Of a DNA stretch of 64,000 nt, positions 1 through 64,000 are shown one piece after another. Numbering within the stretch: position 1 is the stretch's first letter; each line of letters opens with the position of its first letter. Source of the DNA: a phage; the NCBI GenBank assembly GCA_036253495.1, contig GCA_036253495.1_4125.1; one strand, 5' to 3'. The notes under the pieces were generated by a model, which worked only from the letters and a program-made list of their open reading frames with translations, searched no databases and had not been told where the DNA came from. The position numbers were made by a program, and so were the translations under genes.

Positions 1-23
1 AGTACTGGGCAAGAACCAATAAT

Positions 24-1073
24 ATGCCGTCACTTATACTCGACAATGAACCGAAAAAAGGTTTTGCTATTGTTCAAAAATTGATTCACAGTGGGCGTGA
101 TACCTATTTTGTTTGTCGTCACCCAGAAGGATTTGAGTTCAATATCACTGCAAACAATATGCTGGACTTAATCACACACAATGATATCGTTAATGGTGTA
201 TTCCAAGATGCTATGTTCTTTAATAATAATCTTGAACTCATCAATGGTAATACAAAAACATTTGCTAAGATGCAAGAGAAGCAAGAAAAAGCTGAAGAAC
301 GTAAAAGCGTTGTTGGTGAGTTGAAAGTTGGTGATGGATTCCTTTATAACAAAAAAGAGTACTACTATTGTGGTCGCGTTCATGCTCTTTGTTTGAAGAA
401 AACTAAAGAATTCTCTTTACCTAACAAAAGTTCTTTCTATCATATGGTGTATTGTATCGCTGATGGTACATATGGTGTATGTGCAAGCCTTGACCGATAC
501 GAATTAACACCCAGAGCACTCCATAACGTTAAAACAACAATGGAAGCTGAAATTGTTAAAGCAAATGCGTATTTCAATACGTACCGAATGCGAACTGAGA
601 ACGCATTAGGTGAATGCAATAGACCAGTACTGATCAGTACTAAATCATTTAAAAGTACTGATATGAAAGTAAAATACACTGAAATCACTAAAGATGTTCT
701 TGTTAATGGTCGTTTCAATGAAAACGTATTATTCATGACTGAACAGAATGGTCAAAAATATCGTGTATTCTTTGGTATTTCAGATAACAACAGCAGAAAT
801 TCCTATGGATATTATCGCCATGATTATTCTATAGCGTACAAGGGTGATTTTGAAAAATACTGCGGATACCCAGTGGAAGTTGATGCGAATGGTGTAATGT
901 CAATGGATGTTGATATCGATGAACATACATCTTTCAATACATGGCGTGGTTATAATTCACCTTTCTATCCACCAACCAAACGATACAGTAATAATACATC
1001 AGAATCTAATAAAAAACCTATGGTTCATATTAGCACTGACTGTCCTATTTTTTATGGAACCTATTATCTATAA
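24..1073 (+). CDS. hypothetical protein (349 aa)
   Basis: Long ORF with ATG start, ends 10 nt before ligase gene; no recognisable motif. Confidence 0.5.
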   Translation: MPSLILDNEPKKGFAIVQKLIHSGRDTYFVCRHPEGFEFNITANNMLDLITHNDIVNGVFQDAMFFNNNLELINGNTKTFAKMQEKQEKAEERKSVVGELKVGDGFLYNKKEYYYCGRVHALCLKKTKEFSLPNKSSFYHMVYCIADGTYGVCASLDRYELTPRALHNVKTTMEAEIVKANAYFNTYRMRTENALGECNRPVLISTKSFKSTDMKVKYTEITKDVLVNGRFNENVLFMTEQNGQKYRVFFGISDNNSRNSYGYYRHDYSIAYKGDFEKYCGYPVEVDANGVMSMDVDIDEHTSFNTWRGYNSPFYPPTKRYSNNTSESNKKPMVHISTDCPIFYGTYYL

Positions 1074-1082
1074 GGGAATATA

Positions 1083-2501
1083 ATGAGCATTTTAGCAATT
1101 CTGGAACAAATCAAAAAGACTTCAAGTACACTTGGTAAGAAAGCAATCCTTGAAGAAAACAAAAACAATGAAACACTCAAAAAAGTACTGAAATATACGC
1201 TAGACCCTACTATCGTAAGTGGCTATAAGAAGCTACCAGACGCTACTGACGTGTATCAACATATGACGTTAGATGAAGCTATTGATAAGCTAGAATGCAT
1301 CTATAAGCGTGGTGTGACGGGTAATACAGGGCGTGATTTCATTGCTTCAGTACTAGGTTCTGTTTCCGACGATGACCAGGAAGTTCTCCGTAAAATGCTC
1401 ACGAAGAACCTTGATTGTGGTATTCAGGAAAAGAACTGTAATGATGTATTCGGTAAAGGCTTCATTAAAGATGAACCTTATATGCGTTGTTCATTGATTG
1501 ACAAGAAAACTGCTAAGAACATCAACTTCAAAGATTATGGTTATGCAGTCGCTGAGCATAAATTAGATGGGATGTATATGAACCACGTTGTTATCAATGC
1601 ATCATTAACATCCACTTCCCGTAATGGTAAGATTTATGACTTCCTCGGTTGTCGTGATGCTGAAATGGCTGGCCTTGCTCATCATATCCAAAGTACAGAT
1701 GAACGTTTCAGTAGTGGTGTAGTCTTTATGGGTGAGGGTTTAGTACTGGATACTGATGGGGAAACTATTCTTCCACGTACAACTGGTAACGGCATCATTC
1801 AGAAAGCTGGTAAGGATACTATCACCCAAAACGAAGCAATGCGTACTGTATTTGTACTATGGGATGTAGTGCCATACGATGCATATTGTGATGGTATCTG
1901 GGATGTAAAACGTAAGGAACGTCGCGAGATTCTCGAAGGTGCAATCAATGCATTAGGTAGTGAATTCGTGCGTATGGTTGGATATCGTAAGGTGAAGGAT
2001 CTCAAAGAAGCCTTTGCTTACAACTCTGAACTCATGAGTTCAGGTGAAGAAGGTTCAGTACTGAAATGTGAAGATGGTATCTGGAAATCTCATACTTCTC
2101 CTAAGCAGTTGAAAATGAAATTGAAAATGCAACTGGACTTGCGTATTGTTGGTTTCAATGAAGGTGAAGGTAAGCGTAAAGGTATGCTTGGTTCTTTACA
2201 ACTCGAAAGTGCTTGTGGTACACTGAAAGTAAGTGTTGGAACAGGCATTAAAGAGAAAGACGCTGAATGGACATTTAAAACCATTTGGGAAAGAATGCAA
2301 GAACTCATTGGCAAAGTTGTTACAATAGAGTGCAATGACGTAGTATATGATAAGCGTACTGGTGAGCCATCACTATTTTTACCAGTGTTTATTGAATTTA
2401 GATTTGACAAAAACACGTGTGACGATTATACTCGTATTTTAGAAATTCGCGAGAGTGCAGTTGAAGTGTTCTCTAACAGTATTATTGAATCAATTTCGTA
2501 A
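1083..2501 (+). CDS. ATP-dependent DNA ligase (T4 gp30-like)
   Basis: 472 aa; adenylation motif KxDG (AEHKLDGMY); N-terminus resembles T4 DNA ligase as recalled from memory; SD AAGGGA upstream. Confidence 0.88.
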   Translation: MSILAILEQIKKTSSTLGKKAILEENKNNETLKKVLKYTLDPTIVSGYKKLPDATDVYQHMTLDEAIDKLECIYKRGVTGNTGRDFIASVLGSVSDDDQEVLRKMLTKNLDCGIQEKNCNDVFGKGFIKDEPYMRCSLIDKKTAKNINFKDYGYAVAEHKLDGMYMNHVVINASLTSTSRNGKIYDFLGCRDAEMAGLAHHIQSTDERFSSGVVFMGEGLVLDTDGETILPRTTGNGIIQKAGKDTITQNEAMRTVFVLWDVVPYDAYCDGIWDVKRKERREILEGAINALGSEFVRMVGYRKVKDLKEAFAYNSELMSSGEEGSVLKCEDGIWKSHTSPKQLKMKLKMQLDLRIVGFNEGEGKRKGMLGSLQLESACGTLKVSVGTGIKEKDAEWTFKTIWERMQELIGKVVTIECNDVVYDKRTGEPSLFLPVFIEFRFDKNTCDDYTRILEIRESAVEVFSNSIIESIS

Positions 2502-2515
2502 CGGATGATAATATC

Positions 2516-3592
2516 ATGATTGACAATGCTATTATACAAAGTGTGAATTTATTTTTATCAAGTGATGCATTGTCAATCTCTAATACTATTTGGAAAGAGA
2601 AATACAAATGGCTTCCAGAAAATTTTAGTTTTGATATGCTGGAAACTGATTCGTATAGTGAAAATAATAACAATATTCATGGTTTTGTCCGAACTGGTAA
2701 AAATGGATATACAAAAATGTATTTTCATAGTTGTGATGTTTGTAAACAAGATTCGTCATTGCACGGTCTTGGTATTTTCGCATCTGTACGAAGTAATTTG
2801 GAAAAAGGTATAGTTGCATGTGATTGTTCCATAACTTCAAAACTAACAAAATATCAATATATTGCTAAAATTTATAAAAAATGTTTGGAACTTGGATACG
2901 AATTTATTGGATTTAATGAGGATTGGGAATCAACACAGCCAAAAGGACTAATCCATCTAAAATTATCATGTAATATTCATGGATTATGGAATACAACAAC
3001 AATTGATAATTTACTGTTCCACTCTAAAGGTTGTAAGGAATGTGGGAGACGTAAAATCAGCCAAGCTAGAACAATTGGAGATGAATTCCATATAAATGAG
3101 TTTTTCAAAACAGGTAAATTTAGTAAAGGTAGTAAGTTTTGGCGTTCTGACCGTTTGAATACTTATGGTTACAAGAATTATTGGTTTTATGAATGTTCAG
3201 TATGTCATATGGTAGTTGAATCACAGATTGGTAACCTAAAGGATGGAAAAGTACCATGTTTATGTAATGGAAACATCCAACAACAATGCTATATAAATTT
3301 AGTACTTGACAATAATATTCCAATTGCATTAAAATATGGTATAGCAAACAACTTCACAACGAGAGAAAAATCTCAAAATAAGCATTCAATCTATGATATT
3401 GTAAACAGTGGTGTTTGGGAATTTGAAACAGTATCATTGTGTAAATCAGCAGAAGCGGAATGTAAGAGAATTTTCTCACCAGTACTTGAAGCTCGTGAAA
3501 TGAAAGATGGATATACGGAAACTACATCACCATTAGATATTGACAAAATCATTGAAATATATGAGAATTGGGGTGGTGTGCGAATAAAATAA
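2516..3592 (+). CDS. hypothetical Cys-rich protein with several CxxC/CxC motifs
   Basis: 358 aa ORF; repeated C-x2-C and HG-containing segments suggest zinc-ribbon modules; function unknown. Confidence 0.5.
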   Translation: MIDNAIIQSVNLFLSSDALSISNTIWKEKYKWLPENFSFDMLETDSYSENNNNIHGFVRTGKNGYTKMYFHSCDVCKQDSSLHGLGIFASVRSNLEKGIVACDCSITSKLTKYQYIAKIYKKCLELGYEFIGFNEDWESTQPKGLIHLKLSCNIHGLWNTTTIDNLLFHSKGCKECGRRKISQARTIGDEFHINEFFKTGKFSKGSKFWRSDRLNTYGYKNYWFYECSVCHMVVESQIGNLKDGKVPCLCNGNIQQQCYINLVLDNNIPIALKYGIANNFTTREKSQNKHSIYDIVNSGVWEFETVSLCKSAEAECKRIFSPVLEAREMKDGYTETTSPLDIDKIIEIYENWGGVRIK

Positions 3593-3604
3593 CTGGAGGT
3601 GATT

Positions 3605-4396
3605 ATGAAATTTGTTGTAACGTCAGACGTACACGGTGGCACTGATTACCTCCATAGTGGTGATTACAGTGATACAGTACTGATCATTGCAGGGGACTTT
3701 GATGAAGCTAAACGCAGTCGTTATCGTACTGGTATCGAATCCCTGTGCAAGCAGTTCAAGAATGTAGTACTGGTTCCTGGCAACCACGAGTACTACGGTT
3801 CAAACATTCACAAGACTAATAAAGTTCTGTCCGATATGCAAGATGAGATTCCAAATTTCATCTTTTTGCAAAACAAATTTGTATGGCTGGATGGTGTCCT
3901 GCTCGTTGGTAGTACTCTGTGGACAGACTTTGACAAAGGTAATTCCATGACGAAGTTTGATGCTCGTCAGAAGATGAACGATTACAAACATATTCGTCAT
4001 GGAACAACATCCGAGCCTTGGCGTAAGAAACTGACACCCGAAGATACTGAGTTCATGCATCACAAAGATAAACAATTTATCAAAAATTCAGTTGACACAG
4101 TACGCTTAATGCAGGATAATGATTTCAAGGTCATCGTGATTACCCATCACGCACCGAGTTTTCAAAGTGTTTCGCCAAAATATAAAAACGATTCACTGAA
4201 TGGTTGTTACTGTTCAGACATGGATCAGTACATTGAAGATTTGGGTGCTGATGTTTGGATTCATGGTCATGTTCATAGTAGCTTTGATTACCACATCGGT
4301 AAGACACGTATCATTTGTAATCCAAGAGGTTACGAATCTTATAGTGGAGCTTGTGAGAATTTCGATTACAATCCCAAATTGGTATTCGAAATCTAA
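3605..4396 (+). CDS. calcineurin-like metallophosphoesterase
   Basis: Motifs DVHGG, GDFDE, GNHEY, GHVH in canonical order; ATG at 3605 is 5 nt after GGAGG (track start 3599 is GTG). Confidence 0.75.
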   Translation: MKFVVTSDVHGGTDYLHSGDYSDTVLIIAGDFDEAKRSRYRTGIESLCKQFKNVVLVPGNHEYYGSNIHKTNKVLSDMQDEIPNFIFLQNKFVWLDGVLLVGSTLWTDFDKGNSMTKFDARQKMNDYKHIRHGTTSEPWRKKLTPEDTEFMHHKDKQFIKNSVDTVRLMQDNDFKVIVITHHAPSFQSVSPKYKNDSLNGCYCSDMDQYIEDLGADVWIHGHVHSSFDYHIGKTRIICNPRGYESYSGACENFDYNPKLVFEI

Positions 4397-4404
4397 GGAT
4401 TACT

Positions 4405-4800
4405 ATGATATATACATTGCATACAAAAGACAAAATGATCGTAATCAATGGAAGTACTCGTATGTTCCAAAGATATGGTATGCGTCTAGTGACTTATTGT
4501 GATAAAGTTCAATTCTATGATGATAAGAAAGGAATCAATTCAGTACTGAAAGATAGGTATCACTATAGTCGTGATATCCAGAGAGCAGATGATTTGGATT
4601 CTTTTAGTGGTAAAGTGTACGTTGTTGTTTGTGATGATAGTAAAGGTGATGTGTTACCTTTCAGTACTTTTGCATGTAATATGTTCTTTAGAAATGAACT
4701 CCCTGATTCATTCAGAATGATTGAGGTTGATTTTGATACCATACCGTGTGGAATTCGTTTAGAATTTCTTAACGCACTGGTATCAATTAGGGAGTACTGA
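4405..4800 (+). CDS. hypothetical protein
   Basis: 131 aa ORF, SD AAGGA upstream. Confidence 0.5.
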   Translation: MIYTLHTKDKMIVINGSTRMFQRYGMRLVTYCDKVQFYDDKKGINSVLKDRYHYSRDIQRADDLDSFSGKVYVVVCDDSKGDVLPFSTFACNMFFRNELPDSFRMIEVDFDTIPCGIRLEFLNALVSIREY

Positions 4801-5183
4801 TGAAACTTATTACTGTGTACACAATTGTATATAATAACGAAATCAAGTACGTGTTAAATGCAAACTTACACCACACTAGAGGTGAAACAAAGTTACAACA
4901 GAACAGTACAGAAATCTCTCACTACTGGCTGGATGATGATTCAGTTGAAGTGTATATTGATGGTCGTGCTGAATACTATGATGCAGTTTTCTTTGAAGAT
5001 TTAGATAAATCGAACGAATTCTTCATTTATGTCAGTACTGACCAATATTATACGCATTCTTTGTTTGACATTACCAACACTTCTGTGTATGATACAGGTA
5101 TGGTTAGGTTACTGAAGATAGACCCAACTCTGTACAACAAAGAAACAATTTACGGTTTACTAGATTTTACAAGAAAATTGTAG
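4800..5183 (+). CDS. hypothetical protein
   Basis: 127 aa ORF, start overlaps upstream stop (TGATG). Confidence 0.5.
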   Translation: MKLITVYTIVYNNEIKYVLNANLHHTRGETKLQQNSTEISHYWLDDDSVEVYIDGRAEYYDAVFFEDLDKSNEFFIYVSTDQYYTHSLFDITNTSVYDTGMVRLLKIDPTLYNKETIYGLLDFTRKL

Positions 5184-5243
5184 ACAAATACGAACACTGT
5201 GATATAATACTCACATCAATGAAACAATAGAGGAAAATATACA

Positions 5244-5939
5244 ATGACTCAACAATTTATGTTTGGTGGTTATGCGAATGGTGAAACAACTAACATTTCA
5301 ATTCCATATGTAGTTGAAAAAGTTAATGGCAACGAACGTACTTATGATCTAGCATCTCGTATGATGCAAGACCGTATCATTTTCCTTGATACTGATTTCA
5401 ACGACCAGATGGCACATATCATCAAGCAACAATTGGTGTGGTTGGATTCTCAAGGTTCTGAACCAATTACTCTTTATATTTCCTCGCCGGGTGGTAGTGT
5501 TCATGCAGGTTTGGGTATTTCTGATATTGCTAAATCTTGTGTATCACCAATCCGCACAGTAGTGATGGGTTATGCAGCATCAATGGGTTGCTACACACAA
5601 TCAGTAGTTGGTACTAAAGGTTATCGTCTTGGTGGTAAACGCTCGTACTTTATGTGTCACCAAGTAAGTTCTGGTACACAAGGTCTGATCACTGATCAGA
5701 AAATTGCACTAAAACACTCTGATGCATTGAACACATTGCTGACGAAAGAAATCGCTGAAGCTGTAGGTGTTTCTCATGAAAAACTACTAGAAGATGCGGA
5801 CCGCGATTTGTGGTTGAGTGCAGATGAAGCACTTGAGTATGGTGAACTTGGATTTATCGATGGTATTATCCTTGGTCCACGTAATGAAAAAGGTCAATAC
5901 CTAGTTAAACGTCGCGGTGGCGTGGAAGAGTGGGTATAA
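5244..5939 (+). CDS. clpP: ClpP-family serine protease
   Basis: ClpP signature ISSPGGSVHAGLGI, catalytic Ser in GYAASMG, His in FMCHQ, Asp in DADRD; extended -10 promoter-like TGaTATAAT upstream. Confidence 0.78.
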   Translation: MTQQFMFGGYANGETTNISIPYVVEKVNGNERTYDLASRMMQDRIIFLDTDFNDQMAHIIKQQLVWLDSQGSEPITLYISSPGGSVHAGLGISDIAKSCVSPIRTVVMGYAASMGCYTQSVVGTKGYRLGGKRSYFMCHQVSSGTQGLITDQKIALKHSDALNTLLTKEIAEAVGVSHEKLLEDADRDLWLSADEALEYGELGFIDGIILGPRNEKGQYLVKRRGGVEEWV

Positions 5940-5962
5940 TTCAGTACTAAAACTTAAAATAT

Positions 5963-5990
5963 ATTATGCCTCACTATGTGGGGCATTTTC
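5963..5990 (+). terminator. intrinsic terminator-like stem-loop (ATGCCTCAC-TAT-GTGGGGCAT then T-rich)
   Basis: Hairpin with G-U wobble followed by TTTTC; shares core CCTCACTATGTGGGG with 44562-44588. Confidence 0.45.
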
Positions 5991-6002
5991 TAAGGAGTTA
6001 AA

Positions 6003-6296
6003 ATGTCAAAGAAACTTGTACGAAACTCTAGCACTGAAGAAGTTGAAATTCTTGATGATTCGGAATTCATCAGTACTGCACTAGAGCAGATCAGTACTCA
6101 AGCGTTAGCACTAAAAGACATTAAAGAATCAGAAGACCTACTGGTTGGTATGGCTGAAATTCTTGAATTGATGCAAGAAGTTCTTATGAAGAACAATATT
6201 AAACCAATTGATGCGGTGCAATATGCTGCAAATTTGCGAGCCGAACACGGTTCATTCAACGAGAAAAAAGCTGTCAGCACAGAAGATAAGGAATAA
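6003..6296 (+). CDS. hypothetical acidic protein
   Basis: 97 aa ORF with SD AAGGAG upstream. Confidence 0.45.
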   Translation: MSKKLVRNSSTEEVEILDDSEFISTALEQISTQALALKDIKESEDLLVGMAEILELMQEVLMKNNIKPIDAVQYAANLRAEHGSFNEKKAVSTEDKE

Positions 6297-6300
6297 TACA

Positions 6301-6747
6301 ATGGCTAATGAACAACACAAAGAAGGTTATGACGCGTTTAAAAACAAAGTAGTTTTTAACAATGAACAGCTAAAATCACAGCACCCACTATTCCGTCAAG
6401 GCTATCGTGCTGCACAAGCTGACGCAATGAAGAAAAACAATGTAACCTTCCCAACTACATTGTTTGATATTCCTAAACGTCCTGAAGTGTTTAAGGCTGA
6501 TTGGACTGATATTATGGCAGCAACTAAACGACCACGTTTTGCAAAACTACATACCGACGAAGGTAAATGGCTGCTAATGGGTATCATGAAAGCTGTTGAA
6601 AAACGTGCACATACTATTGTCCGTTATCGTGATGTTGTTACTATGGTAGATGAAGCATTTGATATTGTACTTCAGTACGGCTACGATGAAGGTGTATTAA
6701 CTGTTGAAGATTGTCAACAATATAACTATACACCGACCGAAAAGTGA
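6301..6747 (+). CDS. hypothetical protein
   Basis: ATG at 6301 immediately after upstream stop; track ORF 6208 begins inside previous gene, so internal ATG preferred. Confidence 0.5.
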   Translation: MANEQHKEGYDAFKNKVVFNNEQLKSQHPLFRQGYRAAQADAMKKNNVTFPTTLFDIPKRPEVFKADWTDIMAATKRPRFAKLHTDEGKWLLMGIMKAVEKRAHTIVRYRDVVTMVDEAFDIVLQYGYDEGVLTVEDCQQYNYTPTEK

Positions 6748-6795
6748 TTAAATAAATGGGAGTCATTGTACTCCCTTTTCGCATAGGTAAATTAT

Positions 6796-7149
6796 ATGAG
6801 TAAAGTTTACATTTCTGTTGATATGGATTATTCATCTGATCCTATATGGACTTCTAAAACAGGAGACTATTGGATTAATGATGATCTTGATGGATACAAA
6901 AAACTTTTTAGTGCAGGTTTAATGCATAGCTTGTATGTTTACCAGCAAATTTGGGAGGCATCCAATTGGAGTTCATATCTGTCACCATCGGATATGATAA
7001 ATGTGGAAGCACCTGGGATGTTTATGATCCAACAAGCATCACATATATTAAGTCAAGCTTGTGCAGTACAAATAAAGAAGGAGTTTCCTGACTGGCACGT
7101 CTTTTATTGGTGCGACGCAAGTAACACTAGGAAGGAGGTAATACTTTAA
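6796..7149 (+). CDS. hypothetical protein
   Basis: 117 aa ORF. Confidence 0.45.
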   Translation: MSKVYISVDMDYSSDPIWTSKTGDYWINDDLDGYKKLFSAGLMHSLYVYQQIWEASNWSSYLSPSDMINVEAPGMFMIQQASHILSQACAVQIKKEFPDWHVFYWCDASNTRKEVIL

Positions 7150-7658
7150 TGATCTTTAAAATCACTAAAGAAAGCAGTATTGAGTTCTCAAAAAATATGT
7201 TTTTAATAAATGAGTACGCAAAAAATATCAGTACTGAAGCAATAGAAATAACCAAGAAATGGTACGATAATTATTTGAATACAAGAAAATGGTATCATAA
7301 AATTAATGATTACCAGTGGTTTCTTACTACTATAACTGAGGGAGATGGACTAGTATTAAGATATAATTGTATGAATTTTAATTACATTGGACTTGATTTC
7401 AATTCAACAATTGTTGGTATGGATATTAAAAAAATTAGAAAATTAACATCAATCAATACTAAGGAAATATATGAAGAATCGGGTAAAGTTTGGGAAGCTG
7501 TAACATTTATGATTAAGCACTCGTCATTTATGTATAGAAATTATGATATTAGTATGGATTTACAAGGTCGTAATATCCCATATACTTTAGATGAAAAACA
7601 ATATCATCACATGAAAATGTGTGAAGAGATGGTTGAATCTTTAAAATTAAAGGAGTGA
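7149..7658 (+). CDS. hypothetical protein
   Basis: 169 aa ORF, start overlaps upstream stop. Confidence 0.45.
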   Translation: MIFKITKESSIEFSKNMFLINEYAKNISTEAIEITKKWYDNYLNTRKWYHKINDYQWFLTTITEGDGLVLRYNCMNFNYIGLDFNSTIVGMDIKKIRKLTSINTKEIYEESGKVWEAVTFMIKHSSFMYRNYDISMDLQGRNIPYTLDEKQYHHMKMCEEMVESLKLKE

Positions 7659-7659
7659 T

Positions 7660-8181
7660 ATGAACTATAATCAATTATCACAAGAAGATACTGATATTTG
7701 GCTAAAGAACGTAAACAATACGTTGGAACTTGTGCGACAATGTATTTCGGAAGCTGACCGTGTATCAGACGAAGCTAAAGAAAAAACATACAAACACTTT
7801 CACCGTAATATCTTCATGAAAATTTATGCACTTACTATGTATAATATGTACAAACCATCTGATATTTTTATTGGGTTGTATAGTGGGGCGATGTTCACAT
7901 TAGGTGGGATTTTTTCAGATACTGGTCGTACATTAGAACAAAACGAAAAAGATGTTATCGTGGCAGTTGATAAGATTATGAATAAGGAAGTGGATTTCAT
8001 TCTGGAAATCGTTCGTTGCTGGAATGTTTATAGCTCAAAACCATTTGACATTACACAGAAAGATATAGTAGACTATATGCGTATTTTACGTACACATCAG
8101 ATCTGTAAAGAACTATTAACCAATTTAGGGACATATGATGAAACATACAACGTGGTTGAAGATAGCCAGTGTCGTTGCTGA
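7660..8181 (+). CDS. hypothetical protein
   Basis: 173 aa ORF, SD AAAGGAG upstream. Confidence 0.45.
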   Translation: MNYNQLSQEDTDIWLKNVNNTLELVRQCISEADRVSDEAKEKTYKHFHRNIFMKIYALTMYNMYKPSDIFIGLYSGAMFTLGGIFSDTGRTLEQNEKDVIVAVDKIMNKEVDFILEIVRCWNVYSSKPFDITQKDIVDYMRILRTHQICKELLTNLGTYDETYNVVEDSQCRC

Positions 8182-8617
8182 GGAAAGTAAGTGTCTTTCC
8201 CAGAAAGTAGGTTGTGTTATTGTAAAGAATAACCGAGTATTGAGTACTGGATATAACGGTACACCATCAAAGCAACCTAACTGTTGTGATGTTAATAAAC
8301 ATCTCGTAAACAATGGTCAATTTCAAAATTGGATTGATGAAGATGCAAAACACTTACATCACGAGTGGAGCAACATTCATGAGATCCATGCGGAAATGAA
8401 TGCATTACTATATAGTTCACCACAAGAACGTCAGGGTGCAACACTTTACACCACACTCCAACCGTGCTATACTTGTTCTAAGTTAATCGCTGGTAGTGGT
8501 ATTTCTCGTGTAATTTACGAAAAATCGTATCCTCGCACTCCACCAGAAGCTATTAAAGTACTGGAAGATGCTGGGATTATTGTAAATTGTATCTATGATA
8601 ATGGACTCAATAAATGA
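8138..8617 (+). CDS. cd: dCMP deaminase
   Basis: Zinc-binding deaminase motifs HAEMNAL and PCYTCSKLI; N-terminus MKHTTWLKIASVVAEESKC resembles T4 Cd as recalled. Confidence 0.8.
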   Translation: MKHTTWLKIASVVAEESKCLSQKVGCVIVKNNRVLSTGYNGTPSKQPNCCDVNKHLVNNGQFQNWIDEDAKHLHHEWSNIHEIHAEMNALLYSSPQERQGATLYTTLQPCYTCSKLIAGSGISRVIYEKSYPRTPPEAIKVLEDAGIIVNCIYDNGLNK

Positions 8618-8874
8618 CAATGGTATATTTGTTTCTAGGTTGTATTGTTATATTTGTATTGTTTGCTATCTATTGTTTAGTTGATACTGATTATTCAATG
8701 CGTGGTAATAAGAATTATCAAGTACGTTTTTCCCCGCATAATAACAAGTACTACATTGTGAATGTTAGCCACACTACTGGTCGTGAAATGAAAGTAACTG
8801 GTAGATTTGGCTTTACAATTTACTATGATAACCAAATTGATGTTGATTATGTTGTTGAAAAGTTAAATAAATGA
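8614..8874 (+). CDS. small membrane protein
   Basis: 86 aa, N-terminal hydrophobic helix. Confidence 0.4.
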   Translation: MTMVYLFLGCIVIFVLFAIYCLVDTDYSMRGNKNYQVRFSPHNNKYYIVNVSHTTGREMKVTGRFGFTIYYDNQIDVDYVVEKLNK

Positions 8875-8875
8875 G

Positions 8876-8900
8876 AAAAGGAGCCTATGGCTCCTTTTTT
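8876..8900. terminator. bidirectional intrinsic terminator (GGAGCC-TATG-GCTCC, flanked by A-run and T-run)
   Basis: Perfect hairpin between convergent genes 8614-8874 (+) and 8902-9276 (-). Confidence 0.6.
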
Positions 8901-8901
8901 A

Positions 8902-9276
8902 TTATGCTTTTTTACGTAGGATGTATTGTCCATTATGTAATTTAATTTTGTGAATCATGTACATAGTGCAAAACCCTTCAATACCTGCTTCTTCATCTTT
9001 CAATTTAATGAAGAAAGTATTATCTCTTAGGCTTTCTACAAGGCTTTCATCTGAATCTTCGAAATTCATGATATATGAATCTTTATTTCTATACACCATC
9101 TGAACATATTCATAAACCTTACCGCTTTCATCGATTAGATCATAAGTATGTGCTGAACGTTGTTTTAAAATATATAGTTTACCAAGAATAGCTGCTCCAT
9201 TAATTTTAGCACCAGTAATTTCGATACCATTAATAGAAAAAGGAAGTCTTCCGGTTAATGCAATTGGTTTACCCAT
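8902..9276 (-). CDS. paralog A of inverted cassette (shared N-terminal domain only)
   Basis: Shares LPF-x-I-GG-I, AKI-GxxL, LY-x-QRS-x-YDLI, IKL-NG motifs with the two neighbours; start set at MGKPIALTG by paralog alignment (track ORF extends to 9318). Confidence 0.5.
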   Translation of the reverse strand: MGKPIALTGRLPFSINGIEITGAKINGAAILGKLYILKQRSAHTYDLIDESGKVYEYVQMVYRNKDSYIMNFEDSDESLVESLRDNTFFIKLKDEEAGIEGFCTMYMIHKIKLHNGQYILRKKA

Positions 9277-9336
9277 TATTATTATACTTCTCCAAGTAAA
9301 GTGCATGATAATTTTCATGCACTATATTATTAAAAA

Positions 9337-11763
9337 TTAAGCACTGATTGTTACAGTTGCAGTATCAGTTTTATTGCCATTCGCAGTAGTCACTGTAATG
9401 ACTACAGTACCTTCTTCTAGAGCAGTTACTAATCCATCATCACTAATAGATACTTTAGTAGGTTCATCTGCACTATAAGTTACTGATTTGTTAGTTGCGT
9501 TAGCTGGAAGAACTTCTGGAACTAGTTGAACTGTTTTAGTACCTGATAGTGAAAGATCAGTGGCTTTAGGTGTTAAACCAACGCTGGATACTGGTACTGG
9601 AATATTAACAGTTACAGCACATTTTGCAGTTTTTGCACCATCAGTAGTTTTTACAGTGATATCAGCAGTACCGTTTGCAACAGCAGTGATTAAACCACTT
9701 GCACTAACAGTTGCGACCCCAGCAGCAGAAGTACTATAAGTTACTGCTTTGTTAGTTGCATTAGCTGGTAGTACAGTTGGTGTTAGTTGTTGAGTTGCAC
9801 CAACAGATGTTAAAGTTGCTGTTGTTGGAGAAACAGAAACACTAGCTACAGGAACTGGGATTGACACAGTAATGACACCTTGACCTGTTTTACCACTTCC
9901 ATCAGCGGCAGTTGCGATAATGTTTGCAGTACCGTTAGTTAACGCAGTTACAACACCAGTACTAGCATCAACTTTCGCTACAGCAGGTGCACTAGAAGAC
10001 CATGTTACAGCTTTATTAGTTGCGTTAGCTGGAAGAACTTCAGCAGCCATTGCTTGAGTTGCGTTAACAGCAGTCAATGTTTTAGTTGCTGGTGTAACAT
10101 TAATAGTTGTTACTGGAACTGGAATTGCTACAGTTACTGCACAAACCGCAGTTTTTGCACCATCAGCGGTTGTTACGGTGATGTTAGCAGTGCCATTTGC
10201 TACAGCAGTTATCAATCCTGAAGTGCTAACAGTTGCTACACCCGCATTAGAAGTACTATAAGTTACTGCTTTATTGGTTGCATTAGTTGGTGCAACCGAT
10301 GGTGTTAGTTGTTGTGTTGCACCAACAGATCTTAAAGTTGCTGTTGTTGGAGAAACAGAAACACCAGTTACTGGTACTGGAATATTAACAGTTACAGCAC
10401 AAACTTTACTAAAGCCACCATCAGCAGTAGTAGCCGTGATATTAGCAGTGCCATTCGCTACCGCAGTGATTAAACCACTTGTACTAACGGTTGCAACACC
10501 AGCAGCAGAAGTTGCGTATGTTACTGCTTTGTTACGAGCATTAGCTGGTAGAACAGTTGCAGTTAATTGCTGTGTTGCACCAACAGAAGTTAATGAAGCG
10601 GTTGCAGGTGTTAGGTTAATACCAGTTACTGGGATCGTCACATCAATAATTGATTGTGCGGTTTTTTCACCATCAATAGTTGTTACGGTAATAGTGGCAG
10701 TACCATTATTAACAGAAGTTACTAAACCGTCATCATCAACTTCTGCTACTGTAGGTGCAGAAGATTCATAACGAACTTCCTGATTTGATGCAGTTCTTGG
10801 TAGTACCGTTGCTGTTAATGGTTCATTTGCACCAATAGTAGTGAATGTATATGTTTCAGGTGTTAACGTAACACCAGTTACTGCTGTTTGAACTTTAATA
10901 GAAGAAGTATCAGTAAATGAACCATCTTCAGATGTTGCAGTAATAGTAACATCACCATTGGATACACCTGTTACCAACCCAGAATCTTTATCAACTGTTG
11001 CAACGGATGGAGCAGATGAAGTCCATATAACTTTCTTGTCTGTTGCTGAGGCCGGAGTAACTTCAGCTAACAATTGTTGAGTTGACCCAACGTTTACAGT
11101 TGCAGATTTAGGAGAAACGGTAACACCAGTAACACCAGTACTGACAACGATAGAACACACATCTGTGAAATCACCATCGTGAGTTGTTACGGTTACATCA
11201 GCATTGCCATTTGCAAGTGCAGTTGCTAGACCTGTTTGAGCATCAACTTCAACGATTGTAGGAGCAGATGAAGAGTAGGTTACTGCCTTGTCTTTTGCAT
11301 TAGATGGAACTACTTGGGCTGATAGTTGTTTTGTTGCACCAACTTTAAGAGATGCATCTTTGGGTGTAATTACAACACCAGTTACGGGGATATCAGCATT
11401 AACATAATCGCGTTTTACGATACGACCATTATTTAATTTAATAACACGACCCATATAAAGCATAGTATACCCCATGCTAATACCATCATCAACATAGATC
11501 ATGAATGAATTGTCTTGAACCATATTAATTGCGTCTGCTGGTTCAACAGAATTTGGAATGTCGATACCACGAGTATCATACCAACGCATGGAAACTTTGT
11601 AATAGATATCACCATTATCATTGATGAGATCATACACGTTACCGGAACGTTGACGGTTAATATATAAAGTTTCCGTTAACACCTTACCATCGATTTTAGC
11701 GACAGAAACTTTAATACCACCAATACCAAAAGGCAATTTACCTTCACTAGATATTGCTTTCAT
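9337..11763 (-). CDS. Ig-like (Big_2-type) repeat protein with paralog N-terminal domain
   Basis: 808 aa; N-terminal ~130 aa paralogous domain followed by at least 9 tandem ~88-aa repeats (VTGV..P....L.VG.T.QL...V.P.NAT.K.V.Y.SS...VATV...GL.TAV..G.A.IT..T.DG). Confidence 0.7.
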   Translation of the reverse strand: MKAISSEGKLPFGIGGIKVSVAKIDGKVLTETLYINRQRSGNVYDLINDNGDIYYKVSMRWYDTRGIDIPNSVEPADAINMVQDNSFMIYVDDGISMGYTMLYMGRVIKLNNGRIVKRDYVNADIPVTGVVITPKDASLKVGATKQLSAQVVPSNAKDKAVTYSSSAPTIVEVDAQTGLATALANGNADVTVTTHDGDFTDVCSIVVSTGVTGVTVSPKSATVNVGSTQQLLAEVTPASATDKKVIWTSSAPSVATVDKDSGLVTGVSNGDVTITATSEDGSFTDTSSIKVQTAVTGVTLTPETYTFTTIGANEPLTATVLPRTASNQEVRYESSAPTVAEVDDDGLVTSVNNGTATITVTTIDGEKTAQSIIDVTIPVTGINLTPATASLTSVGATQQLTATVLPANARNKAVTYATSAAGVATVSTSGLITAVANGTANITATTADGGFSKVCAVTVNIPVPVTGVSVSPTTATLRSVGATQQLTPSVAPTNATNKAVTYSTSNAGVATVSTSGLITAVANGTANITVTTADGAKTAVCAVTVAIPVPVTTINVTPATKTLTAVNATQAMAAEVLPANATNKAVTWSSSAPAVAKVDASTGVVTALTNGTANIIATAADGSGKTGQGVITVSIPVPVASVSVSPTTATLTSVGATQQLTPTVLPANATNKAVTYSTSAAGVATVSASGLITAVANGTADITVKTTDGAKTAKCAVTVNIPVPVSSVGLTPKATDLSLSGTKTVQLVPEVLPANATNKSVTYSADEPTKVSISDDGLVTALEEGTVVITVTTANGNKTDTATVTISA
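9400..10780 (-). repeat. tandem ~261-264 bp DNA repeats encoding Ig-like domains
   Basis: Near-identical segments such as GTTACTGCTTTGTTAGTTGCATTAGCTGGTAG recur at about 9478, 9738, 10003, 10261, 10520. Confidence 0.65.
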
Positions 11764-11829
11764 ATACTTTCCTTTATAAATTGTATTGTAGTGTTATATT
11801 ATTTATATTATACCAAAAGTATTTTAGGA

Positions 11830-11857
11830 TTAAAAAAAGGAGTCCGAAGACTCCTTA
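11830..11857 (-). terminator. intrinsic terminator (minus strand) downstream of 11868-12383
   Basis: Hairpin AAGGAGTC-CGAA-GACTCCTT followed on the minus strand by a U-run. Confidence 0.55.
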
Positions 11858-11867
11858 AAATATAAAG

Positions 11868-12383
11868 TTATTGGAAACGAGCATACGGTGGGAATCTGGT
11901 TTGGTCAGGCCAATCTTTCGGAGAGAAGTAAGCAGTGAATTGCATTTTATCATTTGAATAAAGAACAAAATCATCTGGCTTTATTATAACTTTAGACAAC
12001 GAATTTGGCTCCACGTTCGTTCTTCTGAAAATTATTTCACCATTATGTAATTTTATTTTATTACTTTGATATTGAATACCAAAACCATACTTATTATTAA
12101 TAGCATCAGCTTCTTTTATGCAAAATGTATTATTTGCTAAAGATTTAGCAATTTCAGCATCGTCATCATCATACAACAATGTTGATTTATCTTTATTTCT
12201 ACCTGTGATTTTTATATCTTTGTAAATCTTGAAATTTTCAGATATTAAATCATATGAATCGAATGTTCTTTGTTTTATAACATACAATTCTTTAACAAAT
12301 ACTTGCCCTTCTATCTTTGCAGCAGTAACCTGCAATCCACCTATAACAAATGGAAATTGATCTAAGCCAGCTATTGGTTTCAT
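11868..12383 (-). CDS. paralog C of inverted cassette
   Basis: 171 aa; shares N-terminal domain with 8902-9276 and 9337-11763; SD AAGGAGATG on minus strand. Confidence 0.55.
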   Translation of the reverse strand: MKPIAGLDQFPFVIGGLQVTAAKIEGQVFVKELYVIKQRTFDSYDLISENFKIYKDIKITGRNKDKSTLLYDDDDAEIAKSLANNTFCIKEADAINNKYGFGIQYQSNKIKLHNGEIIFRRTNVEPNSLSKVIIKPDDFVLYSNDKMQFTAYFSPKDWPDQTRFPPYARFQ

Positions 12384-12581
12384 AACATCTCCTTACCTTA
12401 AAAATGGGATTGTAAACTGCCTCCCAATATGATACCATAGTTCAAATGGTCAATTGGTAAATCAATGAACTTAACAAAAACACTTGATACTACAGTCATA
12501 ATTGTTCAGTTTTGCACTTGACATAATTGATCAATTATTGTACTATTATTTATGTTCCTTAACTCAAATCCGAGGTAATCA

Positions 12582-13187
12582 ATGAAACGAATCTTGAAAG
12601 AGATTGTACAAACCGTTGTTTTAATCGCTGCATTAAACTTTCCGGCAGCGGCAGAAGTTTCAAAAAAATCATCTGTTTTTCTATTAAATGAACATGTTGT
12701 GTCAATTGATGGTGAACTAAATGATGAAACTGTACAAGAAGTGAAGAAGTTGTGGAAAGAAACAAGATTTAAAATTTTAACAATTACATCACCTGGTGGA
12801 GATTTTGATGCAGGATTAGATTTGGGATTGTTTGTGGCTGCTAAAAAGTTAACTGTTTATGTCCCAAAGCAATGTAATTCGTCTTGTAGTCTGGTTTTTT
12901 TCTCTGCATCATCTGAACGTAGGGATATGAGTGATACCGCAGTGATGGGTTTACATAACATCTCACTAGTATCTACGAATGGTGCAGATCCAGATACGAC
13001 ATTCGTTTCAGTTAGACAGTTGATGGAGTTTACACATCAAGTCTCAACTAAAGTTGGGTATCTTTTTACACTGTACGCACATAACGGTATCCCCGCTGAA
13101 ACACTCATTGATATCAGTACTAAACATGGTGAGGATATCGTTGTCTTACGAAGATCAGATCTCGTTAAATGGGGAATCATTCAATAA
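12582..13187 (+). CDS. secreted ClpP/S49-like protein (putative protease, catalytic residues uncertain)
   Basis: N-terminal signal-peptide-like segment; ITSPGGDFDAGLDLGLF resembles the ClpP/SppA SPGG motif. Confidence 0.45.
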   Translation: MKRILKEIVQTVVLIAALNFPAAAEVSKKSSVFLLNEHVVSIDGELNDETVQEVKKLWKETRFKILTITSPGGDFDAGLDLGLFVAAKKLTVYVPKQCNSSCSLVFFSASSERRDMSDTAVMGLHNISLVSTNGADPDTTFVSVRQLMEFTHQVSTKVGYLFTLYAHNGIPAETLIDISTKHGEDIVVLRRSDLVKWGIIQ

Positions 13188-13314
13188 AAAGTTGTATTTT
13201 TTATGAAGCAATGATATAATCCTAATACTAATTCATGATTTTGGTTAAGGGTGGTGTACTGCCACCCGATTTTAAGATATAATGGTTGTACATTATCAAC
13301 CAAGGAAACAAAAA

Positions 13315-13578
13315 ATGACAGAATTATCACATCTTCAAGGCTGGACAGAGTTCATCTTCTATGCTACTATAGTTACATATGGAATCATTGTTCTTTTATC
13401 AGTGATTATGGCAAGTGATTTCAAGAGTGGTTTTCTTGAAGAAAATGGTGAGTTTTCTTCTAAAACTGAAAAGTACTTTTATTATTTCTTTAAAATTTCG
13501 TATACAATTTTACTCATAATTTTGGGTTTACTATTGTATTTCATGTACACAATCTTAGATGTAATGCATCTTTTATAA
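13315..13578 (+). CDS. small membrane protein
   Basis: Two hydrophobic helices; ATG at 13315 with SD AAGGAAA (track start 13282). Confidence 0.35.
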   Translation: MTELSHLQGWTEFIFYATIVTYGIIVLLSVIMASDFKSGFLEENGEFSSKTEKYFYYFFKISYTILLIILGLLLYFMYTILDVMHLL

Positions 13579-13589
13579 CGGAGATATCA

Positions 13590-14192
13590 ATGACTTGTAT
13601 TATTGCTTACACTGATGGTAACACATCTTTTATCGCGGGTGACAAACTGGGTAGTAATGGTTTCACTAAAGCAATTCAAACTGAACCAAAAGTGTTTGAA
13701 AAAGAATTCATCAAAATCGATGAAAGTGGATTGAATCGCACCAAAGAAGTTATGGCAATGGGATACACGTCGAGCTTCCGCATGGGACAATTGCTGACGT
13801 ATAAACTTGATTTACCTGAACAGCAATCAAACCAAACATTCTCACAGTACTTAGTACTTGAGGTAATCCCACGTATTCGCACACTCTTCAAAGAAGAATG
13901 GGGTGCTCGTGATACAACTCAAGACGTTGGTGGTGGACAGTTTATTATTCTCCACAATCATACAATTTATGAAGTTCAAGAGGATTTTTCAGTACTCCAA
14001 CCTAAGACACAAATTACATCTGTTGGTAGTGGTACATATCATGCAATTGCAGCTATGCAAGCATATATTGAAGTTCAAAAAGAAACAGGTGTTAAGATGG
14101 TTGATCGCACCGATTCTATCTTCAAAATTGTAAGTGATAATGTTACCAGCGTTAGTGCTGAGTATGATTTACTAAGCTATCCTAAGCTGTAA
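13590..14192 (+). CDS. HslV/proteasome-like Ntn-hydrolase family protein
   Basis: N-terminus MTCIIAYTDGNTSFIAGD resembles HslV TTIV...IAGDG; later ITSVGSGTYHAIAAMQA resembles HslV GSGG.YA.AAA. Confidence 0.5.
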   Translation: MTCIIAYTDGNTSFIAGDKLGSNGFTKAIQTEPKVFEKEFIKIDESGLNRTKEVMAMGYTSSFRMGQLLTYKLDLPEQQSNQTFSQYLVLEVIPRIRTLFKEEWGARDTTQDVGGGQFIILHNHTIYEVQEDFSVLQPKTQITSVGSGTYHAIAAMQAYIEVQKETGVKMVDRTDSIFKIVSDNVTSVSAEYDLLSYPKL

Positions 14193-14199
14193 TACAAAA

Positions 14200-14226
14200 A
14201 AGGGGATTCTTATAATCCCCTATATT
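14200..14226 (+). terminator. intrinsic terminator-like hairpin (GGGGATT-CTTAT-AATCCCC)
   Basis: Perfect 7-bp stem after stop of 13590-14192; weak U-tract. Confidence 0.45.
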
Positions 14227-14252
14227 AATTTAATAAGGAGAGTATTATAACT

Positions 14253-14465
14253 ATGATAACTATCAATTACTTTTCACTATGCTTTGTTTATTTTGTTGTT
14301 GTATTTCTAGCAGTTGTAGCGTACAATAATATTAAATGTATATATAAAATTATCAAAAACAAAGAGAAATTCAATGGATGGATGATATATCACATTGTCA
14401 TCTCGGTTGTGTGTATCTTATTTGTATACGATTTGAGTTCATTAGGTACAGTAGGTAAGCTATGA
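14253..14465 (+). CDS. small membrane protein
   Basis: 70 aa, hydrophobic; stop overlaps start of Sir2 gene. Confidence 0.35.
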   Translation: MITINYFSLCFVYFVVVFLAVVAYNNIKCIYKIIKNKEKFNGWMIYHIVISVVCILFVYDLSSLGTVGKL

Positions 14466-15214
14466 TTTCTGACTCTTTTATAAAAAATAAAGGTAATAAA
14501 CGTGTATTGGTTATTTCCGGTGCAGGTCTATCCGTTGAAAGTGGGATGGAACCGTTTCGCATGGACGATGGCCTATGGGATCAATTTCAAATAAATGATG
14601 TATGTAACATTGCACGTCTTAGTACTAAGTATCATTTAGTACACACTTTCTATAATACATTACGTGTTAAAATGAAAGATTGTGTTCCTAATGATATGCA
14701 TTATTATATCAAATCTATAGAAGATACATACGGTGATAACTTTTTACATATGACTTCGAATATGGATGATCTCTATACTCGTATTGGTGGCAATGAATTA
14801 AAGTTACATGGTAATTTAAAAGAAGTTATTGAGAATTTTACAATTGGTGGTGACGATTATAGTATTGTGGATTGTGGTTATGAACCGTACATTCCGAAAG
14901 AAGGTGTCTTTGCGAAACCAAACGTAGTGTTCATTGGTGAATATTATCGTTATGTTGATGGTGAAAAACTCCCAATATACGATGAGCGTAATTTAGTATT
15001 GCAATCCTTAACAGAAGATGATACAGTTGTAGTCATTGGTAGCAGTGACACAGTACTGAAATGGTCACATCTGGTTGCGTGTTTACCATGCTTTAGTGTT
15101 AATATCAACATCAGAAAAAATGATAACGATTTCATGTTCAATGAAAAAATTATAAAACCAGCTACAAAAGCGATTCCAGTACTGGAAACTATCATTAAGG
15201 ATAGAATGAAATGA
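14462..15214 (+). CDS. Sir2-family (sirtuin-like) NAD-dependent protein
   Basis: Motifs GAGLSVESGMEPFR, TSNMDDLY, LHG, PNVVFIGE, IGSSDTV in sirtuin order; no Zn-ribbon CxxC seen. Confidence 0.7.
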   Translation: MISDSFIKNKGNKRVLVISGAGLSVESGMEPFRMDDGLWDQFQINDVCNIARLSTKYHLVHTFYNTLRVKMKDCVPNDMHYYIKSIEDTYGDNFLHMTSNMDDLYTRIGGNELKLHGNLKEVIENFTIGGDDYSIVDCGYEPYIPKEGVFAKPNVVFIGEYYRYVDGEKLPIYDERNLVLQSLTEDDTVVVIGSSDTVLKWSHLVACLPCFSVNINIRKNDNDFMFNEKIIKPATKAIPVLETIIKDRMK

Positions 15215-15759
15215 TTCGAGAAGTACCTCTAGGTGAGTATGGTAAACGAGCAAACTTTGTATTCTGTTACTTCTTTGCTCGAAATTGTAACCCATATAAA
15301 GGTTATGATTTAAATGATATCCCTGTTGTGAATCTGGTATTACTCCAGCTTCGTTGGGATGGTTTACTGGGTGGTTGTGGTGGAACAGTTGAAGATACCG
15401 ATGCCACCTTAGAAGATGCACTATTCCGTGAAATTCAGGAAGAGATGGATTATAATATTTTCATCGAACAACTGAAACCATTGAAAACTTACGAACTATA
15501 TCCAGGAGCACATACTCATAGCTATAGTTATGAAGTTACTTACGAAGAATTGAAAGCGATTCGCGATGGATACTGTACTGCTAAACATGCAAGTGCAGAA
15601 GTGGCTGGTGTTAATTTATGTCACATTTCTCGTTATTCAAAGGGACAAAACCGAGAAGCAGGATATAATAATCTTATGACACAAAACTTCATAGGAACTG
15701 CTAAAATGGAATTAGAACATCTTGTTCAATCCGAGAATTTACTGATTAGTTACTTATAA
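15211..15759 (+). CDS. hypothetical protein with divergent Nudix-like box
   Basis: GGTVEDTDATLEDALFREIQEE approximates the Nudix box with one extra residue; ATG overlaps Sir2 stop (ATGA). Confidence 0.4.
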   Translation: MIREVPLGEYGKRANFVFCYFFARNCNPYKGYDLNDIPVVNLVLLQLRWDGLLGGCGGTVEDTDATLEDALFREIQEEMDYNIFIEQLKPLKTYELYPGAHTHSYSYEVTYEELKAIRDGYCTAKHASAEVAGVNLCHISRYSKGQNREAGYNNLMTQNFIGTAKMELEHLVQSENLLISYL

Positions 15760-15770
15760 GGTGAATTATA

Positions 15771-16103
15771 ATGTCTTACTCAATGTTTCTGGATGATATT
15801 CGTGATCCTGAAAAGTATTATCCAAATCAAAACATGGTTTTATGTCGTGATTATGAAAGTGCATGTGCTTATGTAAATGAACATGGTTTACCACAATTTA
15901 TTAGCTTCGATCATGACTTAGGTGATGTTGGGGAGGATGAAAAAACAGGGTATTCATTTGCAAAATTTCTAATTGATTATATGGTCGAAAACAATATCAG
16001 TACTGGATTCGATTATATTATTCATAGCAGTAATCCTGTAGGGAAGGTCAACATTGACACATACTTACAGAATGGTTTTAGATTTTTGAGAGGGGACAAT
16101 TGA
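15771..16103 (+). CDS. hypothetical protein
   Basis: 110 aa ORF, SD AAGGTG. Confidence 0.45.
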   Translation: MSYSMFLDDIRDPEKYYPNQNMVLCRDYESACAYVNEHGLPQFISFDHDLGDVGEDEKTGYSFAKFLIDYMVENNISTGFDYIIHSSNPVGKVNIDTYLQNGFRFLRGDN

Positions 16104-16399
16104 CAAAACATCATATACAAAGCTTTATAATCACAAGTGTTATATTTCTTGTTGTGTTTTGGTTCTTCTATCATCAAGATCAAACCAAGCACCGAAATAT
16201 ATACTACCGTACTGCTGTTGTTACTGACATAGGGCAGTGTGAAGAAAATACATGTTCATTTACTTATAAGACTGAAGATGGGTCTATTAAGTATGGAGCA
16301 TCAAGGAAACCAGTTTCAGTTGGGCAAATTGTTTACAATGAATGCTGGACAGAAAAGGCTCGCGGTCACCGCTGCTACGTTGACTATGAGCCACAATAA
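16100..16399 (+). CDS. hypothetical membrane protein (TTG start)
   Basis: 99 aa, N-terminal TM helix; TTG start overlapping upstream stop. Confidence 0.35.
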   Translation: MTKHHIQSFIITSVIFLVVFWFFYHQDQTKHRNIYYRTAVVTDIGQCEENTCSFTYKTEDGSIKYGASRKPVSVGQIVYNECWTEKARGHRCYVDYEPQ

Positions 16400-16463
16400 G
16401 AAGTGTCTGAGTCTATAATCTACCGTAGAGCACAAGGATGTGCTCATAACTCAAGGATGTTTT

Positions 16464-17903
16464 ATGAAAAAATACACAATTGACACAAACGTACTACTAT
16501 CCGATCCAAATGCAACCGTAGCATTTGATGGGGCAGCAGTGATTCTACCATTCACTGTTCTTGAAGAACTTGATTCAATCAAGAGCCGTAATGTTGACGT
16601 ATCACGTGATGCACGTTTCGCAATCCGTAACATCGATGCAATTCTGAAAGATGCTACTCATGAAGAAATCAGCAGTACTGGTGTTAATATTGCCAATATC
16701 CACAAAAATATGGATGCATCCAGTAAGCTATTCGTTATGACGAATGAAGAAGCTGAAGCACTTATTCGTATGGGCGGCAGTGAAGATAAAGTAGAAACTC
16801 TACTTAAAAGTACTGTACCAGATGACAAAATCATTCTAGTGGCTTTGGCATCACAATCAGTACTGGTAACTCGCGACATTAACATGCGTATCAAAGCAAT
16901 GAGCTACGGTGTTGAGGTACAAGATTACCGTCATGACGTTGCAATCGAAGATAGTGAGTTGATTCATATTGGTCAGCACCACCTTGATATTGATTTCTGG
17001 AAAACATTCAGTGAAGTTAATAATGCTGAAATTAAATCCCAACAAGAAGGTCGCCGTCTATATCACTATATTCCAACCGCATTGATTCAAGATGTTCTAC
17101 CAGATAATCTATGTATTGGTGATTATCTATATGATAATGCTGATGTACTATTCGTATACGAAGGTCAATCTGCTATCGAAGAAGAAGACGGTTCACTAAC
17201 ACCTGAAGATATTTTGGTATTCCAGGATATTGGTCAAAGTATCGCTCTTCGTGCTAAAGTTTGGGATATTAAAGCAAAGAATATTCAACAGGCACTAGCA
17301 ATTAACAGTATTCTTGACCCTGATGTACATTTGACAGTACTACTCGGTTCAGCAGGTACTGGTAAAACATTGATTACTGTTGCTACTTCACTCGAATTAG
17401 TGCTGGAAAAACGTAAATACGATCGTATAATCTTCTCCAAAACACAAGATTCTCAATTTGAAGAAATTGGTTTCTTGCCTGGTTCTGAAGCTGAAAAGGT
17501 CATCCCATTCTGTGGGGCTGCAATCGATGCTCTAGAGTATCTACACAAAGATGATGCTAACCCACAAGGTAGCATTGAAGAGATTCTCAAACGTAACGTA
17601 ATGCAGTTTAAAGCATTGAACTTTATTCGTGGTCGTTCTTTCACTAATACAATTCTAATTGTAGATGAATTCCAGAACATCACCCCTGCACAGGCAAAGA
17701 CTATTCTTACCCGTGCTGGACAAAACTGTAAGGTTATCATTATGGGTAACTTAGCACAGATTGATAGTAAGTTTATTAGTCCAGTGAACAGTGGTTTGAC
17801 ATATGTAACTGAAAAATTCAAAGATTGGGAAGGTTGCCGTATCATTGAATTGGAAGGTGTAGTACGTTCTGCACTCGCTGAGTTTGCAGAAGAAAATATG
17901 TAA
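16464..17903 (+). CDS. phoH: PIN-domain / PhoH-like ATPase fusion
   Basis: N-terminal PIN-like segment KKYTIDTNVLL; Walker A LLGSAGTGKTL; ATG at 16464 preferred over track start 16440. Confidence 0.78.
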   Translation: MKKYTIDTNVLLSDPNATVAFDGAAVILPFTVLEELDSIKSRNVDVSRDARFAIRNIDAILKDATHEEISSTGVNIANIHKNMDASSKLFVMTNEEAEALIRMGGSEDKVETLLKSTVPDDKIILVALASQSVLVTRDINMRIKAMSYGVEVQDYRHDVAIEDSELIHIGQHHLDIDFWKTFSEVNNAEIKSQQEGRRLYHYIPTALIQDVLPDNLCIGDYLYDNADVLFVYEGQSAIEEEDGSLTPEDILVFQDIGQSIALRAKVWDIKAKNIQQALAINSILDPDVHLTVLLGSAGTGKTLITVATSLELVLEKRKYDRIIFSKTQDSQFEEIGFLPGSEAEKVIPFCGAAIDALEYLHKDDANPQGSIEEILKRNVMQFKALNFIRGRSFTNTILIVDEFQNITPAQAKTILTRAGQNCKVIIMGNLAQIDSKFISPVNSGLTYVTEKFKDWEGCRIIELEGVVRSALAEFAEENM

Positions 17904-17910
17904 TCTATTA

Positions 17911-17939
17911 TTGACATTAAATGTGTTCATTGCTATAAT
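17911..17939 (+). promoter_or_regulatory. consensus sigma70-type promoter (TTGACA-17nt-TATAAT)
   Basis: TTGACA 17911-17916, 17-nt spacer, TATAAT 17934-17939; inverted repeat GTGTTCAT/ATGAACAC straddles the -10. Confidence 0.6.
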
Positions 17940-17971
17940 GAACACACCATTATCGAAGAAGGAAGTAAATC

Positions 17972-18160
17972 ATGGCTAAACAACCTAAGAAAAAAGAACC
18001 AGAAGTTAAAGTTAAAAAAGTGAAAGTTATTCAATCCAAAGAACAACGCACTTATGAGCTACGTAAAGCTGAAACTTTAAGTGGGCTTCAGTCTCTACGT
18101 AAGCAAGGTGTACTAACACGTGCACAATATCGTGAACTGGTTGCACAAAAAGGTTTTTGA
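17972..18160 (+). CDS. small basic protein
   Basis: 62 aa, Lys-rich N-terminus; SD AAGGAAG. Confidence 0.45.
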   Translation: MAKQPKKKEPEVKVKKVKVIQSKEQRTYELRKAETLSGLQSLRKQGVLTRAQYRELVAQKGF

Positions 18161-18304
18161 TTTAACGCGTTTTTTTGGAGTTCTTAATAAATACTTTCAT
18201 AAGAATAATAATACTTTTTATGAATTTAAAAAGAACTCCATGTGTTATTTCAGTAAGTTTTTCATCCCTGTCAATTGGCAGGGATTTTTTATTGGTGGTA
18301 AACT

Positions 18305-19051
18305 ATGGATCTTGAAAAACAAACCGAAGCAATCATCACCGAACTAATCAAAATTGGTTATAAATGCCCATTTATCTATGGTTCGTGGAATACTTTTTGT
18401 TTGTATAAGTATGATGACAAATTACCAAATGATATTGATGTTATTAATATAGTACCAGAAGAGTTTGAAGAAGGTGAGTTCTCTGTAAAATTAGATTGTA
18501 TTGATATACCTGTCAATATTGAATGTATGACTCTCAATCATCTTCGTGTCGAATTAATGCGTGGTGATGTTAAATACTATACCATCGGTTTTGGTACTAT
18601 TGTACCGAAATGTGCAAATCATCTTTTGATGTACCTTGGTCATATCGGTTCGGTTATGATGACACGCCGTAACAGTGAGATTCGTAAAATTTGCAGTACT
18701 GCATCAGATAAAGCCTTTAATAAAGGAAAAAAGAAGTTGACAGTACTGGAAGATTACGATAAGATGTTAGGACTAAAGAACATCTGGCATAGCATTCACT
18801 TCATCTATATCATTACGCATTATTACAATCTGTACAGATCCAACACTGAACATGAAATGAATATTGCGTCAATGAAACAAGAGTTTGATGTGCTTGAAAT
18901 GCTGAACATTCGCGACAACATATATAAGATATATGATGAAACATATGGTGATTATCATGTAAAAGCACAAGCTGTTATTGATTATGCGAAACCGATTCGT
19001 AACAAACTGATGACTGAATTTAGAAAATTATACCCCAAGGAGGATGTATGA
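18305..19051 (+). CDS. hypothetical protein with nucleotidyltransferase-like GS...DxD motif
   Basis: YGSWNTFCLYKYDDKLPNDIDVI fits a loose Pol-beta NTase pattern; weak. Confidence 0.4.
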   Translation: MDLEKQTEAIITELIKIGYKCPFIYGSWNTFCLYKYDDKLPNDIDVINIVPEEFEEGEFSVKLDCIDIPVNIECMTLNHLRVELMRGDVKYYTIGFGTIVPKCANHLLMYLGHIGSVMMTRRNSEIRKICSTASDKAFNKGKKKLTVLEDYDKMLGLKNIWHSIHFIYIITHYYNLYRSNTEHEMNIASMKQEFDVLEMLNIRDNIYKIYDETYGDYHVKAQAVIDYAKPIRNKLMTEFRKLYPKEDV

Positions 19052-19114
19052 AAGATACTTTCAGAGGTCGCATGACTTTCCATTAAGGAACTTTAACTTA
19101 ATGGAGAAAATAAT

Positions 19115-19672
19115 ATGTTCTTTGACCAAACATTTACGTTGTACCATGATTCTGGAAAAGTAGAGATTGTTGATAATCTTCTACAATATATTGCTGACCA
19201 CGAAGGGGTTGATCTATTTCACAGCAAAATGAAATTTGATTTATCCGAGTTCAACAAGAAGAATCGTGAATCATTCTGGAAAAATCGTTTCTATTACGAA
19301 ATGTATCCTGAAAAGTTTGTAGGTTATTATCTCTGTACTGAAAAAGGTTTATTAGTATCGCCTGATTTACTTATGGGTGAATACATGGTTCTCTATAATG
19401 AGTACTGGGAACATAAACGTAAGGCCCGTGACACCGAATGGCGACACAAACGCTCTTACATGTACAAGCATAACCATTCTCGCTACAAACGTCCTAAGAC
19501 CCAACAAGAGCGTCGTATGGCGTGTGCAGTACTGAAGGATGATGGTGAACCTGATATTCGTGGAAAACGCAAGATGCGTTCACTACCGACATATTGGGAC
19601 GATTTTAGAACAAGACACAGTACTGGCTGGAAATACAGTACTAAGCGTAAAAAACAATACAAAGGGAGCTAA
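19115..19672 (+). CDS. hypothetical protein with very basic C-terminus
   Basis: 185 aa; C-terminal Arg/Lys-rich segment. Confidence 0.45.
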   Translation: MFFDQTFTLYHDSGKVEIVDNLLQYIADHEGVDLFHSKMKFDLSEFNKKNRESFWKNRFYYEMYPEKFVGYYLCTEKGLLVSPDLLMGEYMVLYNEYWEHKRKARDTEWRHKRSYMYKHNHSRYKRPKTQQERRMACAVLKDDGEPDIRGKRKMRSLPTYWDDFRTRHSTGWKYSTKRKKQYKGS

Positions 19673-19690
19673 TGCTCCCTATTTTTATAG
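19662..19690 (+). terminator. intrinsic terminator (GGGAGC-TAAT-GCTCCC then TATTTTTA)
   Basis: Perfect hairpin overlapping stop codon of 19115-19672. Confidence 0.5.
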
Positions 19691-19700
19691 GTTAAACGTT

Positions 19701-20030
19701 ATGAGCAAAGTTGATGTTGATGTAGTTATTGGCTATATTGAAATTGAACAGTGTTGTATTGATACATTGATTGACACTCTTAATAAGTACCGTGCAGAGT
19801 ACAAGGGTAACATTAGTCTTTCACCGGACGGTGGTTACGGTGGATTCGATGGATACAATGTAATTTGGACACGAGAAGAAACGGATGAAGAATACAATAT
19901 CCGTTTGCAGTTAGAATCACAACGTCGCGAAGAAATTGAACGTCAAGAAATGAAACATTTAATGAACAAGAAATCATTAAGTGCTGAAGAGAAATCTAAA
20001 CTTCTAAAATATATCAAGGATTACATGTAA
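19701..20030 (+). CDS. hypothetical protein
   Basis: ATG at 19701 just after terminator; track ORF 19539 upstream part overlaps previous gene. Confidence 0.4.
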   Translation: MSKVDVDVVIGYIEIEQCCIDTLIDTLNKYRAEYKGNISLSPDGGYGGFDGYNVIWTREETDEEYNIRLQLESQRREEIERQEMKHLMNKKSLSAEEKSKLLKYIKDYM

Positions 20031-20677
20031 TGAAAAATGTAACTCAAGAAAAGATTCTGTATCACGCTAAACATAACGGTTCTTTCAATATTATTAGCCG
20101 AGAATACGTTGGTCATATGGCTAAGTTGATTGATAATTTACTGGAATTTGATTTCCTGAATTGGGAAACTAATGATCTTTGGTATGAATACGCGGGACAG
20201 CAATGGGAACGTGATTATGATAATGCAACACATTCATACACTATCACCAAAGCAGGTGAAGTTCGTTTAGCCATTATGCGTTGTGCATATGCTTACAAAA
20301 ATCACAAAGGTGAAGAAAAACATACTCGTAGAAATGAAGAGCTATTGCTTCTCATGGAATCAGCAAAAATTACAATGCATGATTTGTTCCACCACCCACG
20401 TTGGTATGAAAATCTAACCAAAGCAGAGTACAAAGCGTTGCGTTACATTGATGAACAGAACAAAACGCCAATTTTAGTAGATGAAAGTGACGGTGAACTA
20501 AGCCTCAAATGTGTATTTGACAATTCCAGTACTGAGAGCATTGCTGACATTTCAGTACAAATGGCACTTAAAGCTATGGAACTATTCAAGACGCAATACC
20601 AAGGTACAAATGCCGATGAAATTGAGCGTGAGTTCATTACACGCGTACAGATTGCATTAGCTAAGACCAAAACTTAA
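20030..20677 (+). CDS. hypothetical protein
   Basis: 215 aa, start overlaps upstream stop (TAATG). Confidence 0.45.
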   Translation: MKNVTQEKILYHAKHNGSFNIISREYVGHMAKLIDNLLEFDFLNWETNDLWYEYAGQQWERDYDNATHSYTITKAGEVRLAIMRCAYAYKNHKGEEKHTRRNEELLLLMESAKITMHDLFHHPRWYENLTKAEYKALRYIDEQNKTPILVDESDGELSLKCVFDNSSTESIADISVQMALKAMELFKTQYQGTNADEIEREFITRVQIALAKTKT

Positions 20678-20695
20678 AAACATTGGAAAATAATC

Positions 20696-20881
20696 ATGAA
20701 AAGACTTGCATATGTATTAGTATTAATGTTAATATCATCTTGTTCACTAATGGACTTTAAATACAGTACACAATACTATTCAGTGTTTGAAGAAGCACCA
20801 GATAACTGTTTACTAGAAAGTAATCAGATGTATGTCATTAATGGTGAAACAAAATTACAATACATTTGCAAAGAGGATTAA
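20696..20881 (+). CDS. small lipoprotein
   Basis: Signal peptide with lipobox-like LISSC. Confidence 0.4.
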   Translation: MKRLAYVLVLMLISSCSLMDFKYSTQYYSVFEEAPDNCLLESNQMYVINGETKLQYICKED

Positions 20882-20884
20882 TTC

Positions 20885-21118
20885 ATGAAAAAGATTATCA
20901 TTTCTTGTTTAGTTGCTGGGGCAACCTTACTCGTAGGCTGTGCACCTAAAGTTAACGAGATGGATGCAGAAATGATCCGTAAGGACTTAACTAAACTGAA
21001 TCATAATGGCACACTCTATGCCTGTCATGAGATGCGACACGGACAGGATCTAAATCTTATGTGTCGCAAAATTGTTAACCGCAAACGCTTAACAACAGTC
21101 CCAAAGGATGCTCAATGA
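20885..21118 (+). CDS. small lipoprotein
   Basis: Signal peptide with lipobox LVGC. Confidence 0.45.
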   Translation: MKKIIISCLVAGATLLVGCAPKVNEMDAEMIRKDLTKLNHNGTLYACHEMRHGQDLNLMCRKIVNRKRLTTVPKDAQ

Positions 21119-21140
21119 AAGACGTAATGGGATATAAACT

Positions 21141-21500
21141 ATGAGTGATTATGTTGCATTCCTACATCGTTTTGGTAAAGCTGAAGAAAAGCACATCATT
21201 CGTCTACCAGCTTATGGTGAGAAAGACTGGTACAAAAGTACTATCAGTGTAGGTGCATTCCGTGACCGTGAAGCTGAATTCTTTCTCGGTAAACAACATG
21301 AACGAGAGGTACTTTGCTCCCTTTGGCGTTTAGACGAATGGGATGAAGAGAATGCAAGAACTGCGGTATCAATGCTTAAAATTGTTGGCATTGAGAACTA
21401 TCAGCACCCATATGATCTCTTACCTACGTTTGAACATGCTTCGTTATTTGACTTTTACAAAGCAATAGGGTACGATTATAAAAAGAAACGTTACATTTGA
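21141..21500 (+). CDS. hypothetical protein
   Basis: 119 aa ORF. Confidence 0.45.
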   Translation: MSDYVAFLHRFGKAEEKHIIRLPAYGEKDWYKSTISVGAFRDREAEFFLGKQHEREVLCSLWRLDEWDEENARTAVSMLKIVGIENYQHPYDLLPTFEHASLFDFYKAIGYDYKKKRYI

Positions 21501-21507
21501 GGATATC

Positions 21508-22125
21508 ATGACAACATCACAAAAGTACTGGTGGATTTTGGGACACCCTGAATTTATCAATAAAGACTACGTTGATGCTCGCATTGATGTTGAGCCACAC
21601 GATGTATGTCCCATCACCAATCGTATTGAAGATTATCCGGTACTGAATACAAAAACACAGTACTGGATCGAAATGCTAACTCCGTTTTTCGATGAAGACG
21701 AAGGGAAGTTCGTTCGTGGACATGAGTACGAGTTGGATTGTGGTGGTGATACATATGAAGAAGCAATTGATAATTTATACACCAAGATCCTAGAAAAGTA
21801 TGGTGATTACACACAAGAAGAAGCGGAAGCTAAGTATGATGCTGTACATCAGCGTGTAGTGACGAAAAGTGCTTTTCCTTCATCAATGTTCCAACCAGAA
21901 GAACTTCGTAACACATGGGAGAACTCAAAATTATCTGAAATTGAACTTGATTATATTCCAGGTGATATTGAAAACATTAAAGGTACAATAAAAGCCTTGA
22001 AAGAATTCCTCAAAACTTGTACAATAGAAGAACAAGAAGAGGCAAACAAACATTTACAATCAGAGGAATGTAAACTATGGGTGCTTGAGGAATCACTTAG
22101 AAAAGGTATAGACTACAACATATGA
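21508..22125 (+). CDS. hypothetical protein
   Basis: 205 aa ORF. Confidence 0.45.
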   Translation: MTTSQKYWWILGHPEFINKDYVDARIDVEPHDVCPITNRIEDYPVLNTKTQYWIEMLTPFFDEDEGKFVRGHEYELDCGGDTYEEAIDNLYTKILEKYGDYTQEEAEAKYDAVHQRVVTKSAFPSSMFQPEELRNTWENSKLSEIELDYIPGDIENIKGTIKALKEFLKTCTIEEQEEANKHLQSEECKLWVLEESLRKGIDYNI

Positions 22126-22490
22126 ACCCGAAATTGCTTAAACTGGTAGAAGAACTCCGTGAGATGCCGCCGATTGAACAAGTCGGTAATTACAAACGGT
22201 ATAGAGTAATTGCTCGTGCACTGGATAAGAAAGGTCGAGTACTGGCTACTCGTACCAACTCTTACACACAGACTCACCCTAAGCAGAAAGGCTTTGCAAT
22301 TCGTGCGGGTCGCCCTCAAGGGGAATTTTTACACGCTGAAATTTCGTGTCTTCTTGCTGCTCGTGCTGAAGTACATACTCTTCTTATCGCTCGTGTAAGT
22401 AAAGATGGAATTCCAGTTCCAGCAAAACCTTGTGAGATTTGTACATTAGCAATTCAGGAGTACGGGGTAAAAGAGATTATCCATACATGA
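22122..22490 (+). CDS. small cytidine-deaminase-fold protein
   Basis: HAE...PCxxC zinc-binding pattern (FLHAEISCLLAA ... KPCEICTLAI) in 122 aa; start overlaps upstream stop. Confidence 0.5.
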   Translation: MNPKLLKLVEELREMPPIEQVGNYKRYRVIARALDKKGRVLATRTNSYTQTHPKQKGFAIRAGRPQGEFLHAEISCLLAARAEVHTLLIARVSKDGIPVPAKPCEICTLAIQEYGVKEIIHT

Positions 22491-22708
22491 AAATTGAACG
22501 ATATCAGCACCATACTGTACTGTTTGGTGAATCAATAATGTACTATTATATTTTTGAGCCAAAACATTCGTTACAAATAACTATATACGAAAATGGTAAA
22601 TTTAAAGATACCAATTTCCCATTACATGAATTGGCATTATATTCCAGTACTGATCACTTTAAGCATTTAGTATTTGTATATTGTATTCCAAATGAAAACG
22701 AGGAATAA
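22487..22708 (+). CDS. hypothetical protein
   Basis: ATG at 22487 overlapping upstream stop. Confidence 0.35.
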   Translation: MKIERYQHHTVLFGESIMYYYIFEPKHSLQITIYENGKFKDTNFPLHELALYSSTDHFKHLVFVYCIPNENEE

Positions 22709-22710
22709 CT

Positions 22711-23121
22711 ATGTTAGAAGATGAGTTTCTAAAATTAAGTAGAAAGATATTTGATATACTAGGTGATGAAACAGATTTCAATCTAAGCGATAAAGATATC
22801 CCATTGGAAGATGGTGGTTTCTTTTTCGCATTTGGATCTACGTATAATCTGGATATTTCAAAGCCTATCAGTGATGATAGTGATTATACTGCAACAACAT
22901 ATTTTGATTTCCAGCTTAATGGACACAAAGAGCGTTTACTAACGTACAGACGTAAAGGTAGTTTCAATAGAACCGAGATTACATTAATGGATTTTGAGAA
23001 ACGCATCGAACTCGCGAAGAAACATCCATTCATCAGTACTCATGCGTTTAATAGGCTAATCGATCTATTAGACAGTTATCCAGAGACAATACGAGGGTCA
23101 TTACGTTTAAATGCAGATTGA
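22711..23121 (+). CDS. hypothetical protein
   Basis: 136 aa ORF. Confidence 0.45.
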   Translation: MLEDEFLKLSRKIFDILGDETDFNLSDKDIPLEDGGFFFAFGSTYNLDISKPISDDSDYTATTYFDFQLNGHKERLLTYRRKGSFNRTEITLMDFEKRIELAKKHPFISTHAFNRLIDLLDSYPETIRGSLRLNAD

Positions 23122-23296
23122 AATTTTAAAAAAAGAATATGATGGTGAAAGTCTATATGATATCCAAAGAGATGTGCATGAAGCTTTTGATTCAAGATTT
23201 AACCCATTAGCTGAACAAATCCCACAAGATGAATATGGCTTCCAACAAGGTACATTTACTGTAACTATTACATGGAGTCCAGATAAGACTAATTAA
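23111..23296 (+). CDS. hypothetical small protein
   Basis: 61 aa ORF overlapping previous gene end. Confidence 0.35.
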   Translation: MQIEILKKEYDGESLYDIQRDVHEAFDSRFNPLAEQIPQDEYGFQQGTFTVTITWSPDKTN

Positions 23297-23398
23297 ACTA
23301 TTCATTGGTTGCAGTGCAATTGCAATTTATATGTTATGCCCAGCACCAATTAACACTGTTATGCTAATATGGTCAGTTGTTATTTTGTCTATTCTATA

Positions 23399-23425
23399 AA
23401 GCACCCAAGTGGTGCTTTTTGTGTT
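23399..23425 (+). terminator. intrinsic terminator (AGCACC-CAAGT-GGTGCT then TTTTGTG)
   Basis: Perfect stem-loop in intergenic region before nrdD. Confidence 0.55.
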
Positions 23426-23554
23426 TGTACAGTACTTAATCAATTGCACTTTTCCTTGATTTAGGTCAAGAGAAAAAGGCCAATATGAGGCTATAATGCT
23501 CTTTGTTGAAGTTAAATAAATTCACCCAAACGAATAACATACAAGGAATGTGAA

Positions 23555-24496
23555 ATGCAAATAGATAAATTATATACGGACGTAACTAACTTCCTCAACC
23601 AGAGTAACGCTGATTTAACAAATGAAAATGCAAATAAAGACGCTAAATGTGTTAATACACATCGTGATTTATTGGCAGGTATTCTTTCTAAACATTATTC
23701 CCAAGATGTGATTCCTGATGAATTGATGAAGTGGCATAATGAAGGTTACGGTCATATTCATGATTTAGACTATTACATTAGCCCATTAACAAACTGTTGT
23801 TTAGTTAATTATCCTGATATGCTTGCTAATGGCTTCATGATTGGTTGTGCCAAGATTGAAGAACCAAAAAGCTTTGGGGTAGCTTGTACAGTACTAACAC
23901 AGATTGTTCAGGCTGTGGCAAGTTCACAGTACGGTGGTCAGTCGTTGGCTCACATTGACACTGGCCTTGCACCATATGTACAAAAGTCATGGGATAAACT
24001 TCTAGAAAAACAAAAGAAATACAATCTTAGTACTGAATTCATCGAAGATGAGTTGCGTAAGGAAGTTTATGACGGTTGTCAAACAATTCTATATCAAACA
24101 AACTCAATGATCAGTACTAATGGTCAGGCTGCGTTCATTTCTTTGAGTTTAGGATTAGGTACATCTAAATTTGAAAAACTAATCACTGAACAATATTTGA
24201 AAGTACATGAAAATGGACTAGGTAAAGATAAGATTACTCCAGTATTTCCTAAAGTAATATTCTTTCTTCAGGATGGAATTAATATGAATACCAATGATAC
24301 TAACTATGATCTTAAACAGTTAGCTATGCGTTGTGCATCAAAAAGAATCTATCCAGACTTTGTTTCTGTACCATTGAACCATAAAGTAACTGGAAGTACC
24401 AGTACTGCTGTTACTCCTATGGGATGCAGAAGCTTCTTAGGTAAATGGGAAGATGAAAATGGCAACGAACAGTACAATGGCCGTTTCAATTTGGGT
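23555..24496 (+). CDS. nrdD: anaerobic ribonucleoside-triphosphate reductase NrdD, exon 1
   Basis: N-terminal NrdD-like region ending ...PMGCRSFLGKWEDENGNEQYNGRFNLG, matching the E. coli NrdD segment PMGCRSFLG...NLG recalled from memory; exon end placed at T24496. Confidence 0.72.
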
Positions 24497-25666
24497 AGAC
24501 ATACATGCCCCATTGCTGAGTGATCAGTAATTGCAAACACGTTAACATGCTGGAACCCCCTAAAGCCATAAACACTACAACGCAATCTTAATAGATAAAC
24601 GTGAATGTTACGAGAGTAGAAAAAAGTTTTATGGATATATAATAAGTTGTAAATCATATTATATGTACAATGGGAAATCAGCAGCCAAGCCATCATTAAT
24701 ATAATGGTGGAAGGTTCAACGAGTATAATACGTGACTCTAATATTAAAACTTCCATAAATAATATTTTATGGAGGATATATAATGAGAAAAGGAAGTATA
24801 TATAAAATAGAATGTATAGTAACTAATAAAGTTTATATTGGACAAACCGTTTTATATCCACCGATGAAAAGATGGGTGGAACACTGCCAAAACAATGATG
24901 AAAAATCATGTATTAGTAAAGCTATTAAAAAATTTGGTTTTGAAAATTTCACATTTCAAATTTTAAAAACTAATATTGATTTAAATAATCTTAATGATGA
25001 AGAAATAAAATATATTGAAATTTATGATAGTTATAAGAATGGTTACAACTCAACATTAGGTGGTCACCAAACCTTTAATGGAAGTAAAATAACTGAACTT
25101 GATGCTATAAAAATTATAGAATATATTAAATCATATAAAGATCTTTCATTCGTAGAAATAGCAAAAACTTTAAATGTTCCATACGGCTGTGTAAGTGATA
25201 TAAATTGTGGCGAAACTTGGTATCAAATAAATGAAACATACCCTATTAGAGATAACAAAAGAAATAAGATTGAAGATAATATAGATTCAATTTATGAGTT
25301 ATTGAGAAATGGTGTTTCTAGTATAGAAATTGCAAAAATATATAATGTTTCAAATGTCACCATTTGTAACGTTAATAATGGAACAATCTATCGAAACGAA
25401 TCAGTTGAATACCCAATTTTTAAACCACAAAATTCATCAAAACGACATTCTATTGAAATAGTTTCTAAGATTATTGATATGTTAATTAATACAGATAAAA
25501 ATTATTCTGAAATTGCAAAATGTTTAAATGTAGGAAGAAAAACTGTTGCAAATATCAATAACGGTTCTGGATATAAAGAACTATCAAATGAACTTGGTTA
25601 TATATCATTTCCTCTTCGTTAGAGTATGGTGTACTCTAATCCTTCATGAAAGTGAAGGTACAAATG
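24497..25666 (+). mobile_element. group I intron interrupting nrdD, carrying a GIY-YIG homing endonuclease ORF
   Basis: Exon ends in U; P-like ATGCTGGAA (24546), Q-like AATCAGCAGCC (24675), R-like GTTCAACGAG (24713); GACTCTAA (24735) pairs with TTAGAGT (25621) as P7; P9-like hairpin CCTTCA-TGAAAG-TGAAGG; terminal G at 25666; spliced product reads GRFNLG|VVSINLP in frame. Confidence 0.65.
24783..25622 (+). CDS. GIY-YIG homing endonuclease (intron-encoded)
   Basis: N-terminal IYKIECIVTNKVYIGQT (GIY-x10-YIG); SD GGAGG upstream; located inside nrdD intron. Confidence 0.8.
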   Translation: MRKGSIYKIECIVTNKVYIGQTVLYPPMKRWVEHCQNNDEKSCISKAIKKFGFENFTFQILKTNIDLNNLNDEEIKYIEIYDSYKNGYNSTLGGHQTFNGSKITELDAIKIIEYIKSYKDLSFVEIAKTLNVPYGCVSDINCGETWYQINETYPIRDNKRNKIEDNIDSIYELLRNGVSSIEIAKIYNVSNVTICNVNNGTIYRNESVEYPIFKPQNSSKRHSIEIVSKIIDMLINTDKNYSEIAKCLNVGRKTVANINNGSGYKELSNELGYISFPLR

Positions 25667-26530
25667 GTTGTCTCAATCAACCTACCGCTAATTGCTCTTG
25701 AAAGCACTACTGATGGTGATTTCTTTGATAAGATAGATGAGCATATGAACATTGCATACAGAGCACAGATGAACCGTGTAGAGCGTTTAAAAGGTACTAA
25801 GGCTAAACAGAACCCGATTCTGTTCATGGAAGGTGCTCTTGCACGTCTTGATGCAGAAGAAACTATTGACAAACTCTTCTACGATGGTTATGCTAGTATT
25901 AGTATTGGTTATGTAGGATTAGTTGAATGTTCAGAGATTTTGACTGGTTCAATCAGTAAAGAGTTCTGTATGTCAGTACTGAATTATATGAAAGTCAAAT
26001 GCGATGAGTTCAAAAAAGAGAGTAACATAGCTTTTAGTCTATATGGAACCCCAGCAGAGTCACTTTGCTACAAATTTGCACGTTGCATCGAATCTAAGTA
26101 CCCTTCAGTACTAAAACGTGATTACATCACAAATTCCTTCCATCAACCAGTATGGGTAGAAAGTTCACCATTTGATAAGTGGAGTTACGAAGAGGGCTTT
26201 GCTTACCTCAGCAATGGAGGAAACATCAGTTATGTGGAATCACCCAACCTAAGTAACAATATTCAAGCACTTGAGACTTTAGTCAATTACGCTTACACAA
26301 AGATTCCATATTTTGGCATCAACCAGCCAATTGACCAGTGTTTCGAGTGTGGGTATAAAGGTGAGTTCAGTGTAGATAAACACGGTTTTCATTGTCCAGT
26401 ATGTGATAATCGCAATGAGAAGACAATCTCAGTGATTCGTCGTGTTTCTGGATATTTGGGGAACCCATCGTCTCGTGGATTCAACAAAGGCAAACAACAA
26501 GAATGTTGTGAGCGTATACAACACAAATAA
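25667..26530 (+). CDS. nrdD: anaerobic ribonucleoside-triphosphate reductase NrdD, exon 2
   Basis: VVSINLPLIALE...; C-terminal Zn ribbon CFECG...CPVCDN and glycyl-radical motif RRVSGYLG. Confidence 0.75.
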   Translation, partial: VVSINLPLIALESTTDGDFFDKIDEHMNIAYRAQMNRVERLKGTKAKQNPILFMEGALARLDAEETIDKLFYDGYASISIGYVGLVECSEILTGSISKEFCMSVLNYMKVKCDEFKKESNIAFSLYGTPAESLCYKFARCIESKYPSVLKRDYITNSFHQPVWVESSPFDKWSYEEGFAYLSNGGNISYVESPNLSNNIQALETLVNYAYTKIPYFGINQPIDQCFECGYKGEFSVDKHGFHCPVCDNRNEKTISVIRRVSGYLGNPSSRGFNKGKQQECCERIQHK

Positions 26531-26538
26531 GGTACATT

Positions 26539-26871
26539 ATGGATTTAAAGCCAATTGTAGTTAACAAATATAAAGAACCATATGATGTGTATATTGGTCG
26601 TGGGTCTAAATGGGGAAATCCATTTACCCACATTAATGACAAACAAACAAAGGCAGAGTTTATAGTTCCGACACGAGAAGAGTCGATTGAGAAGTTCAGA
26701 GAGTATCTTATCCAAAGAATTGAAAATGGTGAGGTTACTATCGAAGAACTACTTGAATTGGCTGGGAAGCGTCTTGGGTGCTTTTGTAAGCCAAAATCAT
26801 GTCATGGTGATGTTCTTGTAGAAATAGTGAGTGCAATATTAGATGAATTACCAGACGATAATCAAGGATGA
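26539..26871 (+). CDS. hypothetical conserved protein (CxC...C.H motif)
   Basis: 110 aa; YIGRGSKWGNPF and LGCFCKPKSCHGD motifs; family not assigned. Confidence 0.45.
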   Translation: MDLKPIVVNKYKEPYDVYIGRGSKWGNPFTHINDKQTKAEFIVPTREESIEKFREYLIQRIENGEVTIEELLELAGKRLGCFCKPKSCHGDVLVEIVSAILDELPDDNQG

Positions 26872-27322
26872 TTTAGTCAATGGAGAGGGAGTTAGATGCT
26901 CCCTTTTTGTTTCAGGGTGTAGCCACGGATGTGAAGAATGCTTCAACGAAAAAGCATGGGATTATCGCAGTGGGGAAGTATTCAGTACTGAAACAGTTGA
27001 AATCATCCTGAATGAACTTAACAAGCCATATGTACAAGGATTATCCCTTTTAGGTGGTGATCCATTGATGCCAAAGAATATCAGTACTGTTATTGAGTTA
27101 TGTAAAGTAGTAAAAGAAAAATATCCAAATAAAGATATTTGGTGCTGGAGTGGTTATACTTTAGAGGAAATAATAAATAATCATGCCTCCGCAATACTAG
27201 AGTACATTGATGTATTAGTTGATGGTAAATTTATTCTTGAAGAAAAGAATTTAGAATTACCATTTAGAGGCTCTAATAATCAACGTATTCTTCGTAAAGG
27301 AGTAGATTATGCGTTATCTTGA
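26843..27322 (+). CDS. nrdG: anaerobic ribonucleotide reductase activating protein NrdG
   Basis: Radical-SAM activase N-terminus DDLVNGEGVRCSLFVSGCSHGCEECFN; overlaps upstream gene by 29 nt. Confidence 0.75.
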   Translation: MNYQTIIKDDLVNGEGVRCSLFVSGCSHGCEECFNEKAWDYRSGEVFSTETVEIILNELNKPYVQGLSLLGGDPLMPKNISTVIELCKVVKEKYPNKDIWCWSGYTLEEIINNHASAILEYIDVLVDGKFILEEKNLELPFRGSNNQRILRKGVDYALS

Positions 27323-27467
27323 TATTATTTCTGAAAAGATACAGAAACGTGGAAATGAGTGGGTTGTTACTGACCACACAGGGAAGAAAGTTCTCGGTCG
27401 TCACCCAACCAGAAAAGAAGCACTTAAACAATTAAGAGCAGTTGAATTTTCTAAACACGGCGGTTAA
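27309..27467 (+). CDS. small hypothetical protein (52 aa)
   Basis: ATG at 27309 after GGAG; not in ORF track (<60 aa); followed by terminator. Confidence 0.25.
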   Translation: MRYLDIISEKIQKRGNEWVVTDHTGKKVLGRHPTRKEALKQLRAVEFSKHGG

Positions 27468-27471
27468 TATG

Positions 27472-27500
27472 AAGAAGCACCCTTTGGGTGCTTTTTTTAT
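27472..27500 (+). terminator. intrinsic terminator (GAAGCACCC-TTT-GGGTGCTT then T7)
   Basis: Strong hairpin plus U-tract at end of early block. Confidence 0.65.
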
Positions 27501-27505
27501 ACTAT

Positions 27506-27513
27506 TATAAATA
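27506..27513 (+). promoter_or_regulatory. late-promoter-like TATAAATA box
   Basis: Exact TATAAATA about 30 nt upstream of tail-fibre gene start 27545. Confidence 0.5.
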
Positions 27514-27544
27514 CACTATGGATATCTAGATAAAAGGGATATAT

Positions 27545-30244
27545 ATGGCAAAGAAAATATATGGTGGCATTGATGTTACACATAATGTAACAGTCAAAGG
27601 TAAGAGAAGTGTTCAGAGCATCAATGATAACGTATTTGATGAAAATGGCAATCTCACAATAGATGCATATACACAAGATGATATGCTGGAAATGGTTGGT
27701 ATGTTACCCATTTCTCGTTATGGTACACAAAACTATCTACCTGCTGGTGTCAATGGTACAACAGTTGGTTCTTCAGAAAATGCTAGTTCCAGAAATACAA
27801 AATTATTTTTGGAAGATGATAACACTTTAGTAATGTTACGTCCGGGTACTAATGGAAGTTCACAGGGGATTTATTATAGTTATATGACCCAGGCGGTTGG
27901 TACAACAAATACAAGTCGTATGGTTAATACTACTCGTGCATATAAACCAAATTATTTTGGTGCTGGGTATGCAGTTTATTTGTATCCAAGCAGTGATGAT
28001 ATTACTTGTGGTTTGGTGAGAACTGAAAATTCTGATGGTACATATATTGATAGAGTTTTTGTTTCAGTCAATAATGGTACTATGAATGATACAATGCACA
28101 CTGGTATTATTCTATCAGACCATACAGCCGTACAACCTTTTGGTGCAATACAATTTGTTATTCGTGCTGAAGATGGTTCATTATACTTTTTCAGTTTAGA
28201 TACACCAAGCAATACTCTTAAAATATCCGTTACTAAAGTTACTTTTAGTCCAAGTAATAACCCAGGTGGTGGTACTTATAGTGTTACTAGAATTACTGGT
28301 TGGGCCACAAGAACTTTTTATAATGCAATGGTATATGATGACAATATTGTTCCAACTATGAAAATAAATTCAACAAATACCAATGATAATCCATACGTTT
28401 TAATTCCAAGTGGTATTATTGGGTTTGGTGTTTATATGACAGATCCAGATTTATATGTTGCACAGAAATCTGGTACATCCGAATTCAGATTTAGATTATG
28501 TGGTGATATGTGGATGACAAATGGACGATATGACACACGCCCACAACATGGTTTTAGTATGACTTTTGATGTTGTGACAAAACAATGTAAATTAGATAAT
28601 ATGTTAACGACTACACCAGTTGCTGTTAATGACACGGGTTCAAGTATGAATGTAACGGGTCAATGCATAACAAAAGATCCATTTTATCTTCACGCGGGTC
28701 TGCGTAATATTTTTAGTAATTATTGCTATGTACCATCAACTGGTGATGCATTTTGTTCATTCTCACCAAACCTCGCAGAAGCATTGAACTTATCATATGC
28801 GAAATATCCACCACAGTCATTGTTTAATTTAATGAATGTTAGAAGTGTATCAGCAACTAATTTTATTAATGGTGTAGTATCACCAAGATTTGGTTCAGCA
28901 GTTGGTTCATACCAAGTAGGTGTAGAGTTATTACCAAATAACAGTACTAAACAATATTCAAGACGTTCTGGTGATGGTCGTTTTTATCCATCCTATGCTG
29001 TACATAAAGCTACACCGAACTTCACATTTAAGTCTCTAGACTATGGTACTGTTCCTGGTTATGAACCAACACCAGACCGAGCGTTTATAACTACACCAGA
29101 ATCTAGAATTTTTATAAGTTCAATTTCTGGATCAACGGTAACGACTAATGGTGGTGTTTTGGTGGCTGATAATAGAACATCAACTCCTATTAGTTTTGAT
29201 TATAAAGGTAATGTACTGAATAATGGTACAATCAGTATGTCTCAAGATATAATGAATGCTATTCGAAATTCCGAATTTGCTAAAGTTGCTAGTTCATGGA
29301 ATATATCACCAGAATCAATAAAAACATTATCTGTATTTGTTCCACAACAAACTGATATTCCTGTTTTTGGTGTTCTTGCAGCATCTACTACAGCCCGTGG
29401 TCTATATATTCGAGTTGTTGAATTGAATGTCAATACAAGAACTGGTGATATTACAACGTGGTCGTTCAAACGTTTAGTACATGAAAGTGTTCAAGCTGGG
29501 GATTACAAAACAGATACCGCATATCATCTTGATAGTGGAAGTATTGGTATTACTATATATGATGCGGGTTCTTTCTACTTCATTGGTGGTGGTATTCCTG
29601 GTTTCTTTAATACAGTTGGTAATACAAACTCTCCATTTTTCCGTGCTACAGTGGATAAAGCGACAGCCCAATTTAATAATTTCCATATAGCTGGTGGACG
29701 TCCGATCTATGCATTAGATGGTCAACCATTCGCTTTACCTAACATTGGGTTTGGTATTCTTCAAAGTATAGATAATAATAACAAAACAATTTTTAGAACA
29801 TATGGTACAACATTAGCGGATTATAATGCATGGACTGATAAAGGAAATCCAGTTATATGTCTTGTTTCCCAAGATGTTGCTCAAGGTTTTATTATATACT
29901 TCACCGAAGAGACACCAGTACTGATATCCGGTAAACACTATACATTACCAATATCAAATATAGATTTAACAACTGTGAAAGCAAATCCTGCCAATACTAC
30001 ATTTTATGTGTATATTAAATTAGTACAGGGTATTGCAAACTATCATATATCAACAACTGAATTAGCTGAAACTCATTCAATATTCTGGATTGGTACAGTG
30101 AAAACTGATAATTTACAAATAACCGAAATTAATATAGAAAAACGTTCTCGTTTAGACCTGTTTGGTTCATCATTCAACGCTGCCGGAAGTTCCTTCCCAG
30201 TAAGTTCTGGGTTCCCTTCAAGTTCTGGTAATGTGAATTGGTAA
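27545..30244 (+). CDS. tail fibre-like protein (899 aa)
   Basis: Large late ORF; shares N-terminal motif (D.M...LP.SR.G.Q.YLP...NGT) with 30856-33597 and C-terminal ~130-aa module with both neighbours. Confidence 0.55.
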   Translation: MAKKIYGGIDVTHNVTVKGKRSVQSINDNVFDENGNLTIDAYTQDDMLEMVGMLPISRYGTQNYLPAGVNGTTVGSSENASSRNTKLFLEDDNTLVMLRPGTNGSSQGIYYSYMTQAVGTTNTSRMVNTTRAYKPNYFGAGYAVYLYPSSDDITCGLVRTENSDGTYIDRVFVSVNNGTMNDTMHTGIILSDHTAVQPFGAIQFVIRAEDGSLYFFSLDTPSNTLKISVTKVTFSPSNNPGGGTYSVTRITGWATRTFYNAMVYDDNIVPTMKINSTNTNDNPYVLIPSGIIGFGVYMTDPDLYVAQKSGTSEFRFRLCGDMWMTNGRYDTRPQHGFSMTFDVVTKQCKLDNMLTTTPVAVNDTGSSMNVTGQCITKDPFYLHAGLRNIFSNYCYVPSTGDAFCSFSPNLAEALNLSYAKYPPQSLFNLMNVRSVSATNFINGVVSPRFGSAVGSYQVGVELLPNNSTKQYSRRSGDGRFYPSYAVHKATPNFTFKSLDYGTVPGYEPTPDRAFITTPESRIFISSISGSTVTTNGGVLVADNRTSTPISFDYKGNVLNNGTISMSQDIMNAIRNSEFAKVASSWNISPESIKTLSVFVPQQTDIPVFGVLAASTTARGLYIRVVELNVNTRTGDITTWSFKRLVHESVQAGDYKTDTAYHLDSGSIGITIYDAGSFYFIGGGIPGFFNTVGNTNSPFFRATVDKATAQFNNFHIAGGRPIYALDGQPFALPNIGFGILQSIDNNNKTIFRTYGTTLADYNAWTDKGNPVICLVSQDVAQGFIIYFTEETPVLISGKHYTLPISNIDLTTVKANPANTTFYVYIKLVQGIANYHISTTELAETHSIFWIGTVKTDNLQITEINIEKRSRLDLFGSSFNAAGSSFPVSSGFPSSSGNVNW

Positions 30245-30254
30245 TGGAGATAAT

Positions 30255-30845
30255 ATGGCTTATAAATTTAGATCTGATGTGGAAGCGTATGCTTCCGTTA
30301 AATCACAAGGAAAAAATACTGGGACCACGATAACTGATCGTTCTGGTAATGTGTATCAAGCTGATGCTAATGGGAATGTTGATGTACCACTCATGAGTAC
30401 AGATGATGTGAATTACATTACCAGTTCCTTTCCGTTATCACAATTTGGTTCACTTTACAGTACTGAACCATTGGGTATTTCTGCTGCTGGTTTCAATTTA
30501 ACTTTCAGCAAAGAATTACCGTTATTCATGGCGGGAGCGGCGTATACCCTCCCAGCTAAAACAATAACGGACCCAGGAGTTACTGGAACTAATATTGAAA
30601 CACATTATGTATATGTTATATTAGATGTTGGGGTAGCTGACTACCTCATTTCTAAAACTCAACGCCCTGAAAGTAGTGTTAATATGTACATAGGACAACT
30701 GACAGTTTTCCCAGATGGCATTACAGGGGTCAGTATAAATAAAGTGTCAAGATTTGACGACTTCAGAGTAAGTGCTACAAAAATTGGTTCAGCTATCCCT
30801 ATCAGTTCTGGTACACCAGATGTGAATAGTGGGACAGAATGGTAA
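30255..30845 (+). CDS. tail fibre-associated protein sharing C-terminal module
   Basis: 196 aa; C-terminal KVSRF...IPISSGTPDVNSGTEW parallels termini of the flanking large proteins. Confidence 0.5.
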   Translation: MAYKFRSDVEAYASVKSQGKNTGTTITDRSGNVYQADANGNVDVPLMSTDDVNYITSSFPLSQFGSLYSTEPLGISAAGFNLTFSKELPLFMAGAAYTLPAKTITDPGVTGTNIETHYVYVILDVGVADYLISKTQRPESSVNMYIGQLTVFPDGITGVSINKVSRFDDFRVSATKIGSAIPISSGTPDVNSGTEW

Positions 30846-30855
30846 AGGAATATAT

Positions 30856-33597
30856 ATGGCTTCGAGACGAATTATAGGAAACGCAGAAATACTAGGGAAT
30901 TTGAAAATTAATGGAAAGTATGCATTACGTTCCTTTAATGGATTCCCTGCTGATTCTGCTGGTAATATCACTTACCAATATTATGACAAAGCGGAAGTGG
31001 ATCAAATGTTTGATATGCTTCCTGTTTCAAGGGTAGGTGATCAAGATTACCTACCGATGAGTATTAACGGTACATTTGAAGGTGCTTCTTCCTTTTCATT
31101 TGCAAAAATAATGCAACCTTGTATCATTGAAAATGATGGTACTGGTGTAATTTTACGTGCAGGTACAAATGGAAGTTCTTATGGTTTCTATTATGCTTAT
31201 ATAAAAAATATAAGAGATATAGAAACATTAACTCAAGATAATATAATTACAACCAACACGATGTATAGACCTTCTGTGCTACCAAGTACTGATTACATTT
31301 ATGAATTTTATGGGTCAAATGCATATGAATTACTATTTTGGGAATCGACTGATAGAGCATCATACTACCTTACATTAACAAATGAAACATTAAATGAATC
31401 TGCTCATAAACACTGTAGAATTCCAAAAACAGCAATAACAAATAAACCAATCTATGCACACATCGTAAATGATTCAGTTTATATATGGTGTATGGATTCA
31501 AGTGTATTGAGTAGTGTTCGCGGGTGTGCATTTATCATATACACAGTACCTTTAACTGCATTTAATACTGGTTCAGTTTCGACAGTAACACAGATTAGTG
31601 GTTATTCAGGAAGAACTATAAGAAATGTAACATACACTGCATCTAATAATATTCGTGTTTATGATAGTTATTCAGTGTTGGGTTCAGGTGGTGATGCACT
31701 AATAGCATATGATAATGGTGTTTCCAGAATAGATTATTGGGAAAATAACGCATTTAATACCCAAGCAGTTCTTAGCCCTGATGGTACAAAAATAAGAGTA
31801 GCGATATATCCAGGGTTTCGTGTCTTTACCGCAACAAAAACATCTAGTGTATATGCACTTGGTATCAGCTTTACATATGATATCAGTACTAAAACAATGA
31901 CACTTGACGGTTCTGAACGTGGTCCAATCAGAGTATCAGCTAATACATCAACTGGTAGTATAACAGTGAGTAACCCGTTTTCAATCAATATGGAAAACTT
32001 TACAGGGTTTTATGATGGTGCACTTGGTAACTATGGTTCAATCTGTCAAACTTCTGATGGTTTTGTTTTCACTACCAAAGCAAGATGGTCATCCATGCCG
32101 ACCTATGCAGTACAAACATACAAAGTTTCTGGTACACCTTATGATAGTTGGGTTGCTAAAACACGTACTGGTAGTAATTTAAAACGTGTAGAAGTAATGC
32201 CAGTTTATGGCTCCCCTGTCGGTGAAAACTTAATAGGTGTTCGTTTCGTAGATAAACGTAAGATACTTGTTGCATGTTCTGGTACTGCTGATGGAATTTC
32301 TTATGGTTATGATAGTACAGTTTTTACTGAAATAGGTGAGAATCCAACTTATAGTTATAAAAACTTGGAACAAAATACCACAATGAATGGTTTTGCACCA
32401 TCAGGTAATAGACACTATTTAAGTACTGATTACAAATATGCAGGTATGGTAACATTGGTTGATGCCAATGGAAATGTCAGCACTTATGGATCTTCTTTAA
32501 TAGAAGGTATCGATAAACCAGCTTATGGAAAATTCGACCCTGTTACAATGGACTTTAACAATGATAGATATGAAATTTCAGGAACTACATTATCAGGTAT
32601 AGGTTATAATGCCGTTGCTAAAGCTGGATTGACTGGAATAACTGAACATAAAACTGTTTTTTATTATGTACCTGATACTACATATTCTAAATCTATTGCA
32701 GTCACTTCTGCACTAAACGGTACTACCAACGTGTGTTATATTATTTTTTCCGAAATATCATGTAGTGCACTGGGTACAAGTGGTACTATAATTTTACGTG
32801 GTATTAGTGTTGATACAGCAAGATATACATCAATCACGAATACATTCCAAATTTCACCAAATGAAATGATCAAACGTTGGGCTGGTATGACTGTTGCTAA
32901 GTTTAGTGGTTTTAACTACTTAGGTGTGAACATTTTATATGGCATTGATACCCCAGGTTGGACTCGTTATCCTAACATGATTGCTAAAGTGAAAAATGGT
33001 ATTATTTCAAGTCAACGATATATGGAAACAACTTATATTTCAAACGCACAATTTGATATAGGTACAATTCCAGGGATTGGGTTTGGATATTACCAAATGA
33101 ACAAAAACGATTATCAAACTAAATCAGTTTTTGCTGTATGTGGTACTACTGAAGCAGATATGGATAAACTAATATCTGGTAATGAAACGATATCACAGTA
33201 CTTAGTTGTTGCTTCACAGGATGTGGCACAAGGGTTCAACGTGTACTTTTCACAAGAAGTACCAGTTTTCTTGGGTGGAAAGTTTGCAAAGATACCACCG
33301 ACTATGATAGACTTATCTACCATAAGTACTACACCAGATAATTCAACATTCTACATATATGCGGTTATGGATAGAGGTACATCTACAGCTTCGTATCAGA
33401 TATCACTATATCAATTATCAGAAACTATGACATCAACCTACATTGGTAAGATAGTAACTGATGCTAATGGTATTGCATCAATCGAGTCTGAAAAAGTGTC
33501 CAGATTCTTGCTATACCGCCCAAGTACCTACAATCGTGGTTCTGCTATCCCAGCTAGTTCTGGGTTACCATCACAATCTGGTACTCGTTGGAGTTAA
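30856..33597 (+). CDS. tail fibre-like protein (about 913 aa)
   Basis: ATG at 30856 after SD AAGGAA (track start 30829 lies inside previous gene); shared N- and C-terminal modules with 27545-30244. Confidence 0.55.
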   Translation: MASRRIIGNAEILGNLKINGKYALRSFNGFPADSAGNITYQYYDKAEVDQMFDMLPVSRVGDQDYLPMSINGTFEGASSFSFAKIMQPCIIENDGTGVILRAGTNGSSYGFYYAYIKNIRDIETLTQDNIITTNTMYRPSVLPSTDYIYEFYGSNAYELLFWESTDRASYYLTLTNETLNESAHKHCRIPKTAITNKPIYAHIVNDSVYIWCMDSSVLSSVRGCAFIIYTVPLTAFNTGSVSTVTQISGYSGRTIRNVTYTASNNIRVYDSYSVLGSGGDALIAYDNGVSRIDYWENNAFNTQAVLSPDGTKIRVAIYPGFRVFTATKTSSVYALGISFTYDISTKTMTLDGSERGPIRVSANTSTGSITVSNPFSINMENFTGFYDGALGNYGSICQTSDGFVFTTKARWSSMPTYAVQTYKVSGTPYDSWVAKTRTGSNLKRVEVMPVYGSPVGENLIGVRFVDKRKILVACSGTADGISYGYDSTVFTEIGENPTYSYKNLEQNTTMNGFAPSGNRHYLSTDYKYAGMVTLVDANGNVSTYGSSLIEGIDKPAYGKFDPVTMDFNNDRYEISGTTLSGIGYNAVAKAGLTGITEHKTVFYYVPDTTYSKSIAVTSALNGTTNVCYIIFSEISCSALGTSGTIILRGISVDTARYTSITNTFQISPNEMIKRWAGMTVAKFSGFNYLGVNILYGIDTPGWTRYPNMIAKVKNGIISSQRYMETTYISNAQFDIGTIPGIGFGYYQMNKNDYQTKSVFAVCGTTEADMDKLISGNETISQYLVVASQDVAQGFNVYFSQEVPVFLGGKFAKIPPTMIDLSTISTTPDNSTFYIYAVMDRGTSTASYQISLYQLSETMTSTYIGKIVTDANGIASIESEKVSRFLLYRPSTYNRGSAIPASSGLPSQSGTRWS

Positions 33598-33602
33598 AAA
33601 AA

Positions 33603-33634
33603 TTAAGCCTGTCTATTGACAGGCTTTTCTTTTA
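33603..33634 (+). terminator. intrinsic terminator (GCCTGTC-TATT-GACAGGC then TTTTCTTTT)
   Basis: Perfect hairpin after tail-fibre block. Confidence 0.6.
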
Positions 33635-33666
33635 TCCGTATAATGCTAAAAAACTAGGAGGAAACT

Positions 33667-34227
33667 ATGGTACAATCACGTTTTAGACCACCGCTGTCAC
33701 CAGCACAGTTACAACGTTTAAAAGAAAAAGAGCAGCACTTTCAGAATACCCTAGTAGTTCGTTTGCTATGCAAAAGTGTAACTCTTAAAGATTTTGTGAA
33801 AACCGATAATGAACGTAAATCACTTATCGAACTTAAGTACAAGTTAAGTAAGCATAAACTATATGGATTACTAGCAGAATACACCCAAAATCCATTCAGT
33901 GATCGTTGGTCTATGGTTCAAAAAAAACTGTGGGGTGGTGATGAAGAATTCACACTACGTGATTTAAAAAATGCAATCATGTTTAAGGTCGATTATACAC
34001 CAGCAGGGATTGAACACAGAACCGAAGAAACTATCATTCAATCAAGAGATTTATCATGTGTTGTTTCTTCAAACTTCGGTGTTCATTATGATATGCTTGA
34101 TGACGATGAGTTAATGATCCTGTTCCATGTGATTATTGGTGCTGAAGATATTAAAGAAAAGTTATCACAAATTGAAGAAGAACAGCGTAAATTCAAAATC
34201 CAAAAGAGAATAACTGATTTATATTAA
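33667..34227 (+). CDS. hypothetical protein, paralog family member 1 of 3
   Basis: 186 aa; shares TD-(N/E)-(E/D)-R motif region and coiled-coil-like C-terminus with next two genes. Confidence 0.45.
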   Translation: MVQSRFRPPLSPAQLQRLKEKEQHFQNTLVVRLLCKSVTLKDFVKTDNERKSLIELKYKLSKHKLYGLLAEYTQNPFSDRWSMVQKKLWGGDEEFTLRDLKNAIMFKVDYTPAGIEHRTEETIIQSRDLSCVVSSNFGVHYDMLDDDELMILFHVIIGAEDIKEKLSQIEEEQRKFKIQKRITDLY

Positions 34228-34236
34228 GAGGTTACT

Positions 34237-34737
34237 ATGTTTTTCAAAAAGAAAAATAATGATCACAAAAGAGAAAATGTAGAGTGGTGTACATTAATTC
34301 TTCCAGTACTGATGAAAAGCTATTCTTTAAAAGAAATTATCCGTACTGATGAAGATCGTAGAACTATACTTAAAATTAAAGAAATGTTAAGTTCTCATTC
34401 TCTAATGAAACTAATCACAGACCTAGTTAAAGAACCATACGGTGAACGTTGGTTATATGAACCAGTATTCATATATGGTAATCATATCAACCGTGTAAAA
34501 TTGTTTGATACCGAAACTAAGGTTGATTTTAATGCAGTAACATATTCATCTAAAGATTATGATGAAAAACATACATTTGTTTATATTAACGGAGATGCGA
34601 ATATTCTACCTAAACATGAACAAATGTTTTTGTTTCATTTACTCGTTGCACTTCGTGAGCTTGAAACAAAGTACAAGAAGTTAGAATACGAGCAGCATAA
34701 ACTTAATGAATTTAATAAATTAAAAGGATTATACTAA
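34237..34737 (+). CDS. hypothetical protein, paralog family member 2 of 3
   Basis: 166 aa; paralogous to 33667-34227. Confidence 0.45.
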   Translation: MFFKKKNNDHKRENVEWCTLILPVLMKSYSLKEIIRTDEDRRTILKIKEMLSSHSLMKLITDLVKEPYGERWLYEPVFIYGNHINRVKLFDTETKVDFNAVTYSSKDYDEKHTFVYINGDANILPKHEQMFLFHLLVALRELETKYKKLEYEQHKLNEFNKLKGLY

Positions 34738-35243
34738 TGTTCTTCGGTAAACATAAAGTAAAAGATGATGGTATTCTTCAGTACTTAGTTGCGTTGATTT
34801 TAAACAAAAGTACTTTATTAGTACCTAATATTAAATCAGACAAAGATCGCAGAGAAATTATTCAAAACAAATATCTTCTTTCAAAATGTGATCCTGTTAT
34901 CTATGCATTTTGTAAGTACTGTTCAAAAAACTTGTTCAGTATTCATGTAGATTTTGAAAGACAAGAAAGCAGCACACGAAATTCTTGTTTTAAAGTGTAT
35001 ATGATTAATGATTTAAATCGTGGGAATCGAGGGTTCATGTTCTGGATGGACGGACGTGATATACGTGTGCGTATTAAAATGTCAGTTGGGTGGAAGGATT
35101 TTTCAACTTCTGTATCTGATTTTCTTGTACTTCACGCACTATATAACAGTATTACTAACGTGAAAGATATCGACAAGAAAATTCAGGAACAAAAAGAATT
35201 GGATGATGCAAAGAACGAATACTTACAACATTACAGGAGTTAA
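34737..35243 (+). CDS. hypothetical protein, paralog family member 3 of 3 (divergent)
   Basis: 168 aa; same size and N-terminal MFF-K start as member 2. Confidence 0.4.
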   Translation: MFFGKHKVKDDGILQYLVALILNKSTLLVPNIKSDKDRREIIQNKYLLSKCDPVIYAFCKYCSKNLFSIHVDFERQESSTRNSCFKVYMINDLNRGNRGFMFWMDGRDIRVRIKMSVGWKDFSTSVSDFLVLHALYNSITNVKDIDKKIQEQKELDDAKNEYLQHYRS

Positions 35244-35246
35244 TAT

Positions 35247-35648
35247 ATGGATCTTGATGATGTGTATAGCACCATAAGACAGATGGATTCGTATAAAAAA
35301 GTATATAGTGGTTACAAGAGTGATAAACAATTTTATGGAATCGGGGAGTATGATGTAATATCATTCGAATACGATGATACTGGTGAAAGTTCCATTAATA
35401 TTGTTTGTCCTCGTGACCGTGAAAATAACTTCATGTACGTTGAAATCAATAATGATGGTTTACACTTTACTAAAATATTAAATGGTGGCAAACAATCTAT
35501 TTCTCTGGATTTATCCGAAGAAGAAAAGTTCTTTCAAGAAGATACTATAATCAATCTAGGTTTTAGTTTATCAGAATACAAAGTTCTTCATAAAGATTTC
35601 ATGAAGTACTATAATGGGTTTCTTAAGGAGCTAACATTACATCTATGA
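35247..35648 (+). CDS. hypothetical protein
   Basis: 133 aa ORF. Confidence 0.45.
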   Translation: MDLDDVYSTIRQMDSYKKVYSGYKSDKQFYGIGEYDVISFEYDDTGESSINIVCPRDRENNFMYVEINNDGLHFTKILNGGKQSISLDLSEEEKFFQEDTIINLGFSLSEYKVLHKDFMKYYNGFLKELTLHL

Positions 35649-36886
35649 ATAATAACAAATTTCTTGAACAAACAATTGTGAAGCACTTAGCAGGTTCACA
35701 AGCGTATGGAACCAGTACACCTGAAAGTGATACGGATTATCGTGGTATTTTTCTTGCTAACAAAGAGTTCATTCTGACACCTTTTTATAATGTAAAAGAA
35801 GTTTCTGATTCAAGAGAAGAAGATACTAAATTCTATGAACTAAACCAGTACTTAAGACTATACACAGAGGCTAACCCAAATATCCTTGAATCACTATGGG
35901 TTGATCCTGAACACATCGTAGAAAGTACTGAAATCTATGATTATCTACGTACATTCAATCAACAATTACTTAGTTCTAAGATCGCATTCTCTTATACCGG
36001 TTATGCATATAATCAGGTTAAACGTATGTCCAATCACCACGGGTGGATGGATAAAGAGCGTATTGCTGAAAAACGTCTAAATGAAATCTTAGAAGATTTT
36101 CCTGTAGATGAAACTTTAGCATGGATGTATGAAAACTTCCCACACTATTTGGTAGAACGTTTAGATACTTCTAAACTACATCCATTTAATGCTAAGAAAA
36201 TAGATTTTGAAAAATACATGCGTGATACTTCATTGCAGTTAGTTTCGACTCATCCGTTGAAACAGTATCATTTTGTACGTTTAGTACATAATTACAGTAC
36301 TGATAAAGTACTAGACCGTGATTTCAACTTATTGGATTATAACAATGGGTACGAATTAATTCATTACGGTGAAAATATCTTTGGTGTTATTATCAATCCT
36401 AATGAAAGTACAATTAACGCTGATGGTTCTTTACGTTATTTCAACAAAGAACGCAGTACTGAAGAATTGAAAGTGCGACCTGAACTCATTGTTAAATTCA
36501 ATGAAAAAGAATACAGTGAGAACAGTGAGAACCGTAAAAGTTATCACAAATGGAAAGAGAATCGTAATGCTAAACGTGCAATTCTTGAATCCAAACACGG
36601 CTACGATTGCAAACATGCTATGCATACGATCAGACTTTTGAATACAGCCGAAGAAGCATTACAAAGCGGTATTATCCTTGTTAAACGTCCTGATGCTGAT
36701 ATGCTAATGGATATCCGCAACGGTAAATGGAAGTATGAAGAAGTCATGGATTATTTCAATGAAAAGGTTGACTATATCCGCAATGTGGTGTATCCTAAGT
36801 CAGTTCTACCAAAGAAACCAAACATTCAACTAGCTGCAAAAGTTCTAATCGATATTCGAGAAATGCAGTGGTATGGTAAAAAATAA
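35645..36886 (+). CDS. nucleotidyltransferase-fold protein (Pol-beta superfamily)
   Basis: Classic motif HLAGSQAYGTSTPESDTDYRGIF (GS-x10-DxD); 413 aa with large C-terminal extension. Confidence 0.55.
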   Translation: MNNNKFLEQTIVKHLAGSQAYGTSTPESDTDYRGIFLANKEFILTPFYNVKEVSDSREEDTKFYELNQYLRLYTEANPNILESLWVDPEHIVESTEIYDYLRTFNQQLLSSKIAFSYTGYAYNQVKRMSNHHGWMDKERIAEKRLNEILEDFPVDETLAWMYENFPHYLVERLDTSKLHPFNAKKIDFEKYMRDTSLQLVSTHPLKQYHFVRLVHNYSTDKVLDRDFNLLDYNNGYELIHYGENIFGVIINPNESTINADGSLRYFNKERSTEELKVRPELIVKFNEKEYSENSENRKSYHKWKENRNAKRAILESKHGYDCKHAMHTIRLLNTAEEALQSGIILVKRPDADMLMDIRNGKWKYEEVMDYFNEKVDYIRNVVYPKSVLPKKPNIQLAAKVLIDIREMQWYGKK

Positions 36887-36895
36887 GAGGATTAT

Positions 36896-37321
36896 ATGCT
36901 GAATTCAACAATTATTGATGCACTACGTGTACTGAATCGCGAAGTTAGCCGTATCCATAAAAGTACTGATCGTTATAAAGTAATGCATGAAATTAAACTA
37001 GAATTAGAAGCTATCAATAAGGGTGAATGGTTCCTTGAACCAGAATACCGTACACGTGGACCAACTGACGTTGAGAAAGCAATTGCAAAATTCATTTCTG
37101 GACGTTATGGTGATGTATCAGAGGCAGATGTACTGATGAATTTACATTTAACCTCCTTAGAAATTGAAGAAAAATTCAAATTTGATTCACTGGACTGGGT
37201 AGAAATGATCATGGAACTTGAAGATGAATTTAAGGTTGAGATCGAAGATAAGTATGAATCTGGAGATACCAGAATCGTGCATCTCGTTGAACATGTACAA
37301 ACAATGATCGATAAACGCTAA
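36896..37321 (+). CDS. hypothetical protein
   Basis: 141 aa ORF. Confidence 0.45.
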   Translation: MLNSTIIDALRVLNREVSRIHKSTDRYKVMHEIKLELEAINKGEWFLEPEYRTRGPTDVEKAIAKFISGRYGDVSEADVLMNLHLTSLEIEEKFKFDSLDWVEMIMELEDEFKVEIEDKYESGDTRIVHLVEHVQTMIDKR

Positions 37322-37366
37322 TTTTAAGCACTCTAAATAATATCATCATCTATAGGAGATATTATT

Positions 37367-37741
37367 ATGAGTGTACTAGATATTATTGTTTCAAAAGTAC
37401 TGATACCGTTCTGGAAACCAATTGCGTTTGTTCTCCTGATGGCATCATGTACTTTTGGTGGCTGGAAGGCTAATACTTTTTATACTGGGTATAAAGAAAG
37501 TATTGAATTAAAAATAGAGAAGAAAGTAGATGCGGCTTTAAGTAAAATTGAAAGCCAAAATACCAAAAACTATGTAGAAACTAAACAGATAATGCAAAAT
37601 AATGCAAAGGTAATAGAAACTAAAGTACCAGTTATTATTGAGCGTGAAGTGTATAGAAATGTATGTTTAGATGAAGAAGGGGTAAAACTTTTGAATGATC
37701 TAAAACAAAATTCACTTGCAGCTAGAGAGAAATTTAAATGA
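37367..37741 (+). CDS. i-spanin-like membrane protein
   Basis: N-terminal TM helix then charged, coiled-coil-like region; immediately upstream of a lipoprotein gene. Confidence 0.4.
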   Translation: MSVLDIIVSKVLIPFWKPIAFVLLMASCTFGGWKANTFYTGYKESIELKIEKKVDAALSKIESQNTKNYVETKQIMQNNAKVIETKVPVIIEREVYRNVCLDEEGVKLLNDLKQNSLAAREKFK

Positions 37742-38052
37742 AATACATATTAACATTCTTGATTACTTTTATGTTTATCACTGGGTGTTCTAATAAGGTT
37801 CCAGTTCAAGCGTCACCAATAATCACCCAGGAAATCTTATTAGAACGATGCGAAGAAGATACACCAATTCCTAAAAAAATTGTTGTTGACTCACATGGTA
37901 ATAGAGGATATGCTGGTGATGAAATTCTTAACGTTCTGACGCGTTGGGATTCCATGTACAATGAATGTGCACTGAGATATGATGCACTAATTGATACAAT
38001 TCGCAAACTCCAAGACCAAAATATTCGTGTTAACATAAAAGTTAAGGAATAG
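37738..38052 (+). CDS. o-spanin-like lipoprotein
   Basis: Signal peptide with lipobox ITGCS; start overlaps upstream stop. Confidence 0.45.
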   Translation: MKYILTFLITFMFITGCSNKVPVQASPIITQEILLERCEEDTPIPKKIVVDSHGNRGYAGDEILNVLTRWDSMYNECALRYDALIDTIRKLQDQNIRVNIKVKE

Positions 38053-38053
38053 T

Positions 38054-38665
38054 ATGTCTAAATATCATGTTTATTATGTAACCAAATTGAGTTTACTAGA
38101 TGAACTCAATCATACTAGTACCAAAATGAAACGTTATACTTATAATGGTATTACTTTCAGATACTTTCCACAAAAAGTACTAACATTCGTTAAGAATTGT
38201 AAGTGCGTTGCTTGTGGCATCGAGGCTACAGAAGTTCGAATCGAACGTTCTAACTGTAGTGATCCGGTATATGGTAAACCGCATTTAAATGTGTATGCAG
38301 TATGTGGTCTTTATGAAGTTATGATGACTGTAGATCATAATCATCTTGCATCTAAAGGTGGTGCTGATTTGGAGTCAAACTTCAATACTATGTGTGCGAG
38401 ATGTAATCAGTTGCGTTCAAATAAAACTGAAACAGTTGATGAATTCCTTGAGAAAGTCAAAAGCCGAAATCTACTTGAAGAACATATGAATCGTTATTTC
38501 AATAAGATTGAGAAGGAAAGTAAACGTCCTACACCAGAAATGCTCGAAGAACGTAGATTGCGTCAAGAGCTATGGGATAACGATCATCTGTGGCATGTTC
38601 GTGAGTACGGGCGACACATGAAAGCATTAAAAAAGGCACAAAAGCTGTTGGATAAACATGAGTAA
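38054..38665 (+). CDS. HNH endonuclease
   Basis: CKCVACG ... DHNH ... CARCNQ arrangement typical of HNH nucleases. Confidence 0.55.
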   Translation: MSKYHVYYVTKLSLLDELNHTSTKMKRYTYNGITFRYFPQKVLTFVKNCKCVACGIEATEVRIERSNCSDPVYGKPHLNVYAVCGLYEVMMTVDHNHLASKGGADLESNFNTMCARCNQLRSNKTETVDEFLEKVKSRNLLEEHMNRYFNKIEKESKRPTPEMLEERRLRQELWDNDHLWHVREYGRHMKALKKAQKLLDKHE

Positions 38666-38677
38666 TATGTTATAATA

Positions 38678-38706
38678 GGGACTTGAGAAATCAAGTCCTT
38701 TTTTAA
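38678..38706 (+). terminator. intrinsic terminator (GGACTTGA-GAAA-TCAAGTCC then T6)
   Basis: Perfect 8-bp stem plus U-tract. Confidence 0.65.
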
Positions 38707-38718
38707 TGGAGAAAATAA

Positions 38719-39075
38719 ATGAAATCAAAAATCTTTTTACCACAGTTAATGTGGCATCTTGCAGAGTTAGATGAAGATGATGTGTATACTGACTATGGTA
38801 CATGGGATGACAGTACTGAAACCTTTGGTCCAGATGTGCAGTACAAAATCATTTACAATGAAAGTAAAGGGCATAGACGATTTACTGAAGAATTTGATCT
38901 TGTTTTTCTTGACATGAACGAGAACAAGTATTATCATTGTACGTATGAACGAGGTTTAACAGAATATCGACCACAACGACCATTCGAGTATGAAACGGAT
39001 GGTGTTAAGTGCAATGAAGTTTCTGTTACCAGAGAAGAAATTATCACTTATAGAACTTTGTGGAAATATGTGTAA
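38719..39075 (+). CDS. hypothetical protein
   Basis: 118 aa ORF. Confidence 0.45.
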   Translation: MKSKIFLPQLMWHLAELDEDDVYTDYGTWDDSTETFGPDVQYKIIYNESKGHRRFTEEFDLVFLDMNENKYYHCTYERGLTEYRPQRPFEYETDGVKCNEVSVTREEIITYRTLWKYV

Positions 39076-39317
39076 TGCTTAAAGATTTAGATTTTTCAAA
39101 CTTAGAAATTGTTAGTGCTGTGAAAAATATCTCTGACATGGGAGACGAAAAGACAGTACTGTTAACTATTACATTTGTCAAAGAAGAAGATAGTTATTTA
39201 CATCTTACAGGTATTGAAGAACTAATTCATAAAACTAATCTACAAGATAATGGGAAGTTTATTAAGCTTCAGGCTTCCTATACGAAAAAAAACGTCAAAT
39301 TTTGTAGACCTAAATAG
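39075..39317 (+). CDS. hypothetical protein (possibly continues to 39474 via shift at A8 run)
   Basis: ATG overlapping upstream stop; A8 homopolymer at 39285-39292 joins this frame to ORF 39250-39474. Confidence 0.4.
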   Translation: MLKDLDFSNLEIVSAVKNISDMGDEKTVLLTITFVKEEDSYLHLTGIEELIHKTNLQDNGKFIKLQASYTKKNVKFCRPK

Positions 39318-39479
39318 TGTAGTCAAGGTGGTATTCAATCACCCTGAACAAAAGTACAGAAATGTGTCACGCAATGAGACAGATGCCAGTACTCTACAGC
39401 TTCTTCAGGATATTGAGTTCATTGAAACAGTATTTGAACGAAGCAGCAAAGAATTGAAAAAAGTTTATATGTAATTGGG

Positions 39480-40194
39480 ACAATACTTTATATTGTGCTA
39501 TAATTATATTGTAATGGAAAATGTCAGTGGACGTTTTAACAACGGACAAGAAGAACCTACTTCTCTTGAAAATGTAAAGGATAGATGAGCCTTCCCACTG
39601 AGGCGATGAGCAAAAGAAACCCGTTAGTACCATCCAAGTGCATTCATACAAACGCGAAATAAGACACGGATCACACGGCGACACGGCTCAATAAAGAACT
39701 CCGATAAGCATACAGAGAGTTCCTCGATAGATGTATAAGGATCGCACCTTACCAGATTTGCTAAGGGAGTTTTACTTAAAACAAGCGGTCAATTTTTCTA
39801 CGGGAAAGTTGCACCCAAAATTTGAGTAAAACGAGTACTGAATTGATCGAATAGTTCCAGTACTTTAGTGCAGGGGATGAAAATACCTGCGACCGTTGCA
39901 TATGACTGCGATAGAGAGAAACAGAGCAACCCGCTTTCGTTCTCCAAAAATTGGACACCCTTGATCCGTCCAAAATATGGAGAAATTCGCAATTCGATAA
40001 ATTCCGATGCCATCAGCGTCAAAATCAAGAACCTTAATTGGTTCTTTTTTAATATCATTCCCCTGCGGGGGGATGAAAATGTCCTCAACAAATCCCGTCA
40101 ATCTTTAAAAGTACAATACAATATTAATTAATATGAATGAGTGAGTTATCGTAGATAACGAAACGAATTCTTGAGTTACGAGAGAACGAAGTGA
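39480..40194. other. ORF-poor region with internal repeats and hairpins (candidate ncRNA or regulatory region)
   Basis: No convincing ORF; only mutually overlapping short ORFs on both strands; GGGGATGAAAAT twice, ACACGG three times, GATGAGC twice; terminator-like hairpin at 40023-40050. Confidence 0.3.
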
Positions 40195-40611
40195 ATGAGT
40201 AACGCAACGAATATTAAAAATTCATCTGATTTAACCAAAGAATTGTTTAAAAAGTTTTTTGAGTATCAAATCAATGAAGAGCACGGAATTAAACAGAATT
40301 ACATAAGTACAATAAAAACTAATAATATCCGTACTGAAATCTATGATAGTGTAATTGAATTTATTAATGCATTGAGTACTGAAAGACCTATAGTAGTTTT
40401 GTTTTTTAAACGAGATTATCCAGTACAAGTCAACAGGAATGTTCATTTCATTACAGAAAATGATTTAAGTACTTACACAACGAGTTCTATTAGGAATTGT
40501 ATACTGATAGTATGTGATGACTCCGAGTATTTTAGTAAAGTTGTATGGGATAGAAGACGTAATTCAGTAATAAGAGATATGAATCCCGAATTTACATTTC
40601 TGATCAAATAA
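40195..40611 (+). CDS. hypothetical protein
   Basis: 138 aa ORF. Confidence 0.4.
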   Translation: MSNATNIKNSSDLTKELFKKFFEYQINEEHGIKQNYISTIKTNNIRTEIYDSVIEFINALSTERPIVVLFFKRDYPVQVNRNVHFITENDLSTYTTSSIRNCILIVCDDSEYFSKVVWDRRRNSVIRDMNPEFTFLIK

Positions 40612-40622
40612 ATAGACATAGA

Positions 40623-41084
40623 ATGACTCCCTGGAGAGATTTTATGGAAAATATTAACGACTTGCGACATGTTATGGACTTCATTGGCTGTACTGAAGAA
40701 GACAGTGCTTATGATGAAGTACTATTGACATTTATTGAAAACAGCATTATACTACCAGCAATTGCACATAGCTGGCATTTACAAAGTAAACACTACACAA
40801 AACATCTACAATTAGATGAGTTGTATAAAGAGTTACCAGAATATGTCGATGCGTTCATTGAAGGCATTATGAACACTCGTGGTGCTTTACAAATTGGTAC
40901 TGGACACAGTTATAAGTTCACACCAATTGAACAGTGTATTCCGATTCTTGAAGAATACTGTGAACAATGTAAGTACGTTCATGCTATGCTTGAAGAAGCT
41001 GAAGACTATGGCAGTACTAATACCCTTGAAGATATAATGAGTTTCATTGAGGGTACTTTATATAAACTTAAGTATCTTGAATAA
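40623..41084 (+). CDS. hypothetical protein
   Basis: 153 aa ORF. Confidence 0.45.
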   Translation: MTPWRDFMENINDLRHVMDFIGCTEEDSAYDEVLLTFIENSIILPAIAHSWHLQSKHYTKHLQLDELYKELPEYVDAFIEGIMNTRGALQIGTGHSYKFTPIEQCIPILEEYCEQCKYVHAMLEEAEDYGSTNTLEDIMSFIEGTLYKLKYLE

Positions 41085-41093
41085 TATAAACAT

Positions 41094-41125
41094 GGAGAGT
41101 CATTTTGACTCTCCTTTTCTTTTAC
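41094..41125 (+). terminator. intrinsic terminator (GGAGAGTC-ATTTT-GACTCTCC then TTTTCTTTT)
   Basis: Perfect 8-bp stem plus U-tract. Confidence 0.65.
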
Positions 41126-41139
41126 TATAAAAAAAGAGG

Positions 41140-41499
41140 TTGACTATGAGTGATTATCGCATAACAGCAGGTCTTATTGCACGTTTAGTAGATCCAGTAC
41201 CACGAGAAGATTGGGAATCTATCACTGACCGTCTGTTTCAAGCAGATGTAAACCTTCATATTTCTTATGATGGTATGCTAGTATATAGTACTGATAAAGA
41301 TGTTACAATGTACGAGTTTGATATTCTCATTGGAGAACCAAGTGACAGTACAGAATTCAGTACTAAATGTGAACGAGAAGGTCTTTGCATTGATACTTCT
41401 TCTATTAAGCCTTATGTATCTTTATGGTATGATGGTGCTGATAGTCCAATGTCAACTACTGAAATCGGTGATTTCCTGAATGCAAATCAAAAAAATTAA
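41140..41499 (+). CDS. hypothetical protein
   Basis: 119 aa ORF with SD AAGAGG. Confidence 0.45.
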   Translation: MTMSDYRITAGLIARLVDPVPREDWESITDRLFQADVNLHISYDGMLVYSTDKDVTMYEFDILIGEPSDSTEFSTKCEREGLCIDTSSIKPYVSLWYDGADSPMSTTEIGDFLNANQKN

Positions 41500-41872
41500 A
41501 TTCCATCAGCATTGCTCAATTCATGAATGTGATGACTGTGGTATGTGTATGAGTGATATTTTTACAGTTTCCTGTAAAGGATTCAAATTCACACATGGTG
41601 AACCTGCGTATTGTTATGGTACTGAAGAAGGTGATATTGAAGTAGTACTGAAAGAGTTGTTCCAGTACTTGCAAAGTGCAGGGCATGATGTTACAATGCC
41701 CACATATTATGAAGATGAATATGACACTCATGTGGAAGAAAACATTTACTATAATCAATTCGTTTATGGTAATGGTTTTATCACATACCTTCACGAGAAT
41801 GGTATTGAGGTAAAAACTAAGTACACAAGTGACGATTATGATGATGATAATTCTATGGAGATTGAAGATTGA
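41480..41872 (+). CDS. hypothetical Cys-containing protein
   Basis: 130 aa ORF overlapping upstream gene end; start uncertain. Confidence 0.4.
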   Translation: MQIKKIKFHQHCSIHECDDCGMCMSDIFTVSCKGFKFTHGEPAYCYGTEEGDIEVVLKELFQYLQSAGHDVTMPTYYEDEYDTHVEENIYYNQFVYGNGFITYLHENGIEVKTKYTSDDYDDDNSMEIED

Positions 41873-42438
41873 AAGCAAAAGACTTAGCAGCACTGTTGAT
41901 GCAGAATCCTGAAATGGAAGTGTATCATGAGCACATGCACATTGATGATATGTGTGAGGTTTACTATTCTGCTGAAAATGTCACTGGTATTGAAATTACT
42001 CCAAGTGGTGTATTCATCAGTACTGAACGTGTTGATTTCAATTCCCAGCAAGAAATCAAAACTCCACATAATAAACCTCGCATTGGTGCTATTGACCTAG
42101 TATTTCATCAGGACCGTTTGGTAGAATATGATGAAGACGATGGTACTACCAGAACTGATGTTGAGAATGTTGTTTTTCGTTTTTATAATGCATACGAAGA
42201 CCCAACTACTGGGGAAGACTTCTTCCGTGAGCTATTCGAGGATGGTCAAGTTTATGGTCAGGATGGAACAGTTTTTGTTCTGGACCCTAACTATGAGCCA
42301 GATCACAATACATGGCAATTCTATACACCACAAGATGTAATGGAAGTTAAAGTACTGACTTCTGTTGACGATGCGTGGAATCCAGTATATACTTCAATGA
42401 CCTTTGAAGAAGCACGTAATTTCTTTGTAAACAAATAA
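41869..42438 (+). CDS. hypothetical protein (non-ATG start likely)
   Basis: 189 aa ORF; TTG at 41869 overlaps upstream stop. Confidence 0.4.
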   Translation: MKAKDLAALLMQNPEMEVYHEHMHIDDMCEVYYSAENVTGIEITPSGVFISTERVDFNSQQEIKTPHNKPRIGAIDLVFHQDRLVEYDEDDGTTRTDVENVVFRFYNAYEDPTTGEDFFRELFEDGQVYGQDGTVFVLDPNYEPDHNTWQFYTPQDVMEVKVLTSVDDAWNPVYTSMTFEEARNFFVNK

Positions 42439-42453
42439 TAAGGATTCAAATAT

Positions 42454-42735
42454 ATGAAAATTGTTGGCGTAGCATGGATGTTGATGAATGATGGTACTAA
42501 AGGCTTTGAAGAATATGCAATCCTTGAAAATGTAAATGATTTAAAGCATTTCAAGAAAACCACTGACGATGATACATTCGATATCGTCTATACGTACCAG
42601 CTTATCCCTAATGACACAGACTACGAAGCATTTGAGTATGATTCTGATTTGTTTAACTCTGTAATTATGGATTCAGCAGAGTCCCTTGATGAAAATGCAG
42701 TACTTCTAATGTTGAGTACAGTACCAGCAATGTAG
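42454..42735 (+). CDS. hypothetical protein
   Basis: 93 aa ORF with SD AAGGA. Confidence 0.45.
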   Translation: MKIVGVAWMLMNDGTKGFEEYAILENVNDLKHFKKTTDDDTFDIVYTYQLIPNDTDYEAFEYDSDLFNSVIMDSAESLDENAVLLMLSTVPAM

Positions 42736-42742
42736 AGGTTTT

Positions 42743-43240
42743 ATGTATACAATTATATTATTGCGTAGTTCATATGGTGAATCTGATTGTGCAACTGATG
42801 GTATAATGAGTTTTGATTACGCACATAGTACATCAGATGCGATTGATACCATTAAAGAGATTGTACGAACTGAACATTACCGTGTACGTTCTGAACCATC
42901 GAATGCATTTGCCGATATTGCAATCACTGCCTTGTATAATGGTAAAGTTTTTAGTACGTACCCACAATATTCTGAAGATATCTATATAGTTGCTGAAGCA
43001 CCAGAATTCAGTACTGAAGAAGAAAAGTACATTTTCAATGTTGGTGATATAATGTTTTCAGAAAGTAAGAAAATCACAAAAAATCATGCTTTCTGTGAAC
43101 GAATTAAAAACGAAGAAAATGTATTAGGTATAAAGTTAAAAACACTATATTCTAATAGCTTACTTGAAGAACAAGAACGTAAACGTCTTACTGAACTAAT
43201 GGAAAAGTATCCTGATATGGTGAAAAATTATGGCACTTAG
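42743..43240 (+). CDS. hypothetical protein
   Basis: 165 aa ORF. Confidence 0.45.
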   Translation: MYTIILLRSSYGESDCATDGIMSFDYAHSTSDAIDTIKEIVRTEHYRVRSEPSNAFADIAITALYNGKVFSTYPQYSEDIYIVAEAPEFSTEEEKYIFNVGDIMFSESKKITKNHAFCERIKNEENVLGIKLKTLYSNSLLEEQERKRLTELMEKYPDMVKNYGT

Positions 43241-43565
43241 AGGTAGTAAGAAATATAATGCTTTTGAAACATACGTTTCGAAAGATGGAAAACTACACCG
43301 AGATTTAAAGCCTGAGTGTAAGGTATTACTTGATACAGTGCGTGATGCACCTTATGGTGGTAAACGCCGCAAATTGATTTATGAAATTCTGAAAAGCGGT
43401 GCAGAATTACAGGTTAATGGTAAACATTGTGTCCAAACGAAGAATGATCCTGATATTTTACGTCTTCTTAAAGAAGGTAAGATTGAAATGTTCAATGAAG
43501 GTGTTTCTTATTACGGACAAAGAGTAAAATGTAAACATACTTTTTTGAGAATTAAAAATGGATGA
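43230..43565 (+). CDS. hypothetical protein
   Basis: 111 aa ORF. Confidence 0.45.
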   Translation: MALRGSKKYNAFETYVSKDGKLHRDLKPECKVLLDTVRDAPYGGKRRKLIYEILKSGAELQVNGKHCVQTKNDPDILRLLKEGKIEMFNEGVSYYGQRVKCKHTFLRIKNG

Positions 43566-43742
43566 AACAGATATAGAATTACTAATTCAAAATAATCTTA
43601 GTGTAGAAATAGAATCAGAAGATGTAGAACTGTGGAATAGTGATGGTAGTACTTCACCACATAAACGCATTACTGTAAAATTACTATACGGAGGTAGTGT
43701 AATTAGTACAACAGAAACAAGTTTATAAACTAAGGATTGGTT

Positions 43743-44327
43743 ATGGGTAAACTTATTTTCTTTAGTGGGAGTATGTCATCAGGAAAGAGTACACATCTTT
43801 TACAGAACGCATATAACCACAAGAAGAACGGGATGAAAGTCATCTACTTAACGAGTGCATTAGATGATCGTTATGGTACTGGTAAAATAACATCGAGAAT
43901 CGGTATAGAATCTGAAGCTCAAGTTATTCCAAAAGATGACCTAAGCGTTATTCATGACGTAATAAAACTATTACAGGTTGACAATGATTATAATAGTATC
44001 TACGTTGATGAATGTCAGTTTTTAAATCGAAAACAAATTGATTTATTAGCCGATATTGCTGATGAGCATATGGTTGATGTATATTGTTATGGTATTAAAA
44101 CCGATTTTGAATCAAATACATTTGAAGGTTCTCAAAGGTTATTTGAAATAGCAGATGAGATCCATGAATTAAAGAACGTATGTGAAAATCAAAAGTGCGG
44201 AAGAAATGCTATAATGAATGCTCGCATCGTAGATAGTACTGATAAAGTGTTTATTGGTGGTGATGAATCATATAAGAGCCTGTGTAGAAAATGTTATAAA
44301 AACTATATGAGGAATAAAAATGGTTGA
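43743..44327 (+). CDS. tk: thymidine kinase
   Basis: P-loop FFSGSMSSGKST near N-terminus and C-terminal Cys pairs (CENQKCG ... CRKCY); ATG at 43743 after AAGGA. Confidence 0.85.
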   Translation: MGKLIFFSGSMSSGKSTHLLQNAYNHKKNGMKVIYLTSALDDRYGTGKITSRIGIESEAQVIPKDDLSVIHDVIKLLQVDNDYNSIYVDECQFLNRKQIDLLADIADEHMVDVYCYGIKTDFESNTFEGSQRLFEIADEIHELKNVCENQKCGRNAIMNARIVDSTDKVFIGGDESYKSLCRKCYKNYMRNKNG

Positions 44328-44553
44328 TAAACTACTTAAAAATATTGCAGTACGCTTGTTGGATGGTTTTGTTGATACAGTGAAACTACTATTCAGTACT
44401 GCAATGAGCATTTTAGTAATATTGATGTTCGCATTAGTATTACATTTCGTACCAGTATGGATTGTAATTACTGCAATTGTCGTTCTACTTATCATCATCT
44501 CGTATTTCACATATCGTGAAGAATTGCAAGAGTTGCTTGATAAAGATGACTAA
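44320..44553 (+). CDS. small membrane protein
   Basis: 77 aa with two hydrophobic helices. Confidence 0.4.
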   Translation: MVDKLLKNIAVRLLDGFVDTVKLLFSTAMSILVILMFALVLHFVPVWIVITAIVVLLIIISYFTYREELQELLDKDD

Positions 44554-44561
44554 AACTTTAT

Positions 44562-44588
44562 ATTCCTCACTATGTGGGGAATATTTTT
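44562..44588 (+). terminator. intrinsic terminator-like stem-loop (TTCCTCAC-TAT-GTGGGGAA then TATTTTT)
   Basis: Same 15-nt core CCTCACTATGTGGGG as at 5963-5990. Confidence 0.45.
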
Positions 44589-44599
44589 AAGGTAATATT

Positions 44600-45061
44600 A
44601 TGATTAATCGTGAAATATTGCAATGCTTGTATCGTTTGGTTGATGTTTGTAAAGATACTAATCTATTGAAAATGGATTTTTATGAACACAAAGCTAATAT
44701 ATTAGCTGAAATTCTTGGATATACAAATCCTCAATTCCGATACTATGACGGTGCGATGTTTAGTGCATTTGATGGTAATTATTCAGTCCAATGCGTAGCA
44801 CAAGAGTTATTTTATGTGTGGGATGACACAACGAATTGTCAGGTTATGATCGAAGTTAGATATCCAGATGGGAGTAATACACCAATGGGTGAATATAATA
44901 GATTAGATACATTTTATGCATTACAACCATCCACACCTACACCTGTTCCATATCCTAATATTGAATCTGAAATTATCCATTATGAGATGATTCAGAAATG
45001 TAAATCACTCTCAACTTATGATGAGATATATTTTCCATTAGTTTTTATAGGATCTAAATGA
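44600..45061 (+). CDS. hypothetical protein
   Basis: 153 aa ORF. Confidence 0.45.
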   Translation: MINREILQCLYRLVDVCKDTNLLKMDFYEHKANILAEILGYTNPQFRYYDGAMFSAFDGNYSVQCVAQELFYVWDDTTNCQVMIEVRYPDGSNTPMGEYNRLDTFYALQPSTPTPVPYPNIESEIIHYEMIQKCKSLSTYDEIYFPLVFIGSK

Positions 45062-45444
45062 TGAGATGGAAAAAGAGACATACTAAACGATTTACTGAGA
45101 TCGTCAAAAAGTATTATAATTCTAAAGATAGTTTTGCATCTATGTTGTATGAAAGTATTACACCTAGACGTTATCCACAATGCTATGTTAATGTAAGAAA
45201 CAAAAGTAAGAACCGATATACAGTAGAGTTATATGGGGAAGGTACTACATTTCTTGGGACTCGTATTTCAGTACCTTCTTACCTGTACTCAAGAGTTAAA
45301 CGCAGTCGTGTTCAGGGTGTACTAGTCGGATATCAAATGTTGTCCATTGATGAAGTTAATGATAAGCTCACACGAAACTTTTCTTACACAGATTTCGAAA
45401 TTCATGATATAATCTTAGATATCTTATCAGATTTGGGGAATTGA
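45058..45444 (+). CDS. hypothetical protein
   Basis: 128 aa ORF overlapping upstream stop. Confidence 0.45.
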   Translation: MMRWKKRHTKRFTEIVKKYYNSKDSFASMLYESITPRRYPQCYVNVRNKSKNRYTVELYGEGTTFLGTRISVPSYLYSRVKRSRVQGVLVGYQMLSIDEVNDKLTRNFSYTDFEIHDIILDILSDLGN

Positions 45445-45493
45445 CCGTGGTATACGTAGAAGTCTTTATGTTTGATGTTAAAAAAGGAAAAAA

Positions 45494-45628
45494 ATGATGA
45501 AAGGATTAAAGAAATTTGGATCGGATTTTGTTAAGTGTATTCGCTACACTTATGATGCAAATCCAGAAATGACCGCCATTGTCGGTGTGTTTATTACATT
45601 AGTTGTGTTAAGCTTTGTAGTGGTGTAA
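45494..45628 (+). CDS. small tail-anchored membrane protein (44 aa)
   Basis: Short ORF not in track; SD AAAGGA; C-terminal hydrophobic helix. Confidence 0.3.
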   Translation: MMKGLKKFGSDFVKCIRYTYDANPEMTAIVGVFITLVVLSFVVV

Positions 45629-45631
45629 AAT

Positions 45632-46042
45632 ATGATTGAAATGGAAGGAACTCTGGTGTATGATCCAGACCGTGGCACTATGAAAAAGAAGAAGGACTTC
45701 TGGTTAGTACTGCAACTTCCATTACAGTTGGTTAGATACTACCAGTACTTCATCAGAACTGATCTCCACATTGATGTTAAAGACCCACAATGGGGAGCAC
45801 ACGTCAGTATTGTTCGTGGTGAAGTGCCACCAAATCCAGAGTACTGGAAAAAGTACGATGGTCAAAAAATTAAAATAAAATTCAATCCTGATATTGTTCA
45901 AGTGAAAGATAAAAAGAAACCAGGCTCGTTCTTTATCATAGAGTTCGATGATGAATTCATTGGACACATTCGCAATGAACTAGGATTACAATCAAAGTAC
46001 TTACGTTATCACCTCACAGTAGGGAGAACGTACTACGACTAA
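45632..46042 (+). CDS. hypothetical protein
   Basis: 136 aa ORF. Confidence 0.45.
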   Translation: MIEMEGTLVYDPDRGTMKKKKDFWLVLQLPLQLVRYYQYFIRTDLHIDVKDPQWGAHVSIVRGEVPPNPEYWKKYDGQKIKIKFNPDIVQVKDKKKPGSFFIIEFDDEFIGHIRNELGLQSKYLRYHLTVGRTYYD

Positions 46043-46127
46043 CCTATAGGTTTGTCATACAATTGGCTAAATAAAATGGGTATTAATATACCCATAATTA
46101 TAACCAAAAGAAATATCAAGATTTTAC

Positions 46128-46155
46128 TTGATATGAAATTGAAAGATGCTATACT
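46128..46155 (+). promoter_or_regulatory. sigma70-like promoter (TTGATA-16nt-TATACT)
   Basis: Near-consensus -35 and -10 hexamers in a 250-bp intergenic region upstream of 46290. Confidence 0.4.
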
Positions 46156-46289
46156 ACTTACATGTACAGAATGAAAGTTACCTTTTCAGTACTGAAAGTA
46201 TTGTAGAAAGTCCGATGAGGCTTTTGCAAATGGCCTCATAAGCCCTCTTTGTAATTGCTCATCATAACACGCAAACAAAGGAGGCGTTT

Positions 46290-47216
46290 TTGACAATAGC
46301 GATACAAACACCTAAAACTAAGACAGCTATAGGCTTATTAGTTTCACTTGTTATCATCGCTGCGTTTGGATTTTATGGTTTTTCTCAACATGATCGTGCA
46401 TCATCATCGGGCGAAAGTCAGGTGCACAATTTAAAACCGCAAGTTACACAAATTCAAAAGCAGGAATTACCTAAAGGGTATACACCTAAAGTAGTTCCAG
46501 GCAGCGAGAAACATTATACTGTTGAATACGGTGATAGTTATCATTCGATAGCTAAGAAGTTTAAACCGCATAATGTGTTGTTTGAAGATTACGTTACAGT
46601 ATTGAAGAATATCAATCTTAATGCTAAACTTCATACATCGCAGGGTATCTTTATCCCAACAAAAGAGGATTTGAAAGACGTACTGTTACCTGATGTGGTA
46701 GTACTTTTCGATTATAATGATCCTGAAATAGTAGCACACATCAAAGAAGCTGAAGGTTCAATTGAATTTCAGTCCAAGAACAAAAGACGTTTACTTGGGG
46801 GAAAAGTTGGAGTTCCTTTCTACAATTCAAAATTTCATCCTTATAAGGATATGAAAGGTAACTACACAATCGCATATGGTCACTACCTCGGTCCACGTGA
46901 ATCAGATGCTATAAAATATAGGAATGGTATCACAGTTACTGAAGCCCATAACTTGTTACTCACTGATATGAAAAGAATCAATGATGAATTGATTCTATTA
47001 TTGAAGAAGAAAAATGCAACATATCTCACAGTTGAACAACAAATAATACTATTTGATATGGCATTTACTTTAGGTATTAATAAGCTCAATACTTTTAATA
47101 AGTTATGGAAAAGTGTTGAAAAAAGGAATGCAAAAAAGTTTAAAAAAGAAATTAAGAATTCACTATGGTATAGACAAGTTGGGAAACGTGGGGAATTATT
47201 AGTTAATAATTTGTAA
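46290..47216 (+). CDS. lysozyme-like (T4 lysozyme fold) protein with N-terminal TM anchor, TTG start
   Basis: N-terminal hydrophobic helix; C-terminal region (GNYTIAYGHYLG ... LWYRQVGKRGELLVNNL) resembles T4 lysozyme as recalled; strong SD AAGGAGG before TTG. Confidence 0.5.
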   Translation: MTIAIQTPKTKTAIGLLVSLVIIAAFGFYGFSQHDRASSSGESQVHNLKPQVTQIQKQELPKGYTPKVVPGSEKHYTVEYGDSYHSIAKKFKPHNVLFEDYVTVLKNINLNAKLHTSQGIFIPTKEDLKDVLLPDVVVLFDYNDPEIVAHIKEAEGSIEFQSKNKRRLLGGKVGVPFYNSKFHPYKDMKGNYTIAYGHYLGPRESDAIKYRNGITVTEAHNLLLTDMKRINDELILLLKKKNATYLTVEQQIILFDMAFTLGINKLNTFNKLWKSVEKRNAKKFKKEIKNSLWYRQVGKRGELLVNNL

Positions 47217-47220
47217 TTAT

Positions 47221-47245
47221 AGGGATGTTTAACATCCCTTTTTAA
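47221..47245 (+). terminator. intrinsic terminator (GGGATGTT-T-AACATCCC then TTTTT)
   Basis: Perfect stem plus U-tract. Confidence 0.6.
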
Positions 47246-47260
47246 TCGGAGTTTTAGATT

Positions 47261-47893
47261 ATGCTATATAATATTGGTATTATGGACGTACCTGGTGATG
47301 GTAACATAAAATCTCCTGATAATAAAATATATAAAACATGGTGTTCAATCTTTGTTAGATGCTATTCGCCAATATCACTAAAAAAACGCCCAACGTATGA
47401 ATTAACCGAAGTATGTGATGAATGGAAACTATATTCAAACTTCAAAAAATGGTATATAAGTAATTATATAGAAGGTTACTTTCTTGATAAAGATATTATT
47501 GATGGTACTTCTAATATTTACTCACCATATACTTGCTCGTTTGTTCCAAACATTATAAATTGTTGTATTTTGGATGGGAATTCAAAAAACTCTAATCTAC
47601 CAATTGGTGTTCATTATAGACCGAAAGGGAAAGATATGGTCAACGAATTTTCGAATCCATATCAAGCAAGACTCTGGAAATATAAAAAACGTGTATCACT
47701 CGGATGTTATCCTACACCATATGATGCACATAAAGCGTGGCAATTTGGTAAGAAAGAATACTTATTAGAATTGATTAACGACTATAGTGATAAAGTTACC
47801 CCTGAAGTTGTTGTCGGTTTACAACGTAGAATTGATATACTAACCGATGATATAAAAAAATGTAGAATTACAAATTCAATCAGTAAAATATAG
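47261..47893 (+). CDS. putative HNH-type homing endonuclease-like protein
   Basis: N-terminal W-x2-I-x2-RC and VCDEW..F..F..W pattern typical of phage HNH endonuclease N-terminal modules. Confidence 0.4.
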   Translation: MLYNIGIMDVPGDGNIKSPDNKIYKTWCSIFVRCYSPISLKKRPTYELTEVCDEWKLYSNFKKWYISNYIEGYFLDKDIIDGTSNIYSPYTCSFVPNIINCCILDGNSKNSNLPIGVHYRPKGKDMVNEFSNPYQARLWKYKKRVSLGCYPTPYDAHKAWQFGKKEYLLELINDYSDKVTPEVVVGLQRRIDILTDDIKKCRITNSISKI

Positions 47894-47898
47894 AGAGG

Positions 47899-48237
47899 TT
47901 GTATATGCTAAATCTAGTTATTCAAGGTAATGTTGATATTACTCCAGCAATCCATGACGCAATTCATCAAGAAGCAAACACTCTAAATAAATTTAGTGAT
48001 TCTTCAGTACTGAATATTGGTGTTCATGTGAAAAAAGAGCATAAGACACAGTACGCAGTAACTTTAACATCAGGTGGTAAGTCTGTTACTGCCGATGATG
48101 CAGATTTATACAAGGCGATTGTCGATTCATTCGAAAAAATGGAAACTGTATTCAGTAAAGACAAAAGCATTAAATTGCACCGCCGAAACCATCCAGACCG
48201 TCCAGTTGTAGTTGATGTAACTGACGAAGAAGAGTAA
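47899..48237 (+). CDS. ribosome hibernation promoting factor (HPF/RaiA-family) homolog
   Basis: 112 aa; MLNLVIQGNVDITPAIHDAIHQ... and ...ADDADLYKAIVDSFEKME match HPF/YfiA architecture and length. Confidence 0.6.
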   Translation: MYMLNLVIQGNVDITPAIHDAIHQEANTLNKFSDSSVLNIGVHVKKEHKTQYAVTLTSGGKSVTADDADLYKAIVDSFEKMETVFSKDKSIKLHRRNHPDRPVVVDVTDEEE

Positions 48238-48244
48238 TATAACA

Positions 48245-48275
48245 AAGGGACAGATTAATTCTGTCCCTTTTCTTA
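48245..48275 (+). terminator. intrinsic terminator (GGGACAG-ATTAATT-CTGTCCC then TTTTCTT)
   Basis: Perfect 7-bp stem plus U-tract. Confidence 0.6.
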
Positions 48276-48288
48276 TGGAGTTTTAATT

Positions 48289-48699
48289 ATGAATTATGCT
48301 TGGATGGAAATTGTAAAATCTCTCGTATCAACACATGATGTTGATTTACCAGATAGTCTAGTATTTAATAGATGGTACTATCCATATCCAGAGGACCGTA
48401 GGGTTGGAATTGGATTTTTTATTAATGATAAATCTAATTTGATTGGATTAATTGAAGATCTGAAATCCAACGTAGTGTCGTTCTCAATTGAGTTTAATGA
48501 CGATCACATAAAATACTACACCAGTAAAATGGACGAAGACGATGTTATAATCCCTATGGATATAGATGAAGCTTCATTTTTTCAGTTATCATTGATTTAT
48601 GATCTATCTAACATTACTTATGATAATGTGAAAGACCTTTTTATATTGTACAATAAAATGTATAATTACTTTTTAAGACCTTTTTATATTGTACAATAA
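48289..48699 (+). CDS. hypothetical protein
   Basis: 136 aa ORF. Confidence 0.45.
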   Translation: MNYAWMEIVKSLVSTHDVDLPDSLVFNRWYYPYPEDRRVGIGFFINDKSNLIGLIEDLKSNVVSFSIEFNDDHIKYYTSKMDEDDVIIPMDIDEASFFQLSLIYDLSNITYDNVKDLFILYNKMYNYFLRPFYIVQ

Positions 48700-48734
48700 A
48701 ATGTATAATTACTTTTTATAACAGAGGTATAGTG

Positions 48735-48920
48735 ATGGAATATACAATAGGTGCAATAGTATGTATCGCAGCATTATTAGGTGGCATTGGTGTGATGATT
48801 TACTTTGATGCAGAACCCAGTACTGAAATGGGTACAACCCTGGAACTCAAACCTGGCATTAAGGTGAACGACTCTTACTGTTACGATCCACATAGTAATA
48901 AGTATGTGATTTGTTTATGA
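48735..48920 (+). CDS. small membrane protein
   Basis: ATG at 48735 five nt after GAGGT; N-terminal TM helix. Confidence 0.4.
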   Translation: MEYTIGAIVCIAALLGGIGVMIYFDAEPSTEMGTTLELKPGIKVNDSYCYDPHSNKYVICL

Positions 48921-49327
48921 AAAAGTTTAATATTAAACCGATATTTGATGCTATCGAAATTAAATTGAAAGACCAACGAAAACCCGATGGTACTGGTTTA
49001 TTCTTTAGTTTAGATAGAACCTACGTTGAAACACATGTATCAAGTTTTGATAGAACTGGTAATCTTTTCATCCGTTCATATAACATGTTTTATAGTGAAG
49101 ATGTTTTTATGATAGATATCACTTTAGATGAAAGTATAGGTTTGATGTACATTGAAGATGTTCAATCAAACGATCAACGAAACGGCACACTTCCTATTGG
49201 TGCTACCGAGGAAGAGTTTATGCAATATCAGTTCATTGATGATACCTTTGGTATTGACTTTGTGACATATCAGAGTATAATGCGTGTATACGAACAGTAT
49301 GAGGATTACGTAATTGGACGTTACTAA
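48917..49327 (+). CDS. hypothetical protein, tandem paralog 1
   Basis: C-terminal QYQFIDDTFGIDFVTYQSIMRVYEQYE nearly identical in pattern to next gene. Confidence 0.45.
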   Translation: MKKFNIKPIFDAIEIKLKDQRKPDGTGLFFSLDRTYVETHVSSFDRTGNLFIRSYNMFYSEDVFMIDITLDESIGLMYIEDVQSNDQRNGTLPIGATEEEFMQYQFIDDTFGIDFVTYQSIMRVYEQYEDYVIGRY

Positions 49328-49736
49328 AATACCCAAATTCAACGAAACGTTAAAGTACTTTTCTGAACAAGAGTTCAGTACTGAAAGACGTGGTTTAGTC
49401 ACATACAACCAATATCGCGTAATGTATACTAACCAGTTACAAGGAACAGTACGTATTAAAATCCGTAATGCATATGATGATGGTGATGAATTATTAATTA
49501 TACTAAGAAAAAGTAAGATAGAACTACAATACCATAGATTTGATACTTCCGATGAGTTTGCATGGAATGTGTTAGAAAAAAAAGCAGGTTCATTGCCTGT
49601 AGTTGATGATGGACCTGAAGTACTGGCCCAGTATATGTTCATTGATGACACATTTGGTATTGACTATTCTTCATTTCAGTATATACTATCTATACATAAA
49701 CAATATGAATCCCGCTTGCGTGACAGATTAATTTAA
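49314..49736 (+). CDS. hypothetical protein, tandem paralog 2 (TTG start)
   Basis: C-terminal QYMFIDDTFGIDYSSFQYILSIHKQYE; N-terminus aligns with paralog 1. Confidence 0.4.
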   Translation: MDVTKIPKFNETLKYFSEQEFSTERRGLVTYNQYRVMYTNQLQGTVRIKIRNAYDDGDELLIILRKSKIELQYHRFDTSDEFAWNVLEKKAGSLPVVDDGPEVLAQYMFIDDTFGIDYSSFQYILSIHKQYESRLRDRLI

Positions 49737-49872
49737 TTGGAGGCTTTATGATTGCAATGTTAGAAGAAGATTGGGGTGTTTCTGAACAAGGAACCGACGA
49801 ATATCAAGTTCCAGAATACAAGCCAAAAGGCTTCTGGGAAAGTCTGCGTGATTGGTTGATGGGAGAATAAGA

Positions 49873-50985
49873 ATGAAAAAATACCTTGTTGGTGGATACT
49901 GCCGCGACCGTCTAATGGGCATTCGTGCAAAGGACAAAGATTATGTCATTGTTGGTGCAACTGAATCTGATATAAAATACTTAGAAAGTATTGGATATAA
50001 ACAGGTTGGTAAAGATTTTCCAGTTTATCTAAGCCCAGAAGGTAACGAACACGCATTAGCCCGTACTGAACGAAAAACTGGTACTGGATACGGTGGCTTC
50101 GAAGTGGATACAAAAGGTGTAACACTGGAACAAGATTTGTATCGTCGTGATCTTACAATTAATGCAATCGCGTATGATCCAGTACTGCAAATTCACATCG
50201 ACCCATACGGTGGTAAAGCTGATATCAAGAATAAAGTACTACGCCATGTATCCGAGCACTTCAAAGAAGATCCATTGCGTGTATTACGTCTAGCTCGCTT
50301 TGCTACGCGTTATTCTGATTTCTCTATACACGAGACTACTGAAGCACTTGCAATCGATATGGTAGCGTCTGGTGAGCTAAATCACCTTGTTCCAGACCGT
50401 GTTTATGTTGAATTTGAAAAGGCATTGTCAGAAGAGAAGCCAGCTAAGTTCCTTAAAACACTAAGTAAGTTGGGTTACTATGAAAAAGCATTTAATGCTA
50501 CATTAACCAAAAAGTCATTGGAACTCATTGATCATATCTCTGATAATTGTACTGAAGCATATAAGCCATATTTCTTATGGTCTGTGCTTCTTGAGAAAGA
50601 AGAAGTTGGCGAGGATTCAGTACTGAATGGTGCTATTAAAATGCCCGTTAAGTACGTTAAATTCAGTAATTACATCAAACGTTTCCGTGATGATATCAAG
50701 GCATTCCGTAAAAAGACCCCAAATGAAATGGGACAATTATTACTGGATATGAATATCAAGAATAACGGCGGTGAAGAATTCCTTTACAAAGTACTGGAAT
50801 ATTTTATTCTACGTAAAGAGATTGATTTAGACCTTGAAGATTTAATCATTAAGGTATATGATCGTTACACTGATGTAGTACTTCCAGATATTCAACAACT
50901 GGTAAAAGACGGTGAGTTAGAAGCATCTGAAATCCGTGATTTTGTTTCAGATTTACGTTGTGAAGCAATTCAACAAATGTTTTAA
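49873..50985 (+). CDS. tRNA nucleotidyltransferase (CCA-adding enzyme) family protein
   Basis: Head-domain motif YLVGGYCRDRLMGIRAKDKDYV (GG.xRD..LG....D.D); ATG at 49873 after GGAG. Confidence 0.7.
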   Translation: MKKYLVGGYCRDRLMGIRAKDKDYVIVGATESDIKYLESIGYKQVGKDFPVYLSPEGNEHALARTERKTGTGYGGFEVDTKGVTLEQDLYRRDLTINAIAYDPVLQIHIDPYGGKADIKNKVLRHVSEHFKEDPLRVLRLARFATRYSDFSIHETTEALAIDMVASGELNHLVPDRVYVEFEKALSEEKPAKFLKTLSKLGYYEKAFNATLTKKSLELIDHISDNCTEAYKPYFLWSVLLEKEEVGEDSVLNGAIKMPVKYVKFSNYIKRFRDDIKAFRKKTPNEMGQLLLDMNIKNNGGEEFLYKVLEYFILRKEIDLDLEDLIIKVYDRYTDVVLPDIQQLVKDGELEASEIRDFVSDLRCEAIQQMF

Positions 50986-51058
50986 AACTCTGGGACAATA
51001 GAACGACTTCTGATATAATAATTGTATCTGGGCATCATTGCTATTAAGAGATAAGATT

Positions 51059-51488
51059 ATGCGTTATAGTTGTGGCATTATATTTTATCGTGATGGTCAG
51101 ATACTTGTTGGACACACAACACGGACAGAAGCATTGGGATTTACCAAAAGGTAAAACCGAGGGCAATGAAACATTTGCTGAAGCTGCTGTTCGTGAGTGC
51201 TATGAAGAAACAGGATTTGAGATTGATGAAAAGGATCTTCTCTTATTAGGTGATGTATCATACAGGAAAGGGAAAAGATTAGTTTTATTTTTCTATACAG
51301 CTAAATACAAACCCGAACCGGATGAACTGAAGTGTAACAGTACTTATACCAATCGATATGGTAAAAGCCATCCAGAATTGGATAAATTCATGTACATTGA
51401 TGTTCAAGATTGTCAAAAGTATTTGACCGAACGAATGTGTAACAGTATAATTAAAGCTGTTAAATTGTTTCAAAAAAATAAAGGATAG
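51059..51488 (+). CDS. Nudix hydrolase, apparently interrupted by a +1 frameshift near 51113-51125
   Basis: Frame A (51059-51154) encodes MRYSCGIIFYRDGQILVGHTTR; frame B (track ORF 51072-51488) carries an exact Nudix box GKTEGNETFAEAAVRECYEETG. Confidence 0.5.
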
Positions 51489-51492
51489 TTAT

Positions 51493-51741
51493 ATGAAAGT
51501 GAAAATTTATGGTCGCACGACTGGTTGTAATTTCTGTGATACAGCAAAAGCAATTTGTGAGAACAATTCATTTGAAATGGATTTTATCGATGTGGTTTCT
51601 GAAGGTATTGATGGTGCTAAACTATCAGAAATTTGCGGTGAGCCAGTTCGTCAAGTTCCACAAATTTTCGTAAATGATGAGTATGTTCCTGGTGGATGTA
51701 CTGGTTTTGTTAACGGGCTAAAAGAAGGTCGCTGGAACTAA
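51493..51741 (+). CDS. glutaredoxin/NrdC-like thioredoxin-fold protein
   Basis: 82 aa; CxxC active site (TGCNFC) near N-terminus and C-terminal VPQIFVNDEYVPGGCTGF. Confidence 0.6.
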   Translation: MKVKIYGRTTGCNFCDTAKAICENNSFEMDFIDVVSEGIDGAKLSEICGEPVRQVPQIFVNDEYVPGGCTGFVNGLKEGRWN

Positions 51742-51980
51742 TGAATATCGATAAGGTATCATCACGAGCACGTGCATTGGCTGACAGTTTGGGAGTTAAA
51801 TTTGAAACTCCAGATATCAACCAATCAAAACAAAAAGCTCAAAAGAAAATTCATGAAATGAAAGAATACACATCAAGACGTGAAGAATACGATGCTGCTA
51901 TTTCTCACATTATTGAAGTGTTTAGTAAAGATGATATTTTAGCATTTATTGCTTCACATGAGGTTGTAAAAAACCCCTAA
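51741..51980 (+). CDS. hypothetical protein
   Basis: 79 aa ORF, start overlaps upstream stop. Confidence 0.4.
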   Translation: MNIDKVSSRARALADSLGVKFETPDINQSKQKAQKKIHEMKEYTSRREEYDAAISHIIEVFSKDDILAFIASHEVVKNP

Positions 51981-52030
51981 ATAATATTGAAGAACAACAA
52001 GTTCTTCTTAACAATTTGGGAGATACTATT

Positions 52031-52273
52031 ATGCTCAGTTTTCGTGAACAATTAGCAAAAGGTCAATTTCAGACTAAAGCTCAAACAAATATTCCTAAAA
52101 AATCTGCATTCTTAGGAACAATTACGGAAGATGGTTATTGTGACTTCAATCCACCAGAAGATAGCTGGTATATTGAAAAAGACACAAAACGTAGTAATAG
52201 ACTTCACAAAAGTACAATAGCAAGAAAGCATCGAAAAGAATTGAAGAAAATTCGTTTCGGTGAAGAAGAATAA
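52031..52273 (+). CDS. hypothetical basic protein
   Basis: ATG at 52031 (track start 52016 is TTG). Confidence 0.4.
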   Translation: MLSFREQLAKGQFQTKAQTNIPKKSAFLGTITEDGYCDFNPPEDSWYIEKDTKRSNRLHKSTIARKHRKELKKIRFGEEE

Positions 52274-52285
52274 CCTAATAATATA

Positions 52286-52316
52286 AAGGACTTGAGATTA
52301 TCGAGTCCTTTTCTTT
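52286..52316 (+). terminator. intrinsic terminator-like hairpin then TTTTCTTTT
   Basis: Imperfect stem GGACTTGAG/ATCGAGTCC followed by U-tract. Confidence 0.5.
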
Positions 52317-52328
52317 TCGGAGCACTAA

Positions 52329-52808
52329 ATGATACATGAACATAGCGGCAATCTGTTTGATTTATTCAGTACTGTTACTGATGATCAAACCGCGTTGCAT
52401 ATAATCGCTCATGGTTGTAATGCACAGGGTAAGATGGGTTCGGGTTTTGCAAAAGAATTAAGAAAGCGTCACCAATTGGCATATGATGTGTATCATACAC
52501 GTTATACCAATCAGAATGGTTTGAAATTGGGTGAAGTTGTCTATGCAGCACCAAATAATAACTTAATTATTGCAAACTGCATTACACAAGAGTATTATGG
52601 TAATGATGGTAAGAAGTATGTAAGTTATGATGCGATTGACCTTGCATTTAACTCGATGAATGAATTCATTAAAAATGAACCACAAGAGATCCATGTACAC
52701 TTCCCGAAAATTGGAGCCGATTTAGGCGGTGGTAACTGGAACGTTATCAAAGAAATCATTGACCACAGGCTGGTTAATGCTGAAAAACATTTATATATTC
52801 TCAAATAA
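52329..52808 (+). CDS. macro-domain-like protein (tentative)
   Basis: TALHIIAHGCNAQGKMGSGFAKEL loosely resembles the macro-domain ADP-ribose-binding segment. Confidence 0.4.
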   Translation: MIHEHSGNLFDLFSTVTDDQTALHIIAHGCNAQGKMGSGFAKELRKRHQLAYDVYHTRYTNQNGLKLGEVVYAAPNNNLIIANCITQEYYGNDGKKYVSYDAIDLAFNSMNEFIKNEPQEIHVHFPKIGADLGGGNWNVIKEIIDHRLVNAEKHLYILK

Positions 52809-52828
52809 ACAAAAAGGACTTGACAAAA

Positions 52829-53137
52829 ATGACTATTACCGTTAAACTACTAAACATCAACAACGTTGGCCCAGTACTAGCAGTTCTACAAACCGATGCT
52901 CCAGAAGCAGTAGTAGTTAACTACCCAGCACAGCTAGGTACTGACGAAAAAGGTGAAATCATTCTACGTGATTATCTAGAATTTATTAGTTCAGAAAAAG
53001 GTGTTATTTTCTTCAAATCTAACATCATCAGTATCAGTGATGCAAACCCTGCACTGGTTGATGCTTATGTTGAAGCAATTAAGACTCTAGAAGATAAGCC
53101 AGCGTTGATTGTCCCTGACAACAAAATCATCCTATAA
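52829..53137 (+). CDS. hypothetical protein
   Basis: ATG at 52829 (track start 52820 is TTG). Confidence 0.4.
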   Translation: MTITVKLLNINNVGPVLAVLQTDAPEAVVVNYPAQLGTDEKGEIILRDYLEFISSEKGVIFFKSNIISISDANPALVDAYVEAIKTLEDKPALIVPDNKIIL

Positions 53138-53149
53138 TAGAGGTATAAA

Positions 53150-53527
53150 ATGGCTGCTAATGAAGTGAAAGCAAAAACTATTCAAGCTATCGTAGTACTG
53201 AAAGGTAAAACCCCATCACCAAAAGAATTGGTTATGGCTGGCATGACTATGCTACATCAGTACAACCCAGCATCCCCTAACTATGTTCAAGAATATGAAG
53301 CCAAACAGTTTAAAGCTCATTGGGATTCATGGATTAAAGACAATGAACTGGAACAAGTTGTCTATGAAGCAGATGACATGGATGAAATGATGCAGATTGA
53401 ATATCTTGCGAATCAGCAGTCAGTACCACTAAGTATGTTTGGTAATGGGGAAGAGGTTCTAGTACTCGGCCCCTTCACTAAAAAAGATATTGAACACATT
53501 GTCACTAACTGTACAAAGATAAGTTAA
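53150..53527 (+). CDS. hypothetical protein
   Basis: 125 aa ORF with SD AGAGGT. Confidence 0.45.
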   Translation: MAANEVKAKTIQAIVVLKGKTPSPKELVMAGMTMLHQYNPASPNYVQEYEAKQFKAHWDSWIKDNELEQVVYEADDMDEMMQIEYLANQQSVPLSMFGNGEEVLVLGPFTKKDIEHIVTNCTKIS

Positions 53528-53739
53528 TGAGCGATCATCTTTTAACAGGTGTTTATAATCATAAATTAATAGTCGGAAATACTCATTACTGGATTGAGCC
53601 AAATCAAGACTATATAATATACTATCATGATGGGAAACATATATATTCAGTTAGTATATTTGGTTTCCTTGATATGATAGATACTGAACACTTTGTTAAC
53701 TTAGTTTATTTGCGTTGTTGGTACGATAGACTAAGCTAA
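53527..53739 (+). CDS. hypothetical protein
   Basis: 70 aa ORF overlapping upstream stop. Confidence 0.4.
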   Translation: MSDHLLTGVYNHKLIVGNTHYWIEPNQDYIIYYHDGKHIYSVSIFGFLDMIDTEHFVNLVYLRCWYDRLS

Positions 53740-53790
53740 ATCAATAGCACCTCTAAATAATGTATATAAACATTAAAGAGGTGCTTTTTT

Positions 53791-54582
53791 ATGTCATATG
53801 ACTATATGGGTGGAAATCCAGATGCCCCAAATTACGATCACCGTGAAAAATTAAAAGATGTGATTACACAAATGTTGGGTGCTGGTGCTGTTGAAGTTGA
53901 AATTACTGATGGACAATTAGAAATCGCAATCGATAATGCGGTATCAAACTACAGAGCATGGAGTTCTGCATCAAAAGAAGAAGCTTTTTTAAGCATGAAA
54001 TTCTATGATTCTCAATCAGTTTACATGCTACCAACTGAAGTGGAAATTGTTAAGAAAATTTATCGTTATGGTAATGGTTATTTGAGTTCTGGTAGTGGTA
54101 ACTCAGTTGATCCATTTTCAATTGCATTTACAAACACATATCTACTAACGTCTGCTCGCAACGCTGGTGGTTATGATTTAACAACCTATGACTTCAGCTT
54201 CCAGTTTCAGGAATTAGTAGGTCGTATGTTTGGACGTGAGATTATTTTCCAGTTTAACCCTATGACTAAGAAACTGGTTATTGACCGTGATATTCGCGGC
54301 ACAGAAGAAGTACTGGTTCATGTGTATCATAACATCCCAGAACCACTACTATTCCAACGTCAAATGAGTTATCCGTGGCTTCGTGATTGGGCTTTATCGG
54401 AAGCGATGATTATGTTAGGTCGCAACCGTGCTAAGTTTGCTTCTTTGCCTGGACCACAAGGAACATTTTCAATGGATGGTGATACACTTCGTAATGAAGG
54501 TATGCAACTCCAGGAACAACTTAAAGAACAGTTGAAGAGATACAAAGATGGTGGTGAACCACTTGGTATGATTATTGGTTAA
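53791..54582 (+). CDS. hypothetical protein (possibly virion-associated)
   Basis: 263 aa ORF with SD AAAGAGGTG; precedes dNMP kinase and tail genes. Confidence 0.45.
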   Translation: MSYDYMGGNPDAPNYDHREKLKDVITQMLGAGAVEVEITDGQLEIAIDNAVSNYRAWSSASKEEAFLSMKFYDSQSVYMLPTEVEIVKKIYRYGNGYLSSGSGNSVDPFSIAFTNTYLLTSARNAGGYDLTTYDFSFQFQELVGRMFGREIIFQFNPMTKKLVIDRDIRGTEEVLVHVYHNIPEPLLFQRQMSYPWLRDWALSEAMIMLGRNRAKFASLPGPQGTFSMDGDTLRNEGMQLQEQLKEQLKRYKDGGEPLGMIIG

Positions 54583-54631
54583 AATAAAAAAAGACTCCAT
54601 GTTGGGGTCTTTTTTCATATACGGTGATATA

Positions 54632-54889
54632 ATGACAATTGAATATGCAAAATTCAGATGTGGAAAATTAAGCGACAATTATTTCGAATCAGAACAGTAC
54701 TGGCGATTTATCAAAAATGCATTAGTAGATGTATTCACCAGGGATGTAATTAACGCATGGGCAAGTATATGCAGGGATGATAATGGAAAAACATTTTATG
54801 TTGTATATGTGTCAGTATACAACGGTAATGAAACTATTATTGATATAGTTAGAAGCTTAGTTGGTGATGAATATATGAAGGAAGTGTAA
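54632..54889 (+). CDS. hypothetical protein
   Basis: ATG at 54632 downstream of a terminator-like hairpin (track start 54575 spans the hairpin). Confidence 0.4.
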   Translation: MTIEYAKFRCGKLSDNYFESEQYWRFIKNALVDVFTRDVINAWASICRDDNGKTFYVVYVSVYNGNETIIDIVRSLVGDEYMKEV

Positions 54890-54891
54890 CT

Positions 54892-55518
54892 ATGGAAAGA
54901 AAAATCGTAGCCATCAATGGCTCAATAGGAAGTGGTAAAGATACATACGCTAAAACATTCATCGATAATGGATATACCCGTATGTCGTTTGCAAAGAACC
55001 TGAAAGATTCAGTTGCAGCTATTTTTGGCTGGGACAGGGAAATGCTTGAAGGAACTACTAAAGAAGGTCGTGCTATTCGTGAACAACCGGATCAGTACTG
55101 GTGTAATAAATTAGGACGTGATGATGTTTCACCACGTTGGGTACTGCAAAATTACGGTACTAATGTAGTTCGTCGTTATTTGCATAATGACATTTGGGTA
55201 TTCAGTTTAGAACGTTCTATGATGGAAATAGAAGGTAACATTATCATTACTGATTGTCGTTTTCCAAATGAATTGAAAATGATTCGTGAAAATAACGGTA
55301 TCATCATTGAAGTTCAACGTAATTTACCATTCTGGTATGGTCTAGCAGCATCATACAATAAAGGTGATATCCAAATGAAACCAGTTGAACTGGAATCAGT
55401 ACATGAATCTGAATGGGCATGGATTGGTATTAACAACCCACATTATATTATCAAGAATAATGGAACTATAAAAGACCTAGAAAACAAAGCACTGGATATT
55501 ATTTATACGAAAAACTGA
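54892..55518 (+). CDS. deoxynucleoside monophosphate kinase (T4 gp1-like)
   Basis: P-loop IVAINGSIGSGKDT and following YTRMSFAKNLKDSVAAIFGW resemble T4 gp1 as recalled. Confidence 0.6.
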   Translation: MERKIVAINGSIGSGKDTYAKTFIDNGYTRMSFAKNLKDSVAAIFGWDREMLEGTTKEGRAIREQPDQYWCNKLGRDDVSPRWVLQNYGTNVVRRYLHNDIWVFSLERSMMEIEGNIIITDCRFPNELKMIRENNGIIIEVQRNLPFWYGLAASYNKGDIQMKPVELESVHESEWAWIGINNPHYIIKNNGTIKDLENKALDIIYTKN

Positions 55519-55612
55519 TAAAAAATCAATTAGCTCAAGTCAATTAAATCCACCAATAAATAAGACTATACGAAATATATTCGAATAACCAATTATTTTT
55601 GGAGGATTTAAT

Positions 55613-58276
55613 ATGGCAGGAGAACTCCTATCGCCTGGCGTTTCCATTTCAGTTACTGATGAAAGTATGAGCACTGCTTCCGCACCTGGAACAGTACCAC
55701 TATTCATCATTGCTACCGCAGAAGATAAATTAGTACCAGGTAGCAACACAATCGCTGCTGGAACCACAAAAGCAAATGCTGGTAAGTTGCAACTTCTAAC
55801 TTCTCAGAAAAGTTCACTAGACACTTACGGCACACCGATTTTTCAATCAAGTAATGGTTCAGTTGTTCAAGGTGACGAACTAAACGAATACGGCCTACAT
55901 GCTGCTTATTCTTACCTTGGTATTACTAACCGTGCTTATGTTGTACGTGCAGATATCGACTTAGCACAACTATCACCTTCTGCTACTGCTCCAACTGGTC
56001 CAGTACCAAACGGTACATTGTGGCTAGATGTTGCTCAATCACAAGTTGAAGCATATGTTTCTAAAGTGGATTCACCAACCAGTTTCTATGACTGGCAACT
56101 AAAACCAGTAACTATTGTTAGTGCTGAAGAAGTTAGTGATGTTAGCCTAGTTGGTATTAACGTTGACGATCTAGTACTACGTTATAAGCCAAGCAATGGT
56201 CAAATGCTAATGTACAAACGTGCAGCATCTGGTCTAGTTCAAGTTGAAACTTACCTTTCACCAATCAACAAAGTACCAGTAGGTAATACAGTTGAGAAAG
56301 GTAATATCTGGATTCGTGATGGTTACACTCAAAATGGTGCTAATTACTTCGGTACTCGTTTTGTTATTAAACGTTATGCATCCCTAACTCAAGTTTGGAA
56401 TCAAGTACAAGCATTCACTGGTAACAGTTTCCAAGAAATTGAATCCAAAAGTGGTGTTCTAAATAACAGCTTCATCGCTACTCGTTTTGACTGGGATAGT
56501 AAGAGTTTCTCTTTCTATATTCAAAGTGCAAAACTACCAGCACTAAGTGCTCCAGCGATTCCAGTTGGTGAAACTGTAGTTGTTCAAGCAGACCAAGATT
56601 CTTACTTGACTTTCTCTTATTTGACCAAAACTGTTAAAGTACTAGCAGTTGCACTAGGTGGTGTTATTAACACTCAAACTATTCTTGACAATCTAAATGC
56701 TTCATCTGAACTAATCAATGATGGCTTTAAATTTAAAAGAGAAAGTAATGGTGGCCTAGTAATTAATAGTTCTAAAGGTTATAGTTTCAAAACTGCACAA
56801 AGTGGTAGTGTACTATTTGATGAAGATGAATTTGCAAAACTAACTGTTGATAGTAATAACTATGCTTTGATTAACGTTAACAATTTCCGTGTTGATAGTA
56901 ACGTTCCACGTAGTATCGCTAAAGAAGGTACTCTATGGTATGATTTCAGTAATTCTGATAATCTAAATGTTACCATGTATCTAGCTGATGTTGCTAATGA
57001 CAAATGGGTTGAAGTTGACGAAGCTAACAAATATGTGCAAGTTGACGAACCTGCTGCTGACCGTACAATCTGGGTTTCTCCTAAATCACAAGGTATTGAT
57101 GGCTACGATTTCTATCGTAATGTTAATGGTGAGTGGGTTAAACTTGACAGTACTGATCAAAGTACACTAAACGGTATGATCTTCAAGGACTTTAACTTCC
57201 CTGAACAAGTTCCAGCGGCTGCTCTATACCAAAACGGTATGCTCGCAATCGACCTTGGAAATACTGAAGGTGTGGTTAAGAAAATGATCGATGGATTTTG
57301 GCATGTTGTCAGTGGTGTTGGTCTTGATGGGAATGGCTTGTTTGGTCGTGCTGCTCAACGCCAATTGGTTGTAGAAGCACTAAATGCAGTTATCGTTGGA
57401 AACGATGATATCCGTTCTGAATTCATTGACTTTAACCTAATTTCTGTTCCTGGTTATGTTGAATGTTTAGATGAGTGTGTGACCCTAAACACCGACCGTA
57501 AAGAAACTGCTTTCATCGTAACTGATGTTCCAGCACGTTTGAACCCAACTGGTAACGGTAATGCTGTTCAACAATGGGCAACTAACGCAAATAACGCACC
57601 AAGTAATGGTGATGTTGGTCGTACTACTGCATATGATTATGCTGCTCAATATATGGGCTGGTGCTTAAGTACTAACGTTGATGGTGAAGAAGTTGCAGTT
57701 CCTGGCAGTACTATTGCAATGCGTACCTATGCATACAGCGACAGCGTAAGTTATGTATGGTATCCACCTGCTGGTACTACTCGTGGTGTTGTAACAAACG
57801 CTGCATCTGTAGGCTTCATCAATGATGAAGGTGAATATCAGCCAGTAGTTTATAACCAAGGTCAACGTGATGTAATGTACACCAACAACATTAACCCAAT
57901 TGCAATGCGTCCAAATCGTGGTTTGCTAGTATATGGTGATAAAACACTATCTCCTAACCAAACTTCCGCATTAAGCCGTGTTAACGTTGCACGTTTAGTA
58001 GTGTATATTCGTCGTCAACTAGAAATTATTTCTGAACCATTCCTATTCCGTTTGAATACTCCAAGTACTCGTCAGGAATTCAGTGGTGTAGTTAATAGCT
58101 TCCTAGCTGAAATCGTTCAACAACAAGGTCTATATAACTTCGCAGTTGTTTGTGATGAAAGTAACAACACCTCCGAGCGTATTGACCGTAACGAACTTTG
58201 GATGGATATCGCAATCCAACCTACTAAGTCTATCAACTTCATTTACGTACCGATTCGTATTGAAAAGACTCAATAA
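55613..58276 (+). CDS. contractile tail sheath protein
   Basis: N-terminus MAGELLSPGVSISVT and C-terminal region (VNVARLVVYIRRQLE ... YNFAVVCDESNNTSERIDRNELWMDIAIQPTKSINFIYV) parallel T4 gp18 termini as recalled. Confidence 0.7.
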   Translation: MAGELLSPGVSISVTDESMSTASAPGTVPLFIIATAEDKLVPGSNTIAAGTTKANAGKLQLLTSQKSSLDTYGTPIFQSSNGSVVQGDELNEYGLHAAYSYLGITNRAYVVRADIDLAQLSPSATAPTGPVPNGTLWLDVAQSQVEAYVSKVDSPTSFYDWQLKPVTIVSAEEVSDVSLVGINVDDLVLRYKPSNGQMLMYKRAASGLVQVETYLSPINKVPVGNTVEKGNIWIRDGYTQNGANYFGTRFVIKRYASLTQVWNQVQAFTGNSFQEIESKSGVLNNSFIATRFDWDSKSFSFYIQSAKLPALSAPAIPVGETVVVQADQDSYLTFSYLTKTVKVLAVALGGVINTQTILDNLNASSELINDGFKFKRESNGGLVINSSKGYSFKTAQSGSVLFDEDEFAKLTVDSNNYALINVNNFRVDSNVPRSIAKEGTLWYDFSNSDNLNVTMYLADVANDKWVEVDEANKYVQVDEPAADRTIWVSPKSQGIDGYDFYRNVNGEWVKLDSTDQSTLNGMIFKDFNFPEQVPAAALYQNGMLAIDLGNTEGVVKKMIDGFWHVVSGVGLDGNGLFGRAAQRQLVVEALNAVIVGNDDIRSEFIDFNLISVPGYVECLDECVTLNTDRKETAFIVTDVPARLNPTGNGNAVQQWATNANNAPSNGDVGRTTAYDYAAQYMGWCLSTNVDGEEVAVPGSTIAMRTYAYSDSVSYVWYPPAGTTRGVVTNAASVGFINDEGEYQPVVYNQGQRDVMYTNNINPIAMRPNRGLLVYGDKTLSPNQTSALSRVNVARLVVYIRRQLEIISEPFLFRLNTPSTRQEFSGVVNSFLAEIVQQQGLYNFAVVCDESNNTSERIDRNELWMDIAIQPTKSINFIYVPIRIEKTQ

Positions 58277-58282
58277 CACACT

Positions 58283-58310
58283 AAGGGAACCATATGGTTC
58301 CCTTTTTTAT
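58283..58310 (+). terminator. intrinsic terminator (GGGAACC-ATAT-GGTTCCC then T6)
   Basis: Perfect palindromic hairpin plus U-tract after sheath gene. Confidence 0.65.
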
Positions 58311-58354
58311 TGTTTAAATTAAATACCATATATTCAGTAAGGTGAGAGGGATAT

Positions 58355-58525
58355 ATGGACGAAATAATTAAAAGTATCCTGCAAGAATTGGCCTTTAATT
58401 CAGAATCACAAGAAGAAGCCCAAAATCTTATAGAAGCCTTAATGGAAGTATTAAAAGATGTGGGTATTGTGAGTGATTTTTCTGCTTATACAAATGGCAG
58501 ATGGTCAGTTCGGTGTAAGGTTTAA
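58355..58525 (+). CDS. small acidic hypothetical protein (56 aa)
   Basis: Short ORF not in track; SD GAGAGG upstream. Confidence 0.25.
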   Translation: MDEIIKSILQELAFNSESQEEAQNLIEALMEVLKDVGIVSDFSAYTNGRWSVRCKV

Positions 58526-58626
58526 GCTATATACTGGTGAATTCCAGTACACATATTGTATTAATATGGATTGGTTCCCTATAGATAAAACATATCATTA
58601 AGTACTACATAAAGTATGTTAATTTT

Positions 58627-58634
58627 TATAAATA
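58627..58634 (+). promoter_or_regulatory. late-promoter-like TATAAATA box
   Basis: Exact TATAAATA about 38 nt upstream of tube-like gene start 58672. Confidence 0.5.
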
Positions 58635-58671
58635 ATATAAAGATCTCATTTCCTAATAGGAGAATTAATTA

Positions 58672-59355
58672 ATGGCTACTATGCTAGATCGATATGGCGT
58701 TCCGCTTGCTGGTGGTGGTCGTATTTCAATGAAACAACCAAAAGCAAAATATAAATTCCGTGTAATTTTCTTTGGTTTTGGTGCCAATGATGATGGCAAC
58801 ATGATTACACTAGATACAAACACTGTTGGTGCAGTATCTGTATCGCATGAAAACGTAACTGTTCATAGTTATAACAGTTCCGCACACTATAAAGGCAAAT
58901 ATACTTGGGATGCGATTGAAGTTGCTTTCCGTGATTCAGTTGGTAATGCTTCAGCAAAAGCACTTTACAACCAAATGCGTAAAGAATTCAACTACTATAG
59001 TCAAGAATCTCGTATGACTGATTCCCAGTTTAAATTTGAAATGTGGATTCAAGAACTAGATGGTTCTAACAGCGAAAATGCAACAAACCTTTTTGAAGGT
59101 ACTCTAAGTACTTGGGTTTGTCAGGGTTGCTTTATTGAATCCAGCAACTTTGGTGATTGGGATTATTCTTCAAGCGAAGCACAAGTTATTACAATGAGTG
59201 TTCAACCAGATGGTTGTGCTAAGTTGGGTCCAAACGGTGAAGCATTCGGTGATGAAGTTACTGGTTTCGGTAATCCAAGTACTGCATCTTCTATTAGTGG
59301 TGCACAAACCAACATTAGTAGTACTACACTACCTGATACAAACTTCTTTGATTAA
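58672..59355 (+). CDS. tail tube-like protein (paralog 1)
   Basis: Follows sheath gene; N-terminus YGVPLAGGGRISMKQPKAKYKFRVIFFGFG paralogous to next gene; tube assignment by position. Confidence 0.45.
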   Translation: MATMLDRYGVPLAGGGRISMKQPKAKYKFRVIFFGFGANDDGNMITLDTNTVGAVSVSHENVTVHSYNSSAHYKGKYTWDAIEVAFRDSVGNASAKALYNQMRKEFNYYSQESRMTDSQFKFEMWIQELDGSNSENATNLFEGTLSTWVCQGCFIESSNFGDWDYSSSEAQVITMSVQPDGCAKLGPNGEAFGDEVTGFGNPSTASSISGAQTNISSTTLPDTNFFD

Positions 59356-59369
59356 TTAAAGATACTTCT

Positions 59370-59401
59370 AAAGCCTCGAAACTATTTCGGGGCTTTTTTT
59401 A
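59370..59401 (+). terminator. intrinsic terminator (AGCCTCGAAA-CTA-TTTCGGGGCT then T7)
   Basis: Hairpin with one bulge plus strong U-tract. Confidence 0.6.
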
Positions 59402-59442
59402 TGCTAAATAAAGTATAATACCTTAAATTAAAAGAGGTTGCT

Positions 59443-60219
59443 ATGGCAAAAAACATGATTAGTAAATATGGCGTTCCATTACCATCAGGAAGAAATAAAA
59501 CAATGCTACAACCTAAAGCGAAGTATAAATTTAGAGTTATTGTTTATAATTTCGGTACTGATATTGATGAGCGTGATCACATCGCATTAGATGTTGATAA
59601 AGTTGATAGACCAACAGTAACATTCAGTACTCATAAATTGAACCATTTTACTACCAATACTACATATATTGGTAATCATAACTGGGAACCCATCACACTA
59701 ACAATTCGTGATTCAATTGGCAATGAAAGTGCTAAAGCATTGTCTAGACAGTTACAAAAACAATTAGATTTTCAAAGACGTATTACCTCCAGAAGTGAAC
59801 AAGACTATGGTTCGTATAAATTTGGTATGGTTATTCAAATGCTAAATGGACGTAACACAGATGATAGTATTGAAGATTTGGCAAGAAATACTGCTGTTTC
59901 TGCTGCTACCGCTGTGACAAATAATGGTGGGTTAGTTAATGCAGTAGATCAGTTCATTGGTGGCTCAAACTATAACAGTGCTGGTGTAATGGAATACTTT
60001 GTTCTTACAGGGTGTATCATCACCAATATTAGTTACGATACATTGGAATATAGCTCTAGTGCACCAGTAACTATGGATATTACAATTAAGCCTGATAATT
60101 GTATTCAATTTGATAATATTGAAGAAATGTATAGTACACGCATTAATTCATTACTACCAGAAAAAGTTAATCAAGGACTAGATATCATTGACCGTGTATT
60201 CGGTAATATAGGATTTTAA
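59443..60219 (+). CDS. tail tube-like protein (paralog 2)
   Basis: N-terminus YGVPLPSGRNKTMLQPKAKYKFRVIVYNFG paralogous to 58672-59355. Confidence 0.45.
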   Translation: MAKNMISKYGVPLPSGRNKTMLQPKAKYKFRVIVYNFGTDIDERDHIALDVDKVDRPTVTFSTHKLNHFTTNTTYIGNHNWEPITLTIRDSIGNESAKALSRQLQKQLDFQRRITSRSEQDYGSYKFGMVIQMLNGRNTDDSIEDLARNTAVSAATAVTNNGGLVNAVDQFIGGSNYNSAGVMEYFVLTGCIITNISYDTLEYSSSAPVTMDITIKPDNCIQFDNIEEMYSTRINSLLPEKVNQGLDIIDRVFGNIGF

Positions 60220-60229
60220 GGAGAGTACT

Positions 60230-62343
<2,114 letters not shown>

Positions 62344-62371
62344 CTTAAACGACCATTAATGGAGTTATTAA

Positions 62372-62902
62372 ATGAACAAACTACAACAAATTCTAACAGA
62401 AAATAAACCTGTATATGAATATCGTGTCAAATTTGCATTTGAACCTAGTACTGAACAATTGAGTAAAGTTACCCAACGTCTAGTAGATCGCTATGATGCT
62501 TTCGAAGTTGGTGCTCTGAAGAAAACTATTTTCATGGAAAAACCACTAGACTTTTATGAACTAGATTGTGGTGAAATCTGGATGTTTGATTTCAAATGCA
62601 ATCGTGGCGTACAGTCTAATGTACTAATGTATGAAATTGGAAACCTTCTATCTGTTACTGAAGCACTTATTCGTGTTCGCAGTAAAGATGAACCACGTCA
62701 GATTGAAATGTCCATCAGTGAAGATGACGTTGATTTTGACGAAATTCGTGTTATCGGGAAAGATTTCGGTGATGCAGTAGATAGTACTGGTATTTCTGGT
62801 CAAGAACGTGCTGATAAAGCAGTTGAAGACGCAAAAGAAGAGATTAAACGTGATAATAAATACTCTCAATATATGAGTGCTGGTTTTGGTAAAAAGGAAT
62901 AA
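62372..62902 (+). CDS. hypothetical protein
   Basis: 176 aa ORF with SD AATGGAG. Confidence 0.45.
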   Translation: MNKLQQILTENKPVYEYRVKFAFEPSTEQLSKVTQRLVDRYDAFEVGALKKTIFMEKPLDFYELDCGEIWMFDFKCNRGVQSNVLMYEIGNLLSVTEALIRVRSKDEPRQIEMSISEDDVDFDEIRVIGKDFGDAVDSTGISGQERADKAVEDAKEEIKRDNKYSQYMSAGFGKKE

Positions 62903-62905
62903 ACG

Positions 62906-63457
62906 ATGAGTATACTTAATGAAATGTTTGAGTATGAGGACAATGAACTGAATGAAGCTCGTCCTTATAGTCGTTCTCAAAGTGCTATTGATAGTGCTAA
63001 AGGGAAAGTAAAAGGTATGTTCGGTAGTGGGCAGATTGAGCAAGGTGCACAGGAAGTTGGTGCAGAAGCTAACCGCCTATGGGCTGAATTTAAACGATAT
63101 ATTGGTAAAAAATATGGTAAAGCACAAAGCTCTGTTCCATATGCTGATGTTGCACAATTCTTCAAAGGTAATCAATTGGATGTGAAATTCCTCGGTAATA
63201 ATCAACGCCGTTCTTTTACACCAAAAGATGTTGGTAACGCTCTATTACAGGCTGCTCGTGAATACATGAACACATATCGTGATCAAGAAGAGCCAGCACC
63301 AGCTAAACCACAAAGTGAACCAGCAGCAGCACCACAAGCTTCAAATGAACCACCACAACCAGCGGCGAATCCATCTACCCAATCACAAGGTATTGCTGGT
63401 ATTCTACAAGGTCTAAGTCCTGCTGAACGTGAGCAACTACTTCGAATGATTTCGTAA
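62906..63457 (+). CDS. hypothetical protein with Pro/Ala/Gln-rich C-terminal linker
   Basis: 183 aa ORF; low-complexity segment EPAPAKPQSEPAAAPQASNEPPQPAANP. Confidence 0.45.
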   Translation: MSILNEMFEYEDNELNEARPYSRSQSAIDSAKGKVKGMFGSGQIEQGAQEVGAEANRLWAEFKRYIGKKYGKAQSSVPYADVAQFFKGNQLDVKFLGNNQRRSFTPKDVGNALLQAAREYMNTYRDQEEPAPAKPQSEPAAAPQASNEPPQPAANPSTQSQGIAGILQGLSPAEREQLLRMIS

Positions 63458-63469
63458 GGGGATAATACA

Positions 63470-64000
63470 ATGCTTAAATTATTCAGTACTGAAAGTACGG
63501 TAGTTCCTAATGGGTATATCTATACTTCCCATACTGGAGCAAAATATGTCTTCTTAGAAGGTATGTGGTTCAATGATAGTAATATGATGATGGTTGATCC
63601 ACAAAAATATCCAAATATGTATGCTTGTGCTCGACAACAAATTGTTGAGCACAACAATAAATCAAACACTGCATTTAAAATTGGCGAAAACTATCTTCAC
63701 AATGGAAAAGAGTGTACGTTCATCGGTGAAAGCCGCTTCCATAGTGATGACGGTACTATTCTTTCTGAAAGTGAAGTTATTACAGAACTAATGGGTGATG
63801 AACAACGTGTATATCAAGTTTCCAAAGAAACTCTACAAAAAGAGTGGAGTACTTTGAAATTTTATATTCTACCCCCACATGCACAAGATATTTCTATCCC
63901 AGCAGGTATGGTAGTTCAAGGATATAAGTTTATTCCTAACAGTCATCGCTTTGTTGAACTAAAAAGCGGTCGCCCTGTAAGCCCAGAAATGACACGTAAG
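63470..64000 (+). CDS. hypothetical protein, 3' end beyond window
   Basis: ATG at 63470 after SD AAGGGG; open frame without stop to the window end. Confidence 0.45.
   Translation, partial: MLKLFSTESTVVPNGYIYTSHTGAKYVFLEGMWFNDSNMMMVDPQKYPNMYACARQQIVEHNNKSNTAFKIGENYLHNGKECTFIGESRFHSDDGTILSESEVITELMGDEQRVYQVSKETLQKEWSTLKFYILPPHAQDISIPAGMVVQGYKFIPNSHRFVELKSGRPVSPEMTRK

What the first reader, a model, noticed from the sequence alone, without database searches (positions are those of the whole stretch)
17911..17949. Perfect consensus promoter with an inverted repeat overlapping the -10 element
TTGACA, a 17-nt spacer and TATAAT form a textbook promoter; an 8-bp inverted repeat GTGTTCAT/ATGAACAC brackets the -10 and the start site, as an operator would. 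It drives a small Lys-rich protein, which could be an autoregulator or a nucleoid-associated factor.
Basis: seen in the sequence. Interest (0 to 1): 0.35.

Follow-up and report, generated by a model that had tools for sequence, protein, structure and literature searches.

The report
Phage early promoter with overlapping stem-loop
This is a host-type (sigma-70) early promoter of a giant E. coli phage, wrapped in a short hairpin-forming repeat; it matches the promoter/stem-loop cassettes already described in T4-type phages, so it is ordinary and is probably not a repressor binding site.

Summary
TTGACA-17-TATAAT (17911-17939, with a TG extended -10) is a perfect consensus. The window has two such sites against 0.05 expected. 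The inverted repeat is longer than reported: 10 bp, TGTGTTCATT/AATGAACACA, with a 5-nt loop.

The window is an Asteriusvirus (RaK2-like) jumbo coliphage, 98% identical to phage A4. The site lies in the 68-nt gap between a PIN-PhoH gene and a conserved 62-aa basic protein.

All relatives keep a -10/TG promoter before this gene, and some keep the full consensus. The repeat sequence is not conserved, although the protein is 76-90% identical within Asteriusvirus-type relatives. Instead, a stem-loop of differing sequence lies upstream of -35, over -35, or around -10. Turkey5-type phages have it in the window's register, with two compensatory T-A to C-G changes.

This matches the PeSL cassettes of T4-type phages RB49/phi1: sigma-70 consensus, AT-rich upstream, stem-loop, then SD/ATG. 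The operator/autoregulator reading is therefore not supported.

Best reading: a strong early promoter, plus a hairpin that forms only in read-through RNA from PhoH and acts as an attenuator or 3' stabiliser. The attenuator role is inferred, because there is no U-tract.

New member of a known kind; low interest.

The parts
16464..17903 (+). Upstream gene: PIN-PhoH fusion protein (479 aa). Its read-through transcripts would contain the whole hairpin.
   Evidence: Pfam PhoH E=1e-43 and PIN_4 E=1e-21; phrog_2765; annotated PhoH-like in phage A4.
17887..17910 (+). AT-rich stretch upstream of -35. It includes the PhoH stop codon at 17901-17903.
   Evidence: Read directly from the sequence: CAGAAGAAAATATGTAATCTATTA is about 75% A+T (18 of 24). 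It shows no strong UP-element match.
17911..17916 (+). -35 hexamer TTGACA
17922..17931 (+). Left arm of the inverted repeat, TGTGTTCATT. It lies in the promoter spacer.
   Evidence: 10-bp perfect repeat; folds.
17931..17939 (+). Extended -10 element TGcTATAAT (hexamer at 17934-17939). The hairpin loop GCTAT is 17932-17936.
   Evidence: 12/12, TG before the second hexamer. The TATAAT hexamer is kept in all relatives, and a TGn extension in all but RaK2/Muenster.
17937..17946 (+). Right arm of the inverted repeat, AATGAACACA. It covers the last 3 nt of the -10, the discriminator and the predicted start site.
17946..17946 (+). Predicted transcription start (A, 7 nt after the -10). This is inferred, not mapped.
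   Evidence: Inferred from standard sigma-70 geometry. RNA starting here is unusually unstructured: -0.5 kcal/mol, z = +2.0.
17959..17965 (+). Shine-Dalgarno sequence AAGGAAG
   Evidence: Sequence. AAGGAG/AAGGA is kept in relatives and is unpaired in all folds.
17972..18160 (+). 62-aa basic protein: Lys-rich disordered N-terminus plus a helical hairpin. Function unknown.
   Evidence: ORF; phrog_24119 E=7e-33; weak SHOCT E=0.028, below cut-off; 13 homologues; AF2 model pLDDT 78, helices 23-44 and 50-59.
18264..18291 (+). Intrinsic terminator: a 9-bp G+C-rich stem followed by a T6 run. It probably ends the small gene's transcript.
   Evidence: Annotated as a terminator in G17 and UE-S1. Invariant stem in 10 relatives.

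Best explanation
The site is a composite early-promoter/stem-loop cassette of a RaK2-like (Asteriusvirus) jumbo coliphage. It has the same design as the PeSL (promoter-early stem-loop) cassettes of T4-type phages.

Proposed mechanism:
1. Right after infection, host RNA polymerase with sigma-70 binds TTGACA-17-TGcTATAAT and starts near A17946.
2. The roughly 26-nt leader is unstructured and carries an AAGGA Shine-Dalgarno sequence, so the 62-aa basic protein is made at a high level.
3. The transcript ends at the terminator at 18264-18291.
4. The inverted repeat is not an operator. It forms a 10-bp/5-nt hairpin only in RNA that reads through from the upstream PIN-PhoH gene, because promoter-initiated RNA starts at the last base of the right arm.
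5. In that read-through RNA, the hairpin sits 18 nt after the PhoH stop codon. It most likely acts as an attenuator and/or a 3'-end stabiliser that separates the two transcription units.
6. As a second property, the cassette is a junction where gene modules have been exchanged between related phages.

Status of each step: shown here are the consensus, the hairpin potential, conservation of the promoter, the shifting position of the stem-loop, the compensatory changes and the mosaic joints. Inferred are the start site, early timing and the attenuator/stabiliser role.
For: Promoter: 12/12 plus TG; two such sites against 0.05 expected. A promoter with TATAAT and a 16-17 nt spacer precedes the same gene in all relatives, and is 12/12 in A4, RaK2, Muenster and L024.

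Expression design: promoter-initiated RNA is nearly structure-free, z = +2.0.

Hairpin: 10 perfect pairs, z = -6.2 as DNA and -2.5 as RNA for the whole gap. In the 11 gaps that follow PIN-PhoH, a stable stem-loop lies between the PhoH stop and the predicted start, with z from -2.2 to -5.0. Its sequence and position differ: upstream of -35 with a T-run (RaK2/Muenster), over -35 (L021, L024, G17/121Q, TH47), or around -10 (window/A4, Turkey5, L016-18). EJP2 has its own terminator after PhoH plus a 7-bp repeat over -35.

Covariation: against the Turkey5 type, two pairs changed T-A to C-G on both sides, and no stem position changed on one side only. G-U pairs allowed only on the + strand RNA occur in L021 and in the second cassette at 33605 compared with G17.

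[quoted passage not shown] A tested stem-loop acted as a terminator/attenuator (PMC2839356; PMC4122927). RpoD-like early promoters are predicted in the RaK2-like phage CBB (PMC5259590).

Recurrence: 3 of 6 intergenic promoter-like sites in the window carry a repeat of 8 bp or more, against 3% of random windows.

Mosaic joints inside the cassette: the JNE01 cassette matches L011 upstream and Turkey5 from the SD onward. L011 switches from an unrelated upstream gene to TH47-like sequence at the -10.
Against: - No U-tract follows the stem (tail CCATTATCGA), so the terminator scan does not call it. Nearly every other intergenic hairpin in the window does have a T-run. Termination is therefore at best partial, and the RNA role is inferred.
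- Covariation rests on only three distinct sequences, effectively two lineages. The shuffle control is weak: 56 of 500 shuffles reach the observed score.
- Templated quasi-palindrome mutation could keep the arms complementary without selection.
- The cassette is single-copy by BLAST in phage A4, whereas RB49/phi1 PeSLs are sequence-conserved repeats.
- L011/JNE01 and L019/L020, where the gene follows another gene or a full terminator, have only weak repeats at the promoter.
- No transcript data exist for this phage group in the library searched.
Confidence: 0.55

Rival explanations
1. Operator. The dyad 17922-17946 binds a dimeric repressor, either the 62-aa protein itself or another phage or host factor. 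This blocks the -10 and start site and shuts the promoter off after the early phase.
For: A perfect 10-bp dyad spans -24 to +1, the classical place for a repressor. Keeping dyad symmetry in the Turkey5 type also fits a co-evolving dimeric binder. The SHOCT domain has been proposed, without proof, to bind nucleic acid (PMC3581485).
Against: - The dyad sequence is not conserved, while the candidate autoregulator is 76-90% identical within Asteriusvirus-type relatives.
- In other lineages the repeat sits over -35 or upstream and has an unrelated sequence.
- Half-sites are not enriched at other promoters.
- The protein has no recognisable DNA-binding fold, and its SHOCT hits are below Pfam's cut-off.
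- From my own recall of E. coli regulator consensus sites, none matches the dyad. This was not tested with a tool.
Confidence: 0.1
2. No function of its own. The repeat is a by-product of recombination or of templated (quasi-palindrome) mutation in a fast-changing intergenic cassette. Only the promoter matters.
For: The cassette is a mosaic joint. Stem sequences and positions turn over quickly between lineages. Covariation statistics are weak. About 1-2 repeats of this length are expected by chance in 64 kb. From my own knowledge, template-switch correction of quasi-palindromes is documented in phage T4.
Against: All 11 gaps that follow PhoH keep a significantly stable stem-loop, z from -2.2 to -5.0, despite the sequence turnover. 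Within the arms, no change is uncompensated between window and Turkey5, while the flanking spacer and leader differ freely. G-U pairs are strand-specific.
Confidence: 0.2
3. DNA-level element. The palindrome mainly serves as a hotspot or substrate for recombination, as suggested for PeSL crossovers and mini-circles, rather than acting in RNA.
For: Crossovers map inside the cassette in JNE01 and L011. [quoted passage not shown]
Against: The cassette has no second similar copy in phage A4 to recombine with. The observed joints lie at the -10 and at the leader/SD, which are the sequence-conserved parts, not at the stem. A recombination role does not explain pairing-preserving changes.
Confidence: 0.1

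Closest known systems
PeSL (promoter-early stem-loop) cassettes of T4-type phages RB49/phi1, also PST/T4 and nt-1/KVP40 (Arbiol et al. 2010, PMC2839356; Comeau et al. 2014, PMC4122927)
   Same: Both are intergenic. Both run stop codon, AT-rich stretch, sigma-70 consensus -35/-10, stem-loop, SD, then ATG. Stem-loop position varies between cassettes, and 'overlapping the -10 box' is a named common subclass. Both sit before small genes of unknown function, and both lie at mosaic joints between related phages.
   Different: This one is in a RaK2-like jumbo phage, not a T4-type phage of that study. The stem is A+T-rich, without polyG/polyC. There is no U-tract. By BLAST the cassette is single-copy in the genome, so it is not a sequence-conserved repeat family. 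Terminator activity and mini-circles were not tested.
RpoD-like early promoters predicted in RaK2-like phages (vB_PcaM_CBB, GAP32; PMC5259590)
   Same: Same phage group. Both are TTGACA/TATAAT-type consensus sites clustered before short hypothetical genes taken to be early.
   Different: Those were MEME predictions with an UP-like element and no mention of overlapping stem-loops. Here the UP match is weak and a stem-loop is present.
Repressor operators that overlap -10/+1 (for example LexA boxes or lambda-type operators; from my own knowledge)
   Same: A perfect dyad covers the -10 and the start site.
   Different: The dyad sequence is not conserved with its proposed binder, it moves along the promoter between lineages, it changes by pairing-preserving substitutions, and no regulon of similar sites was found.
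T4 stem-loops that contain a promoter, so that long and short transcripts fold differently (genes e, soc, 49, I-TevI; from my own knowledge)
   Same: Only RNA from upstream contains both arms. RNA from the internal promoter cannot form the hairpin.
   Different: In T4 the 3' arm hides the ribosome binding site and the internal promoter is a late one. Here the SD is unpaired in both RNAs and the promoter is sigma-70 type.

Membership tests
PeSL cassette | [quoted passage not shown] | tested here: met
   12/12 with a 17-nt spacer plus TG.
PeSL cassette | AT-rich region with the upstream stop codon just before -35 | tested here: met
   17887-17910 is about 75% A+T (18 of 24) and contains the PhoH stop codon TAA.
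PeSL cassette | Stable stem-loop within or next to the promoter, in one of five positions including overlap with the -10 | tested here: met
   10-bp stem around the -10. Homologous cassettes show three other positions.
PeSL cassette | SD and start codon of the downstream gene at the 3' end | tested here: met
   AAGGAAG at 17959-17965 and ATG at 17972.
PeSL cassette | Repeated, sequence-conserved motif (about 100 bp) present many times in the genome | tested here: not met
   BLAST finds one place only in phage A4. Other promoter/stem-loop cassettes in the window (12518, 13192, 33616) share only the hexamers.
PeSL cassette | Sits at insertion/deletion/replacement joints between close relatives (modular shuffling) | tested here: met
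   JNE01 and L011 cassettes are chimeras with joints at the -10 and at the leader/SD. The small gene follows three different upstream genes. The 248-aa gene downstream is absent in G17-type phages.
PeSL cassette | Stem-loop terminates or attenuates upstream transcription; promoter active in vivo | not testable with these tools
   Needs reporter assays or transcript end mapping.
Intrinsic (Rho-independent) terminator | G+C-rich stem followed directly by a U-tract | tested here: not met
   Only 3 G-C pairs of 10 and the tail is CCATTATCGA. It is not listed by the terminator scan.
Repressor operator with the small protein as autoregulator | Dyad sequence conserved together with the regulator in relatives | tested here: not met
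   The protein is 76-90% identical within Asteriusvirus-type relatives. The dyad is absent or different in the G17, TH47, L021, L024 and RaK2 types, and altered on both arms in Turkey5.
Repressor operator with the small protein as autoregulator | Regulator has a recognisable DNA-binding fold | tested here: inconclusive
   The model is a disordered basic tail plus a helical hairpin. There are no significant PDB hits by sequence or fold.
SHOCT domain (PF09851), for the 62-aa protein | Score above Pfam's gathering cut-off (27 bits) | tested here: not met
   14.6 bits, E=0.028. The EJP2 homologue scores 18.5 bits, E=0.0016.

The most novel reading that the evidence does not exclude
The stem-loop is under selection to lie anywhere between the upstream stop codon and the next start site. 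It works without a U-tract because RNA polymerase parked on the consensus promoter acts as a roadblock, so hairpin plus roadblock together release read-through polymerases. That would be a promoter-coupled way of insulating adjacent early transcription units. It would explain why the stem 'walks' along the promoter between lineages while pairing is kept.
Probability: 0.08. Interest if true: 0.55.

Novelty: new member of a known kind. Interest (0 to 1): 0.2.

Why it matters
If the reading is right, the cassette design described for T4-type phages also operates in the distantly related RaK2-like jumbo phages. That design combines a strong host-type promoter fused to a stem-loop, placed before small accessory genes and at recombination joints. 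This helps annotate early transcription units in 350-kb genomes that are mostly 'hypothetical'. It also marks the 62-aa basic protein as a probable highly expressed early product. It does not open a new mechanism.

Tried and rejected
- IMG/VR search with the small protein found only phage 121Q.
- The single metagenome scan, using the conserved 5' coding pattern, gave one true relative of the G17 type and five unrelated hits. No further sequences of the -10-hairpin type were obtained, so covariation power stayed low.
- Rfam gave no credible family for 17000-19000.
- PDB sequence and fold searches for the small protein gave nothing significant. The best was the eL19 C-terminal helices, at E about 0.1 by sequence and E=1 by fold.
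- Host-regulator sites (CRP, LexA, Fur, NrdR, DeoR) were considered from memory and rejected. Spacing and half-sites do not fit, and the Turkey5 arms differ.
- An RNase III site was rejected because a 10-bp stem is too short (own knowledge).
- Sequestration of the SD was rejected because the SD is unpaired in every fold.
- A 5' stabilising hairpin from a weak upstream promoter (TTTGCA-17-TATTAT, 9/12) was rejected as a chance-level match lying in coding sequence.
- The homology break seen after the second cassette at 33667 proved to be fast divergence of the downstream gene (35% identity), not a replacement.

Full report
**Where the window comes from**

The 1-kb stretch around the finding is 98.3% identical to Escherichia phage A4 (ON286972, genus Asteriusvirus, 355 kb). 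It is about 81% identical to 121Q, PBECO4, G17, phAPEC6 and other RaK2-like jumbo phages. The 74-nt gap itself is 100% identical to A4. Almost all genes in the window lie on the + strand.

The finding sits in a 68-nt gap. Upstream is a PIN-PhoH gene at 16464-17903 (Pfam PhoH 1e-43, PIN_4 1e-21). Downstream is a 62-aa ORF at 17972-18160.

**Checking the observation**

TTGACA (17911-17916), a 17-nt spacer and TATAAT (17934-17939) are there, with TG giving an extended -10. The exact pattern occurs twice in the window, against 0.05 expected; 0 of 100 shuffles reach 2. Both copies are intergenic, on the coding strand, and shortly before a start codon.

It has 10 perfect pairs, TGTGTTCATT (17922-17931) and AATGAACACA (17937-17946), with loop GCTAT.
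- It is one of four perfect repeats of at least 10 bp in the window.
- Only 0.4% of random 62-nt windows hold one that long.
- The hairpin folds at -9.1 kcal/mol as DNA, z = -6.2.
- It dominates the RNA fold of the gap: -13.7 kcal/mol, z = -2.5.

**Comparison with relatives**

I collected the homologous gap from annotated phages and from metagenome contigs that carry homologues of the small protein.
- Annotated phages: A4, G17, UE-S1, Turkey5, TH47, vB_Ec-M-J, CMSTMSU, ph0011, RaK2, JNE01, EJP2 and Muenster.
- Metagenome contigs.

Every one has TATAAT, mostly with a TG extension, and a -35-like hexamer 16-17 nt upstream, followed by AAGGAG/AAGGA and ATG. A4, RaK2, Muenster and L024 have the perfect 12/12 site, and Turkey5 has 12/12 with a 16-nt spacer. 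The promoter is therefore conserved across two genera. This fits the RpoD-like early promoters predicted for the RaK2-like phage CBB (PMC5259590).

The repeat behaves differently from the promoter. Its sequence is not conserved, although the small protein is 76-90% identical within Asteriusvirus-type relatives. Instead, the 11 gaps that follow PIN-PhoH each contain a stable stem-loop of their own, with z from -2.2 to -5.0. Position varies by lineage:

| Lineage | Stem-loop | Position |
|---|---|---|
| RaK2, Muenster | 12-bp stem with a T-run | upstream of -35 |
| L021, L024 | GTACTGAACA / TGTTCAGTAC | brackets -35 |
| G17/121Q, TH47 types | GGGAC-loop-GTCCC | -35 lies in the left arm |
| EJP2 | 7-bp stem (fold) | over -35 |
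| Window/A4, Turkey5/L016/L017/L018 | 8-10 bp stem | around -10 |

Window and Turkey5-type stems are in the same register. They differ at two pairs, each changed on both sides from T-A to C-G, with no one-sided change inside the stem. The unpaired spacer and leader around them differ freely.

With only three distinct sequences the shuffle control is weak (56 of 500). I treat this as suggestive, not decisive. G-U pairs that work only on the + strand RNA occur in L021. They also occur in the window's second perfect-consensus cassette at 33605-33644 when it is compared with G17.

**What this matches in the literature**

Arbiol et al. (PMC2839356) and Comeau et al. (PMC4122927) described PeSLs in T4-type phages. 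These are intergenic cassettes with a stop codon in an AT-rich stretch, a sigma-70 consensus promoter, a stem-loop, then SD and ATG.

They distinguish five subclasses by stem-loop position: upstream AT-rich region, over -35, between the boxes, over -10, and after -10. [quoted passage not shown] One stem-loop was shown to act like a strong terminator, and the promoters were too strong to clone intact. They proposed that the stem-loops attenuate transcription coming from upstream, and that the cassettes are recombination points that shuffle small genes.

The anatomy here fits point for point. The positional classes I see across orthologous gaps are the same ones.

**Other cassettes in the window**

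Three further sites show a promoter with an overlapping repeat:
- 12518: TTGACA-17-TACTAT, with a 16-bp palindrome in the spacer.
- 13192.
- 33616: 12/12, with a T-run terminator over -35.

**Mosaic joints**

- JNE01's cassette is identical to L011 upstream and identical to Turkey5 from the SD onward.
- L011 changes from an unrelated upstream gene to TH47-like sequence at the -10.
- The small gene follows PhoH, a CapR-like gene or a YadA-like gene in different contigs.
- The next gene (248 aa, 18305-19051) is missing in G17-type phages.

**Where membership in the PeSL family fails or is untested**

The cassette has no second similar copy in A4, so it is not part of a sequence-conserved repeat family. 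The stem is A+T-rich and has no U-tract, and is not called by the terminator scan. Nearly all other intergenic hairpins in the window do have a T-run. Terminator activity cannot be tested here. My conclusion is that it works like a PeSL and has PeSL architecture, but homology to the RB49/phi1 family is not shown.

**Most likely mechanism**

Host sigma-70 polymerase starts near A17946. This is inferred from geometry. RNA from that point is unusually open, at -0.5 kcal/mol with 199 of 200 shuffles folding at least as well, and it has a good SD. The gene is therefore built for high early expression and ends at the terminator at 18264-18291.

Both arms of the repeat are present only in RNA that reads through from PhoH. 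There the hairpin forms 18 nt past the stop codon. It probably attenuates read-through and/or protects the 3' end of the upstream message. The SD is not sequestered in either RNA.

**The small protein**

It has a disordered Lys-rich N-terminus and two helices, 23-44 and 50-59, with mean pLDDT 78.
- Pfam SHOCT scores below threshold: E = 0.028 here and 0.0016 for the EJP2 homologue.
- No significant PDB match by sequence or fold.
- PHROG family of unknown function.
- SHOCT's function is itself unknown; nucleic-acid binding was only a hypothesis (PMC3581485).

Nothing links the protein to the repeat.

**Rivals**

- **Operator.** It is disfavoured by four things: the dyad is not conserved, it changes position between lineages, its changes preserve pairing, and no similar sites occur elsewhere.
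- **Functionless by-product.** This stays possible because comparative power is low and palindromes can be maintained by templated mutation.
- **Purely DNA-level recombination role.** This is weakened because there is no partner copy and the joints lie at the -10 and leader/SD rather than in the stem.

**Verdict**

The feature is real. It is an ordinary early promoter/stem-loop cassette of a known kind in a phage group where the design has not been spelled out. The operator/autoregulator interpretation is not supported.

Noticed in passing
window 18170-18291: About 115 nt of non-coding DNA after the small gene is nearly invariant in 10 lineages whose flanking genes are only about 80% identical. 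It has a 9-bp stem GGAGTTCTT/AAGAACTCC enclosing an ATAAATA motif (like the late-promoter motif reported for CBB/GAP32) and the conserved block AAGAATAATAATAC, followed by the terminator. Indels of 1 and 4 nt rule out coding. L021 lacks 20 internal nt. In L019/L020 the module sits upstream of the small gene, after a YadA-like gene. There is no Rfam match and no covariation, because it is too conserved. It could be a small late RNA or a regulatory switch.
   Followed up: partly
window 16428-16458: A hairpin GAGCAC-AAGGAT-GTGCTC lies just upstream of the PIN-PhoH start. Its loop AAGGAT is identical to the gene's Shine-Dalgarno sequence 14 nt further on. G17, ph0011 and vB_Ec-M-J have GAGTAC/GTACTC, a compensatory C-G to T-A change. 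It may be a translational control element.
   Followed up: partly
window 33605-33666: This is the second perfect TTGACA-17-TATAAT site. A 9-bp terminator hairpin with a T-run supplies part of the -35. The cassette is better conserved in G17/ph0011 than the downstream gene (35% protein identity). One stem pair is compensatory and one is a G-U pair.
   Followed up: partly
window 12518-12546: A promoter-like TTGACA-17-TACTAT site has a perfect 16-bp palindrome, ATAATTGATCAATTAT, filling the spacer. It lies in the divergent gap between a minus-strand gene block (8902-12383) and the plus-strand genes.
   Followed up: no
window 15642, 20194, 50992; G17-type loci L002/L010: GGGACA-16-(TG)ATATAAT/TATGAT sites recur. 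The same GGGACA replaces TTGACA in the G17-type version of the cassette studied here. This may be an alternative -35 for a phage-modified or phage-encoded sigma factor, or just the arm of a hairpin.
   Followed up: no
window 48632-48718: A perfect 43-bp tandem duplication (2.0 copies, 100% match) contains TATAAT and spans the end of gene 48289-48699 and the gap before 48735.
   Followed up: no
window 8902-12383: This is the only sizeable block of minus-strand genes in the window (138, 808 and 171 aa). It is flanked by a bidirectional terminator-like hairpin at 8876-8898 and by the divergent promoter gap at 12384-12581.
   Followed up: no

What the first reader, a model, noticed from the sequence alone, without database searches (positions are those of the whole stretch)
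18305..19051. Second, weaker nucleotidyltransferase-like protein downstream of a consensus promoter and small basic protein
YGSWNTFCLYKYDDKLPNDIDVI loosely fits the GS...DxD pattern with a longer spacer than usual. It lies in an operon-like unit starting at the consensus promoter at 17911-17939 and a 62-aa Lys-rich protein. The assignment is tentative.
Basis: inference. Interest (0 to 1): 0.35.

Follow-up and report, generated by a model that had tools for sequence, protein, structure and literature searches.

The report
Compact RlaP-like nucleotidyltransferase of jumbo phage
The ORF is a real, conserved two-domain nucleotidyltransferase-fold protein of Rak2/121Q-like jumbo phages, a short distant cousin of the RNA-repair enzyme RlaP; this is a fairly ordinary result, its substrate is unknown, and it sits behind a conserved terminator, so it is not in a simple operon.

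Summary
The window is an Asteriusvirus (Rak2/121Q-like jumbo phage), 99% identical to Escherichia phage A4. The 248-aa ORF at 18305-19051 is A4_477, annotated "hypothetical protein".

G26, S27, D43 and D45 are invariant in 28 close homologs and in 74 distant ones at about 20% identity. AlphaFold (pLDDT 91) gives a pol-beta nucleotidyltransferase (NTase) core plus a helical C-domain. The best PDB matches are kanamycin nucleotidyltransferase, 3C18 and LinB.

A broad-family profile links the protein to Pfam NTP_transf_2, Polbeta and RlaP. It also links it to the window's RlaP-type protein (35645-36886): N-domain 96% probability, E 4e-9. The C-domain link is weak but reciprocal, at a shared K-x3-H-x2-R motif. 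So the two proteins are related only remotely.

The canonical third carboxylate is Asn (N71), with Glu two residues on (E73).

The gene is ancestral at this slot (PIN-PhoH, small protein, terminator, gene) in at least five genera and was lost in the 121Q clade. A conserved intrinsic terminator ends 13 nt before the start codon, so expression needs read-through.

The most likely function is an Mg-dependent NMP transferase, possibly acting on RNA 3' ends; the substrate is inferred, not shown. Interest is low to moderate.

The parts
17911..17939 (+). Sigma-70 consensus promoter (TTGACA-17-TATAAT with TG extended -10) upstream of the small basic gene
   Evidence: 12/12 match in the scan. The equivalent site in Turkey5 is also 12/12. 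Function is inferred, not shown.
17972..18160 (+). Gene for a 62-aa Lys-rich small protein of unknown function
   Evidence: ORF list; phrog_24119 at 7e-33. A small gene occupies this slot in GAP32, CBB, Kaldavass, Munch and fHe-Yen9-04.
18176..18252 (+). Conserved non-coding block that folds as a long hairpin. It contains an invariant ATAAATA (18187-18193, predicted late-promoter motif), an A/T-rich stretch, and an invariant ACTCCATGT (18235-18243).
   Evidence: Invariant blocks across 7 phages of at least 5 genera. Nearly identical in 121Q, which lacks the ORF. Folding z-score -6.5 in the window, -2.8 to -6.6 across all seven phages. ATAAATA followed by A/T-rich sequence is the predicted late promoter of CBB and GAP32 (PMC5259590).
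18264..18291 (+). Intrinsic terminator: 9-bp stem (5 GC pairs), 4-nt loop, then a T-run, ending 13 nt before the ORF start codon
   Evidence: Scan. Same structure and position, with different stem sequences, in GAP32, fHe-Yen9-04, Munch and Turkey5. 4 of 7 pairs show compensatory changes.
18294..18298 (+). Shine-Dalgarno-like GGTGG, 6 nt before the ATG
   Evidence: Read directly from the sequence. Other genera have TGGA at the equivalent place.
18305..19051 (+). ORF for a 248-aa two-domain pol-beta-superfamily nucleotidyltransferase-like protein (A4_477 ortholog)
18305..18589 (+). N-terminal NTase core (about residues 1-95): helix, strand ending in G26-S27 (18380-18385), strand with D43-I-D45 (18431-18439), and strand with N71/E73 (18515-18523)
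   Evidence: AF2 secondary structure H3-16, E22-25, H27-33, E44-50, E57-61, E70-76. Invariant columns. hhalign against the RlaP family gives 96% probability, E 4e-9.
18602..19048 (+). C-terminal all-helical domain (about residues 100-248) with an invariant basic motif: R127 (18683-18685), K140-G-K-K143-K144-L (18722-18739), D150-Y-D152, K158 (18776-18778), H162 (18788-18790), N233, F239, R240, P244, K245
   Evidence: Helices H101-119, 123-146, 153-177, 182-212, 217-242. Invariant columns. Weak but reciprocal match to the RlaP C-terminal K-x3-H-x2-R motif.
18292..19071 (.). Segment present in the window, A4, Turkey5 and JNE01 but replaced by about 53 unrelated nt in 121Q-type Asteriusviruses (boundaries of the gene loss)
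   Evidence: Two-piece flank-only matches in H4-H20; 121Q annotation; alignments.

Best explanation
The ORF encodes a compact (248-aa) two-domain member of the DNA-polymerase-beta nucleotidyltransferase (NTase) superfamily. An N-terminal NTase core carries the GS and DxD metal/NTP-binding motifs. A C-terminal helical domain carries an invariant cluster of basic residues (R127, K140, K143, K144, K158, H162) that would line the interdomain cleft. The protein belongs to an uncharacterised family found in jumbo phages, giant viruses and some bacteria. By profile comparison, that family's nearest named relative is RlaP, the RNA-ligase-associated NTase that adds one or two NMPs to RNA 3'-OH ends. 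It lacks RlaP's insert of about 170 residues between the two domains. The most likely mechanism is this: S27, D43 and D45 hold Mg-NTP; E73 (or N71) supplies the third metal ligand or base; the basic helices bind the triphosphate and a polyanionic acceptor; and NMP is transferred to an acceptor hydroxyl, most probably an RNA (tRNA) 3' end. The fold, the conserved active site and the family relationships are shown by computation. Catalytic activity and the RNA acceptor are inferred. The gene is ancestral in Rak2-like phages and dispensable, since the 121Q clade has lost it. Its transcription has to pass a conserved intrinsic terminator placed directly before its ribosome-binding site, which implies attenuated or conditional expression. 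My confidence is about 0.9 for an NTase-fold protein with a conserved active site, about 0.6 for an active enzyme of the RlaP-like clade, and about 0.35-0.4 for RNA 3' ends as acceptor. The number given below is for the whole statement.
For: Motif conservation: G26, S27, D43 and D45 are invariant in 28 close and 74 distant homologs. Structure: the AF2 model has pLDDT 91 and pTM 0.86, with an alpha-beta-alpha-beta-beta-beta core followed by helices. Foldseek against PDB puts ANT(4')-Ia/KNTase first (E 4e-4, probability 1.0), followed by 3C18 and then LinB at non-significant E (0.044). Foldseek against BFVD finds the CBB ortholog named 'Nucleotidyltransferase' (TM 0.81) and Klosneuvirus and Terrestrivirus NTases (TM about 0.6). 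Family links: members of the broad family hit Pfam NTP_transf_2 (39/74, best 6.9e-9), Polbeta (33/74, 8.1e-9) and RlaP (7/74, 2.6e-7). The broad-family profile hits KNTase (8e-6), AadA and MNT proteins in PDB. RlaP link: the N-domains align by hhalign at 96%, E 4e-9, including the LE.LW helix after the core. The C-domains match weakly but reciprocally, always at the K-x3-H-x2-R / W-K-x2-[KR] motifs (hhalign E 0.0024 against 0.28 and 0.7 for control segments; hmmsearch best E 8e-4 and 1e-3). The two window proteins share most of their BFVD structural neighbours. RlaP biochemistry and its two-domain structure with a basic cleft come from PMC12776372. In KNTase, LinB and AadA, Lys/Arg residues of the helical domain bind the ATP phosphates (PMC4631478). 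Third carboxylate: acidic residues at positions 71 and 73 are almost mutually exclusive across the family, which suggests relocation rather than loss in the N71/E73 proteins. Terminator and synteny.
Against: The window protein reaches no Pfam, NCBIfam, PHROG or PADLOC threshold; its best hit is DUF6932 at 14.3 bits against a cut-off of 27. RlaP is described as having three strictly conserved aspartates, but here the third position is N71, and 10 of 28 clade members have no acid at 71 or 73. No RNA ligase, RtcB or other RNA-repair gene is adjacent, and the window has no tRNA genes. The C-domain link to RlaP is statistically weak. The direct structural hit from the RlaP-type model to the CBB ortholog is not significant (rank 50, E 0.49). 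The best solved-structure matches are small-molecule NTases, not RNA enzymes. Genomic contexts of distant family members are heterogeneous, with no conserved partner.
Confidence: 0.45

Rival explanations
1. It is a small-molecule nucleotidyltransferase of the KNTase/LinB/AadA type. It would adenylylate a hydroxyl of a metabolite, antibiotic-like compound or nucleotide, with the helical domain forming the substrate pocket, possibly across a homodimer interface.
For: The best solved-structure matches are ANT(4')-Ia, ANT(4')-IIb, LinB and 3C18. The broad-family profile hits KNTase and AadA sequences. In these enzymes the third strand position or a helical-domain Glu acts as the base, and helical-domain Lys/Arg bind ATP. 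This tolerates a non-canonical third carboxylate such as N71/E73, and invariant D150 could play the role of the base.
Against: The whole-chain TM-score is only about 0.42 at 12-13% identity. No Pfam C-domain of the ANT families is hit. Six or more invariant basic residues are more than these enzymes need and suggest a polyanionic acceptor. Profile comparison places the N-domain, including the helix after the core, nearest to RlaP. It is not obvious why a lytic jumbo phage would modify an antibiotic.
Confidence: 0.2
2. It is a catalytically impaired or non-catalytic NTase-fold protein (a pseudoenzyme). It would bind an NTP or nucleotide signal, or an RNA, and act as a sensor, sponge or regulator rather than transferring nucleotides.
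For: The canonical third carboxylate is Asn or Gln in 24 of 28 clade members, and 10 of 28 have no acid at 71 or 73. The gene is dispensable, having been lost in the 121Q clade. Expression is restrained by a terminator.
Against: GS and DxD are absolutely invariant over large divergence, which is unusual for pseudoenzymes. Acids at 71 and 73 are nearly mutually exclusive, which suggests the carboxylate moved. KNTase-type enzymes work with two strand carboxylates plus a base elsewhere.
Confidence: 0.15
3. It is a protein-modifying NTase (AMPylase/NMPylase, like MntA of MNT-HEPN systems) or another counter-defence enzyme that modifies a host or phage protein or an immune signalling nucleotide.
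For: The broad-family profile hits MNT antitoxins in PDB at E 1e-3 to 1e-2. Members give weak PADLOC hits to candidate defence proteins PDC-M05A and PDC-S09 at E about 4e-3 to 7e-3. The neighbouring genes (Sir2-like, NUDIX, PIN-PhoH) are typical conflict-related functions.
Against: The hits cover only the generic NTase core. There is no adjacent HEPN or other partner gene. PADLOC scores are not significant. The synteny can be explained by vertical inheritance.
Confidence: 0.1
4. The motif is a chance pattern in an unrelated protein, or the ORF is not a real gene.
For: The single-sequence Pfam hit is below threshold, and there is no PHROG family.
Against: Homologs exist in 30 phage records and 319 representative clusters. 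The motif residues are invariant. The NTase fold is predicted with high confidence.
Confidence: 0.02

Closest known systems
[quoted passage not shown]
   Same: It has an N-terminal pol-beta NTase core with GS and DxD, followed by the same LE.LW-type helix (hhalign 96%, E 4e-9). It has a C-terminal helical domain carrying W-K-x2-[KR] and K-x3-H-x2-[KR] motifs in the same order. The two families share BFVD structural neighbours. RlaP is common in jumbo phages, and a bona fide RlaP-type gene lies in the same window at 35645-36886.
   Different: It is 248 aa, not about 350-415 aa, and lacks the insert of about 170 residues between core and C-domain (compare). The window protein does not match PF10127. 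The third 'strictly conserved' Asp is N71. It is not next to an RNA ligase. The C-domain similarity is only marginally significant.
Kanamycin nucleotidyltransferase ANT(4')-Ia, LinB, AadA, and PDB 3C18 (two-domain antibiotic or 'NTase-like' enzymes)
   Same: These are the best solved-structure matches, with the same NTase core plus helical-bundle architecture. Profile-to-sequence hits cover the core. Basic residues of the helical domain bind the NTP phosphates in these enzymes, which is a plausible role for K143, K144 and K158 here.
   Different: TM-score is about 0.42 and identity 12-13%. No C-domain sequence similarity was detected. Those enzymes act on small molecules and confer resistance in bacteria, whereas this is a conserved lytic-phage gene with a much more basic C-domain.
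Giant-virus and phage 'putative nucleotidyltransferases' (Klosneuvirus KNV1 A0A1V0SHU2, Terrestrivirus A0A3G4ZNK3; about 200-230 aa metagenomic proteins carrying Polbeta and NTP_transf_2 hits)
   Same: They have the same length class and the same fold (TM 0.58-0.67). Several of these BFVD giant-virus and phage NTases are also significant structural hits for the window's RlaP-type protein; I did not check whether the two giant-virus proteins carry this family's motifs. The metagenomic members are in the same sequence family, with R127, K143, K144, K158 and H162 invariant.
   Different: Most of the metagenomic members keep Asp at the third carboxylate and the short 10-residue GS-to-DxD spacer. 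The Rak2-like clade has N or Q at position 71 and a 13-15-residue spacer. None has been characterised.
DUF6932 (PF22014)
   Same: It is the most frequent Pfam hit among close homologs (16 of 28, best 1.1e-5) and is precomputed for P0019.
   Different: The window protein scores 14.3 bits against a 27-bit cut-off. The match covers only residues 5-55, the GS..DxD core. The family itself has no known function, and no paper in the library mentions it.

Membership tests
DNA polymerase beta-like nucleotidyltransferase superfamily | hG[GS] motif at the end of the first core strand | tested here: met
   Y25-G26-S27. G26 and S27 are invariant in 28 and in 74 sequences and sit at the E22-25/H27-33 junction of the model.
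DNA polymerase beta-like nucleotidyltransferase superfamily | [DE]h[DE]h motif on the second core strand (two metal-binding carboxylates) | tested here: met
   D43-I-D45-V at the start of strand E44-50, invariant in all homologs.
DNA polymerase beta-like nucleotidyltransferase superfamily | Third conserved carboxylate on a following strand | tested here: inconclusive
   The column that aligns with RlaP D60 is N71 here. It is Asp in 34 of 74 broad-family members but N or Q in 24 of 28 of the clade. E73 lies on the same strand and is nearly mutually exclusive with an acid at 71, but 10 of 28 clade members have neither.
DNA polymerase beta-like nucleotidyltransferase superfamily | Alpha-beta-alpha-beta-beta-beta core fold | tested here: met
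   AF2 model, pLDDT 91. Foldseek probability is 1.0 to KNTase and 3C18, 0.97 to LinB, and 1.0 to viral NTases.
RlaP (PF10127) | Match to the Pfam model above its gathering score | tested here: not met
   No PF10127 hit for the window protein, or for any of its 28 close homologs, at E up to 1. Only 7 of 74 broad-family members hit it at E up to 0.01.
RlaP (PF10127) | Three strictly conserved catalytic aspartates (PMC12776372) | tested here: not met
   D43 and D45 are present; the third position is N71.
RlaP (PF10127) | N-terminal NTase domain plus C-terminal helical domain forming a basic cleft | tested here: inconclusive
   The two-domain architecture and the invariant basic residues are present. 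Model coordinates could not be inspected, so the geometry of the cleft was not verified. No RlaP structure is in the PDB copy.
RlaP (PF10127) | Gene neighbourhood with RNA ligase or RtcB RNA-repair genes | tested here: not met
   Neighbours are Sir2-like, NUDIX, PIN-PhoH, a small basic protein and hypothetical genes in all six phages examined.
RlaP (PF10127) | Adds 1-2 NMP to RNA 3'-OH | not testable with these tools
   This is a biochemical property (PMC12776372).
KNTase/ANT(4')-type aminoglycoside nucleotidyltransferases | Whole-chain structural similarity (NTase core plus helical domain) | tested here: met
   6p01, 6un8 and 1kny: E 4e-4 to 2.6e-3, probability 1.0, but TM only 0.40-0.44.
KNTase/ANT(4')-type aminoglycoside nucleotidyltransferases | Sequence membership (C-terminal domain family; catalytic Glu145/Lys149 equivalents) | tested here: not met
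   Profile hits cover only core residues 4-73. There is no Pfam ANT C-domain hit. Equivalence of D150 or K143/K144 to Glu145/Lys149 could not be checked without coordinates.
MNT-HEPN toxin-antitoxin NTases | Minimal NTase encoded next to a HEPN partner | tested here: not met
   No HEPN gene is adjacent. The protein has its own large helical domain. MNT hits are core-only at E of 1e-3 or weaker.
DUF6932 (PF22014) | Match above the gathering score (27 bits) | tested here: not met
   14.3 bits, E 0.057, residues 5-55 only.

The most novel reading that the evidence does not exclude
The gene and its upstream region may form a conserved regulatory module that has not been described. In this reading, a late-type promoter (ATAAATA) drives a structured RNA of about 90-130 nt. 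That RNA carries an invariant ACUCCAUGU and ends at a terminator that abuts the NTase ribosome-binding site. It would be either a phage small RNA or a transcription attenuator that gates a compact RlaP-like NTase whose third catalytic carboxylate has moved or been lost. The NTase family itself (jumbo phages, giant viruses and some bacteria) would then be a distinct, uncharacterised RNA-end-modifying or nucleotide-binding family, not merely another copy of RlaP.
Probability: 0.2. Interest if true: 0.55.

Novelty: new member of a known kind. Interest (0 to 1): 0.3.

Why it matters
The result assigns a fold and a probable chemistry to a protein annotated as hypothetical in most Rak2-like jumbo phages. 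It also defines an uncharacterised compact NTase family (319 representative clusters) shared by jumbo phages and some bacteria, with structurally similar NTases in giant viruses (BFVD), and links that family to the recently characterised RNA-repair enzyme RlaP. If the RNA-end activity were confirmed, these phages would carry two different RlaP-type enzymes. That would bear on how jumbo phages counter host tRNA-targeting nucleases. The practical value is modest: better annotation, and a defined set of residues to mutate. The conserved non-coding element upstream of the gene may be the more original lead.

Tried and rejected
- **Direct comparison with the protein at 35645-36886.** BLASTP, hhalign of the close-family profile against the single sequence and against the RlaP-family profile all found nothing. 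The relationship appeared only after I built a broad-family profile from the exhaustive search.
- **PHROGs, NCBIfam and PADLOC.** No usable hits.
- **PDB sequence search with the close-family profile.** It gave only a spurious Hsp105 match to the AFNKGK motif.
- **Genomic context of distant family members.** Contexts were heterogeneous (bacterial-like contigs with H-NS genes, ORFan-rich contigs) with no conserved partner, so they gave no functional clue.
- **Names of distant members.** Almost none are named.
- **Literature.** No paper mentions DUF6932, and nothing specific was found on this gene in Asteriusvirus papers.
- **Remnants of the gene in 121Q.** None are convincing; the 53-nt replacement does not align.
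- **Non-coding element.** Rfam has no family for it; the best match is a sub-threshold terminator-only hit. RNAalifold on the MAFFT alignment recovered only the terminator, because the outer stem of hairpin 1 is shifted between genera. TATAAATA is not enriched in the window.
- **Promoter between terminator and ORF.** I considered and rejected this. Only 13 nt separate the T-run from the ATG, so the 9/12 'promoter' at 18275-18304 cannot serve a leadered mRNA.
Full report
**Identity of the window and the ORF**

The region is AT-rich (about 35% GC) and coded on the + strand. A 1.8-kb query around the finding is 99.2% identical to Escherichia phage A4, an Asteriusvirus, which is a Rak2/121Q-like jumbo phage of 355 kb. 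The ORF at 18305-19051 is A4_477, annotated 'hypothetical protein'. It lies between A4_476, the 62-aa small protein, and A4_478, and is downstream of a PIN-PhoH fusion protein.

**Is the motif more than chance?**

Yes.
- tblastn finds the protein in 30 phage records, all jumbo phages of about 320-380 kb: Escherichia, Yersinia, Cronobacter, Pectobacterium, Erwinia, Serratia, Salmonella, Klebsiella, Xanthomonas and Vibrio phages.
- The large protein collection adds metagenomic members.
- In an alignment of 28 sequences (29-54% identity), G26, S27, D43 and D45 are invariant. So is a striking C-terminal set: R127, S131, A137, K140, G141, K143, K144, L145, D150, L155-N159, H162, F166, and others.
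- An exhaustive HMM search of 1.84 billion representatives found 319 clusters at E up to 1e-3. There is a gap between the jumbo-phage clade (E up to 1e-32) and a broader family of 200-250-aa proteins (E 1e-20 and weaker).
- Across 74 of these, about 20% identical to the window protein, G26, S27, D43, D45, R127, K143, K144, K158 and H162 remain invariant.

**Fold**

AlphaFold2 with the family alignment gives a confident model (pLDDT 91.0, pTM 0.86). It has helix 3-16; strand 22-25 ending at G26-S27; helix 27-33; strand 44-50 beginning at D43-x-D45; strands 57-61 and 70-76; and then an all-helical domain from about residue 100.

Foldseek against PDB ranks kanamycin nucleotidyltransferase ANT(4')-Ia first (6p01, 6un8, 1kny; E 4e-4 to 3e-3, probability 1.0). 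Next come the 'nucleotidyltransferase-like protein' 3C18, LinB and ANT(4')-IIb. All of these are pol-beta NTase cores fused to a helical domain. Whole-chain TM-scores are only about 0.4.

Against BFVD, the CBB ortholog (named 'Nucleotidyltransferase' in UniProt) matches at TM 0.81. Klosneuvirus and Terrestrivirus NTases match at TM about 0.6.

**Sequence-family links**

The window protein on its own reaches no curated threshold. Its best hit is DUF6932, at 14.3 bits against a 27-bit cut-off, over residues 5-55 only. It has no PHROG, NCBIfam or PADLOC family.

Among its 28 close homologs, 16 hit DUF6932, 8 hit Polbeta and 3 hit NTP_transf_2. Among 74 broad-family members, 39 hit NTP_transf_2 (best 6.9e-9), 33 hit Polbeta (8.1e-9) and 7 hit RlaP (2.6e-7). 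The broad profile also hits KNTase (8e-6), AadA (7e-5) and MNT proteins in PDB, always over the core. The NTase assignment is therefore supported by motif, fold and transitive sequence evidence. One GenBank record (Erwinia phage Kaldavass) already annotates its ortholog as 'nucleotidyltransferase'.

**Paralogy with 35645-36886**

That protein is a bona fide RlaP-type NTase (PF10127 at 1.8e-16; phrog_388 at 2e-75).

Direct comparisons with the finding's protein or its close family show nothing. With the broad-family profile, the N-domains align:
- at E 3.8e-5 to the single sequence;
- at E 2.3e-6 to an RlaP-family profile;
- at 96% probability, E 4e-9, when the N-domains alone are compared; this alignment includes the helix after the core with the LE.LW motif.

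The C-domains give a weak signal. hhalign E is 0.0024, against 0.28 and 0.7 for two control segments. Reciprocal hmmsearch hits have best E values of 8e-4 and 1e-3. They always pair this family's W/S-x-V-K-A-K-K-K-L...K-S-x-x-H-x-x-R-I with RlaP's W-K-K-N-R-N...T-K-H-A-M-H-x-V-R-L.

A model of the RlaP-type protein (pLDDT 90.6) shares most of its BFVD neighbours with the finding's model. The direct hit to the CBB ortholog, however, is not significant (E 0.49). No RlaP structure is in the PDB copy.

My reading is that the finding's family is a compact relative of RlaP lacking its insert of about 170 residues. It is not a recent paralog.

**Catalytic residues**

The column that aligns with RlaP's third aspartate is N71. 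It is Asp in 34 of 74 broad-family members, but Asn or Gln in 24 of 28 of the jumbo-phage clade. An acid at position 73, two residues along the same strand, is almost mutually exclusive with an acid at 71:

| Alignment | Acid at 71 only | Acid at 73 only | Both | Neither |
|---|---|---|---|---|
| Clade (28 sequences) | 3 | 15 | 0 | 10 |
| Broad family (74 sequences) | 42 | 7 | 1 | 24 |

. The window protein is N71/E73.

This pattern fits relocation of the carboxylate in many members. It leaves a substantial minority with no third acid at all. RlaP is described as having three strictly conserved aspartates (PMC12776372). In KNTase, LinB and AadA the third strand position, or a helical-domain Glu, serves as the catalytic base, and helical-domain Lys/Arg residues bind the ATP phosphates (PMC4631478). 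The invariant K143, K144, K158, R127, H162 and D150 are candidates for the equivalent roles. This is inference: I could not inspect the coordinates.

**Genomic setting and history**

The order Sir2-like, NUDIX, hypothetical, PIN-PhoH, small protein, this gene, and later a 180-aa protein is conserved in Turkey5, GAP32, CBB, fHe-Yen9-04, Munch and Kaldavass. In 121Q and the other listed Asteriusviruses only the flanks match: two pieces covering 53-56% of the query. 121Q has a 226-nt intergenic region at this place, and no copy exists elsewhere in those genomes. Homology ends at 18291 and resumes at about 19072, and 121Q has about 53 unrelated nt in between. By parsimony the gene is ancestral to Rak2-like phages and was lost in the 121Q clade, so it is dispensable.

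**Transcription**

The promoter at 17911-17939 is a perfect sigma-70 consensus with an extended -10. Between the small gene and the ORF, however, lies a 9-bp, 5-GC hairpin followed by a T-run (18264-18291). It ends 13 nt before the ATG, and a GGTGG Shine-Dalgarno-like sequence sits in that gap.

The same layout is found in Turkey5, GAP32, fHe-Yen9-04 and Munch. Munch's depositors annotated a terminator there. The stem sequences differ between genera but the structure is kept, with 4 of 7 pairs showing compensatory changes. No promoter can fit between terminator and ORF. Expression therefore requires read-through, and 'operon-like' holds only in that attenuated sense.

**A side observation that may matter more**

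The stretch between the small gene and the terminator contains blocks that are invariant across all seven phages: ATAAATA, an A/T-rich run, TTTT, and ACTCCATGT. The flanking proteins are only 30-55% identical. The stretch is retained almost unchanged in 121Q, which lacks the ORF.

All seven versions fold into a long hairpin followed by the terminator, with z-scores from -2.8 to -6.6. The outer stem differs and is shifted between Asteriusviruses and the other genera. The full composite occurs once in the window and only in Rak2-like loci, and it is not in Rfam.

ATAAATA followed by A/T-rich sequence is the predicted late promoter of CBB and GAP32 (PMC5259590). In the window, 5 of 10 +-strand ATAAATA sites are intergenic, against 1.4 expected. 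Four of them lie 28-57 nt before an ORF. This one lies 118 nt before the NTase ORF, with the terminator in between. GAP32, CBB and Kaldavass also have an extended -10 promoter just upstream of the element.

The element could be a late-promoter-driven small RNA, a structured 3' UTR of the small gene, or an attenuating leader. I could not discriminate between these.

**Verdict**

The protein is a member of an uncharacterised compact pol-beta NTase family whose nearest named relative is RlaP. Its structural plan resembles KNTase-type enzymes. The third carboxylate is non-canonical. Substrate and activity remain inferred.

I rate it a new member of a known kind, with low to moderate interest (0.3). 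The most novel reading not excluded is that a conserved RNA element gates this gene, or is itself a phage small RNA.

Noticed in passing
window 18176-18291 (also L002 3224-3335, L003, L004 3838-3930, L005, L006, L007, L008, L017, L091): A non-coding element is conserved across at least 5 genera of Rak2-like phages. It has invariant ATAAATA, an A/T-rich run and ACTCCATGT inside a long hairpin, followed by a terminator. It is more conserved than the flanking proteins, is retained in 121Q (which lacks the NTase gene), and is not in Rfam. It may be a late-promoter-driven small RNA, a structured 3' UTR or an attenuator.
   Followed up: partly
window 19044-19082: A 12-codon mini-ORF (MKDTFRGRMTFH*) overlaps the stop of the NTase ORF. 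Counterparts that also end in ..FH* are found in 121Q (MRTCIKGRMTFH*) and Turkey5, just upstream of the 185-aa gene. It may be coincidental conservation of the leader of the next gene.
   Followed up: no
window 18292-19071 vs L002 3336-3388: The NTase gene is a presence/absence polymorphism within Asteriusvirus. It is present in A4, Turkey5 and JNE01 (the two copies are only 53% identical in protein) and absent in 121Q, G17, SP27, phAPEC6 and others. The large divergence between the A4 and Turkey5 copies contrasts with the near-identical upstream non-coding element.
   Followed up: yes
window 16461-17903: A PIN_4 plus PhoH fusion protein (PhoH2-type predicted RNase/RNA helicase; Pfam 1.2e-21 and 9.6e-44) lies immediately upstream and is syntenic with the NTase gene in all genera examined. 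A functional link is possible (both may act on RNA) but was not tested.
   Followed up: partly
window 35645-36886: The RlaP-type NTase (413 aa) models well (pLDDT 90.6). It has a beta-rich insert of about 170 residues (about residues 175-285) between the NTase core and the C-terminal helices. PF10127 matches only its N-terminal 120 residues. It lies just upstream of tail-fibre genes, not next to an RNA ligase.
   Followed up: partly
L004 3760-3789; alignment A6 columns 8-16 (GAP32, CBB, Kaldavass): An extended -10 promoter (TGGTATAAT or TGCTATAAT; in GAP32 TTGGAA-18-TATAAT) sits right after the small gene's stop, about 45 nt upstream of the conserved hairpin. This would give a separate transcript of about 130 nt ending at the terminator in these genera. 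It is absent in the Asteriusvirus version.
   Followed up: no
window 24755, 27507, 55556, 58628: Intergenic ATAAATA motifs lie 28-57 nt upstream of +-strand ORFs. They are candidate late promoters of the kind predicted for CBB and GAP32. Intergenic enrichment is 5 observed against 1.4 expected.
   Followed up: partly
window 19663-19680: A symmetric hairpin (AGGGAGCTAATGCTCCCT) is scored as a terminator on both strands, right at the end of the 185-aa gene.
   Followed up: no
L009 6001-6627 (GCA_013565635.1 contig, 436 kb); L014/L015 6001-6624: Distant members of the compact NTase family occur on large non-phage contigs. One is next to SRA/PvuRts1I-like (modified-cytosine restriction) genes. Another is on a 2-Mb bacterial-like contig near three H-NS genes and an ankyrin-repeat gene. 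The family is therefore not confined to viruses.
   Followed up: no

What the first reader, a model, noticed from the sequence alone, without database searches (positions are those of the whole stretch)
22122..22490. Second, small cytidine-deaminase-fold protein besides dCMP deaminase
The 122-aa protein has the HAE...PCxxC zinc-binding signature with the expected spacing but no similarity to the cd gene at 8138-8617 outside the motif. Small deaminases of this fold include tRNA and nucleic-acid editing enzymes, so it could act on nucleotides, tRNA or DNA.
Basis: partly seen in the sequence, partly recalled or inferred. Interest (0 to 1): 0.45.

Follow-up and report, generated by a model that had tools for sequence, protein, structure and literature searches.

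The report
Minimal, strongly basic phage cytosine deaminase
The 122-residue gene is a real, catalytically intact zinc deaminase from a large, so far uncharacterised, phage-only family of very small and very basic relatives of dCMP deaminase (phiKZ gp260 is a member); it probably deaminates a cytosine deoxynucleotide to supply thymidylate synthesis, but the true substrate is untested.

Summary
The ORF at 22122-22490 (+) encodes 122 aa with H71-A-E73 and P103-C-E-I-C107, and it passes Pfam PF00383. The window is an Asteriusvirus jumbo coliphage, about 97% identical to phage A4. Relatives already annotate this gene as "dCMP deaminase", and the CBB phage paper notes two CMP/dCMP deaminases.

The family view is new here. 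The protein belongs to a large family (892 cluster representatives at E<=1e-10) of 96-166 aa proteins. Members occur in Rak2-like jumbo phages, phiKZ (gp260), cyanophages, and Aeromonas, Xanthomonas and Limnohabitans phages.

The family is homologous to canonical dCMP deaminase (hhalign 98.7%). It lacks the G-Y/W-N-G allosteric motif, the Cys-rich insert, and the C-terminal helix-4/beta-5. It has its own signature (N-S-Y-x-K-T-H-P-x-Q, invariant R91). It is uniformly basic: median pI 9.6, against 6.4-6.9 for canonical cd.

It is the only such deaminase in phiKZ, Aeromonas 2L372X and Xanthomonas DES1, all of which have a thymidylate synthase. It also repeatedly sits beside a canonical cd, so the two are probably not redundant.

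Best guess: an unregulated cytosine-(deoxy)nucleotide deaminase (about 0.5). A polynucleotide substrate is the main rival (about 0.2).

The parts
22122..22490 (+). ORF of the small deaminase (122 aa plus stop). Homologue of A4_486, 121Q gp490 and phiKZ gp260.
   Evidence: Pfam PF00383 30 bits. AF2 pLDDT 91.
22332..22340 (+). Codons for H71-A72-E73: a Zn ligand and the catalytic proton-shuttle Glu, at the start of helix 2.
   Evidence: Sequence. E73 is invariant and H71/A72 at least 90% conserved in the family. Helix 72-80 in the model.
22428..22442 (+). Codons for P103-C104-E-I-C107: the two Cys Zn ligands, at the start of helix 3.
   Evidence: Sequence. C104 and C107 are invariant. Helix 105-113 in the model.
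22257..22286 (+). Family signature N46-S-Y-T-Q-T-H52-P53-K-Q55 (consensus N-S-Y-x-K-T-H-P-x-Q). It follows strand 2 and leads into an inserted helix (53-61). It replaces the G-Y/W-N-G allosteric motif of canonical dCMP deaminases.
   Evidence: Column counts: N46 156/158, H52 143, P53 143, Q55 140. hhalign alignment to cd.
22392..22394 (+). Codon for R91, a nearly invariant Arg at the end of strand 3. It opens a family-specific 10-residue loop (R91...G96...P103) next to the Zn site.
   Evidence: R in 155/158 members and G96 in 138/158. This segment has no counterpart in the cd profile.
21508..22125 (+). Upstream 205-aa ORF of unknown function (PHROG 16370). Its stop overlaps the deaminase start (ATGA), suggesting translational coupling. 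It is conserved only in Rak2-like phages.
   Evidence: Neighbour cluster 'unk16' occurs in 5 Rak2-like loci.
8138..8617 (+). Canonical dCMP deaminase (cd) of the same phage: 159 aa, G-Y-N-G motif, Cys-rich insert, C-terminal helix-4/beta-5 region, pI 7.6.
19663..19680 (+). Terminator-like hairpin upstream of the densely packed + strand gene block 20030-23296 that contains the deaminase.
   Evidence: a consensus scan only.
23398..23418 (+). Terminator-like hairpin closing that gene block, just before nrdD.
   Evidence: a consensus scan only.

Best explanation
The gene encodes an active zinc-dependent cytosine deaminase. It belongs to a phage-restricted 'mini' branch of the dCMP-deaminase clade, of which phiKZ gp260 is a member. 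Shown here: it keeps the His/Cys/Cys Zn site, the catalytic Glu, and the Asn that binds the sugar in related enzymes. It has lost the allosteric G-Y/W-N-G site, the Cys-rich insert (which carries the second Zn site in T4 cd, from my own knowledge of that structure) and the C-terminal helix-4/beta-5. Inferred: it hydrolytically deaminates a cytosine deoxynucleotide (dCMP, possibly dCDP or dCTP) to the uracil nucleotide. That would add an unregulated dUMP supply for the phage thymidylate synthase, alongside the dCTP/dTTP-regulated canonical cd. The two enzymes would differ in regulation or in the phosphorylation state of the substrate. Also inferred: like other small deaminases, it probably works as a homo-oligomer whose neighbouring subunits complete the pocket.
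For: Catalytic residues are invariant across the family. The fold is confirmed. The closest solved sequences by profile are dCMP deaminases from S. mutans, cyanophage S-TIM5 and T4. Profile-profile homology to the canonical cd family is 98.7%, E 3e-16. NCBIfam hits among members are led by the dCTP/dCMP deaminase models. Whole-genome scans show it is the only CDA-fold protein in phiKZ, Aeromonas phage 2L372X and Xanthomonas phage DES1. Each of these encodes a thymidylate synthase and RNR. In 73 dereplicated viral loci the recurrent neighbours are replication and nucleotide-metabolism genes: 5'-3' exonuclease, DnaB, PolA, RNR, ThyX, NrdD, cd and ligase. In the window it lies 1 kb upstream of nrdD/nrdG. 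Relatives are annotated as dCMP deaminase.
Against: No activity has been measured for any family member that I could find. The protein co-occurs with a canonical cd in Rak2-like phages, in Limnohabitans phage DC31, and in 9 of 124 viral loci (5 dereplicated groups); the two genes lie side by side in five of those loci. Plain redundancy is therefore unlikely. The C-terminal ~32 residues that canonical dCMP deaminases carry are absent. The allosteric motif is absent too. The family is uniformly very basic, with median pI 9.6 and net +9, against 6.4-6.9 and about 0 for canonical cd (p 1e-34). A mononucleotide enzyme does not need that. No NCBIfam equivalog threshold is reached.
Confidence: 0.5

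Rival explanations
1. It is a polynucleotide cytosine deaminase acting on ssDNA or RNA, of host or phage origin. In this reading the missing C-terminus leaves the pocket open on both sides of the target nucleotide, and the basic surface binds the backbone. Possible roles are host-genome damage or shut-off (C-to-U followed by uracil excision), RNA editing, or diversification.
For: The basic charge is conserved across the whole family: 89-91% of members have pI above 9, and none of 120 canonical cd relatives do. There is a nearly invariant Arg91 and many conserved Lys/Arg positions. No C-terminal lid is present. The phiKZ homologue gp260 has a primary TSS in early-infection dRNA-seq (PMC8244752). 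A preprint shows that phage proteins annotated as dCMP deaminases deaminate ssDNA as well as mononucleotides in vitro (bioRxiv 10.1101/2024.12.05.627091).
Against: There is no direct evidence. The enzymes in that preprint are of the 154-aa canonical type, not this family. Phages without a nucleus or modified DNA would expose their own replicating ssDNA. The Pfam toxin-deaminase model MafB19 scores 13 bits, below its 27-bit cut-off. Gene neighbourhoods are metabolic and replicative rather than host-takeover cassettes. Being the sole deaminase in thymidylate-synthase phages fits metabolism better.
Confidence: 0.2
2. It deaminates a different small molecule. Candidates are free cytidine or deoxycytidine (a Cdd-like salvage step feeding the phage thymidine kinase), a C5-modified cytosine nucleotide (5-methyl- or 5-hydroxymethyl-dCMP), or another pyrimidine or pterin-like base.
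For: The top Foldseek PDB matches are tetrameric cytidine deaminases and blasticidin-S deaminase. Of 149 members, 25 and 12 hit the two NCBIfam cytidine deaminase models weakly. Relatives that have a tail show a CDA-like beta4-beta5 hairpin. The window encodes a thymidine kinase, by A4 annotation. Related phage phAPEC6 has a C5-cytosine methyltransferase. 5mC-selective phage deaminases exist.
Against: The Zn ligand is His, not the Cys of tetrameric Cdd. TIGR01354 scores 14 bits against a 113-bit cut-off. No thyA-like dCMP methylase or hydroxymethylase lies next to the gene here. The basic charge is unexplained. Phages 2L372X and DES1 carry the gene without an annotated tk.
Confidence: 0.15
3. 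It is a partner or regulatory subunit that forms hetero-oligomers with the canonical cd (as ADAT3 does with ADAT2), or a TadA-like tRNA deaminase for phage or host tRNAs.
Confidence: 0.07

Closest known systems
Canonical dCMP deaminases (T4 Cd 1vq2, cyanophage S-TIM5 dCD 4p9c, S. mutans ComEB-type 2hvv, and the window's own cd)
   Same: They share the HAE...PCxxC Zn site, the Asn after strand 2, and the order alpha1-beta1-beta2-insert-alpha2-beta3-alpha3-beta4. The N-to-H spacing of 25 residues matches S-TIM5, counted from the aligned sequence printed. These are the best profile matches, and hhalign gives 98.7%. Both kinds sit in a nucleotide-metabolism context.
   Different: The small protein has no G-Y/W-N-G allosteric motif and no Cys-rich insert. 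It lacks the last ~32 residues (helix 4 and beta 5). It has an extra R91...G96 loop before PCxxC. Its pI is 9.6 against about 6.5. It is 100-125 aa long against 140-190 aa.
Homotetrameric cytidine deaminases and blasticidin-S deaminase (e.g. 4wif, 1ux1, 2z3j)
   Same: Similar size (120-135 aa). They are the top Foldseek PDB matches, TM about 0.5-0.57. Family members that carry a tail have the same beta4-beta5 hairpin topology.
   Different: Those enzymes use Cys-Ala-Glu with three Cys ligands and a C-terminal segment that closes a neighbour's pocket. Here the ligand is His, and the window protein stops at beta 4. TIGR01354 scores 14 of 113 bits.
Phage 'dCMP deaminases' with 5mC/5hmC and ssDNA activity (mSCD-B5; bioRxiv 10.1101/2024.12.05.627091)
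   Same: Phage-encoded PF00383/PF14437 proteins annotated as dCMP deaminases. Their real substrate range is broader than the annotation suggests.
   Different: mSCD-B5 is 154 aa with the canonical PBCV-1 bi-DCD-like fold. It is linked to a thyA-like dCMP methylase. No such neighbour is present here.
TadA / ADAT tRNA adenosine deaminases
   Different: The small protein has no C-terminal helices for anticodon-loop binding. The TadA NCBIfam model is not matched by the window protein.

Membership tests
Zinc-dependent CDA-fold deaminase superfamily (Pfam PF00383) | [H/C]-A-E motif at the start of helix 2 (Zn ligand plus catalytic Glu) | tested here: met
   H71-A72-E73 is present. E73 is invariant and H71/A72 at least 90% conserved in the family.
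Zinc-dependent CDA-fold deaminase superfamily (Pfam PF00383) | P-C-x-x-C motif at the start of helix 3 (two Zn ligands), about 25-35 residues after the Glu | tested here: met
   P103-C-E-I-C107 is present, with 29 residues between E73 and P103. C104 and C107 are invariant.
Zinc-dependent CDA-fold deaminase superfamily (Pfam PF00383) | Score above the curated Pfam gathering cut-off | tested here: met
   30.0 bits against a 25-bit cut-off, E 5e-7. All 149 family members scanned hit PF00383.
Zinc-dependent CDA-fold deaminase superfamily (Pfam PF00383) | Three-layer alpha/beta/alpha core with order beta1-beta2-alpha2-beta3-alpha3-beta4 | tested here: met
dCMP deaminase (EC 3.5.4.12; T4 Cd / DCTD / ComEB type) | Closest sequence-profile relationship | tested here: met
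   The best PDB profile hits are dCMP deaminases, 1e-5 to 2e-4. hhalign to the cd family gives 98.7%, E 3e-16.
dCMP deaminase (EC 3.5.4.12; T4 Cd / DCTD / ComEB type) | G-[Y/W]-N-G allosteric (dCTP/dTTP) motif after strand 2 | tested here: not met
   The window protein has T-R-T-N-S-Y and the family consensus is G-x-N-S-Y-x-K-T-H-P. The window's cd has G-Y-N-G.
dCMP deaminase (EC 3.5.4.12; T4 Cd / DCTD / ComEB type) | C-terminal helix 4 and parallel strand 5 after strand 4 (about 30 residues) | tested here: not met
   The protein ends 1 residue after strand 4. The alignment to cd stops at cd residue 127 of 159. Relatives with tails have a hairpin, not helix 4.
dCMP deaminase (EC 3.5.4.12; T4 Cd / DCTD / ComEB type) | Cys/His-rich insert between strand 2 and helix 2 (structural Zn in T4-type enzymes) | tested here: not met
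   The only Cys residues are C76, C104 and C107. The insert is a short helix, 53-61.
dCMP deaminase (EC 3.5.4.12; T4 Cd / DCTD / ComEB type) | Curated NCBIfam equivalog threshold (ComEB TIGR02571, 219 bits) | tested here: not met
   The window protein has no hit. 27 of 149 members hit only weakly, best E 7e-6.
dCMP deaminase (EC 3.5.4.12; T4 Cd / DCTD / ComEB type) | Deamination of dCMP to dUMP | not testable with these tools
   This needs an enzyme assay.
Homotetrameric cytidine deaminase (Cdd, TIGR01354) | C-A-E motif (three Cys ligands) and the model threshold of 113.65 bits | tested here: not met
   The motif here is H-A-E. The score is 14.4 bits, E 0.034.
TadA tRNA adenosine(34) deaminase (NF008113) | Model threshold (150 bits) and C-terminal helices that hold the anticodon loop | tested here: not met
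   The window protein has no hit at E<=1. 12 of 149 members hit weakly. The model has no C-terminal helices.
Polymorphic-toxin nucleic-acid deaminases (MafB19, DddA, SsdA types) | Family model above threshold, and a toxin-delivery or immunity context | tested here: not met
   The window protein has N46, S, Y, H52, P53, Q55, R91 and AKPCEIC, ends at T122, and has pI 9.67. The one departure from the signature is Q50 in place of the consensus Lys.

The most novel reading that the evidence does not exclude
The phiKZ gp260-like family would be the smallest natural nucleic-acid cytosine deaminases (about 100-125 aa). In this reading phages use them on ssDNA or RNA during infection. The canonical cd next to them handles mononucleotides, which would explain why the two co-occur. 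They would then also be candidate ultra-compact base-editor domains.
Probability: 0.2. Interest if true: 0.75.

Novelty: new variant of a known kind. Interest (0 to 1): 0.42.

Why it matters
Databases label this gene 'dCMP deaminase' by domain match alone. The label hides a large, coherent, phage-only subfamily that lacks the regulatory and C-terminal parts of real dCMP deaminases and carries an unexplained strong positive charge. The model phage phiKZ has a member (gp260) as its only deaminase of this fold.

If the enzymes are unregulated nucleotide deaminases, they show how phages bypass dTTP feedback control of dUMP supply. If they act on polynucleotides, they would be a new phage weapon or editing activity, and the most compact deaminase scaffold known. 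Either way, a simple substrate screen would settle the annotation of at least 892 protein clusters (50%-identity representatives at E<=1e-10).

Tried and rejected
- **Single-sequence PDB search:** it found nothing meaningful. Only the family profile found relatives.
- **Obligate partner gene:** the window's flanking ORFs have no Pfam hits and only unknown-function PHROGs. Three metagenomic contigs and 73 dereplicated viral loci share no constant neighbour.
- **Substrate-contact residues:** the S-TIM5 dCMP-deaminase structure paper is not held, and a text search found nothing usable. Contact residues could not be mapped, and model coordinates are not exposed.
- **Jumbo-phage comparative review (PMC7824862):** it does not mention deaminases.
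- **The search for related loci with the 149-sequence alignment:** it failed for lack of a conserved stretch. The 17-sequence alignment and a degenerate DNA pattern worked.
- **Cellular genomes:** the pattern scan gave 35 hits, about the number expected by chance (my own arithmetic). Only 10 are true members.
- **tRNA link:** rejected as unsupported. The window has no tRNA genes, and none are annotated in 2L372X or DES1.
- **Rfam:** no match in 19000-28000.

Full report
**1. The observation**

The ORF at 22122..22490 on the + strand is present and encodes 122 residues. H71-A-E73 is encoded at 22332-22340 and P103-C-E-I-C107 at 22428-22442.

The match is not a chance motif.
- The protein scores 30 bits on Pfam PF00383 (cut-off 25, E 5e-7).
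- It scores E 5.8e-13 on PHROG 174, 'dCMP deaminase'.
- An AlphaFold2 model built from 17 homologues has mean pLDDT 91. Its order is helix 3-14, strands 28-34 and 40-45, helix 53-61, helix 72-80 (HAE), strand 86-92, helix 105-113 (PCxxC), strand 118-121. The chain then ends.

The gene at 8138-8617 is a canonical dCMP deaminase. It scores 77.5 bits on PF00383 and carries a G-Y-N-G motif.

**2. Where the window comes from, and what is already annotated**

The region is about 97% identical to Escherichia phage A4 (Asteriusvirus, 355 kb). It is 83-85% identical to the 121Q/PBECO4 group.

The protein is 100% identical to A4_486, which is annotated 'dCMP deaminase'. It is 92-96% identical to proteins across the genus; some are annotated dCMP deaminase and most are 'hypothetical'.

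[quoted passage not shown] The existence of a second deaminase is therefore already on record. I found no experimental study of it.

**3. The family**

tblastn finds relatives in 196 phage records:
- Rak2-like jumbo phages of Escherichia, Klebsiella, Salmonella, Erwinia, Yersinia, Serratia, Pectobacterium and Xanthomonas;
- phiKZ-like Pseudomonas phages (the phiKZ gene is PHIKZ260);
- T4-like cyanophages;
- 115-139 kb Aeromonas phages;
- Ralstonia RP13, Cobetia Carin-5, Salicola SCTP-2, Limnohabitans DC31 and Xanthomonas DES1.

A profile search of 1.84 billion cluster representatives finds 4024 proteins at E<=1e-3 and 892 at E<=1e-10. The best 150 are 96-166 aa long.

Across 158 aligned members, E73, C104 and C107 are invariant. 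N46, H52, P53, H71, A72, R91 and P103 are at least 90% conserved. The consensus signature is N-S-Y-x-K-T-H-P-x-Q ... L-H-A-E ... R ... G ... A-K-P-C-x-I-C ... Y-T.

About 40% of members end within two residues of the position matching T122. The rest carry an 8-15 residue tail. In a modelled example (P0246, pLDDT 92) the tail forms a beta4-beta5 hairpin rather than helix 4.

The family is essentially viral.
- The same pattern gave 35 hits in 596 Gb of species-representative bacterial and archaeal genomes. That is roughly the chance expectation for the pattern (my own arithmetic, about 35).
- Only 10 of those 35 are true members. All lie on MAG contigs of 58.5 kb or less, and none lies on an isolate chromosome.

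**4. Relationship to known deaminases**

The family profile hits dCMP deaminases first among solved structures: S. mutans 2hvv 1.1e-5, cyanophage S-TIM5 4p9c 3.4e-5, T4 1vq2 2e-4. TadA-like proteins follow at about 6e-3.

hhalign between the small family and 70 relatives of the window's cd gives 98.7% probability, E 3e-16, over 104 columns. Small-family residues 5-121 align to cd residues 3-127 of 159. The two window proteins are therefore homologous throughout, not only at the motifs.

The differences are systematic.
- The small family lacks the G-Y/W-N-G allosteric motif.
- It lacks the Cys-rich insert.
- It lacks the last ~32 residues (helix 4 and strand 5).
- It has an extra loop between strand 3 and PCxxC, bracketed by R91 and G96.

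No curated equivalog model is reached. Weak NCBIfam hits among 149 members are split between anti-phage dCTP deaminase (55), ComEB (27), tetrameric cytidine deaminase (25 and 12) and TadA (12). Foldseek ranks tetrameric cytidine deaminases and blasticidin-S deaminase first, at TM about 0.5.

I therefore treat this as a distinct minimal branch of the dCMP/dCTP-deaminase clade. It is not a member of any characterised enzyme family.

**5. An unexpected family-wide property**

The window protein has pI 9.67 and net charge +8, against pI 7.6 and +1 for the cd of the same phage.

For 224 family members the median pI is 9.62 and the median net charge +9; 89% have pI above 9. For 120 relatives of the canonical cd the median pI is 6.4 (6.9 for the 70 most divergent), and none exceeds 9. 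Mann-Whitney p is 1e-34.

Many positions are conserved as Lys or Arg. A mononucleotide enzyme does not obviously need this. The charge is the main reason to keep a polyanionic substrate (nucleic acid, or a triphosphate) in play.

**6. Genomic context and phyletic pattern**

In the window the gene lies in a tightly packed + strand block (20030-23296) between two terminator-like hairpins. Its ATG overlaps the stop of an upstream 205-aa ORF of unknown function (ATGA). nrdD/nrdG follow 1 kb downstream. cd, DNA ligase, PhoH and tk lie in the same 50 kb. The immediate neighbours have no Pfam domains.

In 73 dereplicated viral loci no neighbour is constant. The recurrent ones are replication and nucleotide-metabolism genes:

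| Neighbour | Loci |
|---|---|
| 5'-3' exonuclease | 10 |
| DnaB | 8 |
| PhoH | 8 |
| DUF6433 | 7 |
| PolA | 6 |
| Metallophosphoesterases (three clusters) | 6, 6, 5 |
| RNR small subunit | 5 |
| ThyX | 5 |
| NrdD | 5 |
| Canonical cd | 5 |
| Primase-like | 5 |
| Nucleoside 2-deoxyribosyltransferase-like | 4 |
| DNA ligase | 4 |

Motif and HMM scans of genomes gave two patterns.
- **Sole deaminase.** The small deaminase is the only CDA-fold protein in Aeromonas phage 2L372X (with ThyX, RNRs and Dut), in Xanthomonas phage DES1 (with ThyX and RNR), and in phiKZ (with ThyA gp235, Dcd-like gp214/217, Tmk, DHFR and RNR).
- **Paired with cd.** Limnohabitans phage DC31 (first 50 kb of 76 kb scanned) has a canonical cd and the small deaminase one gene apart. 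Several metagenomic phages have them adjacent, with overlapping stop and start codons in L142 and L084. Rak2-like phages, including this window, carry both.

phiKZ gp260 has a primary transcription start in early-infection dRNA-seq (PMC8244752).

**7. Interpretation**

Shown:
- it is a real, conserved gene;
- it has an intact Zn-deaminase active site;
- it is homologous to dCMP deaminase;
- it has lost the regulatory and C-terminal elements;
- it belongs to a phage-only family with strong positive charge;
- it sits in replication and nucleotide-metabolism modules;
- it is sometimes the sole deaminase and sometimes paired with cd.

Inferred: the most economical reading is a cytosine-(deoxy)nucleotide deaminase that supplies dUMP without dCTP/dTTP control, or that works at a different phosphorylation level than cd. 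This explains its presence as the only deaminase in thymidylate-synthase phages. It also allows non-redundant coexistence with the regulated cd. I put this at about 0.5.

The basic surface and the open C-terminus fit polynucleotide deamination. So does the demonstration that phage 'dCMP deaminases' can act on ssDNA (bioRxiv 10.1101/2024.12.05.627091). I put this rival at about 0.2.

Nucleoside or modified-nucleotide substrates get about 0.15. Roles as a cd partner or tRNA deaminase get about 0.07. A catalytically dead decoy is unlikely, given the invariant catalytic residues.

**8. Verdict**

The gene is already annotated in relatives, and the pair of deaminases has been noted in print.

The new content is the delimitation of a large, uncharacterised, minimal and basic phage deaminase family, whose annotation as 'dCMP deaminase' rests on a domain match alone. 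That is moderately interesting, and it is cheaply testable.

Noticed in passing
window 23555-26530: nrdD is split in this phage. ORF 23555..24523 matches NRDD profile positions 1-283, and ORF 25646..26530 matches positions 280-562 plus the glycyl-radical domain. A GIY-YIG/HTH homing-endonuclease-like ORF (24783..25622) lies between them. In phage A4 nrdD is a single 1806-bp ORF. No Rfam group I intron reaches threshold, so this may be a gene split by a free-standing endonuclease, or an unrecognised intron.
   Followed up: partly
window 21500-21508 (compare L001:4539-5342): Phage A4 has an extra 267-aa ORF (A4_484, no Pfam hit). It lies between the homologues of window ORFs 21141..21500 and 21508..22125. 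It is absent from the window, an indel just upstream of the deaminase operon partner.
   Followed up: partly
L015:33684-34729 (Limnohabitans phage DC31); L142:8373-9115; L084:2719-3461: In unrelated phages the canonical cd and the small deaminase are adjacent, and in L142 and L084 their stop and start codons overlap. In two of these loci (L142, L117) they lie beside a DUF6433 protein and a 5'-3' exonuclease; L120 has the same pair next to the small deaminase without a cd.
   Followed up: partly
L196:46758-47117 (phiKZ PHIKZ260): The phiKZ homologue has H-S-E instead of H-A-E. It is the only CDA-fold protein in the phiKZ genome, and it is unannotated in the reference record AF399011.
   Followed up: yes
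L156:9329-11792 (Synechococcus phage Sf-CH8): In this cyanophage the small deaminase is followed by three 2OG-Fe(II) oxygenase genes and preceded by a helicase. This context differs from that in the jumbo phages.
   Followed up: no
window 8138-8617: UniRef names the canonical cd of Asteriusvirus phages 'tRNA-specific adenosine deaminase'. That looks like a misannotation, given its G-Y-N-G motif and strong dCMP-deaminase profile hits.
   Followed up: partly
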